A stretch of DNA of 63,930 bases, filler included. It is 8 parts of 8 records of this genome, joined end to end, with 100 filler letters (N's around TTAATTAATTAA, not from the genome) between each part and the next. Parts side by side here need not be neighbours in the genome. Positions count along the whole stretch, not along the records: positions 13,077 to 19,787 come from SRR31156797_25654; 7 more parts are not named here. One strand, written 5' to 3'. The position numbers were made by a program, and so were the translations under genes. Below the pieces are notes generated by a model. That model saw only the letters and a program-made list of their open reading frames with translations. It ran no database searches and was not told the origin of the DNA. Of the stretch, positions 1 to 63,930 are shown in pieces. The stretch's first letter is position 1. Each line of letters opens with the position of its first letter.

Positions 1-21
1 ACGGCGGGGTGGGTATTTTGT

Positions 22-456
22 TTAAGCCTTTTGAAAAACGTAATTCAACTGACCGTTGCTCAAGGTGTTGGATCGGGTGATCATTTCCATGCCCACCTCA
101 ATTTCGTCTTCGGGAACATCTTGGGAGATCCTTCCGAAGACCTTGTAATCTCCATAATCCAATAAGGCTATGGCATAGGGGAGGTCGTCGCCGAACCCGA
201 TGGGCGCATATTCGAGCTTGCTGTATGAAACCAGTTTCCCTTTTCCGGATACCTCAAACCATTCCATGTCGCTGGTCAAGCACTTTGCGCAATCGGCCCG
301 TGGCGGGAAGTAAACCGCGTCGCACTCCTTGCACCGGGTCCCCATGACTTTTCCCTGCTCCAACTGAGTGACAAAGTCGTTGACCTTCGTGATGGCGGTA
401 AAACTCACGGTTCCGAATTTCTTAAAACGATCATCCACTTCTCTTTTCTTTCCCAT
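22..456 (-). CDS. DUF35-family Zn-ribbon/OB-fold protein (thiolase partner)
   Basis: CKEC...PPRADCAKC zinc ribbon followed by an OB-fold. Likely start MGKKREV at 456, just after the thiolase stop; the ORF-track extension to 642 overlaps the thiolase. Confidence 0.85.
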   Translation of the reverse strand: MGKKREVDDRFKKFGTVSFTAITKVNDFVTQLEQGKVMGTRCKECDAVYFPPRADCAKCLTSDMEWFEVSGKGKLVSYSKLEYAPIGFGDDLPYAIALLDYGDYKVFGRISQDVPEDEIEVGMEMITRSNTLSNGQLNYVFQKA

Positions 457-460
457 GATA

Positions 461-1627
461 TTACCTCCCCAAAATGCTGACGTTTCCGTACAGTCCCACA
501 CCGCCGATATTATGAACCAAACCGATCTCCGGATCTTTGACCTGAATGTCGCCGGCCTCTCCGCGCAACTGGAGCACAATGGTTCGGATCTGTGAACCGC
601 CGGTGGCGCCGATGGGATGTCCCTTGGAAAGCAGACCGCCATCCACGTTGACCGGGATACTCCCCTCCTTATAGGTCTCCCTGGCCTTGATCAACTCTTT
701 CCCCTCTCCGGGTTTTGCAAATCCTAGGTTTTCATAGGCCATCATTTCGGCGATGGTGAAACAGTCATGGACTTCCGCCACATCCACATCCTTGGCGGTA
801 ATACCGGCCATCTTATAGGCCTGTTCAGCCGATTCCCTTGCCACCGTCAGCCCCGAGAACAGGTCCCTTCCGGCCAGGTTGACGGCGGTGGAAGCCGATC
901 CCAGGCCCAGTATCCAAACCGGCTTTTTACAGAGGGCCTTTGCCCTTTCCTCGCTGGCGACGATAACGCAGGAACTGCCATCCGCATTGGCGCAGCAATC
1001 TCCAACCCTGAGAGGTGACGCCACGGGGCCGGACATGGGGCTGTTGGGATCCGAAAACATTTCAAAGGTCACGGGTTTGCGATAGACCGCCTTTTCGTTG
1101 AGCTGACCGTAGGTGGCCGCTTTGACGCGGATCAGGGCCAGATCCTCCGGGGTGGTACCGTACTCCGCCATATGCCGCTTGGCGTACATGGCGTAATAAG
1201 CCGGCATCATGGTGCCGAAGGTGCTTTCCCATTGAATGTCCGCGCCCCGGCCCATCCGTTCCTGGCTTTCGGCCGAGGATATCTCCGACATCTTCTGGAA
1301 ACCCACCACCGCCACCACATCGTGAAGACCCGATTTTACCAGTGAATAAGCGAACCGTAATCCCATGCTGCTGGAAGAACAAAGGCTTTCCAGGTAGCAG
1401 GTGGGCTGCGGCGTGAGCCCCAGATATTCCGCGAAAACGCCGGCAGGGGACCTCTGTTTGTCATATTCCGGGGCTGAACAAATGATGGACGCATCGATAT
1501 CCTTATTTGCGATTTGAGCGTCTTGCATGGCATCCTTGAATCCTTCAAAGGCCAGTTCCCTGATGGATCCGGGATATCCGCGCACGAAAGCACTCTGGCC
1601 AACTCCGATGATTCCTACTTTACCCAT
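461..1627 (-). CDS. Thiolase-family protein (SCP2/archaeal-type acetyl-CoA acyltransferase)
   Basis: ESLCSSSS nucleophile Cys, EVHDCF and GHPIGATG motifs; GGAGG RBS before MGKVG. Confidence 0.88.
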   Translation of the reverse strand: MGKVGIIGVGQSAFVRGYPGSIRELAFEGFKDAMQDAQIANKDIDASIICSAPEYDKQRSPAGVFAEYLGLTPQPTCYLESLCSSSSMGLRFAYSLVKSGLHDVVAVVGFQKMSEISSAESQERMGRGADIQWESTFGTMMPAYYAMYAKRHMAEYGTTPEDLALIRVKAATYGQLNEKAVYRKPVTFEMFSDPNSPMSGPVASPLRVGDCCANADGSSCVIVASEERAKALCKKPVWILGLGSASTAVNLAGRDLFSGLTVARESAEQAYKMAGITAKDVDVAEVHDCFTIAEMMAYENLGFAKPGEGKELIKARETYKEGSIPVNVDGGLLSKGHPIGATGGSQIRTIVLQLRGEAGDIQVKDPEIGLVHNIGGVGLYGNVSILGR

Positions 1628-1769
1628 TATAACCTCCAAGTTATATACGTTCCTAAACAAACGCTGAAGCTTTGACTAACCTGATCGCTAAACCTTCAAA
1701 TTTCCAGCGTCTACAATCCTTTGGCCAAAATTTACCGAGGACGGATTATAGGGAATCCTCCCCGACGGG

Positions 1770-3047
1770 TCAAGGAGAAACAATGGACTTCATATCTCCC
1801 GGCTTATAGAACAGCGACAGAACGGCGCCTGAAAGGATAAGCCCGCCGGCGGCGGAAACCCCCAGGGCAAAAAACCCCGCGTCGCCCATCATGCCGATAC
1901 CCATGGGAATGGCGCCGCCCCCGACCAGGAAGGCGGCGGGTACCGTAAGGGATACGGCAACATTTCGAGCGTTGGGTGGACCGATGGCCGAAAGGGCCGC
2001 AAAACCGGGCGGAAAAAAGCATACGGCCACAACTGGCTGCAAAAACACCATGAGCACCAACCATGATCCCGTGGAAGCACCCAGGAGAATAGTCGTCAAC
2101 CCTGCAATCAGGAAAACCGCGCTCATGGTCAATCTCGGACCGATCCGATCCGTTGCCCAGCCGGCCAGAAAGGCCATGAACATGCCGGATATCCGTGAAA
2201 GCGCCACCAGGGTATTGGCCCGGTTTCTTTCCAATCCGTGCTGTGCCACCAGAAAAAGCGGCAGCATGGTATAAATTCCCAGGGTGGCACAAATCCCAAA
2301 GGAAAACAAAATCATCATAATCCAGAAGGATTTTTGGGAAAAGAGGGTCTTAAGGGATAAAAAATCAGGTGCTTCACCGGGAAAATCCTCTCCTTTCCAA
2401 AAATAGGAAAACAATATACCCGTCAAAATGGAGCCAAGCCCTAGGAAAATCAAAACACCTCGCCAGGAGAACCACATCATCAGGCTCTCCGCCAGCAAAG
2501 GCGCAACGAAAAAACCTAAATTGGGGGCCAGTTCATGGGTGGCGATGGCTTTTCCCCAGTGCCTGACATTGACCAGTGCGGTCAGGGAGGCCAGTCCGGA
2601 AGGAAGATAAAGCCCCGAGGCCAACCCCAGCAGAAGCAATCCCCCTCGAATGGTCCAGATGCCGTGGCACAAGGCGATGCCGAGAAGTGAAATCCCCACG
2701 GCGGTCGCCGACAAGACAATGGTCTTTCTGTGTTGAAGACGATGGGAGATAAAACCGGAACTCAGAAGGGAAACGGAATACCCCATGCTGACAAAAAGAA
2801 AAAAGGAGGCGACTTCCACGTGGGCCAGCCCCAGATCTTTCTGAATGCTGGGCAGTAGTGGCGCAAAGATGATTCTGGATATGAAATTCAAAAAGAAAAT
2901 ATTGGTTAATAAGAGGATCGGTCCCAGAAAGGAGCTGAATTTGACCGCTTTAGAATCTGCACCCATGTGTGAATGGTAGGTTTTTGAATGGTTCATTTTT
3001 CCTTCATTGTCAAGAATCTTCAATGATCCGTCGACCTTTGCGGGCAA
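1770..3047 (-). CDS. MFS transporter
   Basis: About 12 hydrophobic segments and a GWATDRIGPR loop motif. Start uncertain. Confidence 0.85.
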   Translation of the reverse strand: MPAKVDGSLKILDNEGKMNHSKTYHSHMGADSKAVKFSSFLGPILLLTNIFFLNFISRIIFAPLLPSIQKDLGLAHVEVASFFLFVSMGYSVSLLSSGFISHRLQHRKTIVLSATAVGISLLGIALCHGIWTIRGGLLLLGLASGLYLPSGLASLTALVNVRHWGKAIATHELAPNLGFFVAPLLAESLMMWFSWRGVLIFLGLGSILTGILFSYFWKGEDFPGEAPDFLSLKTLFSQKSFWIMMILFSFGICATLGIYTMLPLFLVAQHGLERNRANTLVALSRISGMFMAFLAGWATDRIGPRLTMSAVFLIAGLTTILLGASTGSWLVLMVFLQPVVAVCFFPPGFAALSAIGPPNARNVAVSLTVPAAFLVGGGAIPMGIGMMGDAGFFALGVSAAGGLILSGAVLSLFYKPGDMKSIVSP

Positions 3048-3133
3048 TCCATATGCCGCCTTGAAATCAATTTCTAATTTTGGTAAACCAGGAACCGCGT
3101 TCCGAATAAACCTTTTTAAGGATTAAAATTCCA

Positions 3134-3904
3134 ATGAAATCCTTTAAAAACAAACTGAGGCTGAAGAAAACCAGAACCCCTGCGTTGAACCACGTGACCG
3201 TCATGGCCTCAAAGGGGCTCGGACGCATGTGGAGTTTCAATATTAATTTTTTGTTTCTTCTGGGTATCGTGGTTGTCTTCGTGCTCTATTTTCTATTTTC
3301 TTTCATACCTTTAGCGAAGTATTTCGGTGAGTACCATCAGGAAAATCTACTGGTACAGCTTGAAAAAGATCTTCAGGAAACCCGGAAGGCTTTGTATCAG
3401 GCAAAACAGCGTTTGAAGTTCCTGGAAAATTACATTGACCCTTCAAAGATACCGGTGGAAAGCCCTAAAGGAGCAATAGATTCAAAATTGCACCCCGGCG
3501 TAAGCCCGGCAGCATCTGGGTCCGGTCCGCAAAAGCACATTGTCGGTATTAAAGGGTTAAAAATAAATCGTCGGGGTGCCAATCTATCCGTTACTTTCAA
3601 ATTGATTCGTTCCCGCCCCGGCCGCGAAAGCGCCCGGGGGTATGTTTTTATCATTGCAGTAGACCGGTCAACGGACCCGCCCCGGCTCTGGCCTTCATCA
3701 AAAGCGGCTTTTGAAAACGGAGCACCGGTGAATTTCAAAAAAGGCCAGTCCTACAAAATAAGGAACTTTCGCCTGATTCGAGCCAGATGGTCTTTTAAAT
3801 CCGCTGAAAAAACACCCTCGGAAATCAGGATACTGGTCTATGACAGAGGGGGCCGTCTTCTTTTAAAAGAGGACTTTCGTTTGGAGGAGGATCAAAACCG
3901 ATAA
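3134..3904 (+). CDS. Hypothetical membrane-anchored protein (TM, coiled coil, beta-rich C-terminal domain)
   Basis: 256-aa ORF with one hydrophobic helix followed by a coiled coil. Confidence 0.65.
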   Translation: MKSFKNKLRLKKTRTPALNHVTVMASKGLGRMWSFNINFLFLLGIVVVFVLYFLFSFIPLAKYFGEYHQENLLVQLEKDLQETRKALYQAKQRLKFLENYIDPSKIPVESPKGAIDSKLHPGVSPAASGSGPQKHIVGIKGLKINRRGANLSVTFKLIRSRPGRESARGYVFIIAVDRSTDPPRLWPSSKAAFENGAPVNFKKGQSYKIRNFRLIRARWSFKSAEKTPSEIRILVYDRGGRLLLKEDFRLEEDQNR

Positions 3905-3929
3905 CTTTAAGACATCCTCCCCAACCATA

Positions 3930-5912
3930 TTAGGGCATATATGCCAAAGTGATGGTATCATCCCAGGGATCCGCCTTTTTAACTTTTACCCGGATTTCCT
4001 GCCCTTTGGAAAAGATGATGCCGTCTTGGCGCTTAAAATCCGTCACCATGAGAAAATCCTTCAACACGATCCTGTATTTGTTCTTGAGTTCATCCAGCAC
4101 CAGGGCGGTGTATATTTTGTCCCGGTTCAATCCCAGATATTTCAAGGTCCAATAGCGTAAACGGTTTCGCTGGATACGCCCCAGGATCTTAACCAGGGGT
4201 TCAACGGAAACCCTGAGTTCTTCCAGGTTTTCCTCACTGTAAACGGGTGCGTTTTTCATAAGAAAACTGGTTAGTTGCCGCTGTACAACAAGGTCAAGAT
4301 ATCTGCGTATGGGAGAGGTGGCCTGGGTGTAAAGGGAGACCCCCAGACCGCTGTGGGGCTTTGGACTTACACTGATATGAAGGGGGCTGAGTTTTCTTCG
4401 CTGTTGAAATACATAAAAAATATATCCCTTTTCATCCAGGGGTAACTTTTCCGTTGGCTGCGATTGCCCCCTGAACAGTACGGGGATGTCATGTTTCTGA
4501 CAAAACTCAGCCACCAGTTCATTGTACAGGATCATGAGTTCGGCAACCATCATCCGGGACGGGGAATCCTGTGGTACCAGTTCCAGGTTTAGTATCCCAT
4601 TTTCATCAATGTCCATTTCCAGTTCAGGCAGGGAAAGATTCATGGCGCCGCGGTCCAACCGCTTTTGGCGCAGTATTTCCGCCAGTCGATGCAGTTCCTG
4701 AAATTGCCTATTTTCCGCCAGGTGTTCATTAACTTGGCCGTAGGTCAATTGTTGCTGAACCCGAATCATGCTGGAGACAAAGCGATATCCCAGGAGCGTC
4801 CCGTCCAGGCCGAACCTTGCCAGCAGAGAGATCGCCGGACGATCACACCCTTCTTTCAGGCTTAACAAATCCTGGGAAAGATCGGCGGGAATCATGGGAA
4901 TTTGCCTTCTTGGAAGGTATAGAGACGAAGCCCGGTCCCTGGCCGCCATGTCAATGGGGCTGTCTTTTTCAATAACCGCGGCCACGTCCGCGATATGGAC
5001 ACCGATTCTCAATTCATTATCAAAAAATTCCAGGCTGATGGCGTCATCGAAGTCCTGGGTCGTCGGTCCGTCAATTGTCATGATGGGGAGGGTCCTCAAG
5101 TCTTCTCGCGCACATTCGGGAAATCCTGAAACGGCCAGGCGCGCGGACTCCTCCAGCTGTCTGGGCGTAAAAGCGGTATCCACGCCCGATCGCAGCAGAT
5201 CAAGGGGTTCATCTTCTTCCCATTCCCCCAGGTTTATGAGTAAAGACCTGGCTTGCCTGATATCCGTTATTCCGGCATGTGAAAGCAATTCCCTGCCATA
5301 TTTGAAATCATCGGCATCTGCGCCGTAAAGGGCCAGTTGAATCAAAAGGTGCACAACATCTTTCCTGCAGTCAGGTGCCTGGGGCTGTTTACCCTGATGT
5401 ATTTGTTTCAGCCACCCGCCGCCCTGTTCAAGTCTCTCCGCCTTTTCGGCCGCCTCCTCTTCCTGCCGGATAATCTGCTCCACACGACTCTCGGAGTTGG
5501 GCAGAAAGAGACCGTTCTTCATCTTGAAATAGAGCCTGTTTTCAAAAAGTGCCCGCATGACAGCCGAAAAATGATCCTCCGTCGCGTCTTCCCCGAATGC
5601 CAATTGGGCCAGGTAACGGTGGTCAAAAACATCTTCCTCGTCCCGAATCAGCTCCCACATTTCCTTGACGTCAATCTCTTCTTTCAGCTTTGTTCGCAAC
5701 CTTTCTATCTGCTGCAACTTCTGGAGCACTTGATCCCTCGGTTGCCCCACATCAATTCGCGACCCTGAAATGAGCAGGGTTCTTTTCGGGGAAAGGTTCA
5801 CTTCCCGGTTGGCGGGTGTCAGCAGATGAATCCTGCTCCCCTTGTCCTGCAAACAGACGGTGCAAATAAATCGGCTCTGATCAATATATTCAACAATGCT
5901 TCCAACGGCCAT
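3930..5912 (-). CDS. RNB-domain exoribonuclease (RNase II/R family)
   Basis: TIDGPTTQDFDDA catalytic motif and YTQATSPIRRYLDL. Confidence 0.9.
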   Translation of the reverse strand: MAVGSIVEYIDQSRFICTVCLQDKGSRIHLLTPANREVNLSPKRTLLISGSRIDVGQPRDQVLQKLQQIERLRTKLKEEIDVKEMWELIRDEEDVFDHRYLAQLAFGEDATEDHFSAVMRALFENRLYFKMKNGLFLPNSESRVEQIIRQEEEAAEKAERLEQGGGWLKQIHQGKQPQAPDCRKDVVHLLIQLALYGADADDFKYGRELLSHAGITDIRQARSLLINLGEWEEDEPLDLLRSGVDTAFTPRQLEESARLAVSGFPECAREDLRTLPIMTIDGPTTQDFDDAISLEFFDNELRIGVHIADVAAVIEKDSPIDMAARDRASSLYLPRRQIPMIPADLSQDLLSLKEGCDRPAISLLARFGLDGTLLGYRFVSSMIRVQQQLTYGQVNEHLAENRQFQELHRLAEILRQKRLDRGAMNLSLPELEMDIDENGILNLELVPQDSPSRMMVAELMILYNELVAEFCQKHDIPVLFRGQSQPTEKLPLDEKGYIFYVFQQRRKLSPLHISVSPKPHSGLGVSLYTQATSPIRRYLDLVVQRQLTSFLMKNAPVYSEENLEELRVSVEPLVKILGRIQRNRLRYWTLKYLGLNRDKIYTALVLDELKNKYRIVLKDFLMVTDFKRQDGIIFSKGQEIRVKVKKADPWDDTITLAYMP

Positions 5913-6108
5913 ATCTGTGAATCACCCATACCCTTTCAAGGAGGTTTGCAGGATTTCTAACAGGTGGGCAGGGTTCTGTCAACTGATCATGGTGGATCTC
6001 AATTTAAGAGAAAACATGAATTTACACAATCAGATCGCCATTTCCCACAATTGCATTCCCAAAATTCTTTTGCTAAAATATAAAAATTGACAAAATTTGA
6101 GGGAAACC

Positions 6109-7230
6109 ATGAATGAATCAATCTACGCAAAACGGACTGCGGCACTTGTTCGATTATTAAAGGATTCCCCTGAAACCGGTTGCGATGGGGCCTGGATTAT
6201 CAAACCCGAAAATCGACGCTATCTTTCAGGCTTCAGCGCGGAAGACAGCCAGTTCACCGAATCCTCGGGGTCCCTTCTGATCAATGGTGAAAACCGTCTC
6301 CTCATAACCGATTCCAGATATACCCTTGCGGCTGAAAGTGAAGCTGCGGAATTTAAAGTGTATACACTTAAAAAAAATTTTGTGGAGGACATTCCGGTTT
6401 TCACAAAAAACCTCTCTCTGAGCCGTCTTGGCTTTGAAGAAGATTACCTGACCTGGGATCTTTACCGAAAGACCTTGGAAAAACTGTCTGAACTCTCGCC
6501 CCCGGCCGCATTGACCCCTTTGAACGGCGTCGTGGAAAAAATGCGCGAAATCAAAGAAGACCGGGAGGTGGACGCTCTGGAAAGGGCTGCGGACATGATT
6601 TCGGAAATCCTGGATGAAATTATTTCGGCAATGAAACCGGGTATGACGGAGAAAGACGTGGCATGGCGGATTAAATCTCTGGCAAGAGAGGCCGGTGCGG
6701 AAGGGTTGTCTTTTCCCTCTATTGTGGCATCGGGTCCCAACAGTGCGCTGCCCCATGCCGTGCCCACAAATCGAAAAATCCGGTCTCGAGAGCCGATCAT
6801 TCTGGATGCCGGCGTTCGACTGAACGGGTACTGTTCCGACATTACGCGAACGGTTTTTCTGGGAGAACCGGATCATTTTTTCAAAACCGTTTATCGCACT
6901 GTTCGGCAGGCGCAACTGGCCGCACTGTCGCAAATTCACCCTTCGGTGCAAAGCAGCCATGTGGATGCCGTTGCCAGAAATATGATTGCAGATGCCGGTT
7001 TCGGCGCATATTTCGGCCACGGACTGGGCCATGGGGTTGGCCTTGCCACCCATGAAGGGCCCCGGCTAGGTCCCAGAAATGACGCCCTGCTGCGATCAGG
7101 GACCGTTTTTACCGTTGAACCGGGAATCTATGTCCCGGATAGAGGTGGGGTGCGCCTTGAGGAAATGGTGGTTCTGGAGGCTGAAGGGCCCAGAATTTTA
7201 ACCCGTAACGATCATTTCTATGATTTTTAG
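6109..7230 (+). CDS. Xaa-Pro aminopeptidase (M24B)
   Basis: Creatinase-like N-domain; DAG, YCSDITRT, HGLGHGVG, HEGP, TVEPGIY and GVRLEE metal motifs. Confidence 0.92.
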   Translation: MNESIYAKRTAALVRLLKDSPETGCDGAWIIKPENRRYLSGFSAEDSQFTESSGSLLINGENRLLITDSRYTLAAESEAAEFKVYTLKKNFVEDIPVFTKNLSLSRLGFEEDYLTWDLYRKTLEKLSELSPPAALTPLNGVVEKMREIKEDREVDALERAADMISEILDEIISAMKPGMTEKDVAWRIKSLAREAGAEGLSFPSIVASGPNSALPHAVPTNRKIRSREPIILDAGVRLNGYCSDITRTVFLGEPDHFFKTVYRTVRQAQLAALSQIHPSVQSSHVDAVARNMIADAGFGAYFGHGLGHGVGLATHEGPRLGPRNDALLRSGTVFTVEPGIYVPDRGGVRLEEMVVLEAEGPRILTRNDHFYDF

Positions 7231-7311
7231 TGATTTCAGCCCTTGTCATGATATCTTATATGGTGGGCTGGCTCGCTAATGGGCAGTACTGACGCACGAG
7301 TATGAAGATCC

Positions 7312-7411
7312 NNNNNNNNNNNNNNNNNNNNNNNNNNNNNNNNNNNNNNNNNNNNTTAATTAATTAANNNNNNNNNNNNNNNNNNNNNNNNNNNNNNNNN
7401 NNNNNNNNNNN
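7312..7411. other. Artificial contig linker
   Basis: N-run with a TTAATTAATTAA all-frame stop. Identical linkers at 12977-13076, 19788-19887, 31230-31329, 42855-42954, 50574-50673 and 57305-57404. Confidence 0.98.
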
Positions 7412-7475
7412 CAATGCACTGAAAATTTTCGCCTGCCGTTCATAATGGGAAGAAATCTGTACGGTTTAGTAACAA

Positions 7476-9371
7476 ATGTATAATATTTATACCATGGAAA
7501 CCAACCATTCTCAAACAGAACAATTTATACAAAAAGTAACTAAAATTATCGAAGAAAATATAGCTAATGAGAATTTCACAGTTGAAGAACTTGCTCATTT
7601 GTCCGGATTAAGTCGTTCCATGCTTCACCGCAAGTTAATTAAAGCTACCGGAAAATCGGCCAGTGATTTAATTACCGATATTCGTATAAAGCGTGCTAAA
7701 GAATTACTGGAAAATGATGTGGCAACAGTTGCCGAAATTGCCTATAGTGTTGGTTTTAGAAGTCCGAGTTATTTTAATAAAGTTTTTAAAAAACATTATC
7801 ATGTGTCACCAGGTGAGGTTCGGAAGAAAAGTGTTCGAAGAGCTTTTGTAAATGATGCATCCAATATAACCATACGTGACAGGTTTATGAAACAATTCTG
7901 GCGTAATATTAGCATTGTATTTGCAATTGTTTTTGTTTTATTGTCGGGGGTGATCGCAGTAACCTCAAAAAATCATAAGGAGAAATCTGTAGCTGTTCTT
8001 CCACTGGCAAACTTAACCGGAGAGATTAAAAATGACTTTATAACTGCCGGTATTCACGATGCATTAATTGGTGAGTTAGGTAATATAGGTTCGTTGAGGG
8101 TAATTTCCCGAACGTCTACTCTGCGTTATAATGAAACTGATAAGTTTTTGAAAGACATTGCACAGGAATTGAACGTTAACTTTATTGTTGAGGCATCGCT
8201 TATTAAAGTGGCTGATAGTGTTAGACTTTTGGTACAGGTTATTGATGTTTTCCCGAAAGAGGACCACCTTATGGCCACCGAATATTATGATGATTTCAAG
8301 AATATTCTTAACATACAAGCATCTGTGGTACACGATATTGTAGGGAAGATAAACGTAAAACTTAACGAAAGGGAAGAAAAGCACCTTGAGCAGGTTCGCA
8401 AGGTAAATCCAGAGGTTTATAAAGCATATTTGAGAGGGATGTACCATTTAAATCTTGGTACTCCGGAGGACTTCGAAAAGGGGCTTTCTTATCTTCTGCA
8501 GGCCATTGATATGGATCCGGCAGATCCATTTGCCTATGCCGCCCTGGCGTTGGGATATGCAATCAAAGGACATGGGCAGTCTGATCCCAAAGAAGCATTT
8601 AACAGAGCTGTTTCAGCTGCGGAAACTGCTATTCAAATCGATCCAACTATTGATGAGGCTTATACAGCTTTAGCCCTAATCCATTTATATAAGTCGTGGA
8701 ACTGGGAGAAAGCAAGAGAGGCATTTGAAGAAGCGATTCAACAAAATCCAAATAATGCTATTGCACATGCGCATTTTGCCTGGTATTGGTTATTGTTTAA
8801 CGATAATGACAAAGCCATAGAACATGCATATAAGGCAAGTGAATTAAATCCACTGTATGTTTCTTTTACCGCCTGGTTAGCGTTATTGTATTTTAATAAC
8901 GAACAATTTGCTGAAGCTGAAGAAACAGCGAAAAAGGCTTTATTACTCAATGAAAATGCACCCTATCCAAATCTGGTTTTGGGCTGGATTAACCTGGAGC
9001 GTGAAGACTATCCCCAGGCTTTTAATTATTACAACAAACTTCCCAATACCACTTATTACGATGTATTACGTGCGCATGCTTATATGCGGACAAACCAGAG
9101 AGAAAAAGCACTTGGAATTTGGGAAAAACTGCAAGCGAAAGCTAAAAAACGCCCGGTAAATGCCTGTGCAATGGGAAGAGTCGCAGCTATTTTGGGATAT
9201 ACCGATCTTGCATTTGAGTACCTTAACGAAGCAATAGAAAAGAAACAATACCCGATTACCTACCTCAATTTTTATCCGTGTTTTAAGGTACTTGAAAACG
9301 ATCCTCGTTTTAATGAGTTGTTTCAAAAATTAAACCTTCCCAATCCAGAGTATGTGATAGCTTCAAAATGA
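7476..9371 (+). CDS. Membrane-spanning regulator: N-terminal AraC HTH, TM, TolB-N-like domain and TPR repeats
   Basis: AEIAYSVGFRSPSYFNKVFKK AraC motif, a TM helix, SVAVLPLANL motif, then TPRs. Start may be 7494. Confidence 0.85.
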   Translation: MYNIYTMETNHSQTEQFIQKVTKIIEENIANENFTVEELAHLSGLSRSMLHRKLIKATGKSASDLITDIRIKRAKELLENDVATVAEIAYSVGFRSPSYFNKVFKKHYHVSPGEVRKKSVRRAFVNDASNITIRDRFMKQFWRNISIVFAIVFVLLSGVIAVTSKNHKEKSVAVLPLANLTGEIKNDFITAGIHDALIGELGNIGSLRVISRTSTLRYNETDKFLKDIAQELNVNFIVEASLIKVADSVRLLVQVIDVFPKEDHLMATEYYDDFKNILNIQASVVHDIVGKINVKLNEREEKHLEQVRKVNPEVYKAYLRGMYHLNLGTPEDFEKGLSYLLQAIDMDPADPFAYAALALGYAIKGHGQSDPKEAFNRAVSAAETAIQIDPTIDEAYTALALIHLYKSWNWEKAREAFEEAIQQNPNNAIAHAHFAWYWLLFNDNDKAIEHAYKASELNPLYVSFTAWLALLYFNNEQFAEAEETAKKALLLNENAPYPNLVLGWINLEREDYPQAFNYYNKLPNTTYYDVLRAHAYMRTNQREKALGIWEKLQAKAKKRPVNACAMGRVAAILGYTDLAFEYLNEAIEKKQYPITYLNFYPCFKVLENDPRFNELFQKLNLPNPEYVIASK

Positions 9372-9546
9372 ATAATATTCTGTTAATTGTTTTTGCAATG
9401 TGCTTTTTCTTAAAATGCAACATCAGTGTCATTCAGATTATAACTATTTGCAACCTGGTTGGTATGTACTACCTTCTGAAATTTAGGAACTTGTAGGTGG
9501 ATTAAATCAATTTTTTCTTATTCTTTAAACTCAAAAATTGTACATT

Positions 9547-10164
9547 ATGAAAACCTTATTAAAACTATTATTGGTGGCAGTTTGTATTAGTCTGGTTGCA
9601 AGCTGTGAAAAAGAGGAAGACATTGTTAATACTGATTTGAAAAGTGCAGGTTTTGGTTCTGAAAAGACGGATGAAGTAAAAATGGTAACTGTTCCTTTCG
9701 ATGCAAGATTTACAGGAGAATATGTAAGCCAAATGAGCTATGGTGATGAAGGATATCCATGTGAATTACCTTATTATTGTCATGTAGTAGTTGACTTTGT
9801 AGGAACAGGTACTCATCTCGGAAAGTTTAGTGGAAATTTTGAATTTTGTGCTTGTGGACCTGATGATCCTGAGATTGACGGAAAAGATTGGCAATATGCT
9901 CCCACTGAATCTTATATGGTGGCGGCTAATGGCGACAGCCTGTTTATTTCTTGTTGGGGGAGCGTTGTGGCAGGTAGAACTGAGGAACATCCTGAATATG
10001 TAACCTCGTATTGGCGTGATGAATTTGCCATTTTAGGTGGAACCGGGCGTTTTAAAAACGCCAGTGGAGGTGGAATGACTGACGATTACAACAGTAATCT
10101 TGATCCGAATTCTCATCACCATTGGGTTGGAACCATTACTTTGATGAAAGGTAACTCTAAATGA
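9547..10164 (+). CDS. Lipoprotein of unknown function
   Basis: Signal peptide with lipobox LVASC; ILGGTGRFKNASG motif. Confidence 0.75.
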   Translation: MKTLLKLLLVAVCISLVASCEKEEDIVNTDLKSAGFGSEKTDEVKMVTVPFDARFTGEYVSQMSYGDEGYPCELPYYCHVVVDFVGTGTHLGKFSGNFEFCACGPDDPEIDGKDWQYAPTESYMVAANGDSLFISCWGSVVAGRTEEHPEYVTSYWRDEFAILGGTGRFKNASGGGMTDDYNSNLDPNSHHHWVGTITLMKGNSK

Positions 10165-10456
10165 TATGCGCTCATTGGGCACAAAAGCAAAAGTGACACA
10201 TTCTCGATTATACCTTGAATTTGTATTCATTGTTTTGGTACGATCATGATGGTTTAAAAAACAATCGGAATAATAGAGAATAGGGTGATTACGAAAATCA
10301 TTGATTTTATCAAAGTTACATCAAAACTGATGTTAGGAGCCAATTCTAAAGATTTAATCCAATGGTTCCGGAAATCACAACAGTTTACCTCCGTTGTTTC
10401 TACATCGGAGGTTTTCTTGTTTTATTCCGAAACTGTTGTCTCAAAATAATTTTCGT

Positions 10457-11506
10457 TTATGAATCAAAATCAAGTAATACTTTTATGTTTTCGGCCGGAT
10501 TCTTCTCCAGAATTTCAAATCCTTTTTGAGTTTGAGATCCATTCAAAACCTGAGATATCAATGCCTCTGGTTTTAAACGTCCATGATTGAGATGTTCAAT
10601 AACCTCGGCAAACTCACCATGACTAACCCGGGAAGTAATAATTGTTCCTTCTTTCCAGATCAATTCTTTGTAAACAACAGGAGCAGGATCATCTCCAAGA
10701 CCAAGAACACACACTTTACCTCCACCCCGAATAGTTCGGATGCAACCAACAATTGGATTGATATCGTTTTCAATCTCAACATGATGCCCAACAGCTTCAA
10801 AGGCAATATCCACTCCATTGCCATTTGTTTCTTTTTTTATACGTTCCACAGGATCTTCCTTTAATGCATTAATTGGAACTACGTTATCGTAATACTTCGG
10901 ACTAATTGAAAGTCGTTTATCCAGAATATCAACCATAAATACTTTTTGGCTGGTTACCGTTTTTACGGCCTGAAGTATACAAAGACCAACTTTACCCGAA
11001 CCCCAAATTACGATGGAATCATTTTTCTGTACGCCAGCACGGTTTTTGGCATGGCAACCAATAGCAAGTACTTCAATTAGGGCAACGTGTTTGTCTTCGA
11101 TGTGTTGAGGTACTTTATACAACATTGAAGGAGGGAGCGAAACGTATTCCTGAAATCCTCCATCCGAATCAATACCAATGAGTTTTAAAGATGTGCAAGC
11201 CGGGTAATGCCCTCTTTTGCAGGCTGGGCATTTTCCACACCAGATTATTGGATCGGGAGCTACTTTTTCGCCAATCTCCCAGCCTTTTATGTTCTTACCT
11301 ATTTCTGCAACAACTCCACCAAATTCGTGCCCCATAATAAGTGGGAGTTGTGTTCTGGGGTGAAATTCTCCTTTATGAATGTGTTGGTCGCTGCCACAAA
11401 TACAACCATATTGTACTTTAATTAACACTTCATCTGGTTTGCATTCTGGTGTATCAACATCTTGCCATTCAATCTGGTTGTAAGCGGTTAGAACTGCGGC
11501 TTTCAT
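10457..11506 (-). CDS. Zn-dependent medium-chain (sugar/polyol) dehydrogenase
   Basis: CGSD, GHEFGG, CGKCPACKRG...C structural Zn site and GSGKVG Rossmann motif. Confidence 0.9.
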   Translation of the reverse strand: MKAAVLTAYNQIEWQDVDTPECKPDEVLIKVQYGCICGSDQHIHKGEFHPRTQLPLIMGHEFGGVVAEIGKNIKGWEIGEKVAPDPIIWCGKCPACKRGHYPACTSLKLIGIDSDGGFQEYVSLPPSMLYKVPQHIEDKHVALIEVLAIGCHAKNRAGVQKNDSIVIWGSGKVGLCILQAVKTVTSQKVFMVDILDKRLSISPKYYDNVVPINALKEDPVERIKKETNGNGVDIAFEAVGHHVEIENDINPIVGCIRTIRGGGKVCVLGLGDDPAPVVYKELIWKEGTIITSRVSHGEFAEVIEHLNHGRLKPEALISQVLNGSQTQKGFEILEKNPAENIKVLLDFDS

Positions 11507-11884
11507 TTAGGTTTATTTTAAGTTTTGTTTTAAAGGTAATAAATATTCCTAATGTTTTATGACTGACGGGATTGCATTAATCACAGACCGGATAATGTAA
11601 TTGCGATTGGAATTGAACTTGATTGTCTATTAACCGTACCCGGTTAATCAGTCTGACAGAAAAATTTATAAAAAATTATGAAACGAACATGTAAAAAAAT
11701 TATATCCAAGAGGATAATTAAAATAAGTGCGAGTTCCAAACTATACCTTTAAAAACAAACAATTTTAATAGTATGAAAACAGAAGTATGAATTCGGTAAA
11801 AAAGGGGTAATAGTTCTTTCTGTTTTTAACTGGATTTAAAGCAAAATCTTATGTTCGTTGATAAAATATACGGATAGTTTTTCA

Positions 11885-12976
11885 TCACCGGTATCGTCTG
11901 AAAAAATGATGAAGTTCGTCGGTAAGCTGGTTATAAATTGGCCGTGTAAATTCAATGAACAAATCTTGTTTTGGAGGAAGAGGTAAGGTTTTTTGTTGCG
12001 TTAATGCATATTGTTCATCATTCAGTGCCTCTTCATCGCCCGCAAAAATGGCATATTGATTTATCCAGGTAAAACTTCCCGGAATTAGCTCATCGCGAAT
12101 TAGTTTGTTTTGTTGAAAGTCGATGATCCGATAGTTTAATCTTCCATTTGAAATTACCTCATCGGTGTAAGTTTTCAGTTTTGCGCGATAGGTTTTATTC
12201 ACAAAAGTTGTATCGGTAACCGGTACTTTAATGCTTTTAACCAGGTTTTCTTCTTTTTCCCCTCTAATCAGGTTACCAACAGAGAAATCGTAAAATTCCA
12301 TTCTGACTATAAAATCGGGTTGTTCAAGCTGAAAATTTTGGGCTTGTTGCGGCGAATAAAAATTTACAAAACTTTGTTGAGGGAACTCTTCATTCAAATA
12401 TTCAAAAACCTGATCGTAGAAGAATTGGGAGCTAAGCTTGTAACTTCTTGTTCGAACAGTAACAGCTTCAACAACAACTTTTAAAGTTGCCAGCTCTTTA
12501 CTGATCATCATTTTCTCCCGAACATCTTTATAACCGGGAACAAATCCGTTTGCTTTATCGAAATGGGAAAAAGCTGTTCGGGCAGCTTCCCGCGAGTCTT
12601 CTTCCAGCAATCTTAATCCAGCCTGGTAGCGATCATCAGCAGCTCGTTCATAAGCCATGTTTAATTCCGATCCATACGATTTTGGATCAGTAATTATTTC
12701 ACGGGCAGCAGGAGTGCTTCTTATCAATTCGCTCATCCGGTTTACCTGGTTCATAATATTAATTGTCTGTTCCCATTTAAAATTTTGGTTAGAACTTAGT
12801 ACGAAATCGATTTCTTCCTGCGACCATTCAATAGCCACCGGATAACCATCTTTTAAAACTTTCTGGGCATTTGTATTGACTGGATTTGATCTAAGACGTT
12901 CAACAGCTTTACTAATAGCCTGGTAATAATTGCCTTTTTGAAGTGCTTTTTTACCCGACGAGCACGAAAATAGAAA
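11885..12976 (-). CDS. Bacteroidota lipoprotein, TPR-like, 5'-truncated
   Basis: The frame stays open to the contig edge: FLFSCSSGKKALQKGNYYQA (lipobox-like). Confidence 0.75.
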   Translation of the reverse strand, partial: FLFSCSSGKKALQKGNYYQAISKAVERLRSNPVNTNAQKVLKDGYPVAIEWSQEEIDFVLSSNQNFKWEQTINIMNQVNRMSELIRSTPAAREIITDPKSYGSELNMAYERAADDRYQAGLRLLEEDSREAARTAFSHFDKANGFVPGYKDVREKMMISKELATLKVVVEAVTVRTRSYKLSSQFFYDQVFEYLNEEFPQQSFVNFYSPQQAQNFQLEQPDFIVRMEFYDFSVGNLIRGEKEENLVKSIKVPVTDTTFVNKTYRAKLKTYTDEVISNGRLNYRIIDFQQNKLIRDELIPGSFTWINQYAIFAGDEEALNDEQYALTQQKTLPLPPKQDLFIEFTRPIYNQLTDELHHFFRRYR

Positions 12977-13076
12977 NNNNNNNNNNNNNNNNNNNNNNNN
13001 NNNNNNNNNNNNNNNNNNNNTTAATTAATTAANNNNNNNNNNNNNNNNNNNNNNNNNNNNNNNNNNNNNNNNNNNN

Positions 13077-13966
13077 CCTATGTCCAGAACAAGTGCATCC
13101 TTGGCCAAACACGATTCAATCCAACCAAGGTTTAACGGATTGGTAAAAGTCTTCGTCTTTGCGGCCTTGTTCCAATACTCGTATTGCGCGCCGAGATTTT
13201 TCGGGGCGTCCGCATGTAACGGGCGCTCGCATACGTAAGCATAACAATTCGGGAAATCGGTATATTTTTGAATGATGATGAACCCGGCTTTTTCGAGCAG
13301 GCTATCCATAACCCAATCAAACGTGCTGAATTCGTCTCGTACATGGATTTCCGTCTCATCCGCCAGTTCGTCTCCGGCCGCATCTCTCATTCCTTCAATC
13401 CATGTGTTGAGTTCATTAATGTAATTTTCCGCGGGAAAAGAAAATACCACGTCAAACAGGTAAAACTTTCCACCCGGTTTTAGCATGTCGTATATTCGGT
13501 TCAGTGCGATCTGTTTCCAAAAATCCGGCAGATGATGAAGCACTGCCTTGGAAGTAATAGCATCCACGGGTTCGCCGGAATGTTCATAGGTCAATAGCCC
13601 GGCATTATGGAAATTAATATTTTTCAGCTCTCTTTGGTCCGCTTTTTTCTTGCATTGGTCGAGCATCGCCTTTGAGATGTCAACGGCATGGACGACTTTA
13701 CAACATTCGGCCGCCTGTATAACAAAGGCGCCGGTTCCGCAACCCAAATCAATAATTTCAACGTCTTCAGCCAGACCAAGCCGCTCGATTACAATTTGGG
13801 CCTCTTTTTCATAATCACGAAATTCCTGGTGCCGGGCGTCGTATTCGTCTGCTGTTTCAACGTTTGAATAGTCCACGCCGACAGATTTAAACTCATTGAA
13901 AAACCAGTTCGGCTTATTATCATTTGCTTTAGTCATCATTTTGATACCCCGTTTTATCAATTCCAT
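13077..13966 (-). CDS. Class I SAM methyltransferase fused to the start of a probable second methyltransferase domain (3'-truncated)
   Basis: IIDLGCGTG and VLHHLPD motifs; ends ...YWNKAAKTKTFT...ALVLDI at the gap. Confidence 0.8.
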
Positions 13967-14328
13967 AAAACCAAGTCCCCTTCATCCTGGTTGAAACATA
14001 GTGTCATAGAATTCGGAGTTTATAAAGCCTAATTGAAAATGATTTTTTAATGGAATTGCCAATAAAGCTTTTGAATAAAAGAAATCCATTACCCCGCGAG
14101 CCATGATCAGCAACAGGCAATGGTTTATAGGCGGACGCTGATTTGAATGTAGCGACAACGTGGATTATCATTCAATATAGAGATGATACATGTAACTGAT
14201 TTAAATTTTCCGGCCGGAAATCCATAGTTGATGCAGCGTTTCATTCCCGTTTTCATTTTGTTTCCAGATAAAGAAGAAATTTCGCTTTGGGTGGAATAAG
14301 TTAAGTTTGCGGAGGGCGAACGGATTTA

Positions 14329-15537
14329 ATGAAACTAAGTAAACTGCTTTTCATAAGCTTCTTTATACTTCTGCTTATGCTGCAGCCTGCCTTGGCGGAA
14401 GACGAACCCAATGTATTGGTCGTAACCAACTCCTCGGGTTGGCTGCCGTTTTCATTTATAAACGAAGACGGCCGCCCAACCGGGCTGCTGATTGATCTTT
14501 GGCGTGAAATAGGCAAACGAACCGGGAAGAAGATAGAGTTTCGGCTGGTCGACTGGAATTTGTCGCTGCATATGGTTCGAACAAAACAAGTAGATGCTCA
14601 TGCCGGTTTGTTTCGGTCCAATAAACGCGAAGAATATATGGATTTCACCCGGCCTATGGAAATCCCCCTGGATACAAAGCTGTTTATCTCCAACAAGCTT
14701 AAAGCAAAGAGTTTTATTGATTTGGGAAAAGTCCCGGTCGGCGTCACCAAGGGCGCCTACGAAGAAGCCTTTGTTCGTGAAAATTACCCGTCAGTAATAA
14801 TGCGTACATTTCCCAGCAGCAAGTTGGTTGTTGAAGCTGCGCTCGCGGATGAGATTTTGGCTTTTGTCATTGATTATCCTTCAGGTATGTATCATTTACA
14901 TAAGCATGGGGCGCCGGAAAAATTCGGCTTTAGTGAAACTCTGTTTACAAAAAAAATCCATGCCGCGGTACCGAAAGGGCAAAAGGAACTGCTTGACTTG
15001 ATAAACCTCGGCATCAGCCGGATACCTGAGGACGAGTTTGAACGAATAACCCAAAAATGGGTTCAATCGGTGACCGTAACTCCCAAGTGGGTGACTCCGG
15101 CATTTACAGGAGTTATAGGCCTGCTCCTGACAAGCCTGTTATTTTTTTTCATCCATACCTTGAGGCGCAAGGCATTATACTTGGCTTCCCTGGAACAGAA
15201 AGTCGACGAGCGCACCGAAGAGCTTCTGTCGTCCAATAAACAACTCCACAAGGAAATCAAGGTTCGCAAGCAAGCGGAGGCGGAAAAGGCCAAATTAATA
15301 GCCGATCTGCAGGAAGCTCTTCAAAAAGTTAAAACTTTAAGCGGCTTGTTGCCCATATGTTCTTCCTGCAAGAAAATCAGGGACGACAAGGGATATTGGA
15401 ATAAAATAGAAGAGTTCATTCAGGAGCACACTCTGGCGGAATTCAGTCACGGCCTTTGTGGTGACTGCGCCGACAAATTATACGGCCGGGAAAAATGGTT
15501 CCAGGACTTGAAGAAAAAACGGGATGAAAGCGAATAA
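14329..15537 (+). CDS. Sensor protein: periplasmic amino-acid-binding (PBPb) domain, TM, coiled coil and Cys-rich C-terminal domain
   Basis: PFSF...GLLIDLW family-3 SBP; C-terminal LPICSSCKKIRDDKGYW...SHGLCGDC. Confidence 0.8.
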   Translation: MKLSKLLFISFFILLLMLQPALAEDEPNVLVVTNSSGWLPFSFINEDGRPTGLLIDLWREIGKRTGKKIEFRLVDWNLSLHMVRTKQVDAHAGLFRSNKREEYMDFTRPMEIPLDTKLFISNKLKAKSFIDLGKVPVGVTKGAYEEAFVRENYPSVIMRTFPSSKLVVEAALADEILAFVIDYPSGMYHLHKHGAPEKFGFSETLFTKKIHAAVPKGQKELLDLINLGISRIPEDEFERITQKWVQSVTVTPKWVTPAFTGVIGLLLTSLLFFFIHTLRRKALYLASLEQKVDERTEELLSSNKQLHKEIKVRKQAEAEKAKLIADLQEALQKVKTLSGLLPICSSCKKIRDDKGYWNKIEEFIQEHTLAEFSHGLCGDCADKLYGREKWFQDLKKKRDESE

Positions 15538-15662
15538 GAGTCTGGACGAAACCTAACCGCCTTTATTAACGGTGTGATTCATCGGCGCTCGAAAAATGTT
15601 ATCTTGGAAGTAAAGACGCCTATGAATCACACTAGACCGTCTCAGGTTCCGAAAACACATTG

Positions 15663-16523
15663 TCAATCCGCCCAAAAATTCCTGGCCAGCGATCTGCGTT
15701 TTTCCCATAAGGATCCTTTTTCGCTGAAACTGCCAATCCCCTGACCGGCGTCGGCGTCGGCCACCTGCCAGAATCCATTGACCGCGCCGCTCAAACCCCC
15801 GGACAGCATTTCAAAACCCTGTGCCGTGTAAAGATCTGTTTCGCAGCCGCGGTTAATGATGAATTTCAACTGCCGGCAAGCCTGTTGGTTCTTTACCCGT
15901 AGCACATCCAGCAGCGCTTCCGTTTCCTCGTCGAGTTTGTCAGCGGACACGACCCTGTTCCACAGACCCCAGTCAACCGCTTTCGCGGCCGGCATTAATG
16001 CCCCGATAATGTTAATTTCTTTTGTCCTGCGTTTGCCTATGTACCTGGCCATGCGCGTCGTGCCGCCCCAACCCGGCGTGATCCCGCTGTCTACTTCAGG
16101 CATACCCCAAATCGCCCTGTCAGTAGCTATTACAAAATCGCAGGCCATGGTTATTTCCAACCCCCCTCCGACGGCATACCCGTCCACCGCGCTTATGGTA
16201 ATCTTGTCAAGCTCTTCCAGTGAATTGGCCATATCCTGGTAAATGCGCACTCTTCGCATGACTCCGTTGGCCCCCTGGGTGCTGTTCCCGTGCTCGTCGT
16301 CCCCCCATCTTATCATTTCCTTAATATCGTCCCCGGCGCAAAATGTATCGCCGGCCCCCTTGATTACGACAAATTTGATATCTGTGGATTTCTTTATTGT
16401 TTGTACGGCTTCAACCAATCGGTCGGACAGTTCAATGCTCAGGGCGTTATTCACCTTGGGCCTGTTAAGGGTAATCCTGGCCGTGTCGCCTTCAAATTTC
16501 AAAAGCAGGGATTCTTCAGGCAT
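15663..16523 (-). CDS. Enoyl-CoA hydratase/isomerase (crotonase) family
   Basis: LNRPKVNNAL, FCAGDDI, GGGLE and PEVDSG motifs. Confidence 0.9.
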   Translation of the reverse strand: MPEESLLLKFEGDTARITLNRPKVNNALSIELSDRLVEAVQTIKKSTDIKFVVIKGAGDTFCAGDDIKEMIRWGDDEHGNSTQGANGVMRRVRIYQDMANSLEELDKITISAVDGYAVGGGLEITMACDFVIATDRAIWGMPEVDSGITPGWGGTTRMARYIGKRRTKEINIIGALMPAAKAVDWGLWNRVVSADKLDEETEALLDVLRVKNQQACRQLKFIINRGCETDLYTAQGFEMLSGGLSGAVNGFWQVADADAGQGIGSFSEKGSLWEKRRSLARNFWAD

Positions 16524-16547
16524 GATTTTCTCCTTTTCTCTGAAAAA

Positions 16548-16607
16548 TAACTTTCGTTTTGCAAGTTAAATCAAGAATAATAAATTAGGTTGCGAATTGC
16601 AAGCTAA
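16548..16607. promoter_or_regulatory. Two imperfect palindromic operators, probably for the adjacent HxlR regulator
   Basis: TAACTT-N9-AAGTTA (16548-16568) and TTAGGTTGC-N5-GCAAGCTAA (16585-16607) share the half-site TTGCAAG(T/C)TAAA. Confidence 0.55.
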
Positions 16608-16646
16608 ATTATTATTATCAATATCAATTGGAGGCTTGATGATAGC

Positions 16647-17096
16647 ATGAAAAATAAAACTGGACATCGTGAATGCTCAGTGGAAAGAACATTAAACGTT
16701 CTTGGAGACCGTTGGATTTTTTTAATTTTACGGGAGGCGTTTTTCAAAGTTCGCCACTTTGACCGGATCCAGGAAAATTTGGGGATAGCAACAAACATCT
16801 TGGCAAATCGGTTGAAAATCCTTGTAGAAAACGGCATTATGGAAAAAACGAAAGACAAGGACGATGCCAGGCGGATAAACTACAGGCTGACGGAAAAGGG
16901 GCTGGATATATATCCAATAGTTCTTGCGCTCATGCAGTGGGGCGACAAGTGGATGGCTGGAGATGCAGGCCCGCCGCTTGCTTTGAAACACATAAATTGC
17001 GGTCATGACCTGAAACCGGTAATGAGTTGCCGTTATTGCGGAGAAGCGGTTTCAGCCAGGGACGTTTGGTATGATGAGGATAAAAATCAATTATGA
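16647..17096 (+). CDS. HxlR-family winged-helix regulator
   Basis: CSVERTLNVLGDRW and YRLTEKG motifs; C-terminal CGH...CRYC. Confidence 0.9.
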   Translation: MKNKTGHRECSVERTLNVLGDRWIFLILREAFFKVRHFDRIQENLGIATNILANRLKILVENGIMEKTKDKDDARRINYRLTEKGLDIYPIVLALMQWGDKWMAGDAGPPLALKHINCGHDLKPVMSCRYCGEAVSARDVWYDEDKNQL

Positions 17097-17755
17097 TGGA
17101 TAATGCTCTTGAAATGGCCGACCACATCCTTGGGTTGGCGGGTGATATATGCGGCGCCGTGCTGGAAATAGGTTGCGGCGACGGGAGGATCACTGGTCTT
17201 ATTTATGATCGGTTTGATTTGCTTGTAGCCGTTGACCCTGTACGTGATGAAGTTGTCAAGGCTAAGGAGTCAAACTCAGGCGCCGAATTCACCATGGCTT
17301 CCGGCGTGAATCTACCCTTCAGGGATTCAATATTTGATTTGGTTATTTTCTCCCTGTCGCTTCACCACCAGGATAGTTCGGGCGCTTTGAATGAAGCCGG
17401 TCGGGTATTGAAGGAAAAAGGGCGGATTCTGGTTGTGGAACCGGCCGTTGACAGCGAGTTCGAAAGGCTTTGTTTTCTGTTTCATAATGAAAAGGAAGAC
17501 CTGATTAACGCCAGGGCATGCATTTTCAATTCTGATTTTGAAGCGGAAAAGGATGAAGTCGGCGAGACGCACTGGTCATTCGAAAACAAGCATTCTTTGC
17601 ACGAATGGCTGGCGGCCTTTTATGGATTAAAAAATGATGCTGTTCTATCTGAACAGGTTGCCGGCTTCCTGGGGGCGCGGACTAAAGAAAGCCCATTGAT
17701 TATATCTGATGATTTGTGTTTGACTTTGCTGCGCAAAACCGCCGGGAATGATTAA
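17093..17755 (+). CDS. Class I SAM-dependent methyltransferase
   Basis: VLEIGCGDG, LPFRDSIFD and SLHH motifs. Confidence 0.85.
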   Translation: MMDNALEMADHILGLAGDICGAVLEIGCGDGRITGLIYDRFDLLVAVDPVRDEVVKAKESNSGAEFTMASGVNLPFRDSIFDLVIFSLSLHHQDSSGALNEAGRVLKEKGRILVVEPAVDSEFERLCFLFHNEKEDLINARACIFNSDFEAEKDEVGETHWSFENKHSLHEWLAAFYGLKNDAVLSEQVAGFLGARTKESPLIISDDLCLTLLRKTAGND

Positions 17756-17836
17756 CAACTTTAGCCGGCCGGCGCCGTAGGATTAATTTGACAGGTGAAA
17801 TTAATTACTCGCCGATATCATGGAGAACGGCTCAAA

Positions 17837-18583
17837 ATGAAAAAGCTGATTGTTAAAATACTGGGCAATGGCGGTTGTCTCAACAAGGGATTGCCCTATA
17901 ACTCCTTTCTGATAAACGGCCGCATCCTGGTGGAAACTCCTCCGGATATCATGCTTTCTCTGCAAAACCTGGGCGTGGATTTTGCGGGTATCGATACGAT
18001 CTTTATTTCTCATTTTCATGGAGATCATACCTTCGGCCTGCCTTTTTTTGTCATAAATAAGTGGCTTATAAGTCAGTCTGAAGGAAATGATTCTTCATTG
18101 TCAATCGTCGGTCCCGCCAATATCGGACATTACGCTAAGAAGCTGACCGAGGCCGCATTTTCAGTTGATCATCCCTGTTATGACTGGCTGGAAAGAAACA
18201 GTCGGTTTATTGAAATCGGCAATGATTTTAAAACCGTAATAGATGATCTTGATTTGTCCTGCTTTCCCGTAAAGCATATCGAACATACTTACGGCTTCTT
18301 GTTAAAGGCCGGAGGTAAAAATCTGTTTTCCTATATTGCCGACACATGCTGGTGCGATCAGGTTGACCGGATTTTGGATGAAAAGCCGGAAGTCGTTTTG
18401 ATGGACATGAATGGAGGAAATCCGGATATTCACATTTCCCTTGCCGAAGTTATGGAAAAAGGACTGCCGAGAACCGGGGATAATACAGTGTACTACGGCG
18501 TTCACCTGGCCGAGGAATTCGATTCGCCTTCAAATATCATAAAATGCGCCAGGCCCGGGAAGGAAATAGTTATTTCATATTAA
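17837..18583 (+). CDS. MBL-fold metallo-hydrolase (RNase Z-like)
   Basis: SHFHGDH motif, VKH and YIADT. Confidence 0.85.
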   Translation: MKKLIVKILGNGGCLNKGLPYNSFLINGRILVETPPDIMLSLQNLGVDFAGIDTIFISHFHGDHTFGLPFFVINKWLISQSEGNDSSLSIVGPANIGHYAKKLTEAAFSVDHPCYDWLERNSRFIEIGNDFKTVIDDLDLSCFPVKHIEHTYGFLLKAGGKNLFSYIADTCWCDQVDRILDEKPEVVLMDMNGGNPDIHISLAEVMEKGLPRTGDNTVYYGVHLAEEFDSPSNIIKCARPGKEIVISY

Positions 18584-18849
18584 TTACTTGGCAGCCATAG
18601 GCGTCCTTAAAAGGACGCCCGCCTTCCGGGCGCCGGCGTTTTTATCGCCTGCTCTCTCTTCCTTAACCAAAGATTTACAATTTATTCATCATAAAAAATC
18701 ATAGCCTTACACAGCTAACCCATACTTGTTAAAAATGACGCAGGCGTGTCGACTTAATCATGGTGAACGCTGATGTTTTTCTTGACCTGTCTAGAGCTTC
18801 ATAGTTTAGGCTGGGAAAATAGAAAACCAGGATTTTAGGAGGCGGACCA

Positions 18850-19611
18850 ATGAAAAACAAACTGATGATCGGTCTGTGGCGTTACATAATAAACATACCC
18901 CCCTTTCTATGGGAAAAGCAGATAGCCAAGGCCCAACGAAAATTTCGGAAGGAAATCGGGTTTATGACCCGGGAACACCGACTTGTTCACCATTTCGTTG
19001 TTCGGGAACTCCTGTTAGCCGGCGCACCCTTGTCTCCCGATTTCGCGGCTGACAAGTTAAAAATGCCCCTGAATGATGTAAAAAACATACTGGACGACCT
19101 GGAAAAGAACATGACTTATTTATACAGGAACGGCCGGGGAGAAGTTGTCTGGGCCTATCCGGTCACGGTTGAAAAGACGCCCCACCGGGCGATTTTCAGT
19201 TCCGGTGAAGTGCTATACGCTGCCTGAGCAGCTGATGCATTTGCCACGCCCTTCGTGCAAGGGCGCCTGAGAAAAGAAAAACTATCGGTAAAAATATCAA
19301 CCGAATGCGTTCATTGCCGTGAATCCATGGAAATTGAAATTGACAGCGACCTCAATTATAAAGCCGGCCCCGCCGACTGCAATCCGATTATTTTTGTTCC
19401 TCACGTGGATTTATTCAAGCTGGACGACGACAGTATTATCGATTCTTTCTGAAAGGAATGCGTCTTCTTCCGGTCGGAAGAACATGCCAGGGAATACCGG
19501 GCCAAAGATCATCGCCTTAAAGGCGCCTATTTAAGCGCCGACCAGATGGTTATGGGAACCAGGCTGATTCAAAGCGCCATATTTGGTTTTGACAGGCTGA
19601 ATGAATCGTAA
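18850..19611 (+). CDS. MerB (organomercurial lyase)-like selenoprotein with two Sec residues (U126, U201), 253 aa
   Basis: ORFs 18850-19227 and 19255-19452 share one frame and are interrupted only by TGA at 19225 and 19450; the frame continues to TAA at 19609-19611. LYAAUAAD matches MerB LYAWCALD, and DSFUKECVFFRS matches MerB QSFCCHVHFFAS. AGGAGG RBS at 18837. Confidence 0.88.
19247..19265 (+). promoter_or_regulatory. Putative SECIS element 1
   Basis: Stem CGCCCTT/AAGGGCG with loop CGTGC; 26 nt lie between the UGA at 19225-19227 and the loop. Confidence 0.7.
19465..19482 (+). promoter_or_regulatory. Putative SECIS element 2
   Basis: Stem TTCTTCC/GGAAGAA with loop GGTC; 19 nt lie between the UGA at 19450-19452 and the loop. 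Confidence 0.78.
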
Positions 19612-19651
19612 AACTGTCTGAATTGATTATTTATATTTGCTTTTTTCATTG

Positions 19652-19768
19652 TAGGGGCGCTCCTCGGCGGGCGCCCACTTGATTCTGTTCAACATGCCTT
19701 TTTTCAATCGATTATGAACGAAAACCCCTAAATGCAGGTTCTCGTTCCTGGGCTCCCGCCCGGGAACG
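19652..19768. repeat. REP-like palindromes
   Basis: GTAG-GGGCGC-N10-GCGCCC (19652-19677) and CGTTCCTGGGC-TCCC-GCCCGGGAACG (19743-19768), next to the contig end. Confidence 0.5.
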
Positions 19769-20585
19769 CACTGTCTTGGCGGCTCCGNNNNNNNNNNNNN
19801 NNNNNNNNNNNNNNNNNNNNNNNNNNNNNNNTTAATTAATTAANNNNNNNNNNNNNNNNNNNNNNNNNNNNNNNNNNNNNNNNNNNNAGAAAAACATCGC
19901 CCAAACGGGGGAGAAACAACAAAAAAAGGACATTAATCAAGAGATTAAGAAGGATAGGACGATGTTTTTTGCCGCGAATAATTGACAGCCTGAAATACCG
20001 GGAAGGACAGTTCATAACAGGGTCATCACATTAAAACGCCTGACTTTTTTACAAAAAATGCAATTATTATCACTTACCTTGTTATAGAATTCATGCTAAA
20101 TATACCTGGCTTTATGCGATCAACAAACGGGGATTAAATATTTAAAAGAGAAATCTAAACTAATTATCAGGATGGGCAGAAAAACAATCGGAAACCATTG
20201 ATTTTGAGAAAGGCTAGTGGGGAAAATGACGGCCATTCACCGATCTTCAAAAAGGCTCGATCAATACCAATATTTGCATCTTGAAGCAAAAGAGGCACGG
20301 AGTGAGCAGGGCCACCCCATTGAAAAGCTGCTCCAGGCTTTTTTCTTTTATACAAAACTGATGAAATCAGCTCAAACCTATTCAATTATTGGGGGCATGC
20401 CGGAAATTGTTGAAAAACATTCCCCCCGGAAAGACATCATAGCAATCAACTATGTATTCGAAAGCCTAATCGTTTTTTATCTTGATGACCTTAAGGGAAC
20501 AATCTTATCGCAGGGCAGGATATTAGGGATGATTCGGTGTAAAACCCTGGGTTAGAATTTAAACGTTCGGAAACGGAGGGGTGTC

Positions 20586-22529
20586 ATGAGTGAAAACCAC
20601 AAAAAATGGCAGGAATATACCACCTTGGATTCCGTGGTGTCCATAGACGACTGGGACCGTCCGGTTCTCCAGATCCAGCAGGACCAGAAGCTTTGGGAAA
20701 GCGAACATTTCATGGAGCTGTATTTTGCCCAATGTGTGGAGGGCATTTGGTTCATGGAGGCAGAGGACCCCTTTCTCTGGGACGATAGCGTAGACAAGGA
20801 GAAAACCCTGGACTACGCTTTTTCCCGCCAGCACATTGTCCGGGTCAACGATGCCATGCTCCAGCAGTACAATGCAAGTCGAGACCAGTTCATAGGCCTG
20901 ACTCTGAATGATTTTTTCTGGCACGACCTGGAAAATGCCCGGAACATGTGGAGACGGATCTTTGACCACGGCAAGCTGACCTGCGAGACCAGTGAAAAAA
21001 GGTTTCTGGGGGACAATAAATTTGCCGGGGAAACCGTATGGCTTCTGGGAGATTATTTCTGCATCTACAACCAGGAGGGGAAAATGGTGGGGCATTTCGG
21101 CTCCCAGAGGGATATCACCTCCCGGAAACTGGCGGAGCAGGCCTTGAGCGAGAGTGAAGAGCGTTACCGGTTTCTGACTAAAAATGTGGCCGACGGTATT
21201 GCCGTGATCCTTGATGGAACCCTGGTTTTTGCCAATGATGCGTTGGTCCGGATGTTTGATCTGACAAGGGCCGAACAGCTGGAAGGCATGGACGTGTCCA
21301 AATTCATTGCTCCGGAATCCAGAGAGCGGTTCCGGAAAGATCTGGCATCCGTGCAGACAGAGACCCCTGCCGGAAACATTTTCCAGACCATCTGTATGAC
21401 CCGGGCAGGGGAAACATTCTGGGCGGAGATCAACAATGCCATCATCAACTGGAAAGGGGAGCAGGCCCTTTTGTGCACCATGAGAAATATCAACGAAAAG
21501 AAGATAAATGAGTTGAGGGTGCGACAACGGGCGGAAAACCTTCGCCAGCAGAACAAGCGCCTCAGGGCCAGTATCAAGGAGCGGTTCCGGTTCGGCAATA
21601 TCATCGGAAAAAGTTCGGCCATGCAACATGTCTATGAATTGATCATCCAGGCTGCAGATTCCGATGCCAATGTGGTGATCTATGGGGATTCCGGAACCGG
21701 TAAGGAATTGGTGGCCCGGGCTATTCACGAGGTCAGCTCCCGGAATGAAAAGGCCATTGTGCCGGTGAACTGCTATGCCATTTCCGATTCCCTTATGGAA
21801 AGTGAATTCTTCGGCTATTGCAAAGGGGCCTTTACCGGAGCCTATATGGATAAGCCCGGCTACCTGGACCGGGCCGACGGCGGGGTTCTGTTCCTGGACG
21901 AGGTCGGGGACCTGGATCTGGTCATGCAGGGGAAACTGCTCAGGGCCATTGAGGGAGGCGGTTATACCCCTGTGGGCAGCCAGGAGGTCTGCCATTCGGA
22001 TTTCCGAATCATTGCCGCCACGAATAAAGACATGACCCTGGCCGTGAAAAAGGGTATTGTTCGGGAGGACTTTTTCTACCGGATCCACGTGCTCAACATT
22101 ACCCTGCCTCCCCTTCGGGAGCGAAAAGAGGACATCCTTTTGCTGGTGGAGCATTTTCTCACCCTGTTCCAGGGGGAAGGAAAGAGCCGGGTCATCCCGG
22201 GCCATGTGAGTGATGCACTCATTAATTACGACTGGCCCGGTAATGTCCGGGAACTACAGAATGTGCTTCACCGATATATTACCGTGGGAAAGCTTGGCCT
22301 GGCGGGCCGGCAGGCCCCGAACCCGGGCAAAGGGGCTCTGGAATCCTCCTTTTTCTCCATCAAGCCGGCAGAAACCTACAGGGACACCCTGGACCGGTTT
22401 GAAAAACAATTGATTATAGAGGCTCTGGACAAGGCTCGATGGAACCGGAGTGAAGTTTCACGGGCGCTTGGGATCCCCCGACGGACCCTGTACCAAAAGA
22501 TGAAGCGGTTCAGACTGACATCTACCTGA
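20586..22529 (+). CDS. Sigma54-dependent activator (PAS domains, AAA+, Fis HTH)
   Basis: GDSGTGKE, GAFTGA, LFLDEVGD, WPGNVRELQN and a C-terminal HTH. Confidence 0.93.
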   Translation: MSENHKKWQEYTTLDSVVSIDDWDRPVLQIQQDQKLWESEHFMELYFAQCVEGIWFMEAEDPFLWDDSVDKEKTLDYAFSRQHIVRVNDAMLQQYNASRDQFIGLTLNDFFWHDLENARNMWRRIFDHGKLTCETSEKRFLGDNKFAGETVWLLGDYFCIYNQEGKMVGHFGSQRDITSRKLAEQALSESEERYRFLTKNVADGIAVILDGTLVFANDALVRMFDLTRAEQLEGMDVSKFIAPESRERFRKDLASVQTETPAGNIFQTICMTRAGETFWAEINNAIINWKGEQALLCTMRNINEKKINELRVRQRAENLRQQNKRLRASIKERFRFGNIIGKSSAMQHVYELIIQAADSDANVVIYGDSGTGKELVARAIHEVSSRNEKAIVPVNCYAISDSLMESEFFGYCKGAFTGAYMDKPGYLDRADGGVLFLDEVGDLDLVMQGKLLRAIEGGGYTPVGSQEVCHSDFRIIAATNKDMTLAVKKGIVREDFFYRIHVLNITLPPLRERKEDILLLVEHFLTLFQGEGKSRVIPGHVSDALINYDWPGNVRELQNVLHRYITVGKLGLAGRQAPNPGKGALESSFFSIKPAETYRDTLDRFEKQLIIEALDKARWNRSEVSRALGIPRRTLYQKMKRFRLTST

Positions 22530-22553
22530 TCCGATCTCAGTCTCCGGGCCAGG

Positions 22554-22654
22554 TCCGCCCGATATGGGCAAATATTGCCCATATCGGGCGGAGAACCTTT
22601 CCGAATAAGGGTTATCACCTGGGTCCGGCATGAAATTGGGCGAAAACTGCCCAA
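22554..22654. promoter_or_regulatory. Putative enhancer (UAS) sites, TGGGC-N7-GCCCA x2
   Basis: Perfect 18-bp inverted repeat at 22554-22592 centred on TGGGCAAATATTGCCCA; second copy TTGGGCGAAAACTGCCCAA at 22636-22654. Confidence 0.6.
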
Positions 22655-22743
22655 CTTCTCTTTCCTCTCTTTTTTCGTAAAATCCCTGTACAACAAAAAA
22701 AATACCCTGAATATCCGGCACTTTACAAAAAAGCAAACCGTGA

Positions 22744-22758
22744 CGGCACGCTCATTGC
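22744..22758 (+). promoter_or_regulatory. Sigma54 -24/-12 promoter
   Basis: CGGCACGCTCATTGC fits YGGCACG-N4-TTGC with exact GG-N10-GC spacing. Confidence 0.8.
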
Positions 22759-22890
22759 CCTTATTACCCTGGCAGATGAAGAATAAATACAGGTGGTTAA
22801 CAGCCTCGTTTTCATCTGCTGGATACTGCCGGGCAGCTGCATCATCCGTTGCCGACATTGTTTTTAACCCCATCATTGAGGAGACTTTCG

Positions 22891-24294
22891 ATGAGTCAAG
22901 AGAAAACCGTATACCCGTACATTCCCAATTCCGTACCTGAAATACAGGCCCAGATGCTCAAAGAGATCAAACGGGACGATATCATGGACCTCTACGAAGA
23001 GATTCCCGAGCATCTCAAGTTCAAAGGCACCATGGACCTGCCCGATCCCATCCTTGACGAATACGGCATCCGCCGCCACGTAGAAGGGCTGCTGAAAAAA
23101 AACAGAAACTGCAACGATTACCTGAGCTTCCTGGGTGCCGGCTGCGCCATGCATTTTATTCCGGCGGTCTGCGATGAAATCAACGGCCGGGGAGAATTCC
23201 TCACCGCTTATGTGGGGGAATCCTATGCCGACCACGGAAAGTGGCAAGCCCTGTTTGAATATGCCAGCAACATGGGTGAACTCCTGGACATGGATGTACT
23301 CTCCTGCCCGGTATACGACGGCCACCATGCCGCAGCCAGGGCCCTGAGAATGGCCTCCCGGGCATGCAAACGCAAGGAAATCCTCATGCCCGGATCAGTT
23401 TCCCCGGACGGCCTTCTGGTCATTAAAAATTATCTCAACGGTGTGGGGCAGCCCGATTTGCCCATTACCTTTATCGATTACGATGCCGCCACCGGCCTCA
23501 TGGATATCCAGGACCTTGGGTCCAAAATTTCGGACAAAACCGCTGCCGTATTCATTGAAAATCCTTGCTATCTGGGCATGCTGGAAACCCAGGCCGAAAA
23601 AATCGGTGAGATCGCCAAGGCTGCCGGAGCTGAATTCGTCGTAAAGACAGATCCCATCTCCTGCGGCGTCATTGCTCCCCCTGCCCATTACGGTGCCACC
23701 CTGGCCTGCGGCGATTCCCAGTCCTTAGGGATTCACATGCAGTGCGGCGGCGGCCAGACCGGATTCATCGCAAGCCATGATGAGATGAAATACGTGAGCG
23801 AATTCACCGACCTCATGTTCGGCATCACCGATACGGTCAAGGAAGGTGAATACGGTTTCGGCGAAGTCCTGTTTGACCGGACCTCCTACGGATCCCGGGA
23901 AAAGGGAAATGAATTTACCGGCACCACCACGGGCCTTTGGGCCGTTACCGCCGGCGCCTACCTGGCCCTCATGGGACCCAGGGGCATGGAAGAGGTGGGA
24001 CGGACCATCATGCAGAATTCCGCCTATGCCGCCAAAAAAATCGGAGAGATCAACGGCGTGGAAATCCAGTTTCCCACCCCCTTCTTCAAGGAATTTGTCG
24101 TGAACTTTGACAAAACCTGCAAAACCGTGGCCGAAATCAACAAGACCCTGCTGGCATCCAAAATATTCGGCGGCAAAGATCTTTCGTTTGAATTCCCCGA
24201 CCTGGGCCAGAGCGCCCTTTTCTGCGTCACGGAAGTCATGAGCAGCCAGGATATCGACAAATTGGTCTATGCCCTCAAAGGCGCCGTCAATTAA
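22891..24294 (+). CDS. gcvPA: Glycine dehydrogenase (decarboxylating) subunit 1-like protein, divergent
   Basis: YPYIPNS start, SFLGAG, GEFLTAY, FFKEFVV and ALFCVTE motifs; GAGGAG RBS. Confidence 0.85.
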   Translation: MSQEKTVYPYIPNSVPEIQAQMLKEIKRDDIMDLYEEIPEHLKFKGTMDLPDPILDEYGIRRHVEGLLKKNRNCNDYLSFLGAGCAMHFIPAVCDEINGRGEFLTAYVGESYADHGKWQALFEYASNMGELLDMDVLSCPVYDGHHAAARALRMASRACKRKEILMPGSVSPDGLLVIKNYLNGVGQPDLPITFIDYDAATGLMDIQDLGSKISDKTAAVFIENPCYLGMLETQAEKIGEIAKAAGAEFVVKTDPISCGVIAPPAHYGATLACGDSQSLGIHMQCGGGQTGFIASHDEMKYVSEFTDLMFGITDTVKEGEYGFGEVLFDRTSYGSREKGNEFTGTTTGLWAVTAGAYLALMGPRGMEEVGRTIMQNSAYAAKKIGEINGVEIQFPTPFFKEFVVNFDKTCKTVAEINKTLLASKIFGGKDLSFEFPDLGQSALFCVTEVMSSQDIDKLVYALKGAVN

Positions 24295-24337
24295 TTTTGA
24301 TCCTCAATCAGTCAATTAGAAAAAAGGAGTTAATATC

Positions 24338-25900
24338 ATGGCCAGAGATTCAAAAACATTGTTGCGGAAATTTCACCAGGCAAGATGGGATGAACAGATT
24401 ATTTATGAAATGAGTGTTCCCGGCGAACGCGGGGTTCTGGTACCCAGGGCAGATGCCGTTGTTGAAAAGGAAGTGGGCAACGGCGCAGACCTGGTTCCCC
24501 AGGGCCTGGCCAGGAAAACCCCTGCCGCCCTTCCCGAAGTCAGCCAGATGCGGGTGAACCGCCACTACCTCCACCTGTCCCAGGAGACCCTGGGCACCGA
24601 CGTCAACATCGACATCAGCCAGGGCACCTGCACCATGAAATACAGTCCCAAAGTCCAGGAGCATATGGCTGCCCGGAATCCCGATATCACCGAGGTCCAT
24701 CCCCTTCAGGATACCGACACCCTCCAGGGCATCCTGGAAATTTATTATAAGCTGGCCGGGTTCCTCAAGGAGATCTCCGGGCTGGACGAGTTCAGCCTCC
24801 AGCCCGGCGGCGGCGCCCACGGCGTATTCGCCAATGCCTCAATCGTCCGCGCCTATCATCAGTCCAGGGGAGAGGACAAGCGGGATGAAATCATCACCAC
24901 CATGTTCTCCCATCCCTGCGATGCCGCGACCCCGGCCACTGCCGGATACAAGGTCATTACCCTGATGCCCGACGAAAACGGATATCCTGACCTGGAAGCC
25001 ATGAAAGCGGCCCTGAGCGAAAGAACCGCCGGCATTTTCATCACCAACCCTGAAGATACGGGCATCTACAACCCCAGGATCGAAGAGTATGTGAATGCCG
25101 CCCATTCCGTGGGGGCGCTCTGCTCCTATGACCAGGCCAATGCCAACGGCATGCTGGGCATTGCAAGGGCAAGGGAAGCCGGATTCGACCTCTGCCATTT
25201 CAACGTCCACAAGACCTTTTCCACCCCCCACGGCTGCATGGGGCCGGCCATGGGCGCCATCGGCGTCCGGGAACACCTTAAACCCTTCCTGCCGGTACCC
25301 CGGGTGGAATTTGACGGGAAAAAATACTTCCTGAACGCCAACCATCCCGATTCCATCGGCAAGGTCCGGGCCTTTTTCGGCAATGCCACCGTGGCCCTTA
25401 AAGCCTATGCCTGGATCATGCAACACGGTGCAGAAGGCCTCAAAGAGGTGGCCAGGGTCTCTGTTCTCAACTCCAACTACATGGAAAAGAAACTGAGGGA
25501 GGTGAAGGGGGTCAAGGTCTGGTACGCCGAAGGCAAGACCCGCCTGGAACAGGTGCGCTACTGCTGGGAAACCCTCAAGGAGGAGACCGGCGTGGGCACC
25601 GACGATGTTATGCGCCGCATGGGCGATTACGGGCTCCAGCACTATTGGACCAGCCACCATCCCTGGGTGGTGCCCGAGCCCTTTACCCTGGAACCCTGCG
25701 AATCCTATTCCAAGGATGACATTGACGAATATGTGGCGGTATTGAAAAAGATTTCCGAAGAAGCCTATGAAAATCCGGAAATGGTCAGGAACGCCCCCTA
25801 TAACCTGCCTGTCCACAGGGTCCCGGCCCCGGAAATTGACGAACCGGAACGGATTGCCGTTACCTGGCGCCAATACATGAAGAAAAAAGGCCTGAAATAG
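24338..25900 (+). CDS. gcvPB: Glycine dehydrogenase (decarboxylating) subunit 2-like protein, divergent, PLP lysine present
   Basis: LPEVSQ, GTCTMKYSP, LQPGGGAHG and HKTFSTPHG motifs. Confidence 0.87.
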   Translation: MARDSKTLLRKFHQARWDEQIIYEMSVPGERGVLVPRADAVVEKEVGNGADLVPQGLARKTPAALPEVSQMRVNRHYLHLSQETLGTDVNIDISQGTCTMKYSPKVQEHMAARNPDITEVHPLQDTDTLQGILEIYYKLAGFLKEISGLDEFSLQPGGGAHGVFANASIVRAYHQSRGEDKRDEIITTMFSHPCDAATPATAGYKVITLMPDENGYPDLEAMKAALSERTAGIFITNPEDTGIYNPRIEEYVNAAHSVGALCSYDQANANGMLGIARAREAGFDLCHFNVHKTFSTPHGCMGPAMGAIGVREHLKPFLPVPRVEFDGKKYFLNANHPDSIGKVRAFFGNATVALKAYAWIMQHGAEGLKEVARVSVLNSNYMEKKLREVKGVKVWYAEGKTRLEQVRYCWETLKEETGVGTDDVMRRMGDYGLQHYWTSHHPWVVPEPFTLEPCESYSKDDIDEYVAVLKKISEEAYENPEMVRNAPYNLPVHRVPAPEIDEPERIAVTWRQYMKKKGLK

Positions 25901-25970
25901 TTTACCTCCGGGCAGGGTTCCGGCTGCTTGCCGGGCCCTGCCCTAACCCTTTAGCCAATGCAGGTAAGGT

Positions 25971-27089
25971 ATGAAGAAATTAGGTGTAATCGTCAATCCC
26001 GTAGCCGGCATGGGCGGCCGGGTCGGACTCAAGGGCAGCGACGGGGAAAAGATTCTTGAAAAAGCCATTGCCTTGGGGGCCAGGCCCGAGTCTCCGGGAC
26101 GGGCCGTGACCGCCCTCAAAGTTGTGGCCAGCATCAAAATCCCCTTGGAAATCCTGACCTATCCCGGTCCCATGGGCGAGGAAGAATGCCGGGAGGCAGG
26201 GCTTTCCCCACGGGTCATCGGTTCCATTGAACCGGGCCGGACCACCCCCGAAGACACCCTGCGGGCAGCCAGGGAAATGGCAGATGCCGGTGTGGATCTT
26301 CTCCTGTTTGCCGGCGGCGACGGCACGGCCCGCAACATTTATAACGCCGTAGGCGAAGACATTCCCGTCCTGGGGGTGCCTGCCGGTGTCAAAATACACT
26401 CTGCCGTCTATGCCGTGAATCCCAAAAGCGCCGGCCAGGCAGCGGTCCTGTTCCTGGAAAGAAAAAAAATGAATATCCGCTCCTCCGAGGTTATGGACAT
26501 TGACGAGGATGCGTTTCGGGAGGGCCGGGTCACGGCCCGGCTCTTCGGTTACATGAAGGTACCCGAAGAGCCCCGTTTCGTCCAGAGCGTCAAATCCGGA
26601 GGGGCCAAGGCGGAAAAAGAAATCCTGGCCGGTATTGCCGAAGACATCGTGGACGATATGGCCGATGACGACAGCCTTTTCATCATCGGCCCCGGCACCA
26701 CCACCCGGTCCATCATGGAATACCTGGGCCTGGACAACACCCTTCTGGGGGTGGATGTGATCCAAAACCGCAGGGTCGTGGCCCGGGATGTCTATGAACA
26801 GCAGCTCTGGGACCTGATCCGGGACAAAAAGACCAAGGTGGTGCTCACCATTATCGGCGGCCAGGGGCACCTCTTCGGCCGGGGCAACCAACAGCTCAGC
26901 CCCCGGATCATCCGGGAAATCGGCCGGGAAAATATCCGGGTCATCGCCACCAAGGAAAAGCTCATTGCATTGAACGGCCGGCCCCTTCTGGTGGATACCG
27001 GGGATGAATCCCTGAACACCGGTTTGGCCGGATTTGTAAAGGTCACCACCGGGTATGAGGATTATACCATGTGCCGGGTGGGGCAATAA
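25971..27089 (+). CDS. ATP-NAD kinase / AcoX-like family protein
   Basis: VNPVAGMGG, GGDGTAR, GVKIHSAV and FGRGNQQ motifs. Confidence 0.85.
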   Translation: MKKLGVIVNPVAGMGGRVGLKGSDGEKILEKAIALGARPESPGRAVTALKVVASIKIPLEILTYPGPMGEEECREAGLSPRVIGSIEPGRTTPEDTLRAAREMADAGVDLLLFAGGDGTARNIYNAVGEDIPVLGVPAGVKIHSAVYAVNPKSAGQAAVLFLERKKMNIRSSEVMDIDEDAFREGRVTARLFGYMKVPEEPRFVQSVKSGGAKAEKEILAGIAEDIVDDMADDDSLFIIGPGTTTRSIMEYLGLDNTLLGVDVIQNRRVVARDVYEQQLWDLIRDKKTKVVLTIIGGQGHLFGRGNQQLSPRIIREIGRENIRVIATKEKLIALNGRPLLVDTGDESLNTGLAGFVKVTTGYEDYTMCRVGQ

Positions 27090-27152
27090 TCCGCGACAGG
27101 GCAGGTCCCTTAAAGCGTGAAGAAAAAGATGCCAGAAAAGAGAGGTGCAGCC

Positions 27153-27707
27153 ATGGATAAAAAAAGCATCCGACAGATTTTGTCTGATTCGAAAAATGCC
27201 ATAAAACAGCTTTTGGATACTGCAGGTCTTGCCCCCGGAACACTGGTGGTGGTGGGCTGCTCCACCAGTGAGGTGGGCGGCAGCCGCATCGGCACAGCCT
27301 CGGTAAAAGAGACGGCCGACGCCATCATCCAGGGCATCTGTCCGGTTCTTGAGGAAAACGGGATGTTTCTTGCGGCCCAATGCTGTGAACACCTGAACCG
27401 GGCCCTGATCATCGAATCCGGAGTGGCCGAGGCCAGGGGGTATGAACCGGTGTCAGTGGTTCCCCAGATCAAAGCCGGAGGGGCCTTTTCCACCGGGGTA
27501 TATGAACGGATGAAGGCACCGGTTGCCGTGGAATCGGTTATGGCGGACGCGGGTATGGACATCGGGGATACCCTGATCGGCATGCACATCCGGCCCATTG
27601 CCGTTCCCGTCAGGATCCAGGTTGCCCGGATCGGCCGGGCCCATGTTACCGCGGCCCGGTACCGGCCCAAACTCATCGGCGGGAAGCGGAGCATATACCC
27701 GGGATAA
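27153..27707 (+). CDS. TIGR01440 / DUF436 (YwlG-like) protein
   Basis: VGCSTSEV, QCCEHLNRAL, DIGDTLIGMH and RPKLIGG motifs. Confidence 0.88.
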   Translation: MDKKSIRQILSDSKNAIKQLLDTAGLAPGTLVVVGCSTSEVGGSRIGTASVKETADAIIQGICPVLEENGMFLAAQCCEHLNRALIIESGVAEARGYEPVSVVPQIKAGGAFSTGVYERMKAPVAVESVMADAGMDIGDTLIGMHIRPIAVPVRIQVARIGRAHVTAARYRPKLIGGKRSIYPG

Positions 27708-27864
27708 TGTTTCATGGACACGTATACCAGCGGCCCGGTAAACATGCCTGACTTTAGAGGCCTCCCGAACGGAGCACCCGCACCCGGCCGGGATCAGTCA
27801 CTGACGGGCAGACATCTTACCGGGACCTTTTTTATTAAATGCTTAACCCATTAGGAGATCCAAT

Positions 27865-29313
27865 ATGGAGGAACAAGCCATCGTTAAAGAAGCAAACGAA
27901 GAATTGGAAGGTGCAGGAAAACTGAAAAAATCCCTCAAATTGCTTTACGTCTATGCCCTGGCAACCGGGGCAATCCTGACATTTATCGGATACTGGGACG
28001 GGGTGTTTCTTTCGGTTGCCGGACCGGCAACATTTTTCTCCTTTCTGCTCATGACCATCCTGGTCCTTCCCATTGCCTTTGTCTATTGCGAATTGTCTGC
28101 CATGCTGCCCCATACCGGGGCGGAGCTGGTGTACAACACAGTCGGCATCAGCAAACATGCCGGTTTTTTGTCCACCTGGCTGATACTGGCGGCCTGGATC
28201 GCCGTACCGCCGGCTGCGGTCATGGGGATTTTGGACTGGATCAACCATCTGTTCAGTCTGAACATGAGTTTCCAGACCACGGTCATCCTGGGATCCATAA
28301 TCCTGGTCCTCTACTGCATGTTGTCCATGTATGAGATTAATATTGCCGGCGGTATCCAAACCTTAATGCTCTTTGCAGCCCTGTTCGGGGTCACCCTCAC
28401 CGGGGTGCTGTTTTTAATGTCCGACCAGTGGAGCTGGGCCAATTTCACTCCCTTTTTCCGGTCAGCCTGCAACGGCGGCGGAGCCACCGGCGAAGGCGGG
28501 ATGATGGGATGGATCATCGGTACCGCCCTCATTGTGACCCCTTACTTCGGGTTTGAAACCGTTCCCCAGATGGTGGAAGAAGGCACCTTTCCCATCAAGG
28601 ACCAGTCCAAGGCCATTCTTGGCTCCGTGCTCACCTGCGGTGCCCTGTACATATTCTTTTTCTTCTGCCTGGCCGGTATGGGCCCCTGGGAAGAACTCAC
28701 CGAAGCCGGCAGTTCAGCCCCCTTTGTGGCCATTAAAATCCTTGAAAATCAGTTCGAGTGGGCTGCCTATGCGGTATTCTTCGGCATCACCTCGGTATTT
28801 TTCACCATCTCCACCTGCCTGCTGGGATTCTGGATATCCTCGGTGAGAATGCTCTATGCCATGGGCCGCCAGAATTTCCTGCCCAAGGCCTTTGCCAAGA
28901 CCAACAAACATTCCCAGCCCATCGTGCCCAACATCCTGATCCTGGTCATCAGCCTGGTATCCCTCTACCTGATGAACGCCTCCACCTATCTCCAGGATTT
29001 TTACTCCCTGATGGCCTTTGCCTGCGCAGCGGCCTATACCATCACCATGATTTCGTCCATCCGCATGGCTGCCAAACACCCGGAGTGGGAACGCCCCTAT
29101 AGACTGAAAGGCGGGCAGGGTTTCAGGTTCATGGCCATGATCGTGGCCATTCTCATTGCAATCGGATGCACCCTGGGACAGGGATGGGGGGCATGGAAGA
29201 GCCTGTTCTTCTACCTTGGCATCGGCGGTGTGCTCTGGCTGTGGATGATCGTCGCCAAATGGCCCAACTCTCCGGTATGGATGATGACGCCCGAGGGTAA
29301 AAAAGAATTCTGA
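27865..29313 (+). CDS. APC-family amino acid permease
   Basis: About 12 TMs; ELSAMLPHTG, YFGFETV, RMLYAMGR and ERPYRL motifs. Confidence 0.9.
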   Translation: MEEQAIVKEANEELEGAGKLKKSLKLLYVYALATGAILTFIGYWDGVFLSVAGPATFFSFLLMTILVLPIAFVYCELSAMLPHTGAELVYNTVGISKHAGFLSTWLILAAWIAVPPAAVMGILDWINHLFSLNMSFQTTVILGSIILVLYCMLSMYEINIAGGIQTLMLFAALFGVTLTGVLFLMSDQWSWANFTPFFRSACNGGGATGEGGMMGWIIGTALIVTPYFGFETVPQMVEEGTFPIKDQSKAILGSVLTCGALYIFFFFCLAGMGPWEELTEAGSSAPFVAIKILENQFEWAAYAVFFGITSVFFTISTCLLGFWISSVRMLYAMGRQNFLPKAFAKTNKHSQPIVPNILILVISLVSLYLMNASTYLQDFYSLMAFACAAAYTITMISSIRMAAKHPEWERPYRLKGGQGFRFMAMIVAILIAIGCTLGQGWGAWKSLFFYLGIGGVLWLWMIVAKWPNSPVWMMTPEGKKEF

Positions 29314-29470
29314 TCCGAAAAAAACTATTATCCTTGGTTGCCCATGGGTCCGGCAGCCCGGAATCGAAGAATCACTCTGTTTCCCCTGCCGGATCCACCC
29401 GCCAGTCCCCGGCCCGTTCCTGGGCCGGGGACCTTTCAAAAAATTACAGGTTTCCAAAGAGGAATTCCCC

Positions 29471-39612: not shown

Positions 39613-40734
39613 TTATTTATTAAAAAATTCTATCAATTTAGCTGCATTTTTTTCTGCATTTTTTTCTTTTAAGTATTCTTCTACTCCAGATCTAAGTTTA
39701 GGAATTATCTCTGAATTATTAAAAATATATCTAATTCTTTCTGCACATTTATCAGGATTGTCCCAATCTGCAAAATAGCCGGTTTCTCCTTCTTTTAGAT
39801 ATTCCTGAGTAGTATTATAATCGTTGATCAAAATTGGAATTCTATGAGCAAAATAATCTACCAATTTTAACGGATATATCAACTCTCGATTAAAGAACAT
39901 ATTATTAAGCGGAATTAAGCCAAGCTTCACATCCTTCAATCTTTCATTTAAAGTTTTTTTATCTACCCAGCCAGTTATTTCAACTCTGTTTTCTAATTTC
40001 TTTTCACTAATAATCTTTTGAAATTTTTCAATTTCTTCTTTGTTTTTCCCTCCAAAAATTATTAACTTAAAGTTATCATCTAATTTTTCCATTAAGTATA
40101 TAATCTTTTTTATACCTTTTCTCTCATCGATAGAACCAATATAAGCCATTATATTTTCAGAATTATCTCTACTTTTAAAATTATCAATAACACCACAATG
40201 ACTTGCTAATATTGGTATTGATAAATATTTACTATATACTCTGGCCTGAGATTCACTGACACAAACAAGACCATTCATTTTTTTCAAAAATATTTTCTCA
40301 ACTAAAGATTGTTTTAATCTGGTTCTTTTTTTTATATCATTTCTATGTTTTAAATCAATAAAAAAGTCATGAGTTTCAAAAAATATTTTTGCTTTAACTT
40401 TTTTACTAAAAGAATAAAGATAAGGCAATACTCCTATCGCTCTTGTATAGAGTATATCCCCTTCTCTATATTCTTTTTTCAAAATCTCTTTTGCTCTCTT
40501 GAAAAAAACAATATTTTTTTGCTCTTTTATTCTAAATATTTTAAGTCCTTCAGGTATTCTGTCTAAATAAAATTTATTTTTTAGAATTTCCTCTGTTTCT
40601 CTATCACTACTTTTTTTTATTATCAGAATAACTTCAACATTATTTTTAACTAAACCTCTTACTCTATTTAAGACAAAAGTACTAGAAGGACTATTCCCCT
40701 CTAAATCTCCTGTATGAACATAAAATATTTTCAT
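39613..40734 (-). CDS. GT4-like glycosyltransferase
   Basis: YIGSIDERKG and PLKLVDYFA GT-B motifs. Confidence 0.82.
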   Translation of the reverse strand: MKIFYVHTGDLEGNSPSSTFVLNRVRGLVKNNVEVILIIKKSSDRETEEILKNKFYLDRIPEGLKIFRIKEQKNIVFFKRAKEILKKEYREGDILYTRAIGVLPYLYSFSKKVKAKIFFETHDFFIDLKHRNDIKKRTRLKQSLVEKIFLKKMNGLVCVSESQARVYSKYLSIPILASHCGVIDNFKSRDNSENIMAYIGSIDERKGIKKIIYLMEKLDDNFKLIIFGGKNKEEIEKFQKIISEKKLENRVEITGWVDKKTLNERLKDVKLGLIPLNNMFFNRELIYPLKLVDYFAHRIPILINDYNTTQEYLKEGETGYFADWDNPDKCAERIRYIFNNSEIIPKLRSGVEEYLKEKNAEKNAAKLIEFFNK

Positions 40735-40744
40735 AATAATTCTC

Positions 40745-41647
40745 CTAGTCAATAAATTTAAGAGCTGAATCTATTACCGTTTCAACTTTTATATTACTTA
40801 ATTCCCCTTCATCCGGTCGAAGAATAATAGCTTTTTCTGTTCTATAAGCCCATTCATCTACATTTTTATCATTTTCAAACCTTCTAAATAAAATTACCCT
40901 ATTTGTATCATAAAGGTGAGAATAATGACTTGGTCCACAATCATTTCCTATCACAAGTTTTGATCTTCTGATCGCATCTTCAACTTCAAGTAAAGTTTTA
41001 TTATAATAATAATCAAATTTACCTTCCATTAACGCCTTCTCTTCAGTCATCTCTTTTCCTAAAAGAAACTTAACTTTTTCCCCACGATTTTTTAAGAATT
41101 CTGCAATTTGAAAATATTTTTCCAAAGGGTATCTCTTATTCTCTCTTCTTCCACCAATTATGAAGATTATTTCTCCATTACTTTCTGTAATTTTAACTTC
41201 TTCTGCAAAATCATTTAAGCTATGATCTGCTAAGTTAGAAAAAATTTCTGCTATATATTTTTTTTCAACTAATCTCATTTTATAATAATTATACTTCCCC
41301 TTATAAGCAGGTGATTTATCATTTGAAAATTCTATAAAATTATTCGTTAATAAACTTGAAAGCCACTTTAAAGCAACTGTTCTTCTTCTATGGTTATAAA
41401 CTTTTATTATATCTTTTTTCATTTTAAGGATTTCAAATGAAATTTTTAATAACTCTTTATTAGAATTATAAGAGTAAACTCTATCAGCTAATTTTTTGTC
41501 TTTAATTATTTTCATAGCCTTTTGTGGACCGATAGCAACTATTTCACAGTCAGGGTTATCCTTTTTAATAAAATGAAAAAAAGGTATCTTTGCTATTTGT
41601 TTTCCAATAAAATGTTTTGTTTCTACAAAAACTAAGATTTTTTTCAC
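40745..41647 (-). CDS. GT9-like glycosyltransferase
   Basis: GGRRENKRYP and GNDCGPSHYS motifs. Confidence 0.75.
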   Translation of the reverse strand: MKKILVFVETKHFIGKQIAKIPFFHFIKKDNPDCEIVAIGPQKAMKIIKDKKLADRVYSYNSNKELLKISFEILKMKKDIIKVYNHRRRTVALKWLSSLLTNNFIEFSNDKSPAYKGKYNYYKMRLVEKKYIAEIFSNLADHSLNDFAEEVKITESNGEIIFIIGGRRENKRYPLEKYFQIAEFLKNRGEKVKFLLGKEMTEEKALMEGKFDYYYNKTLLEVEDAIRRSKLVIGNDCGPSHYSHLYDTNRVILFRRFENDKNVDEWAYRTEKAIILRPDEGELSNIKVETVIDSALKFID

Positions 41648-41680
41648 GCTTCATTCTCCTTCTAACATTAAGTTCTTTTA

Positions 41681-42853
41681 TTAATCCAACTTCAGAACTT
41701 GCTTAAAATTCTTTTTTGCATTTTTCTTAAATATTTTTTCCTGCTCAACTATATCTAATTTAGATAATTTCATTGAATCTATAAGAGATGATAATTCCTC
41801 TACTGTCTCAAACCATATACCAAACTCATCATTAATTTCTCTTTTAGAAAAACTATTTTTTAAAACATATATATTCTTTTCACCAATACCAATTGCTTCA
41901 TATAATACTGTTGAAAAACACCCGATAACATGCTTTGATTGAGATATCGATTCATAAACATTTTTCTCTTTATCTATTTTTATTTCATTAGTTTCTAATT
42001 CATTTCTATGTTCTAAAGATAAGTCCTTAACAGGATGAAATCTAAAAATGATTTTATATTCACTTTTTATTTTCTTTAATTTTATCGTCAAGTCTATCAT
42101 GTTTTGCCTAATTTCCGGTTGTGATATAATTAAAATTCTTTTTTCATCTTCAGTTATATTTTTTTTCTTTAATTCTTCAATTTGATTCTCATAAAACGGA
42201 TTACCTATACTTATTTTTTCTACATCCATTTTAATATTACTATTCCAATAATCGCCGTAAGTTAAAATACTATCTACAAAATACGGTTTTAATTTTTTTG
42301 ACACAGAATCAGAAAAAAGGTAAGGAGCTTTCTCCTTCCCTATTATACAGTGCTGTATTTCAATCGTTCTTATTCCAAACTTTTTTGCCCATTTTACTAT
42401 ATAACTTTTTTCAATAAAACCTCTTGTAAAAAAAAGTGTTTCAACTTTCGTATTTTTAAATAACTTAAAAAATAAGGTTTTATAAATAAAAAGTTCTTTT
42501 GAAAGTCTTTTTAAATTTTTTCTTATTTTATTTTCCAAATTTGAATTTAATTCAAAATATTTTTTTATTTCAATTATAAAGTCATCTATATTTTTTTTAT
42601 CCTGAGAATTAACTCTTTTTAGTTTTGATATTTTATTCGCTATATCACTTATATTATTAAAAATAGCAATACTGTTATAATCTCTTTTTAATTTTTGACC
42701 ATATCGTATTCTTTCTAAAACTAAAAAATCTTTTTCAGAAATTTCTGAAAGGTAGTAATCTATCATTCTATTAAAAAATTTATCATTTTCATTTTCTTTT
42801 TGCATAGAATAAATTTCATCACTTATAAAAATATTTCTTTTGTTTTTATAAAA
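41681..42853 (-). CDS. Polysaccharide biosynthesis GT-B-like protein (5'-truncated)
   Basis: EIQH, ISQP, RFHP and FSTVLYEA motifs; frame open to the contig edge. Confidence 0.65.
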   Translation of the reverse strand, partial: FYKNKRNIFISDEIYSMQKENENDKFFNRMIDYYLSEISEKDFLVLERIRYGQKLKRDYNSIAIFNNISDIANKISKLKRVNSQDKKNIDDFIIEIKKYFELNSNLENKIRKNLKRLSKELFIYKTLFFKLFKNTKVETLFFTRGFIEKSYIVKWAKKFGIRTIEIQHCIIGKEKAPYLFSDSVSKKLKPYFVDSILTYGDYWNSNIKMDVEKISIGNPFYENQIEELKKKNITEDEKRILIISQPEIRQNMIDLTIKLKKIKSEYKIIFRFHPVKDLSLEHRNELETNEIKIDKEKNVYESISQSKHVIGCFSTVLYEAIGIGEKNIYVLKNSFSKREINDEFGIWFETVEELSSLIDSMKLSKLDIVEQEKIFKKNAKKNFKQVLKLD

Positions 42854-42954
42854 ANNNNNNNNNNNNNNNNNNNNNNNNNNNNNNNNNNNNNNNNNNNNTT
42901 AATTAATTAANNNNNNNNNNNNNNNNNNNNNNNNNNNNNNNNNNNNNNNNNNNN

Positions 42955-43146
42955 CCAACCGGCACATTTCCAAAAACAAACCTCACAATACGTTGGGAAG
43001 CGATTGAGTTTCCTGAAGGGCTTTTTCTTATCGGTTAGTTCATCCAGTGGTGAGGAACTCCGGCCGAAGGAAAGCATGCTGCCAGCCAATGTGGCTCCTG
43101 CTGTTCCCAGTGCCGATATTTTAATGAAGTCTCTCCTGGTTTTCAT
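42955..43146 (-). CDS. Tat-exported molybdopterin oxidoreductase catalytic subunit, N-terminus (PsrA/PhsA-like, 3'-truncated)
   Basis: TRRDFIK twin-arginine signal and TYCEVCFWKC Fe-S motif. Confidence 0.75.
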
Positions 43147-43407
43147 GAATTAGTTATATGTAAATATCTATATGTATTCTCAACTGCAAAATTAGATTTT
43201 TACAACCAACTGTTTATTAATTAACAATGATACTGGCTCAGGTAAAAAAATGGATTCGGTCAGTTTTTTTGTTGATGTGGAGGTGGGGAAATTGGGTGGT
43301 GCATAAATGCCCTGAATTTTTTCTTTTATTTGGAACGTTAGAAATCAGGTGGCATAATCTGGTTGATTTTATTTTAGGTTAAATTTTTACTGATTTGAGC
43401 AAAAAAG

Positions 43408-43441
43408 AAAACGGCTAACCATTTTATTGGTAAGCCGTTTT
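43408..43441 (-). terminator. Intrinsic terminator after the PPIase gene
   Basis: AAAACGGCT...AGCCGTTTT hairpin. Confidence 0.65.
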
Positions 43442-43462
43442 GCAAGTGGTATTTAGTTTCAA

Positions 43463-43897
43463 TTATTCTTCAATGGTAACCTGCTCCATTTTGTCACCCA
43501 TTTTGATCTTATCGATGATATCAACACCTTCCACAACTTTTCCGAAACAGGTATGATTTCTGTCGAGATGTGCAGTATTGGTGCGGCTGTGGCAGATAAA
43601 AAACTGCGATCCGCCAGTGTTTCTTCCGGCATGAGCCATCGAAAGTACACCACGATCATGATATTGATTGTCGCCATCCAGTTCACAATCAATAGAATAA
43701 CCAGGCCCACCGGCTCCGGTGCCGTCCGGGCATCCACCCTGCACCACAAAATCAGGGATTACACGGTGAAAGGTCAATCCGTCGTAATATCCTTTTTTGG
43801 CGAGTTTGGTAAAATTGGCCACAGTGTTTGGTGCATCGTCGTCGTAAAACTCAATCTTCATCACACCATATTGAGTTTTGATTTCTCCTTTTGTCAT
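43463..43897 (-). CDS. Cyclophilin-type peptidyl-prolyl isomerase
   Basis: FHRVIPDFVVQGG and SMAHAGRNTGGSQFFI motifs. Confidence 0.95.
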   Translation of the reverse strand: MTKGEIKTQYGVMKIEFYDDDAPNTVANFTKLAKKGYYDGLTFHRVIPDFVVQGGCPDGTGAGGPGYSIDCELDGDNQYHDRGVLSMAHAGRNTGGSQFFICHSRTNTAHLDRNHTCFGKVVEGVDIIDKIKMGDKMEQVTIEE

Positions 43898-44006
43898 CAG
43901 TGTTGGTTTTGATTAGTATTTCAAATGAGGTGCAAAGATAAAATTTGACAGTCAGAATCGAATAAAAGTTTTTCAGGATGGGAGAGCAATAATATCCGGC
44001 TATTAT

Positions 44007-44870
44007 TTATTTCACATCAATTACCGGGGTTGCTCCGCTGTAAGTACATACTTTTGCAGAATATTCGACGGCTTCTTTATGGAGTTTTTCGAGTGGCTTA
44101 TTATGAAGAATTCCCATAACCATGACAGCGGTAAATGAATCACCGGCACCAATGGTATCCACAACTTTAACTTTTGGCACCTTCTGGAAAGATTCCTCAC
44201 TTTTGGTAAACAACCAACTACCTTCCGATCCCATCGTTAGTGCAACCAAATTCAAATTGAATTTTTTCATCAGGGAATGGCATTTTTCTTTATCCGTACC
44301 TGATAATCCAAACATGCTGCTAATGATTTCCAGTTCGTCATCGTTTAGCTTTAGCACATTGGCCAGGCTCATGGATTCTTCCAGCAAGGCCTTGTTATAG
44401 TAATGCTGCCGCAGGTTGATGTCAAAAACTTTCAGGGCCTTTTCGGGTGCGAGATACAGTGCCTCAATAATTGTTTTATGAGAGGTTTCCGATCGCTGTG
44501 CCAGGCTGCCAAAACAGATGGCATCAGTTATTTTGATCCAGTTGACAGCCTCATTGTTCAAATTGATATGATCCCACGCCACATTTTCCTGAATGGTGTA
44601 GGTGGGCATTCCTTTTTCCAGTTTTACAGAAACAAACCCTGTAGGAAAATCAGGGTAATTCAGTATTGGTTTAAGACTTTTTCCTGCCAGGACTGATTTT
44701 ATTTCGTCTCCATAGTCATCCTTTCCAATTGCACTTATAATTGCAGCTTCCGCTCCAAGGTTTTGTGTATGGTAGCAAAAGTTTCCGGGTGCACCACCCA
44801 ACTGTTTGCCATCAGGAAGCATATCCCACAAAACTTCACCAATTCCTGTTATCCTGAATTTTTTCATCAT
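44007..44870 (-). CDS. PfkB-family carbohydrate kinase, probably fructokinase
   Basis: GGAPGN, FDINLR and DTIGAGDSF motifs; lies in the sucrose locus. Confidence 0.88.
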   Translation of the reverse strand: MMKKFRITGIGEVLWDMLPDGKQLGGAPGNFCYHTQNLGAEAAIISAIGKDDYGDEIKSVLAGKSLKPILNYPDFPTGFVSVKLEKGMPTYTIQENVAWDHINLNNEAVNWIKITDAICFGSLAQRSETSHKTIIEALYLAPEKALKVFDINLRQHYYNKALLEESMSLANVLKLNDDELEIISSMFGLSGTDKEKCHSLMKKFNLNLVALTMGSEGSWLFTKSEESFQKVPKVKVVDTIGAGDSFTAVMVMGILHNKPLEKLHKEAVEYSAKVCTYSGATPVIDVK

Positions 44871-44878
44871 TATTAAAT

Positions 44879-46111
44879 TTACTGTTGATATTCCGATTTG
44901 TTGAGCTGTTGGAGATGTTTTTCGGTAGGTTTAAATATGTAGTTAAGGATGAATCCTGCCAACAAAATTCCTGCAAAAATGGTTGCCAGCATAAAGCCGT
45001 AAATGGCATCGGAGCCAAACATATCGCTCACAATGCCCATGGCCAGCGGGCCTATTGCAGCTCCGGCAGCCGTAAAAAACAGGATGATTCCGGCTATAGA
45101 GCCATGCTGTTGCTTGGGGAAACAACTGATTCCTTTGGAGTTGATGGTTGGATAAATCACCGACATAAAAAGTCCGGTTACCGGAAGCAGGAATACTGTG
45201 GCATCCGGGAAAATCATGCTTCCAAGGAAACAGCTGAAGATAACCAGTCCGGCAATGGTAAGCACCATGTCCCAGCGCAATACAGCCATCATCCAAACGC
45301 CCAAAAAGCGGCCGGCAGCGCGCAAAATGAAAAAGATGGGCAGAGCATAGGTGGCTATAAAAATCAGTGAGCCATCATAATCCTTTAGCAGCGTGGGCAT
45401 CCAAACGTAAATGGCTGCCTCAACGGTAACATAAAAAAATGCAGCGAGCGAAAACCCCAGTGCAAACCGGTCTTTTACCATTTTTAGGGTGCGCCCAACA
45501 TTGATCGGCTCTTCAGCGGTTTTTTTTGATTTTGGATATTTTACTGCCAAAGCAATAATAATGAGAACCACACAAATGATTGCGGCAATTACATAGAGCA
45601 TTTTCCATTGCACATTTTGTTCCAGCAGGTAGCTTACCAGGAAAGGCCCGATGATAGCACCAACGCCAAAAAATCCCTCTACGGCATTCATGGTGGAGGT
45701 GTGCTCACGATTAGAGCGCGAAATATCTCCAATGAGTGCAAGGGCTCCGGTACGGAAAACACCAATTGCGGCTCCGGAAATTACCAACAGGCTCAGGAAA
45801 AACGCAAATGAATGTCCGGCGAGAAATAAAAAAGAGCTGAAGGCAAAAAATGCCAGGCCCAGTATGATGGTGTTTTTGCGCCCAAGTTTATCGGCCAGAA
45901 AGCCAAGAAAAATCCCCGCCAGGGCCATGGCAGTCATGGGGCCGTAGTGGAAAAATCCGGCCTGGGTCATGGTCAGGTTAAATTCCTCGATGATTTCCGG
46001 AATGATAACCCCAACGGCATCGGTGGTCATCGCAAACATCATAAACATGATGAATGTGAGCGACTTGATTAATACTGAATTGGAACCGGATGATGTATCT
46101 AATGCTGTCAT
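44879..46111 (-). CDS. MFS sugar transporter (FucP-like)
   Basis: About 12 TMs; GFLADKLGRK and YPTI motifs. Confidence 0.88.
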   Translation of the reverse strand: MTALDTSSGSNSVLIKSLTFIMFMMFAMTTDAVGVIIPEIIEEFNLTMTQAGFFHYGPMTAMALAGIFLGFLADKLGRKNTIILGLAFFAFSSFLFLAGHSFAFFLSLLVISGAAIGVFRTGALALIGDISRSNREHTSTMNAVEGFFGVGAIIGPFLVSYLLEQNVQWKMLYVIAAIICVVLIIIALAVKYPKSKKTAEEPINVGRTLKMVKDRFALGFSLAAFFYVTVEAAIYVWMPTLLKDYDGSLIFIATYALPIFFILRAAGRFLGVWMMAVLRWDMVLTIAGLVIFSCFLGSMIFPDATVFLLPVTGLFMSVIYPTINSKGISCFPKQQHGSIAGIILFFTAAGAAIGPLAMGIVSDMFGSDAIYGFMLATIFAGILLAGFILNYIFKPTEKHLQQLNKSEYQQ

Positions 46112-46136
46112 TTATTTAGTTTTAAACAATAATTTA

Positions 46137-47600
46137 TTATAAGTCAAGCGTTACTTTTTCTTTTCCGTCCAGTGGGCTGAAGTTGATTTTTAGATCCATG
46201 TTGTTTAGATCGGTTTCAAGTTTAGCCCAATCATTCCCGTTTGTCCACTTAATTTCGATATCGTTATCATTGATCATTTTTATGGAAAATTCACCACCGA
46301 AGGCAGGATGATTGTTTCTGAAGCGGATAAGGTCGATTAATTTTTGAACCACAGGTCGCTGTAATTCTTTAAGCAATTCTTCCTTGTTGTAATATTTTCT
46401 GTTGATGTCGCGGCCAACACGTGTTTTGGCGAGCAGTTCCATGTCATTTTTTCCGGCAAGGAAACCTGCGTAATAAACCTGTGGAATGCCCGGGGCAAAA
46501 AATTGAAGTGCCCTGGCCATCAGGTATTTTTTATCATCGCTACCTAAGGCATCGTAATAGGTGCAGTTAACCTGGTAAAGGTCGAGGTTGGAGGCTGCAG
46601 CACCTGTAGCTTTCAGGCTGTCGCCCTTGCTATTTTCGTGAATTTGATTTACGATAGCATCTAACCTGTTATCCTCAATCAAACCTGGTTTGCCGTTTTC
46701 GGAAGCCACATCCACCACCCCAATGCCATCATGTGTGTCGAGCACCGTGAATGCATTGCGCGGGCTGATCTCCAGCCACTTTTGCAGGTTGGAAGCATCT
46801 CGATTGAAAAGCGTGTCCATCACCAAAACGGGCAATGCAAAATCATAAACATAATCTACTTTTTTAGCAATTTCAATTTGTGTTTGATAAAACGAATGGA
46901 TTTCTACCAGAACAGTTATGTTGAGCTTTCGTGCTTTCCGGGTAAGCTGATCGATAAAATCGAAGGTTTTTGGTATCATAAAACACGAAGTTCCCCGCTC
47001 TTTGATGGCATATCCGGCAGCATCCAGCCTTATCATATTAATGCCCGAATTTTTGAACACATTCAGGATATCGTTCAGGTATGTTTTGCCGAGATCACTG
47101 TTTACATCTATATCAATTTGATTGGCCGTAAAGGTTGTCCATATTAGTTTTGCAGAACCGTCTTTCAGGCTAAATGTGGTAAAAGGCAAACCCGGTCGCG
47201 GCCGGTAAATACCCAGCAACTCATCTTCGTGTGCACCATCGGGAAAAACTTTTGCATAATTTAAAAACAAACCGGCAAATGCTGATTTTTCTCCTTTTTC
47301 CAGATAATCTTTAAACATGGATGATTTTGCCGAAACATGGTTCACAATCAGGTCGGCCATTACATCCACCTCTTTACTAAGCTTTTCAACATCAGTCCAG
47401 TCTCCCAGCCGGGGATCAACAAGCTGGTGGTCGATTGGGTCGAAACCGGCATCTTCGCCATCAATGGGATAAAAAAACGGCAGCAGATGCACCCCGCCAA
47501 ATACGTCTCTGAGTTCGTTTTGAAACAGACTGGTGAGCTCTTTAAGGTTCTGGCTACCAAACCTGTTGATGTATGTTATAAGCTGTACTTTGTTTTTCAT
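46137..47600 (-). CDS. gtfA: Sucrose phosphorylase (GH13_18)
   Basis: RLDAAGY, VEIH and THDGIG catalytic motifs; specificity loops YRPRP and NLDLYQ. Confidence 0.9.
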   Translation of the reverse strand: MKNKVQLITYINRFGSQNLKELTSLFQNELRDVFGGVHLLPFFYPIDGEDAGFDPIDHQLVDPRLGDWTDVEKLSKEVDVMADLIVNHVSAKSSMFKDYLEKGEKSAFAGLFLNYAKVFPDGAHEDELLGIYRPRPGLPFTTFSLKDGSAKLIWTTFTANQIDIDVNSDLGKTYLNDILNVFKNSGINMIRLDAAGYAIKERGTSCFMIPKTFDFIDQLTRKARKLNITVLVEIHSFYQTQIEIAKKVDYVYDFALPVLVMDTLFNRDASNLQKWLEISPRNAFTVLDTHDGIGVVDVASENGKPGLIEDNRLDAIVNQIHENSKGDSLKATGAAASNLDLYQVNCTYYDALGSDDKKYLMARALQFFAPGIPQVYYAGFLAGKNDMELLAKTRVGRDINRKYYNKEELLKELQRPVVQKLIDLIRFRNNHPAFGGEFSIKMINDNDIEIKWTNGNDWAKLETDLNNMDLKINFSPLDGKEKVTLDL

Positions 47601-47683
47601 AATGCGAAGATATTTGAAAAAAAGAAGGGGAAGGAAGTACGCAATGACCTGCCTTCCCCATTATTGAAAAAATTTACACGGTT

Positions 47684-50353
47684 CTAAAATGTGAGGGTTA
47701 ATGTGGCTGTTGTGGCACGGCCTGTAATCGGTCGGGCTCTCATGTAGTTAACGCCGGTAGGGTCATAGGCATCGCCTTCCATTTCGGTAAAGCCAAGTGT
47801 GTTGGTCAGGTTGTTGGAGTTGAGCCTGATGTTCAGGTTTGGAAGGATGTTATATCCAATAAACGCATTCATGTAGAGGAATCCCGGAATAACAATTGCG
47901 TTGTCGTCCTGTGCATAAACTTTTGTTGTACCTACTAAGCTCAGGCCAACATTGGCTCTTCCACCGGCAAAAGAATAGGTAGGGTTTATGTTGTACATCA
48001 GGTCAGGTACCCTGCGCGGAGTATTGCCTTCTTCATCAGGGTTTATACTTTTCTTGATTTCGGCTTTAGTATAGGTAGCACCTGCCAAAATGTTGAAGTT
48101 TTTGAAATTGGCATTGGCTTCAAGTTCGATACCATAAGTATTGAAGTCTTTTTGAATTACCTTTCCAAATTCTTCGTTTTGTTCTGAAATATCTGTGTAG
48201 AATGCAGTAGCAATTACACTATACTTATTTGATCTGTATTTGAATCCTACTTCAGCCTGGCTGATTTCATCAGCACTCAGGCCATCAATTGTTTTGCCTT
48301 CATCTGTAATAAATGATGAGTAAAGGAGCCTGTCAGCATTTGCACGACCTCCTTTGCTGTAGCGGGCATAAACTGCTTTTTGCTTATCGAGTTTGTAGTT
48401 GGCACCCAATGAGTAGGATACATAGTCGAAGTTGTAGTTTATGGGTTGAGGGTTGGCATTGTCGAGCATGGTAACGTTTTCTTCTACCGGGCTGATAATT
48501 CCATCGCCGTCAACATCAGCAGGAGCTGTGAAATTGTTTTTGTAACTACCTATGGCACGTCCAAAGTCATAGCGTACACTGGCATCGATAACCAGGTCTT
48601 CGTTAACGTCAAATTCCACATTGGCATAAGGTGCATCTATCGAATAAGCCATATCGTAACCACGGGTGCAACAGTTACCCCAGAAAGGCTGTCCGTAAGC
48701 TGTTAAACCATTCTCAGAGTAAAATGAACTATCTGCACTGGCGATATTCATCAGGCGTGGGCCGTCTTCGCCGTTTACATCGGTAAGATATGATTGCCAG
48801 AGCCAGTTCATGGATATTTTTTGGTAGGCTTTATAATAACCTGCGGTTAATTTTACGTTTCCAAGATCTTTGGTTAAGAAAATATCGTTGGTGAAATTGT
48901 TGAGGTTATCCATTTCAACATCAAAAGTGTGAATACGCATTAAAAGTCCGTTACCGTTAAGGTTGTTAATTTCAGATGGAGACAGTGGAGCGCCTGAGTT
49001 AGCTCCGTTGGCATAACTAAGTGTATAGCCTGCGCCGGCAATATCTGTGGCAATAGCATCGGCAGCAGCTACCTGTGCCGGGAAAGGTGAATTAAATGTA
49101 CCATTGATCAGTGCAAGCCTTGCACGTTGTTTGATGCGCCATCCGTCGCCCAGTTCAAAATTAAATTCAGTACCTACAGCAGCAACTTCAGGATGCATGC
49201 CGTCAGAAATGTTTGATGTTCGGCGGTTACCGTTTCCATCAACGCCATTAAGTTCCAGAAATCCGGGGCTTTGCAGGGTATATTTGGTCAGGTCGAAACC
49301 TTCGATAGATTCGAAAGTTGGGTCATCAGCACTGCCTGTTACTTTTACCGGCATTGGCAGGTAGCTGATAGATTTGTCGTTGAGATACTTAAAATATACA
49401 CGTGCATAACCTTTGTCGAATTGCTTGGTAAGGTTTGCTTTTATCTGGCCACCCCTGTTGGCAGTATATCCCGGGTCTCTAGGGCCATCACCTTGTCTGA
49501 AAAATCCACCAACATGAAACCTGACACCATTTCCAATGGGGGCGCCATATTCAAAATCAGTGCGAAGCGAACGGTAGTCAAGGCCTAAGGTTGTGGCAAT
49601 GGTACCACCTTCAACTGTTCCGGTTTTGCTTATAAAGTTGATGATACCTGCCGGCGAGTTACTGGCAAGTGTTGATGCTGATCCGCCTTTTAGTGCTTCG
49701 ATACGAGCCACATTCAAATCTGACCGCATAAAAATGTCGGCATTACCAAATGAGATATCACCAAATTGTAAAACCGGCAAGCCATCTTCATGCAACTGCA
49801 AGAATTTGGAACCACCTGATGCAACCGGAACACCACGAACAGCAATATTGGCATTACCTTCACCACCGGAAGCTTCAACACGGATGCCGGGAATGGTTTT
49901 GAAAATCTCAGCAGTGGTTTGTGCACCAAATTCCTGGATAAATTTTGGCTTAAGGGAGGTGAGAGCTACACTGGATTCGATGGCTGATTTTTGGTTTACC
50001 ACACCGGTTACCACAACCTCATCAAGACCCAGCGCATCTGCCTCCAATTGAAAATCAAGGGTGAGCGTTTCACCGGATTTTATGGTAATTTCTTTTTCCA
50101 CTGATGTATAGCCTACAAATGATGCAACGATCACCTGTGTGCCGGGCTCAATGTTTGGCAGGGTGTAATTACCATCAATGTCGGTTACTGTTCCCACAAC
50201 AGTTCCTTTCACCAGGATGGTTGTCCCAATAAGTGTTTCATTGTTATCGGCATCTGTAACAGTGCCCTTTAATGTCCCTGTGGTTTGCGAAAAAGCAACT
50301 CCGGAGAGGAAAAATGTTGCGATAAACGCCAGAAGTAAATTTAATTTTCTCAT
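47684..50353 (-). CDS. TonB-dependent receptor (sugar uptake)
   Basis: Signal peptide, N-terminal CarboxypepD-reg-like domain, LDEVVVTG, plug RIEALKGG and C-terminal Phe. Confidence 0.92.
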   Translation of the reverse strand: MRKLNLLLAFIATFFLSGVAFSQTTGTLKGTVTDADNNETLIGTTILVKGTVVGTVTDIDGNYTLPNIEPGTQVIVASFVGYTSVEKEITIKSGETLTLDFQLEADALGLDEVVVTGVVNQKSAIESSVALTSLKPKFIQEFGAQTTAEIFKTIPGIRVEASGGEGNANIAVRGVPVASGGSKFLQLHEDGLPVLQFGDISFGNADIFMRSDLNVARIEALKGGSASTLASNSPAGIINFISKTGTVEGGTIATTLGLDYRSLRTDFEYGAPIGNGVRFHVGGFFRQGDGPRDPGYTANRGGQIKANLTKQFDKGYARVYFKYLNDKSISYLPMPVKVTGSADDPTFESIEGFDLTKYTLQSPGFLELNGVDGNGNRRTSNISDGMHPEVAAVGTEFNFELGDGWRIKQRARLALINGTFNSPFPAQVAAADAIATDIAGAGYTLSYANGANSGAPLSPSEINNLNGNGLLMRIHTFDVEMDNLNNFTNDIFLTKDLGNVKLTAGYYKAYQKISMNWLWQSYLTDVNGEDGPRLMNIASADSSFYSENGLTAYGQPFWGNCCTRGYDMAYSIDAPYANVEFDVNEDLVIDASVRYDFGRAIGSYKNNFTAPADVDGDGIISPVEENVTMLDNANPQPINYNFDYVSYSLGANYKLDKQKAVYARYSKGGRANADRLLYSSFITDEGKTIDGLSADEISQAEVGFKYRSNKYSVIATAFYTDISEQNEEFGKVIQKDFNTYGIELEANANFKNFNILAGATYTKAEIKKSINPDEEGNTPRRVPDLMYNINPTYSFAGGRANVGLSLVGTTKVYAQDDNAIVIPGFLYMNAFIGYNILPNLNIRLNSNNLTNTLGFTEMEGDAYDPTGVNYMRARPITGRATTATLTLTF

Positions 50354-50399
50354 GTCTGTAAGTTTTAATTTGATAAAAATGTTAGTTGAATTCCGCTTG

Positions 50400-50407
50400 C
50401 AAATCTA
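50400..50407 (-). promoter_or_regulatory. Bacteroidota -7 promoter element (TAnnTTTG)
   Basis: TAGATTTG on the minus strand upstream of the TBDR. Similar elements: TATCTTTG at 43933-43940 and TAATTTTG at 43187-43194. Confidence 0.6.
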
Positions 50408-50462
50408 TGTTAAGAAATTCTTAATTCGACATGCTTATCCACTGTAAACCAGTACTTTTTAT

Positions 50463-50501
50463 CGCAAACGGTTTCGCAATCGTTCCCGCAATCGATTGCG
50501 G
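50463..50501. promoter_or_regulatory. LacI-family operator array
   Basis: Perfect palindrome CCGCAATCGATTGCGG (50486-50501) preceded by two degenerate copies at a 12-nt period. Confidence 0.7.
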
Positions 50502-50673
50502 TTAATAACTTTTTTGAAAAAACTTTTGTAATGGTTGAAATCATTTTAACCTGAAAAATTCATGAATTTTTCANNNNNNNNNNNNNNNNNNNNNNNNNNN
50601 NNNNNNNNNNNNNNNNNTTAATTAATTAANNNNNNNNNNNNNNNNNNNNNNNNNNNNNNNNNNNNNNNNNNNN

Positions 50674-50742
50674 CGCAGTCTCTTCTTCAGTAAGAGTTGG
50701 CTTAACAATAAACATTGTTTCATAATGTTTTAATTTTGACAT
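50674..50742 (-). CDS. rpsF: 30S ribosomal protein S6, N-terminus (3'-truncated; absent from the ORF track)
   Basis: MSKLKHYETMFIVKPTLTEEETA, AAGGAG RBS, directly downstream of holA. Confidence 0.9.
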
Positions 50743-50816
50743 CTAATTTCTCCTTTTAGTTTGTGCCGGTATCTTTACAAATATCAGCAAGGACTTTTTT
50801 TGTAAAGTTGCTGATT

Positions 50817-51797
50817 TTATCTAATTAAAACTGAAATTTTTCTAAGACAAGCTTGTAGATATAGATTTGAATCGTGAATTTTTGAAGATTTTAATTCTAA
50901 CTCAATATTTAAAAGGTAAGTAAGTATTTCTAAGAATTTCTCTGGTTTGATATTAATTGCTAATCTTGTTTTCTTTTCCCATACATTTTTAGGAGGAACA
51001 AAACCTAATATCTCTTTTGCATTTGGTGCCCCATGAACTCTTGCATAAGAGCTTATCATAAATAGTTGTTGCACAAAAGAAGTTACTTGAGTTAATAAAT
51101 AAATTTCATTCATTCCCTCTTCAAGTAATAGCTCTAATTCTTCACTTATATCTTGTGAAGATAGTAAATTATGTAAAAAATCTTCAAAATTAATTGCTCC
51201 AATCCCAAAACAGTGAGCATTTATTTTATCAGTTGTAATTTTTTCATTTAAAATTGCAAGTTTCTCTAAATCATTTACACATAAAGATAAATCTTGTCTA
51301 TGCATAAAATAAAGATGATTTAATGCTGACATCTCATAATTTAAGTTTAGACTTCTTGCATGGTTCTCAATAAGTTTTACGGCTTCATTTGCAAAAGGTG
51401 AGAAAAGTCTAACACTAACAGATTTTAGTTTTGTAGTAAAATATCCGCCCATTGCTTTAAAATCACTATCACCCATACAAGCGAAAATAACTTTAGAATC
51501 AGGGTTTACACTACAAGCTTCTATTAGTTCTACTACTTCTTTTTTTGGAAGTTTTTTTTCTATTTTGATAATAAGTATATTATTTGATGCAAAAAGTGAA
51601 GACTGAAGAAGTTTATCTTTTGCATATTTGAAGTTATAATCATCATAATATAGCTTTTCTATCTCATCTTTAGAACCTAAACTATCAGCCACTAAATTAG
51701 TGTAATAGTCTATTAAAAAAGATGACTGCCCATAAAACATATAAGCATTGAAGATTTCATTTTGTCTTAACTTATTATCAAATTCGTTTCTATACAT
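50817..51797 (-). CDS. holA: DNA polymerase III delta subunit
   Basis: MFYG, LLQSSLFAS and NDLEKL motifs; synteny with rpsF. Confidence 0.85.
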   Translation of the reverse strand: MYRNEFDNKLRQNEIFNAYMFYGQSSFLIDYYTNLVADSLGSKDEIEKLYYDDYNFKYAKDKLLQSSLFASNNILIIKIEKKLPKKEVVELIEACSVNPDSKVIFACMGDSDFKAMGGYFTTKLKSVSVRLFSPFANEAVKLIENHARSLNLNYEMSALNHLYFMHRQDLSLCVNDLEKLAILNEKITTDKINAHCFGIGAINFEDFLHNLLSSQDISEELELLLEEGMNEIYLLTQVTSFVQQLFMISSYARVHGAPNAKEILGFVPPKNVWEKKTRLAINIKPEKFLEILTYLLNIELELKSSKIHDSNLYLQACLRKISVLIR

Positions 51798-51888
51798 GTT
51801 GAAATAATAACTAAAATTAGCTTTTTTTGTACTTTTCTTTTTTTATGAAAACAATTTGTTACAATATCAGAAACAAAAGGTTTTATTT

Positions 51889-52287
51889 ATGGATATTGAA
51901 ATTTCTACTCCTGCATTACTATTTCCAGCAGTCTCTTTACTACTATTAGCTTATACAAACAGATTTCTTACAACGGGTCAATTAATTAGAGCTTTAAGTT
52001 CACAAGCAAGAAAAGGAGAAATTGGGGAATACAAAGGTCAAATTGATAACTTGAAAAAAAGACTTGAACTAACAAAATGGATGCAGTTTTTTGGAGCTTT
52101 ATCACTTTTAATGTGTACAATCTCTATGTTTTGTCTTTTTTTAGGGTTTTATATTTTTGGTAAACAAATTTTTGGATTAAGTCTAATCTCTATGTGTTTA
52201 TCATTAGGTATTTCTATTTGGGAAGTTTATATCTCATCAAATGCATTAAACCTTGAATTAAAAGATTTAATGGAAAAATGTAACTAA
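51889..52287 (+). CDS. DUF2721-like membrane protein
   Basis: TPALLFPAVSLLLLAYTNRF signature. Confidence 0.8.
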   Translation: MDIEISTPALLFPAVSLLLLAYTNRFLTTGQLIRALSSQARKGEIGEYKGQIDNLKKRLELTKWMQFFGALSLLMCTISMFCLFLGFYIFGKQIFGLSLISMCLSLGISIWEVYISSNALNLELKDLMEKCN

Positions 52288-52306
52288 TAAATTAATAGGA
52301 GCTATT

Positions 52307-52645
52307 ATGCAAACAGAAGCAAAGATTTTATGGACTAGTGATAATAAAGAAACAGTAGAAAACATGGTACTTTTATATGCTCATAATGCAAAACTAAAAG
52401 CATGGATGGAAGAAGTGACAGTTTTAGTTTGGGGAGCAAGTCAAAAACTAATCCATGAAGATAAACAAATCCAAGAAAAAATAAAACAGATGTCAAAGGA
52501 TGGTGTTAAATTTATTGCTTGTTTAAAGTGTGCAGATAACTTAAGTATCACCTCAACACTAGAATCTTGCGATATTAATGTTTATTATACAGGTGAACTT
52601 TTAAGTCAATGGATTAAATCAGGGGATACAATTATTACTGTTTAG
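52307..52645 (+). CDS. DsrE-like protein
   Basis: LVWGAS and ACLKCAD motifs. Confidence 0.75.
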   Translation: MQTEAKILWTSDNKETVENMVLLYAHNAKLKAWMEEVTVLVWGASQKLIHEDKQIQEKIKQMSKDGVKFIACLKCADNLSITSTLESCDINVYYTGELLSQWIKSGDTIITV

Positions 52646-53244
52646 TCTTCTTTTTTATATAAAGCATAGATAAACTCTCTTGTATTTAAACTTGGCATAG
52701 TAAACTCAAAAGTTTCAGACTCTAATAGTTTGAAACTTTTCCCAAGATAAGATTTAAACTCTTCTAAATCATACTGTTTTAAAGGTAGATTTGCACACTT
52801 TTTTGCAGTACCTTTTTTATATTGGGCAAAAAGAACAAGACCATCTTTTCTAAGACTTTGTTTTAAACTTTCAAAATAGTTTTTAATATCTTCTTCATCA
52901 ATTAAAAAATGTAGTACTGCCCTATCTATCCAAACATCACACTCTTTTTTAAAAGGCTTTGAAATATCATGATGAAAAAACTCTACATTTTTATTTTCTA
53001 TTCTTTGTTTTAAGATATCTAAAGCTTCTTGGCTTATATCATTTAAAACTGTTTTTCCTTTTCTTGAAGCTAAAACATCTGCTATTTTAGAAGTACCTAC
53101 TCCACTTACAAAGATATCTTTATCACTTAAGTTCTCAACTTTTTTTAAATACTTTTGTGTTTGAGAAAAATCTTTTTCAAACCAACCTAAAATTTCCTCA
53201 CATTGAGTATTAAAAATATTATCCCAGTGTTCTTGTTTTTCCAT
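52642..53244 (-). CDS. Class I SAM-dependent methyltransferase
   Basis: EHWDNIF, GVGTS and WIDRAVLHFL motifs. Confidence 0.8.
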   Translation of the reverse strand: MEKQEHWDNIFNTQCEEILGWFEKDFSQTQKYLKKVENLSDKDIFVSGVGTSKIADVLASRKGKTVLNDISQEALDILKQRIENKNVEFFHHDISKPFKKECDVWIDRAVLHFLIDEEDIKNYFESLKQSLRKDGLVLFAQYKKGTAKKCANLPLKQYDLEEFKSYLGKSFKLLESETFEFTMPSLNTREFIYALYKKED

Positions 53245-55100
53245 TAGTATTTTAGTGACCCCACAATTTTTTTAGTAATTATATCACTTGATTTTATTAC
53301 TATCTTTTGCTTAGAGAATAGCACTTGCCCTTTATAGTTATCTAAATAGACTTTCATACCAGGAACTACTCCATAGGCAACACAAGCACCTTTTTCATCA
53401 TCAGTTATTTTTACTTTTATCTCAGCTCCAAGATTTTTTGCTGCCCATCTTGCATATTTTCTATCTTCAAAGTCCCAAACCATTTGATCTATTTTTCTTT
53501 CTTGAATAGAGATATGGTCACATATTTCATCAATATTTTTAGGTGTTTGTTTTGTTTTTAGCATACGATGTAAAACTAAATCTGAGTATCTTCTAATTGG
53601 GCTTGTAAAGTGTGAATAAGAAGAGAAACCTAAACCAAAGTGTCCTAAGTTTTTAGAAGAGTATTTTGCTTGTGTTTGTGCATGAATAATTAGTTCATCA
53701 ATTTCATCTTTGATTACTGAATGTTTGGCTTTCTTTTGAATATGAGTGATTGTATCATGAACATCATTTTGTAATTTTGCTTTTATTCCTAAGGCATTTA
53801 CATCATCAACCAGTTTTGATATTGCTTTAAATGCTGGTTCTTCATGTATTCTAAAAATCCCAACAGAGTTTACTTTTTTACTTGCTTCAATATTTGCTAA
53901 AAGCATACACTCTTCAACTAACTGATGAGAAGGTGAAGAGGTTTCAATATCAATACCTTCTAACTCATATTGTCTATTTAACTTTAATCTATACTCAACA
54001 CTTCTAAAGTCATAACCTTTTTTTAATCTTTCATGTCTAAAAGATTTTGTAACTTCATATAAAGAGACTAAAGTATCAAAGATATCTTTCTCTTCTTGTG
54101 TATAGGTATCAAACTTTCCATCAAGTACTCTATCAATTCTTCCATAAGAGAATTTTCTTCTTGACTTTATGATTGCTTCAAATACTTCTGATTTTAATAT
54201 TGCTTTATTTTCTATATCTAAATAGATTTTAAATACATAAGAGTATCTTTCAACGCCTTCTTTTAATGAACACATATCTTCACTAAGCTCATTTGGAAGC
54301 ATTGGTAAAACTTTTCCAGGTAAATAAGCAGATGTACTTTTTTGAAAGGCTAACTTATCAAGCTCACTACCCTCTTTTACAAAATAAGAAACATCAGCAA
54401 TAGCTACATAAAGGATTTCTCCTTCTTCATCATAATAGATTGCATCGTCATGGTCTTTTGCACTTGCAGGGTCAATTGTAGTAAAAGCTAAATGTGTTAA
54501 ATCAACTCTCTCATTTGTATCATCCATTTTTGCTTCTACATTTAATGGCTTTTGTAATCTAAACTCTTCATTGTATAGATGTAATGATATTTGTTCATCT
54601 ATTTTTGCATCACGTATATTTCCTAGATTTTTTATAATTTCAAACTTTTTGTCATCTATTAATAAAACATCATTCTCATTTGCTTCAAGCTCTTTTTTTA
54701 TTTGAAGTTCAATATTCTCTTTTATAGTATAAAACTTATTGTCTCTTTTATATACTAAAATTTCTTTTCTAGTTCCTTCTAGGATTCTTATAATTTTTGC
54801 TTTTGTTCTACTTCTTGGATTAAAAACTCTTTTTGCTAATACTAAATCATTATCATATGCACCTTCTAGATTTTCAAAATCTATTCTTATATCTTTGTAT
54901 TCATTTGATAAGTCTTTTAAAGTTGCAGTATTTTTATTGATTTTCACTGTAGCAATTTTGTATTTAGAATTTATTTCAAATATATTATTATCTTTTCTTA
55001 TGATTATCTCTTCATTTAAAAAAGGTTCTAATTGCGCTAGTTCCTCATTTGAAAAGTCATTTATACCTTTTTCAATCTTTGTAAAAATCTTTTTTAACAA
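53244..55100 (-). CDS. rnr: Ribonuclease R family exoribonuclease
   Basis: TIDPASAKDHDDA and HFTSPIRRYSDL motifs. Confidence 0.85.
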   Translation of the reverse strand: MLKKIFTKIEKGINDFSNEELAQLEPFLNEEIIIRKDNNIFEINSKYKIATVKINKNTATLKDLSNEYKDIRIDFENLEGAYDNDLVLAKRVFNPRSRTKAKIIRILEGTRKEILVYKRDNKFYTIKENIELQIKKELEANENDVLLIDDKKFEIIKNLGNIRDAKIDEQISLHLYNEEFRLQKPLNVEAKMDDTNERVDLTHLAFTTIDPASAKDHDDAIYYDEEGEILYVAIADVSYFVKEGSELDKLAFQKSTSAYLPGKVLPMLPNELSEDMCSLKEGVERYSYVFKIYLDIENKAILKSEVFEAIIKSRRKFSYGRIDRVLDGKFDTYTQEEKDIFDTLVSLYEVTKSFRHERLKKGYDFRSVEYRLKLNRQYELEGIDIETSSPSHQLVEECMLLANIEASKKVNSVGIFRIHEEPAFKAISKLVDDVNALGIKAKLQNDVHDTITHIQKKAKHSVIKDEIDELIIHAQTQAKYSSKNLGHFGLGFSSYSHFTSPIRRYSDLVLHRMLKTKQTPKNIDEICDHISIQERKIDQMVWDFEDRKYARWAAKNLGAEIKVKITDDEKGACVAYGVVPGMKVYLDNYKGQVLFSKQKIVIKSSDIITKKIVGSLKY

Positions 55101-55175
55101 GATTTATCCTTTAATTAATGTTTTGTTATTTGTTTGATATAATTTTATTCTTAAGTTTATTCAAAGGACGTTTGA

Positions 55176-55934
55176 ATGTTTTTTAAAATAATTATTTCTC
55201 TTACTCTATTATTAAGTACTTCACTTATGGCAAATAGTAGCAAACCTACACTTATATTCTATTGTGGAATTACAATGGTTAAACCTATCAAAGAGATGGC
55301 TAAAATTATTGAAGATAAATATAACTGTACTATTAAAATCTCTCAAGGTGGTTCAAAAGACCTTTATGACTCATTGAAGTACTCAAAAGTAGGTGATTTA
55401 TTTCTTCCAGGAAGTAACTCATATAGAACAAATAATCTAAAAGATGGATACTTACTTGAAGCAGTTGAAATAGGCTATAACAAAGCAGCAATATTTGTTA
55501 GAAAAGATAAAAACAAAGGAAATATTGATTTAGAAGATTTTATAAAAACGTCATTATCTTCAATTTTATGTAATCCAAAATCAGGAAGCATAGGAAGAGA
55601 AACTAAAAAAATATTTGAAAACTACAAAGGCGAAGATTTTTTCTATGATGCCTATGACAATTCAGTTGAAATTGGAACAGATTCAAGAAATCTAAATAGA
55701 GCCTTAATAGATAAAAGAGCAGATATAACTATAAACTGGCGTTCAACAGCTTTTTGGCAAGAAAATAATAAATATATAGATATAATAGAGATAGATGAAA
55801 AGTTTGCTAAAAAAGAGCAACTTAAAATATCACTACTTAAATTTTCGCAAAATAAAGAGATTGCAAAAGCCTTTATGGAGTTTGCAGCTTCAAAAGAAGG
55901 ACAAAAGATTATGAAAAAGTATGGTTTTTTATAG
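55176..55934 (+). CDS. ModA-like periplasmic substrate-binding protein
   Basis: Signal peptide; GGSKDL, DLFLPGS, GSIG and EGQKIMKKYGF motifs. Confidence 0.8.
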   Translation: MFFKIIISLTLLLSTSLMANSSKPTLIFYCGITMVKPIKEMAKIIEDKYNCTIKISQGGSKDLYDSLKYSKVGDLFLPGSNSYRTNNLKDGYLLEAVEIGYNKAAIFVRKDKNKGNIDLEDFIKTSLSSILCNPKSGSIGRETKKIFENYKGEDFFYDAYDNSVEIGTDSRNLNRALIDKRADITINWRSTAFWQENNKYIDIIEIDEKFAKKEQLKISLLKFSQNKEIAKAFMEFAASKEGQKIMKKYGFL

Positions 55935-55942
55935 GATGATTT

Positions 55943-57304
55943 TTGTTTAAAAACATCTCTTACAATCTTAAAAATTTAATCTTATTACTTTTAGTTTTTG
56001 TATTTGGACTAATTTTTCTTATTTCTTTACATCTATTTTTTCTAAATCTAATTGAGAACTTAGATAAAAAAACAGAGAATCTAAAAGCAAAGATGGAAAT
56101 TGGGGAATTAATTGTAAATGACCTACATAAAATACGTTCTGACTTTTACGAACTAGCAACTTCTACTACAAATGTAAGAGGAATGAAACTTATAAATCAA
56201 AGAATTGAAAATAAAGTTGAAGAGATAGAAGATAGCCTAAGTATTTTAGAAAATGGGGGAAAATTAGAGCGAACTATTAGATTAAATATCGTAGGACATA
56301 ATGATACAAAAAAGATAATTACTTATAAAAAAGATGACAATAATATCTCCCTTGAAGTAATTGATTTAAGCCCAAAAATTATTCAATTTGAAGAGATGCT
56401 TCAAACTTTAAATGAGCTTTTAAAAAAGCAGTTTTCCCTTAAAAGAGAGAATAACCTAGAAGGTTTTTTAAAACAAAACAAAACAATCAAAAGATTTTAT
56501 AAAAGTACTCCCGCATTTTTTGTAAGGGTTACGGAAAATGCAAATAGACTTTTATATGAAGGAACTATTGAACTAAAGAAACTACAAGGTGAAATTAAAA
56601 AGCAAAAGAAACAATATACTCAACTAGAACTACTTTTAATTTTAATGATTATTTTGACAGTTTTAATTCTAGGGTTCTTAATTGCTATTCAAATAAATAA
56701 AAATACTAAAAATCTTCAAATACAAGAGCGTTCAACTAGAGGTATTTTAGATGCTCAAAAAAATATAGTTGTTGTAAGTAATGGCGAATATATGATTGAT
56801 GCGAACCAAGCATTAGTTGACTTTTTTGATGGCTACAATAGTTTTAATGACTTTAAAAAAGACCATATTTGTATTTGTGACTTTTTTATTGATATCAAAG
56901 ATGATGAATATATAGTTGATAAAGATTATGATGGAAGAATGTGGTTTGAGTATATTCTTGATAATCCAAATAGACTGCATAAAGTTGCAATGTATAAACA
57001 AAAGAGTTTAAACTATTTTACAATCACAGCAACAAAAAAGATATTAGACTCTCAAAATTTTATTGTTATTGTTGCATTAAATAATATTACTACAGAAATT
57101 CAAACTCAAAAAAAGTTAAAAGCTTTAAATGACAACCTTGAAAATATAGTAAACGATAAAACAAAAGAACTTCAAGACCTAAATGAAACTCTTGAACTAA
57201 GAATCAAAGAAGAAGTTGAAAAAAATAGAGAAAAAGATAAAACTCTAATTCAACAAGGACGATTTGCAGCATTAGGTGAGATGATAGGAAATATTGCCCA
57301 CCAA
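55943..57304 (+). CDS. Membrane sensor histidine kinase with PAS-like domain (3'-truncated)
   Basis: Two TMs, a PAS-like region and the H-box ALGEMIGNIAHQ at the gap. Confidence 0.85.
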
Positions 57305-57405
57305 NNNNNNNNNNNNNNNNNNNNNNNNNNNNNNNNNNNNNNNNNNNNTTAATTAATTAANNNNNNNNNNNNNNNNNNNNNNNNNNNNNNNNNNNNNNNN
57401 NNNNC

Positions 57406-57549
57406 ATCGTAACCGATATGTCCTATGCCGACGGCTATCATCTGACCGCTCTGTTCACCACCGCCATCGCCCTGTTCATATTCATTCTCGCCAATAATAT
57501 GACCGTCCATCTGATCCTGAGAAAGTCCAGCCTGCTGGAGGAAATCTAA
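57406..57549 (+). CDS. pstC: Phosphate ABC permease PstC, C-terminus (5'-truncated)
   Basis: IVTDMSYADGYHLTALFTTAIALFIFIL directly upstream of pstA. Confidence 0.8.
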   Translation: MVTDMSYADGYHLTALFTTAIALFIFILANNMTVHLILRKSSLLEEI

Positions 57550-57552
57550 AAA

Positions 57553-59271
57553 ATGAATACGACTATGATTAGAACTGCAGAAAACATGAAAGACGGCGTG
57601 TCCATTGCCAGGCAGACCGTCATCAACAAACGAAAAGACAGTGCATTCAACGGTGTCATCTGGGCTGCTGTCGGCCTGACAATGTTTATCCTTGTCTTTA
57701 TAATCGGGTATGTCCTCGTACGGGGATTCTATTACCGTCACAACGTTAGCTACGATGTTACCGATTTCCAGGAAGAGCGCATACTGGTCAATTCCGGGGA
57801 AGAGCGCTTCGTCAACATCATCATCAACAAGAAAATCCGTATCGACGAGATTGACGTAGAGCTTCTGAACAATGTGTTCAACGGCTACGAATACGAATGG
57901 GCCGCCTATTCGGGACAGGACGAAGAGCTTGTATTTTACAGCTACGACGATCCCGAAGACATCTACCGGGACGCCGTCAGCGCCTTCCTCGCCGAAGGCG
58001 ATGAGTTCAGCGAGTACGCCGAGTATGTGAGTTCTGAGCAGGAGATGGTCGATAAGGTCGCCTCGACCATCGGCGGGTTCGGATACATCGACGCCGATAC
58101 CGATGTCTCCCTGGACGATGTTAAGATCATCCGTCTGAGAAGGCTGGTCGTGGGAGCCAATCCCGGAGTCACGGCCCTTCAGAAGCATGAAATCATCAAC
58201 GATAAGGGGCAGACCGTAACCGTCGGCAAGAGGCTGAACTTTGTCAAACAGAACGAAGTCAAATCGCTTTTCGCCGGAAAGTACGCTAACTGGGAAGAGT
58301 TGGGCGGGGCCGATCTGCCGGTTATCCCTGTCATCGACCGGAGCGCCGCGAGCTGCAGCCGCGTGTTCCTCGATGAGTTCTTCGGTCAGGATTTCAGCTT
58401 CGCCCCTGCCGCGGTATACGTCGATTCTCCCGAAGAGTATTTTGAGACCATCCGCACGACCGAAGGGGCCATCGGATTCTGTTCTCACAGGAATATGGTG
58501 GCGAACGGATTGGACCCTGTGCCCGTCAACCGGGTCGAGCAGGGGGTGAATATGTCGCTCCCCTTCCTCTACGAGGCCAGCCGGAAAGCCGGAGCCGCCG
58601 GAGGGATCAGGGACATCATCATCAATACGGTTCTGCTGGTGGTCTTTACCCTCGGCCTGGCCACTCCCCTCGGGGTGTTCGCCGCTGTGTACTTTATCGA
58701 GTACTCGAAGCAGAGCAGCCGCTTGATGCACGTCCTGCGGCTCGGAACCGATACGCTGAACGCCATTCCGTCGATCATCTTCGGTCTTTTCGGTTACCTG
58801 GTATTCGTTCAGCTTCTCGGTTTCAGGATGGGGCTGCTGTCGGGAACCCTGACCATGACCATGATGATCCTGCCGACGATTATCAGAACCTCCGAGGAGG
58901 CGCTGAAAGCAGTTCCCAGATCCTACCGCGAAGGCTCCCTCGGACTGGGCGCCACAAAATGGCAGACCATTATCAGGGTCGTGATCCCCGCCGCGTCAAC
59001 GGGGATCCTCAACGGTGTCATCCTGGGAATGGGACGGGCAATCGGGGAAACCGCCGCTCTCATGTTCACCATGGGAATGGGGGGGACCATCGCCGGGCTG
59101 ACCACCGCAGGCCGGACCATGTCGGTACACCTGTATTACATATTCAGCGAAGGGATTTCAAAGGACAGGGCCTTCGCCACAGCGGCCATACTCATCTTTG
59201 TGGTGCTGCTCATTAACTATTCAACGACCCGGCTCGTCGGAAAGATGAACGAAAAGTCGGGTACGAAATAA
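57553..59271 (+). CDS. pstA: Phosphate ABC permease PstA with a large PstS-like periplasmic insertion
   Basis: C-terminal [18 protein letters not shown]...[13 protein letters not shown] and GRAIGETAA motifs. Confidence 0.9.
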
Positions 59272-59342
59272 GGCCTTCAGGCCTTCGCGAGATAAACACT
59301 GAGGCTCTGGAGGAGCCTTGGGAGAGCAAGGAGATAACATAC

Positions 59343-60095
59343 ATGGATTCGAAGTTTTCGGTAGAGAATCTTAATCTGTTTTACGGGGACTTTCAGGCCC
59401 TTCACGATATCAGGATGGACGTTAGGGAGAAAGAGGTCACCGCACTGATCGGCCCTTCGGGCTGCGGGAAGTCAACCTATATCAGAACCCTGAACAGGAT
59501 GAACGACCTCATCGATATCTGTAAGATCGACGGAACCATCAAATACGATAACCGGAACATCTACGACGAATGGGACATTATCGAGCTGAGAAAGAAGGTG
59601 GGCATGGTTTTCCAGAAGCCCAATCCCTTTCCCATGTCCATCTATGACAACGTCGCTTACGGTCCCCGGACCCACGGCGTCAAAAGCCGCAACCGGCTGA
59701 ACGACATCGTCGAGAAAAGCCTGAGGCAGGCTTCCCTTTTCGACGAGGTCAAGGACAGGCTGCATAAGCCCGCGCTGGGGCTTTCCGGAGGGCAGCAGCA
59801 GAGGCTCTGCATCGCCCGCGTCCTTGCGGTCGAGCCGGACGTGGTACTGATGGATGAGCCCACATCGGCTCTGGACCCCATATCCACCTCTCGTATCGAG
59901 GATCTGATAGACGAATTGAAGAAGAACTACACCATTGTCATCGTTACCCACAACATGCAGCAGGCGGGTCGCATCTCCGATAAGACCGCGTTCTTTCTTC
60001 ATGGGAAGATCGAGGAGTTCGGACCTACCGACGAGATCTTCTTCAATCCCAAGAGCCAGAAGACGGAAGAGTATATTTCCGGTAAGTTCGGCTGA
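59343..60095 (+). CDS. pstB: Phosphate ABC ATPase
   Basis: [24 protein letters not shown] and DEPTSALDP motifs. Confidence 0.96.
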
Positions 60096-60203
60096 GGTCC
60101 GGTACTTTTTGAGCAAGGTTTTTCCAAAAGTCGAAAATATGCGTTATCATTTGAGACGGGGAAAACGTGGAGATTCTGTACAATAGATGAGGAGTTACTA
60201 TAA

Positions 60204-60854
60204 ATGATCAGACAGCACTACGAAGATGACCTGGCTGAACTGAGCAGAGAGATTATGAAGATGGGCCTTCGCGTGGAGGAGGCCGTCAACAAGGCGGTCA
60301 CATCCCTCAAAGAGAAGGATAAGGAGCTGGCGCAGCAGGTAATAGACGAGGACGACGCTATCGATGAGATGGAGAAGGATCTCTGCGACAAATGCGCTCT
60401 GATCATCGCCAGGGAGCAGCCCGTCGCCGGAGACCTGCGCCACCTGATCAGCGCTATCAAGATCATCACCGATATCGAAAGGATCGGGGATCATGCGGTC
60501 CATGTGGCCAAGGGCGCAATGAATCTGGCAGGGACGGAATTTGTCAAGCCCCTTATCGATATTCCCCGTATGGCCGAGCTCGATATCTCCATGGTGAACC
60601 GGGCCGTCAAGGCTTATGTGGAGAAGGATGGGGAGTCCGCCGTTAAAGTGGCCGCCGAGGACAATACGGTGGACGAGCTTCATAAACAAGTCATGCGAGA
60701 GCTTTTCACCGTTATGATGGGAGATCCCAAAAAGATCGAGGGCGGAATGGCCCTTATGTATATGAGCCGTTTCCTGGAGCGCATCGGCGACCATGTCCGC
60801 AATATCTGCGAATGGGTCGTCTTTGCCGAAACGGGTGAACACGAGAACCTGTAA
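60204..60854 (+). CDS. phoU: Phosphate signalling protein PhoU
   Basis: Duplicated ERIGDH motifs and QPVAGDLR. Confidence 0.95.
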   Translation: MIRQHYEDDLAELSREIMKMGLRVEEAVNKAVTSLKEKDKELAQQVIDEDDAIDEMEKDLCDKCALIIAREQPVAGDLRHLISAIKIITDIERIGDHAVHVAKGAMNLAGTEFVKPLIDIPRMAELDISMVNRAVKAYVEKDGESAVKVAAEDNTVDELHKQVMRELFTVMMGDPKKIEGGMALMYMSRFLERIGDHVRNICEWVVFAETGEHENL

Positions 60855-60865
60855 AGGAAGGCATT

Positions 60866-63930: not shown

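Follow-up and report, generated by a model that had tools for sequence, protein, structure and literature searches.

A MerB-superfamily gene with two in-frame UGA codons, predicted to encode a double selenoprotein of oxygen-free habitats

Described MerB relatives and the layout of the locus

MerB is, to our knowledge, the only enzyme that cleaves the carbon-mercury bond. The MerB triad, Cys96-Asp99-Cys159, is named in the Haft and Gwadz preprint (bioRxiv 10.1101/2022.07.06.499078), which also describes SaoL (NF040728), a MerB-superfamily selenoprotein of anaerobes, and whose wording "two selenocysteine" concerns the SaoP permease. Methylmercury is also degraded in anoxic sediments by organisms without mer operons. 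According to a demethylation review, these pathways "remain to be investigated", and the same review gives NosL, a Cu(I)-binding lipoprotein of nitrous oxide reductase assembly, as the only other known protein with MerB's fold.

The window analysed here, i.e., the entire stretch of DNA with a length of 63,930 nt, consists of eight contigs joined by linkers of the form 44N-TTAATTAATTAA-44N, whereby the gene under study lies on the contig that covers positions 13077-19787 only; as this contig ends there, sequence past 19787 is not a neighbour of the gene. A sequence-only reading of this DNA had described one frame broken only by TGA at 19225 and 19450, closed by TAA at 19609 and giving 253 amino acids on readthrough. 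Re-translation returned the same frame, which runs from ATG 18850 to TAA 19609-19611 with TGA 19225-19227 (codon 126) and TGA 19450-19452 (codon 201) as its only breaks, and all residue strings quoted earlier were found in the translation (LYAA-U126-AA-D129, TE-C153-VH-C156 and IIDSF-U201-KE-C204-VFFRSEEHAREY). In the ORF listing the gene is split into a 125-aa piece (18850-19227) and a 65-aa piece (19255-19452). Its features are as follows, together with the basis of each assignment:

18837..18842, + strand: Shine-Dalgarno-like AGGAGG, 7 nt before the ATG (direct sequence reading)
18850..19611, + strand: coding sequence of the predicted double-Sec MerB-like protein, 253 aa, stop included (frame, Pfam MerB, conservation past both TGAs)
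19165..19566, + strand: Pfam MerB domain (PF03243), residues 106-239 (E=1e-14, 55 bits, cut-off 27)
19225..19227, + strand: UGA-1, predicted Sec126, aligned to MerB Cys96 (alignment; TGA in 81/81 aligned and 199/201 distinct genes, the other 2 having Cys codons)
19234..19236, + strand: Asp129 codon GAT, aligned to MerB Asp99 (alignment; Asp in 200/201 distinct genes)
19306..19308, + strand: Cys153 codon, aligned to MerB Cys117, near-invariant among homologues (alignment)
19450..19452, + strand: UGA-2, predicted Sec201, aligned to MerB Cys159 (TGA in 81/81 aligned genes and in 199/199 distinct genes reaching the site)
19655..19676, + strand: terminator-like GC-rich hairpin, 44 nt past the stop codon (pattern match only)

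The membership of the MerB family that had been claimed for the read-through protein was borne out by the match to PF03243, at 55 bits against a cut-off of 27. When a profile of the homologues was compared with PDB chains, it matched only MerB and MerB2 (E 5.7e-7 to 1.1e-4), and its alignment to PDB MerB, for which the MerB residue numbers were counted from PDB chain coordinates, equates U126 with Cys96, D129 with Asp99, U201 with Cys159 and C153 with Cys117. This alignment agrees with the earlier assertion that both UGAs fall on the metal-binding Cys positions with the Asp kept. The positions of the MerB triad consequently align exactly, whereby both Cys are replaced by predicted Sec in 197 of 201 genes, and the presumed Sec126-Asp129-Sec201 triad is chemically analogous to that of MerB, not identical with it. 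The relationship is a distant one: the protein does not reach the cut-offs of the NCBIfam MerB models (NF009710, 52.6 versus 193 bits; NF033555, 45.3 versus 200 bits), and 81 family members gave weak matches to both models throughout, the best E being 5.9e-19 and 1.6e-15, respectively. At the second site the motif of most homologues is U-x-x-S, and the window shares U-x-x-C with a minority of them.

Conservation and decoding of the in-frame UGA codons

Homologue loci were obtained by an alignment-based scan of genome contigs, an earlier single-protein query having found no match. TGA occupies both positions in all 80 best homologue loci, and among 201 distinct homologous genes (240 loci) 197 are TGA/TGA, two carry a Cys codon (TGC/TGT) at site 1 and two are cut short; within an alignment of 81 genes both columns are TGA in every member (81/81). 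The PF03243 matches of five carrier genomes hold two TGAs in seven of seven cases, and in a 151-genome sample of one class the same applies to 21 of 26 matches. Diversity at codon positions 1/2/3 across the 81 genes amounts to 0.34/0.25/0.58 before, 0.32/0.22/0.54 between and 0.29/0.24/0.55 after the TGAs, i.e., the three segments are under the same coding constraint. The sequence-only reading had considered the TGAs to be very unlikely as random nonsense mutations and had asked whether homologues have TGA or TGY at both sites and conservation beyond them; this is the pattern that the homologues display. Inactivation of a MerB-like gene by two chance nonsense mutations would account for a frame which is broken twice under translation table 11 and which gene callers truncate; nevertheless such a pseudogene is highly improbable given that 197 of the 201 distinct genes, from several phyla, share both TGAs, that purifying selection is equal past each of them and that each is accompanied by a SECIS hairpin with frozen synonymous sites, as detailed below. 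The chance that the TGAs are sequencing or assembly errors, in truth TGC/TGT or TGG, is practically negligible. Run X1, a possible source run (depth ~45), is identical; the independent metagenome contig X2 from another study (depth ~49) shows 21 differences over 945 nt and leaves both TGAs unchanged; a third run, X3, retains the second TGA, and homologues from hundreds of assemblies agree. Read errors, raised at the outset as a circumstance that would overturn the proposal, did not materialise.

Database entries reflect how the gene is commonly handled. Homologues ending exactly before residue 126 make up 54 of 85 database proteins and 91 of 150 representatives, proteins with Cys at site 1 followed by a stop at site 2 account for 5/85 and 7/150, and a few full-length relatives have Cys at site 2; Cys and Sec hence interchange at both sites, and Cys, not Trp, is the alternative residue. 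A further 20 of the 85 are full length with W at both positions, which gives the impression that short contigs were annotated under a table with TGA=W. With few exceptions, the database copies are truncated, split or carry a mistranslated Trp. The W-containing entries are also what speaks for a general recoding, in which UGA would mean Trp or Gly throughout the organism (code 4 or 25) and both sites would hold W or G. This is extremely improbable. The crotonase gene (15663-16523) and the HxlR gene (16647-17096), which lie on the same contig and encode complete Pfam domains, end in TGA, just as had been stated beforehand; moreover, a third TGA forms the terminus in 44 of 80 homologues, giving a uniform length of about 250 aa, and the alternative residue at both sites is the aforementioned Cys. 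Since these 44 homologues and 12 of 50 ORFs in the window terminate at TGA, UGA is still a stop. The carrier genomes moreover possess Sec machinery: tRNA-Sec, SelA and SelB were found in five of the five tested, with SelA/SelB frames free of internal stops. SelA and SelB were also found in Desulfospira joergensenii, which among named organisms is the one closest to the other contigs of the window; within the 63,930-nt window no tRNA was found.

Each TGA is followed by a candidate SECIS hairpin, in both cases assigned from comparative pairing, folding, synonymous constraint and published criteria:

19247..19265, + strand: SECIS-1 hairpin, CGCCCUU-CGUGC-AAGGGCG
19460..19487, + strand: SECIS-2 hairpin, GCGU-C-UUCUUCC-GGUC-GGAAGAA-C-AUGC

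SECIS-1 comprises a 7-bp stem and a 5-nt loop whose second position is G (UGA-to-loop 26 nt, -9.8 kcal/mol) and spans +23..+41 after the first UGA, overlapping the T-P-F-V-Q-G-R codons. SECIS-2 combines a 7-bp upper and a 4-bp lower stem with a 4-nt GGUC loop resembling that of the fdhF SECIS (UGA-to-loop 19 nt, -12.2 kcal/mol) and spans +11..+38 after the second UGA, overlapping the V-F-F-R-S-E-E-H codons. Both agree with all four published bacterial SECIS criteria. Across the family, hairpin 1 folds at -7.5 kcal/mol or below in 77 of 81 sequences and hairpin 2 in 72 of 81; 96.2% and 98.0% of the respective alignment cells are paired, as compared to 32-64% with the partners slid, and RNAalifold recovers both hairpins unprompted. 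Of 79 distinct rows, 61 close hairpin 2 with U-A, 14 with C-G and 4 with U-G, and none is unpaired there, the window holding the C-G variant. Single-sequence folds of the 60-nt stretches downstream of the two TGAs are no stabler than shuffles (z -0.27 and -0.55), and the SECIS case therefore rests on the comparative data; Rfam returned no family match in the 63,930-nt window at gathering score and, with E relaxed to 10 for the region of the gene, two noise-level matches. Both genes with Cys at site 1 (L172, L279) still carry hairpin 1, and as there are only two of them they do not separate RNA from protein constraint. This powerless control was replaced by a comparison of synonymous codons, in which codon diversity at amino-acid-invariant columns was 0.09 inside the hairpins (n=10) versus 0.56 elsewhere (n=20; Mann-Whitney p=8.3e-6), i.e., synonymous codons are frozen within the hairpins. 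These frozen sites and the conservation of TGA among homologues uphold the interpretation of the TGAs as Sec codons and not as nonsense codons. On this comparative sequence evidence the gene is almost certainly an intact selenoprotein gene of the MerB superfamily, in which UGA126 and UGA201 would be read as Sec.

Genomic neighbourhood, regulators and hosts

Upstream of the gene the contig carries further genes in the same orientation:

16647..18583, + strand: HxlR-type regulator (16647-17096), SAM methyltransferase (17093-17755) and MBL-fold hydrolase (17795-18583)

These may be co-transcribed with the double-Sec gene. The idea of the window's neighbours forming a conserved operon was rejected, as they are nearly absent beside the 80 homologue loci: HxlR, methyltransferase, MBL-fold and SBP genes occur beside 0/80, crotonase-like genes beside two and a sigma-54 activator beside one. 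The sigma-54 and GcvP genes of the window sit on another of its contigs. At the homologue loci the adjacent upstream gene on the same strand is of the MarR type in 20/80 and of the MerR type in 18/80, plus L042. Regulators of the MarR, MerR and HxlR types often respond to oxidants or electrophiles. Cys is absent from the eight MarR-type neighbours listed, the MerR-type neighbours have no conserved Cys set, and the matches of the regulator neighbours to metal-sensor models cover the generic HTH only and stay far below the cut-offs. The clustered genes flanking the 80 loci include no merA, merT or merP, nor were merA, merR, merT or merP found on the gene's contig. As mer genes are missing and the regulators are Cys-poor, there is no support for classical mercury resistance.

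A Desulfobacterota-type anaerobe had been suggested as the host, and two observations agree with this: the GcvPB encoded elsewhere in the window, on a different contig, shares 93% identity with its Desulfospira joergensenii counterpart, and Desulfobacterota-type labels are attached to 63 of the 80 best homologue loci. In D. joergensenii neither the protein nor PF03243 gave a match, the gene's contig showed no synteny, and the contig-end repeat was absent; as this relative lacks the gene, the latter is considered accessory. Carriers are spread over Syntrophales, Desulfobacterales, Nitrospirota and Anaerolineae, whereby each scan gave about 270-390 species-level genome matches and about 15% of one sampled class carries a relative. 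The predicted double-Sec protein is widespread in oxygen-free habitats. In one class sample hgcA was found in 17 of 21 TGA-type carriers versus 66 of 130 other genomes (odds ratio 4.1, Fisher p=0.010, a statistic which ignores relatedness and genome completeness), and this co-occurrence is a weak lead towards mercury.

Proposed function and comparison with MerB, NosL and SaoL

The best explanation of the entire locus, to which a probability of about 0.78 is assigned, is that of a double-Sec protein of the MerB superfamily, decoded via SECIS elements, with putative carbon-metal chemistry and under the control of a regulator. The suggested sequence of events assumes that the ribosome reads UGA126 and UGA201 as Sec, each by means of a SelB-type SECIS hairpin inside the coding sequence, whereby the same hairpins would dictate the codons of the PFVQG and FF(W/R)SEE peptide motifs. 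The product would begin with some 45 N-terminal residues peculiar to the family, followed by a MerB-like core, in which both mercury-holding positions are Sec and Asp129 is kept. At neutral pH selenolates are in the ionised state, and their affinity for soft metals exceeds that of thiolates; with tighter binding, capture at trace concentrations might become feasible. As for function, the triad tentatively suggests, at somewhat under even odds, that a soft metal or metalloid bearing a carbon ligand, methyl- or aryl-mercury serving as model, is gripped between the two selenolates, and that Asp129 protonates the carbon. The hydrocarbon would then leave, the metal would stay on the Se-Se pair, and it might later be passed to a thiol or another acceptor. 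As a rule the gene forms a unit of its own directly behind a dedicated MarR- or MerR-type regulator, the counterpart in the window being the HxlR-type gene three genes upstream; given this arrangement, a small-molecule or stress signal probably induces it, and membership of a mer operon is improbable. A product of the Se-Hg-Se kind could be released only with great difficulty, and there is no obvious acceptor, which would count against a classical mercury-resistance role.

A real possibility, judged less likely than not, is that the protein is a double selenoprotein without lyase activity, which would use the MerB pocket as a soft-metal- or selenium-binding protein or chaperone, or as a selenol/diselenide redox protein. 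The sharing of MerB's fold by NosL, as given in the review, points in this direction, as does the statement, in bioRxiv 10.1101/2022.07.06.499078, that further metals are bound by MerB, which a single residue exchange converts into a copper binder. Further points in its favour are the lack of mer partner genes as Hg acceptors, the regulator types with their common response to oxidants and electrophiles, and the U-x-x-C motif of the window and of a minority of homologues. This cysteine is however unconserved, most homologues having U-x-x-S; moreover, Asp129 is kept in 200 of 201 genes although it would be dispensable for dithiolate-like binding or for a diselenide couple, and the entire MerB core aligns, beyond the two ligand positions.

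The double-Sec MerB relative is a concrete, clonable candidate for mer-independent carbon-mercury chemistry or for the handling of another soft metal or metalloid. In its strongest form, which is unlikely, the idea would be that the family constitutes a selenium-based organometal lyase, breaking methylmercury or other natural organometal(loid)s at sediment trace levels in anaerobes. If true, it would be a missing enzyme of mer-independent demethylation, and its spread through the carrier lineages, often in genomes with the methylation gene hgcA, would imply that many 'methylators' also control the reverse reaction. The protein would represent a rare case of two Sec as paired ligands of one active site, and the gene would offer two clean examples of SECIS hairpins dictating the codons of conserved motifs. 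As its database copies are truncated, split or Trp-mistranslated, surveys of mercury-cycling genes and of selenoproteomes miss the family.

The double-Sec MerB-like family is uncatalogued. Its newness, which the sequence-only reading had left to a search, is consistent with the absence of a model for it from NCBIfam release 20.0, where the protein matched no other model, and with its absence from the 119-family selenoprotein catalogue of 2026. A literature search linked MerB and selenocysteine only in the SaoL preprint and two reviews, supplementary tables, which could list the family under another name, being outside its scope. That the protein is a plain member of the SaoL family, i.e., of the MerB-like organometallic lyases which the sao operon encodes, is very unlikely. 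The two have in common that they are MerB-like selenoproteins from anaerobes and place Sec at the position of Cys159, and the SaoL model NF040728 does match weakly, yet it does so with 43.3 bits against a cut-off of 140, the best E among 81 family members being 2e-15. Furthermore, the second site reads F-U and holds no Cys-Sec (CU) dipeptide, the first site is also Sec, no sao genes were found on the gene's contig or beside any of the 80 homologue loci, and the NF040728 cut-off was not reached in any of 201 genomes sampled from the carriers' phylum. A plasmid search for MerB/SaoL sequences gave two weak MerB-like matches only (E 3e-4 and 0.6). The earlier view of a stand-alone protein distinct from SaoL is in keeping with these results.

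Compared with MerB itself (EC 4.99.1.2; PF03243; PDB 3F0P, 3F2G and 1S6L; MerB2, 5C17), the double-Sec protein shares the Pfam domain, a core that aligns over roughly residues 52-236, and all three positions of the active site together with that of Cys117, and the proposed chemistry would be the same, with two chalcogenolates holding the metal and Asp giving the proton. It differs by Sec at both ligand Cys, by a similarity which is remote (45-53 versus 193-200 bits in the NCBIfam models), by an additional conserved N-terminal stretch of about 45 residues and by occurring without a mer operon in hosts of strict-anaerobe lineages. NosL provides, by analogy only, a precedent for a non-catalytic, metal-binding use of the MerB scaffold; it differs in being a lipoprotein, and a Pfam scan with E up to 1 gave no sequence match of the double-Sec protein to NosL families. 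NosL is not known to contain Sec. SaoL, as described in bioRxiv 10.1101/2022.07.06.499078, resembles the double-Sec family in being truncated at UGA in databases, in having Sec at the MerB Cys159 position and in keeping the Asp. It has, however, one Sec within a Cys-Sec dipeptide and retains Cys at the Cys96 position, whereas the double-Sec family is predicted to have Sec at both; it measures about 213 aa as compared to about 250 aa, and it is encoded in the nine-gene sao operon (ABC transporter, SaoT, SaoE and others), whereas the double-Sec gene stands alone behind a MarR- or MerR-type regulator.

Gene frame and contig setting

As the sequence-only reading had proposed, the gene was found to occupy one frame on the plus strand, which translation with table 11 splits into the described 125-aa ORF, 65-aa ORF and uncalled tail, and all residue strings quoted by that reading were recovered in the 253-aa read-through translation.

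18850-19611, + strand: complete frame
18850, + strand: start ATG, seven bases 3' of AGGAGG
19225-19227, + strand: TGA-1, codon 126 (site 1), in-frame
19450-19452, + strand: TGA-2, codon 201 (site 2), in-frame
19609-19611, + strand: terminal stop TAA, closing the frame

The gene's own contig corresponds to positions 13077-19787. Each of the seven N blocks (7312-7411, 12977-13076, 19788-19887, 31230-31329, 42855-42954, 50574-50673 and 57305-57404) consists of 44 N, TTAATTAATTAA and 44 N, an all-frame stop linker, and hence the window represents eight concatenated contigs across which gene order is artificial. The sigma-54 activator and glycine-cleavage genes, formerly regarded as downstream, are thus sited on another contig and are no neighbours of the selenoprotein gene. 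The GcvPB-like protein encoded there (24338-25897) shares 93% identity with that of Desulfospira joergensenii DSM 10085, followed by matches of 73-77% labelled Acidobacteriota and Syntrophomonadaceae, an odd spread for a glycine-cleavage subunit.

Immediately 5' of the gene and on the same strand (16647-18583, +), genes for an HxlR-type regulator, a SAM methyltransferase and an MBL-fold hydrolase were identified. The methyltransferase start overlaps the stop of the preceding HxlR gene, and its top NCBIfam match, the DVU_1556 family, reaches merely 45.8 bits (cut-off 155). This arrangement lies beside none of the 80 best homologous loci, where none of its genes recurs. The final 50 nt of the contig (19736-19787) hold a GC-rich palindromic element, CTCGTTCCTGGGCTCCCGCCCGGGAACGC, at which read depth in a possible source run rises from about 45 to 760-1200, indicating a repeat present in many copies, at which the assembly probably broke off; the window contains a single copy, and D. 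joergensenii gave no match. A tRNA search of the window yielded no match.

Selenocysteine codons, SECIS hairpins and Sec machinery

A word search returned 85 database homologues, 54 of which stop exactly before residue 126 and six exactly before residue 201 (five with Cys and one with Arg at site 1), while 20 run the whole length and show W in both places. The latter appear to stem from gene calling with TGA read as W on short metagenome contigs; such entries (P0002-P0022 and others) bring incorrect sequences into protein databases unnoticed. An exhaustive profile search gave 1024 hits at E<=1e-3; of the 150 top-ranking cluster representatives, 91 break off ahead of residue 126 and 10 ahead of residue 201. 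Rare relatives of full length carry Ser or Gly at site 1 and Cys at site 2, and in more remote ones neither ligand nor the Asp is left; all of these (P0087, P0090, P0091, P0092, P0095 and others) resemble degenerate side branches of the family that are probably non-catalytic.

Three scans of species-representative genomes identified 271, 272 and 387 confirmed relatives, and alignment of the 240 retained loci (80 per scan) to the window protein left 201 distinct genes. Homologues had been proposed to be informative as to TGA or TGY at both sites, and TGA was found at both in 197 of the 201; two genes possess TGC or TGT at site 1 with TGA at site 2, and two are truncated ahead of site 2. Conservation beyond the UGAs, likewise at issue, was borne out by pairwise differences at codon positions 1/2/3 which are equal throughout, namely 0.34/0.25/0.58 before TGA-1, 0.32/0.22/0.54 between the TGAs and 0.29/0.24/0.55 after TGA-2.

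TGA also serves as terminator: 12 of 50 window ORFs end in it, including, as already remarked from the sequence, those for crotonase and the HxlR regulator on the gene's own contig, and a third TGA terminates 44 of the 80 best homologues, which are uniformly some 250 aa long. In the mRNAs of these 44, two UGAs would be read as Sec and one as stop, with only the downstream hairpin distinguishing them. Sequencing errors were rejected as the origin of the TGAs, given that the possible source run is identical and both are present in a 20-kb contig from an independent study that shows 21 differences elsewhere; a third sequencing run keeps the second TGA.

Each TGA is followed by a hairpin:

19247-19265, + strand: hairpin 1, CGCCCUU-CGUGC-AAGGGCG; 5-nt loop CGUGC, 7-bp stem, UGA-to-loop distance 26 nt, MFE -9.8 kcal/mol
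19460-19487, + strand: hairpin 2, GCGU-C-UUCUUCC-GGUC-GGAAGAA-C-AUGC; 4-nt loop GGUC, 7+4 bp, UGA-to-loop distance 19 nt, MFE -12.2 kcal/mol

In the window sequence both pass the SECIS criteria of a 2026 selenoproteome review, which ask for 3-9 nt in the loop, G among the first two of these, 4-16 bp in the stem, a distance of 16-37 nt from the UGA and an MFE <= -7.5 kcal/mol, the last of which also holds for 77/81 (hairpin 1) and 72/81 (hairpin 2) family sequences. In the alignment of these 81, pairing holds in 96.2% (hairpin 1) and 98.0% (hairpin 2) of cells; sliding the 3' partners lowers it to 32-64%. RNAalifold recovers both hairpins unprompted. Covariation is thin as most pairs are invariant; the closing pair of hairpin 2 is U-A in 61, C-G in 14 and U-G in 4 of 79 distinct rows and unpaired in none, the window having C-G through Arg CGG and Ser UCG in place of Trp UGG and Ser UCA. 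Folded singly, the stretches after TGA-1 and TGA-2 were no more stable than shuffled sequence (z -0.27 and -0.55, respectively).

As the hairpins overlap the conserved peptides PFVQG and FFWSEE, a control holding the protein constant was required. In amino-acid-invariant columns, codon diversity amounts to 0.09 within the hairpins (n=10) vs 0.56 outside (n=20; Mann-Whitney p=8.3e-6). Phe is encoded by TTC in 81/81 at three hairpin positions (TTC:TTT 47:34 and 42:39 elsewhere), Gly138 is always GGG, Val136 always GTG and Pro134 CCC in 80/81. Such frozen codons show that the RNA itself is under selection. Both genes with Cys at site 1 retain hairpin 1, leaving this natural control without power.

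Five carrier genomes were examined (three complete Syntrophales-type chromosomes, one Nitrospirota and one Anaerolineales), and all hold tRNA-Sec (61-77 bits, cut-off 47), SelA and SelB; each of their seven PF03243 matches contains two in-frame TGAs. Two carriers, G003 and G004, possess two paralogous double-Sec genes (loci L039, L022). In D. joergensenii SelA and SelB were found and the double-Sec gene was absent. The gene is intact, it bears two Sec codons with their SECIS, and its MerB homology matches the active-site positions exactly; the 253-aa product is a selenoprotein with a probability of roughly 95%. Each hairpin would recruit SelB with Sec-tRNA(Sec), yielding the full-length protein.

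Distribution and gene neighbourhood

Among the 80 best loci, 63 carry Desulfobacterota-type labels (Syntrophales/Smithellaceae, Desulfomonilaceae, Desulfobacterales, Desulfarculales, "delta proteobacterium"), the others being Nitrospirota (3), Chloroflexota (3), Abyssobacteria, Omnitrophota and Bacteroidota (1 each) and eight bins labelled vaguely or probably wrongly; the further scans contribute many Anaerolineae, Acidobacteriota and Ktedonobacteria. In a quick tree the window copy groups with two Desulfarculales-type copies (SH-aLRT 95), nested in a 34-row clade that also contains a Nitrospirota group, hence a patchy distribution.

A MerB-family gene is present in 23 of 151 genomes sampled from the class of one carrier (around G001), the 26 matches comprising 21 with two TGAs, two partial ones with one and three with none. 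Two of these genomes, G016 and G033, hold a different MerB-family gene, an open frame of about 300 aa without in-frame TGA, which could serve as a Sec-free comparator for evolution and biochemistry. Mercury methylation capacity is very common in this sample (hgcA, NF040863, above cut-off in 83/151).

No conserved operon surrounds the gene among the 80 loci, the sole recurrent neighbour being a same-strand regulator gene placed directly 5' of it (MarR-type in 20/80, MerR-type in 18/80, plus locus L042). These regulators gave no match assigning a metal-sensing subfamily and are without a conserved cysteine set. Neither mer nor sao genes were found on the gene's contig or among the neighbours of the 80 loci.

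Possible function and relation to MerB and SaoL

The Pfam MerB search advised for the read-through gave PF03243 (E 1e-14, 55 bits vs cut-off 27, residues 106-239), and of all PDB chains, the 81-member family profile matched solely those of MerB2 and MerB (E 5.7e-7 to 1.1e-4). The active-site residues of MerB are Cys96, Asp99 and Cys159 (bioRxiv 10.1101/2022.07.06.499078). With residues counted from chain coordinates, the profile alignment places U126 on Cys96 and U201 on Cys159, as claimed, D129 on Asp99, as likewise assumed, and C153 on Cys117; the Asp is kept in 200/201 distinct genes.

In MerB, a proton donor cleaves the carbon-metal bond. By analogy, two selenolates and Asp129 would make up a MerB-type site in which the two Se clamp a carbon-bound soft metal, whereupon Asp129 would protonate the carbon. 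A carbon-metal(loid) lyase activity is tentatively predicted, its chances falling somewhat short of even. A non-lyase role, be it the binding of soft metals or of selenium or the redox cycling of a diselenide couple, is possible at lower odds. The near invariance of Asp129 speaks for the lyase. Co-occurrence with hgcA (17/21 carriers vs 66/130 other class-sample genomes, p=0.010, uncorrected) counts weakly in favour of the lyase role. The missing partner genes and Cys-poor regulators point against classical mercury resistance, as does the Se-Hg-Se product, expected to be very hard to release.

MerB-like selenoproteins are already known via SaoL, which according to the preprint (bioRxiv 10.1101/2022.07.06.499078) has a single Sec within a CU dipeptide, retains Cys as its other ligand and belongs to a nine-gene sao operon. 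Whether the present family differs from SaoL had been left to a search, and it proved distinct, missing every SaoL criterion tested; the window protein scores 43.3 bits against the NCBIfam SaoL cut-off of 140. Its 81 members matched no NCBIfam (release 20.0) model besides the MerB and SaoL ones; Table 1 of the 2026 review covers 119 families and subfamilies, with SaoL the sole MerB-like entry in the parts examined, and full-text searches of the articles themselves turned up nothing more on MerB-like selenoproteins. As judged from its sequences, the family can be classed as a widespread branch of the MerB superfamily that has two Sec and is as yet uncatalogued; compared with MerB, it misses the curated cut-offs (52.6/193 and 45.3/200 bits for the window protein against the NCBIfam MerB models) but retains the Pfam domain and the active-site geometry in sequence.
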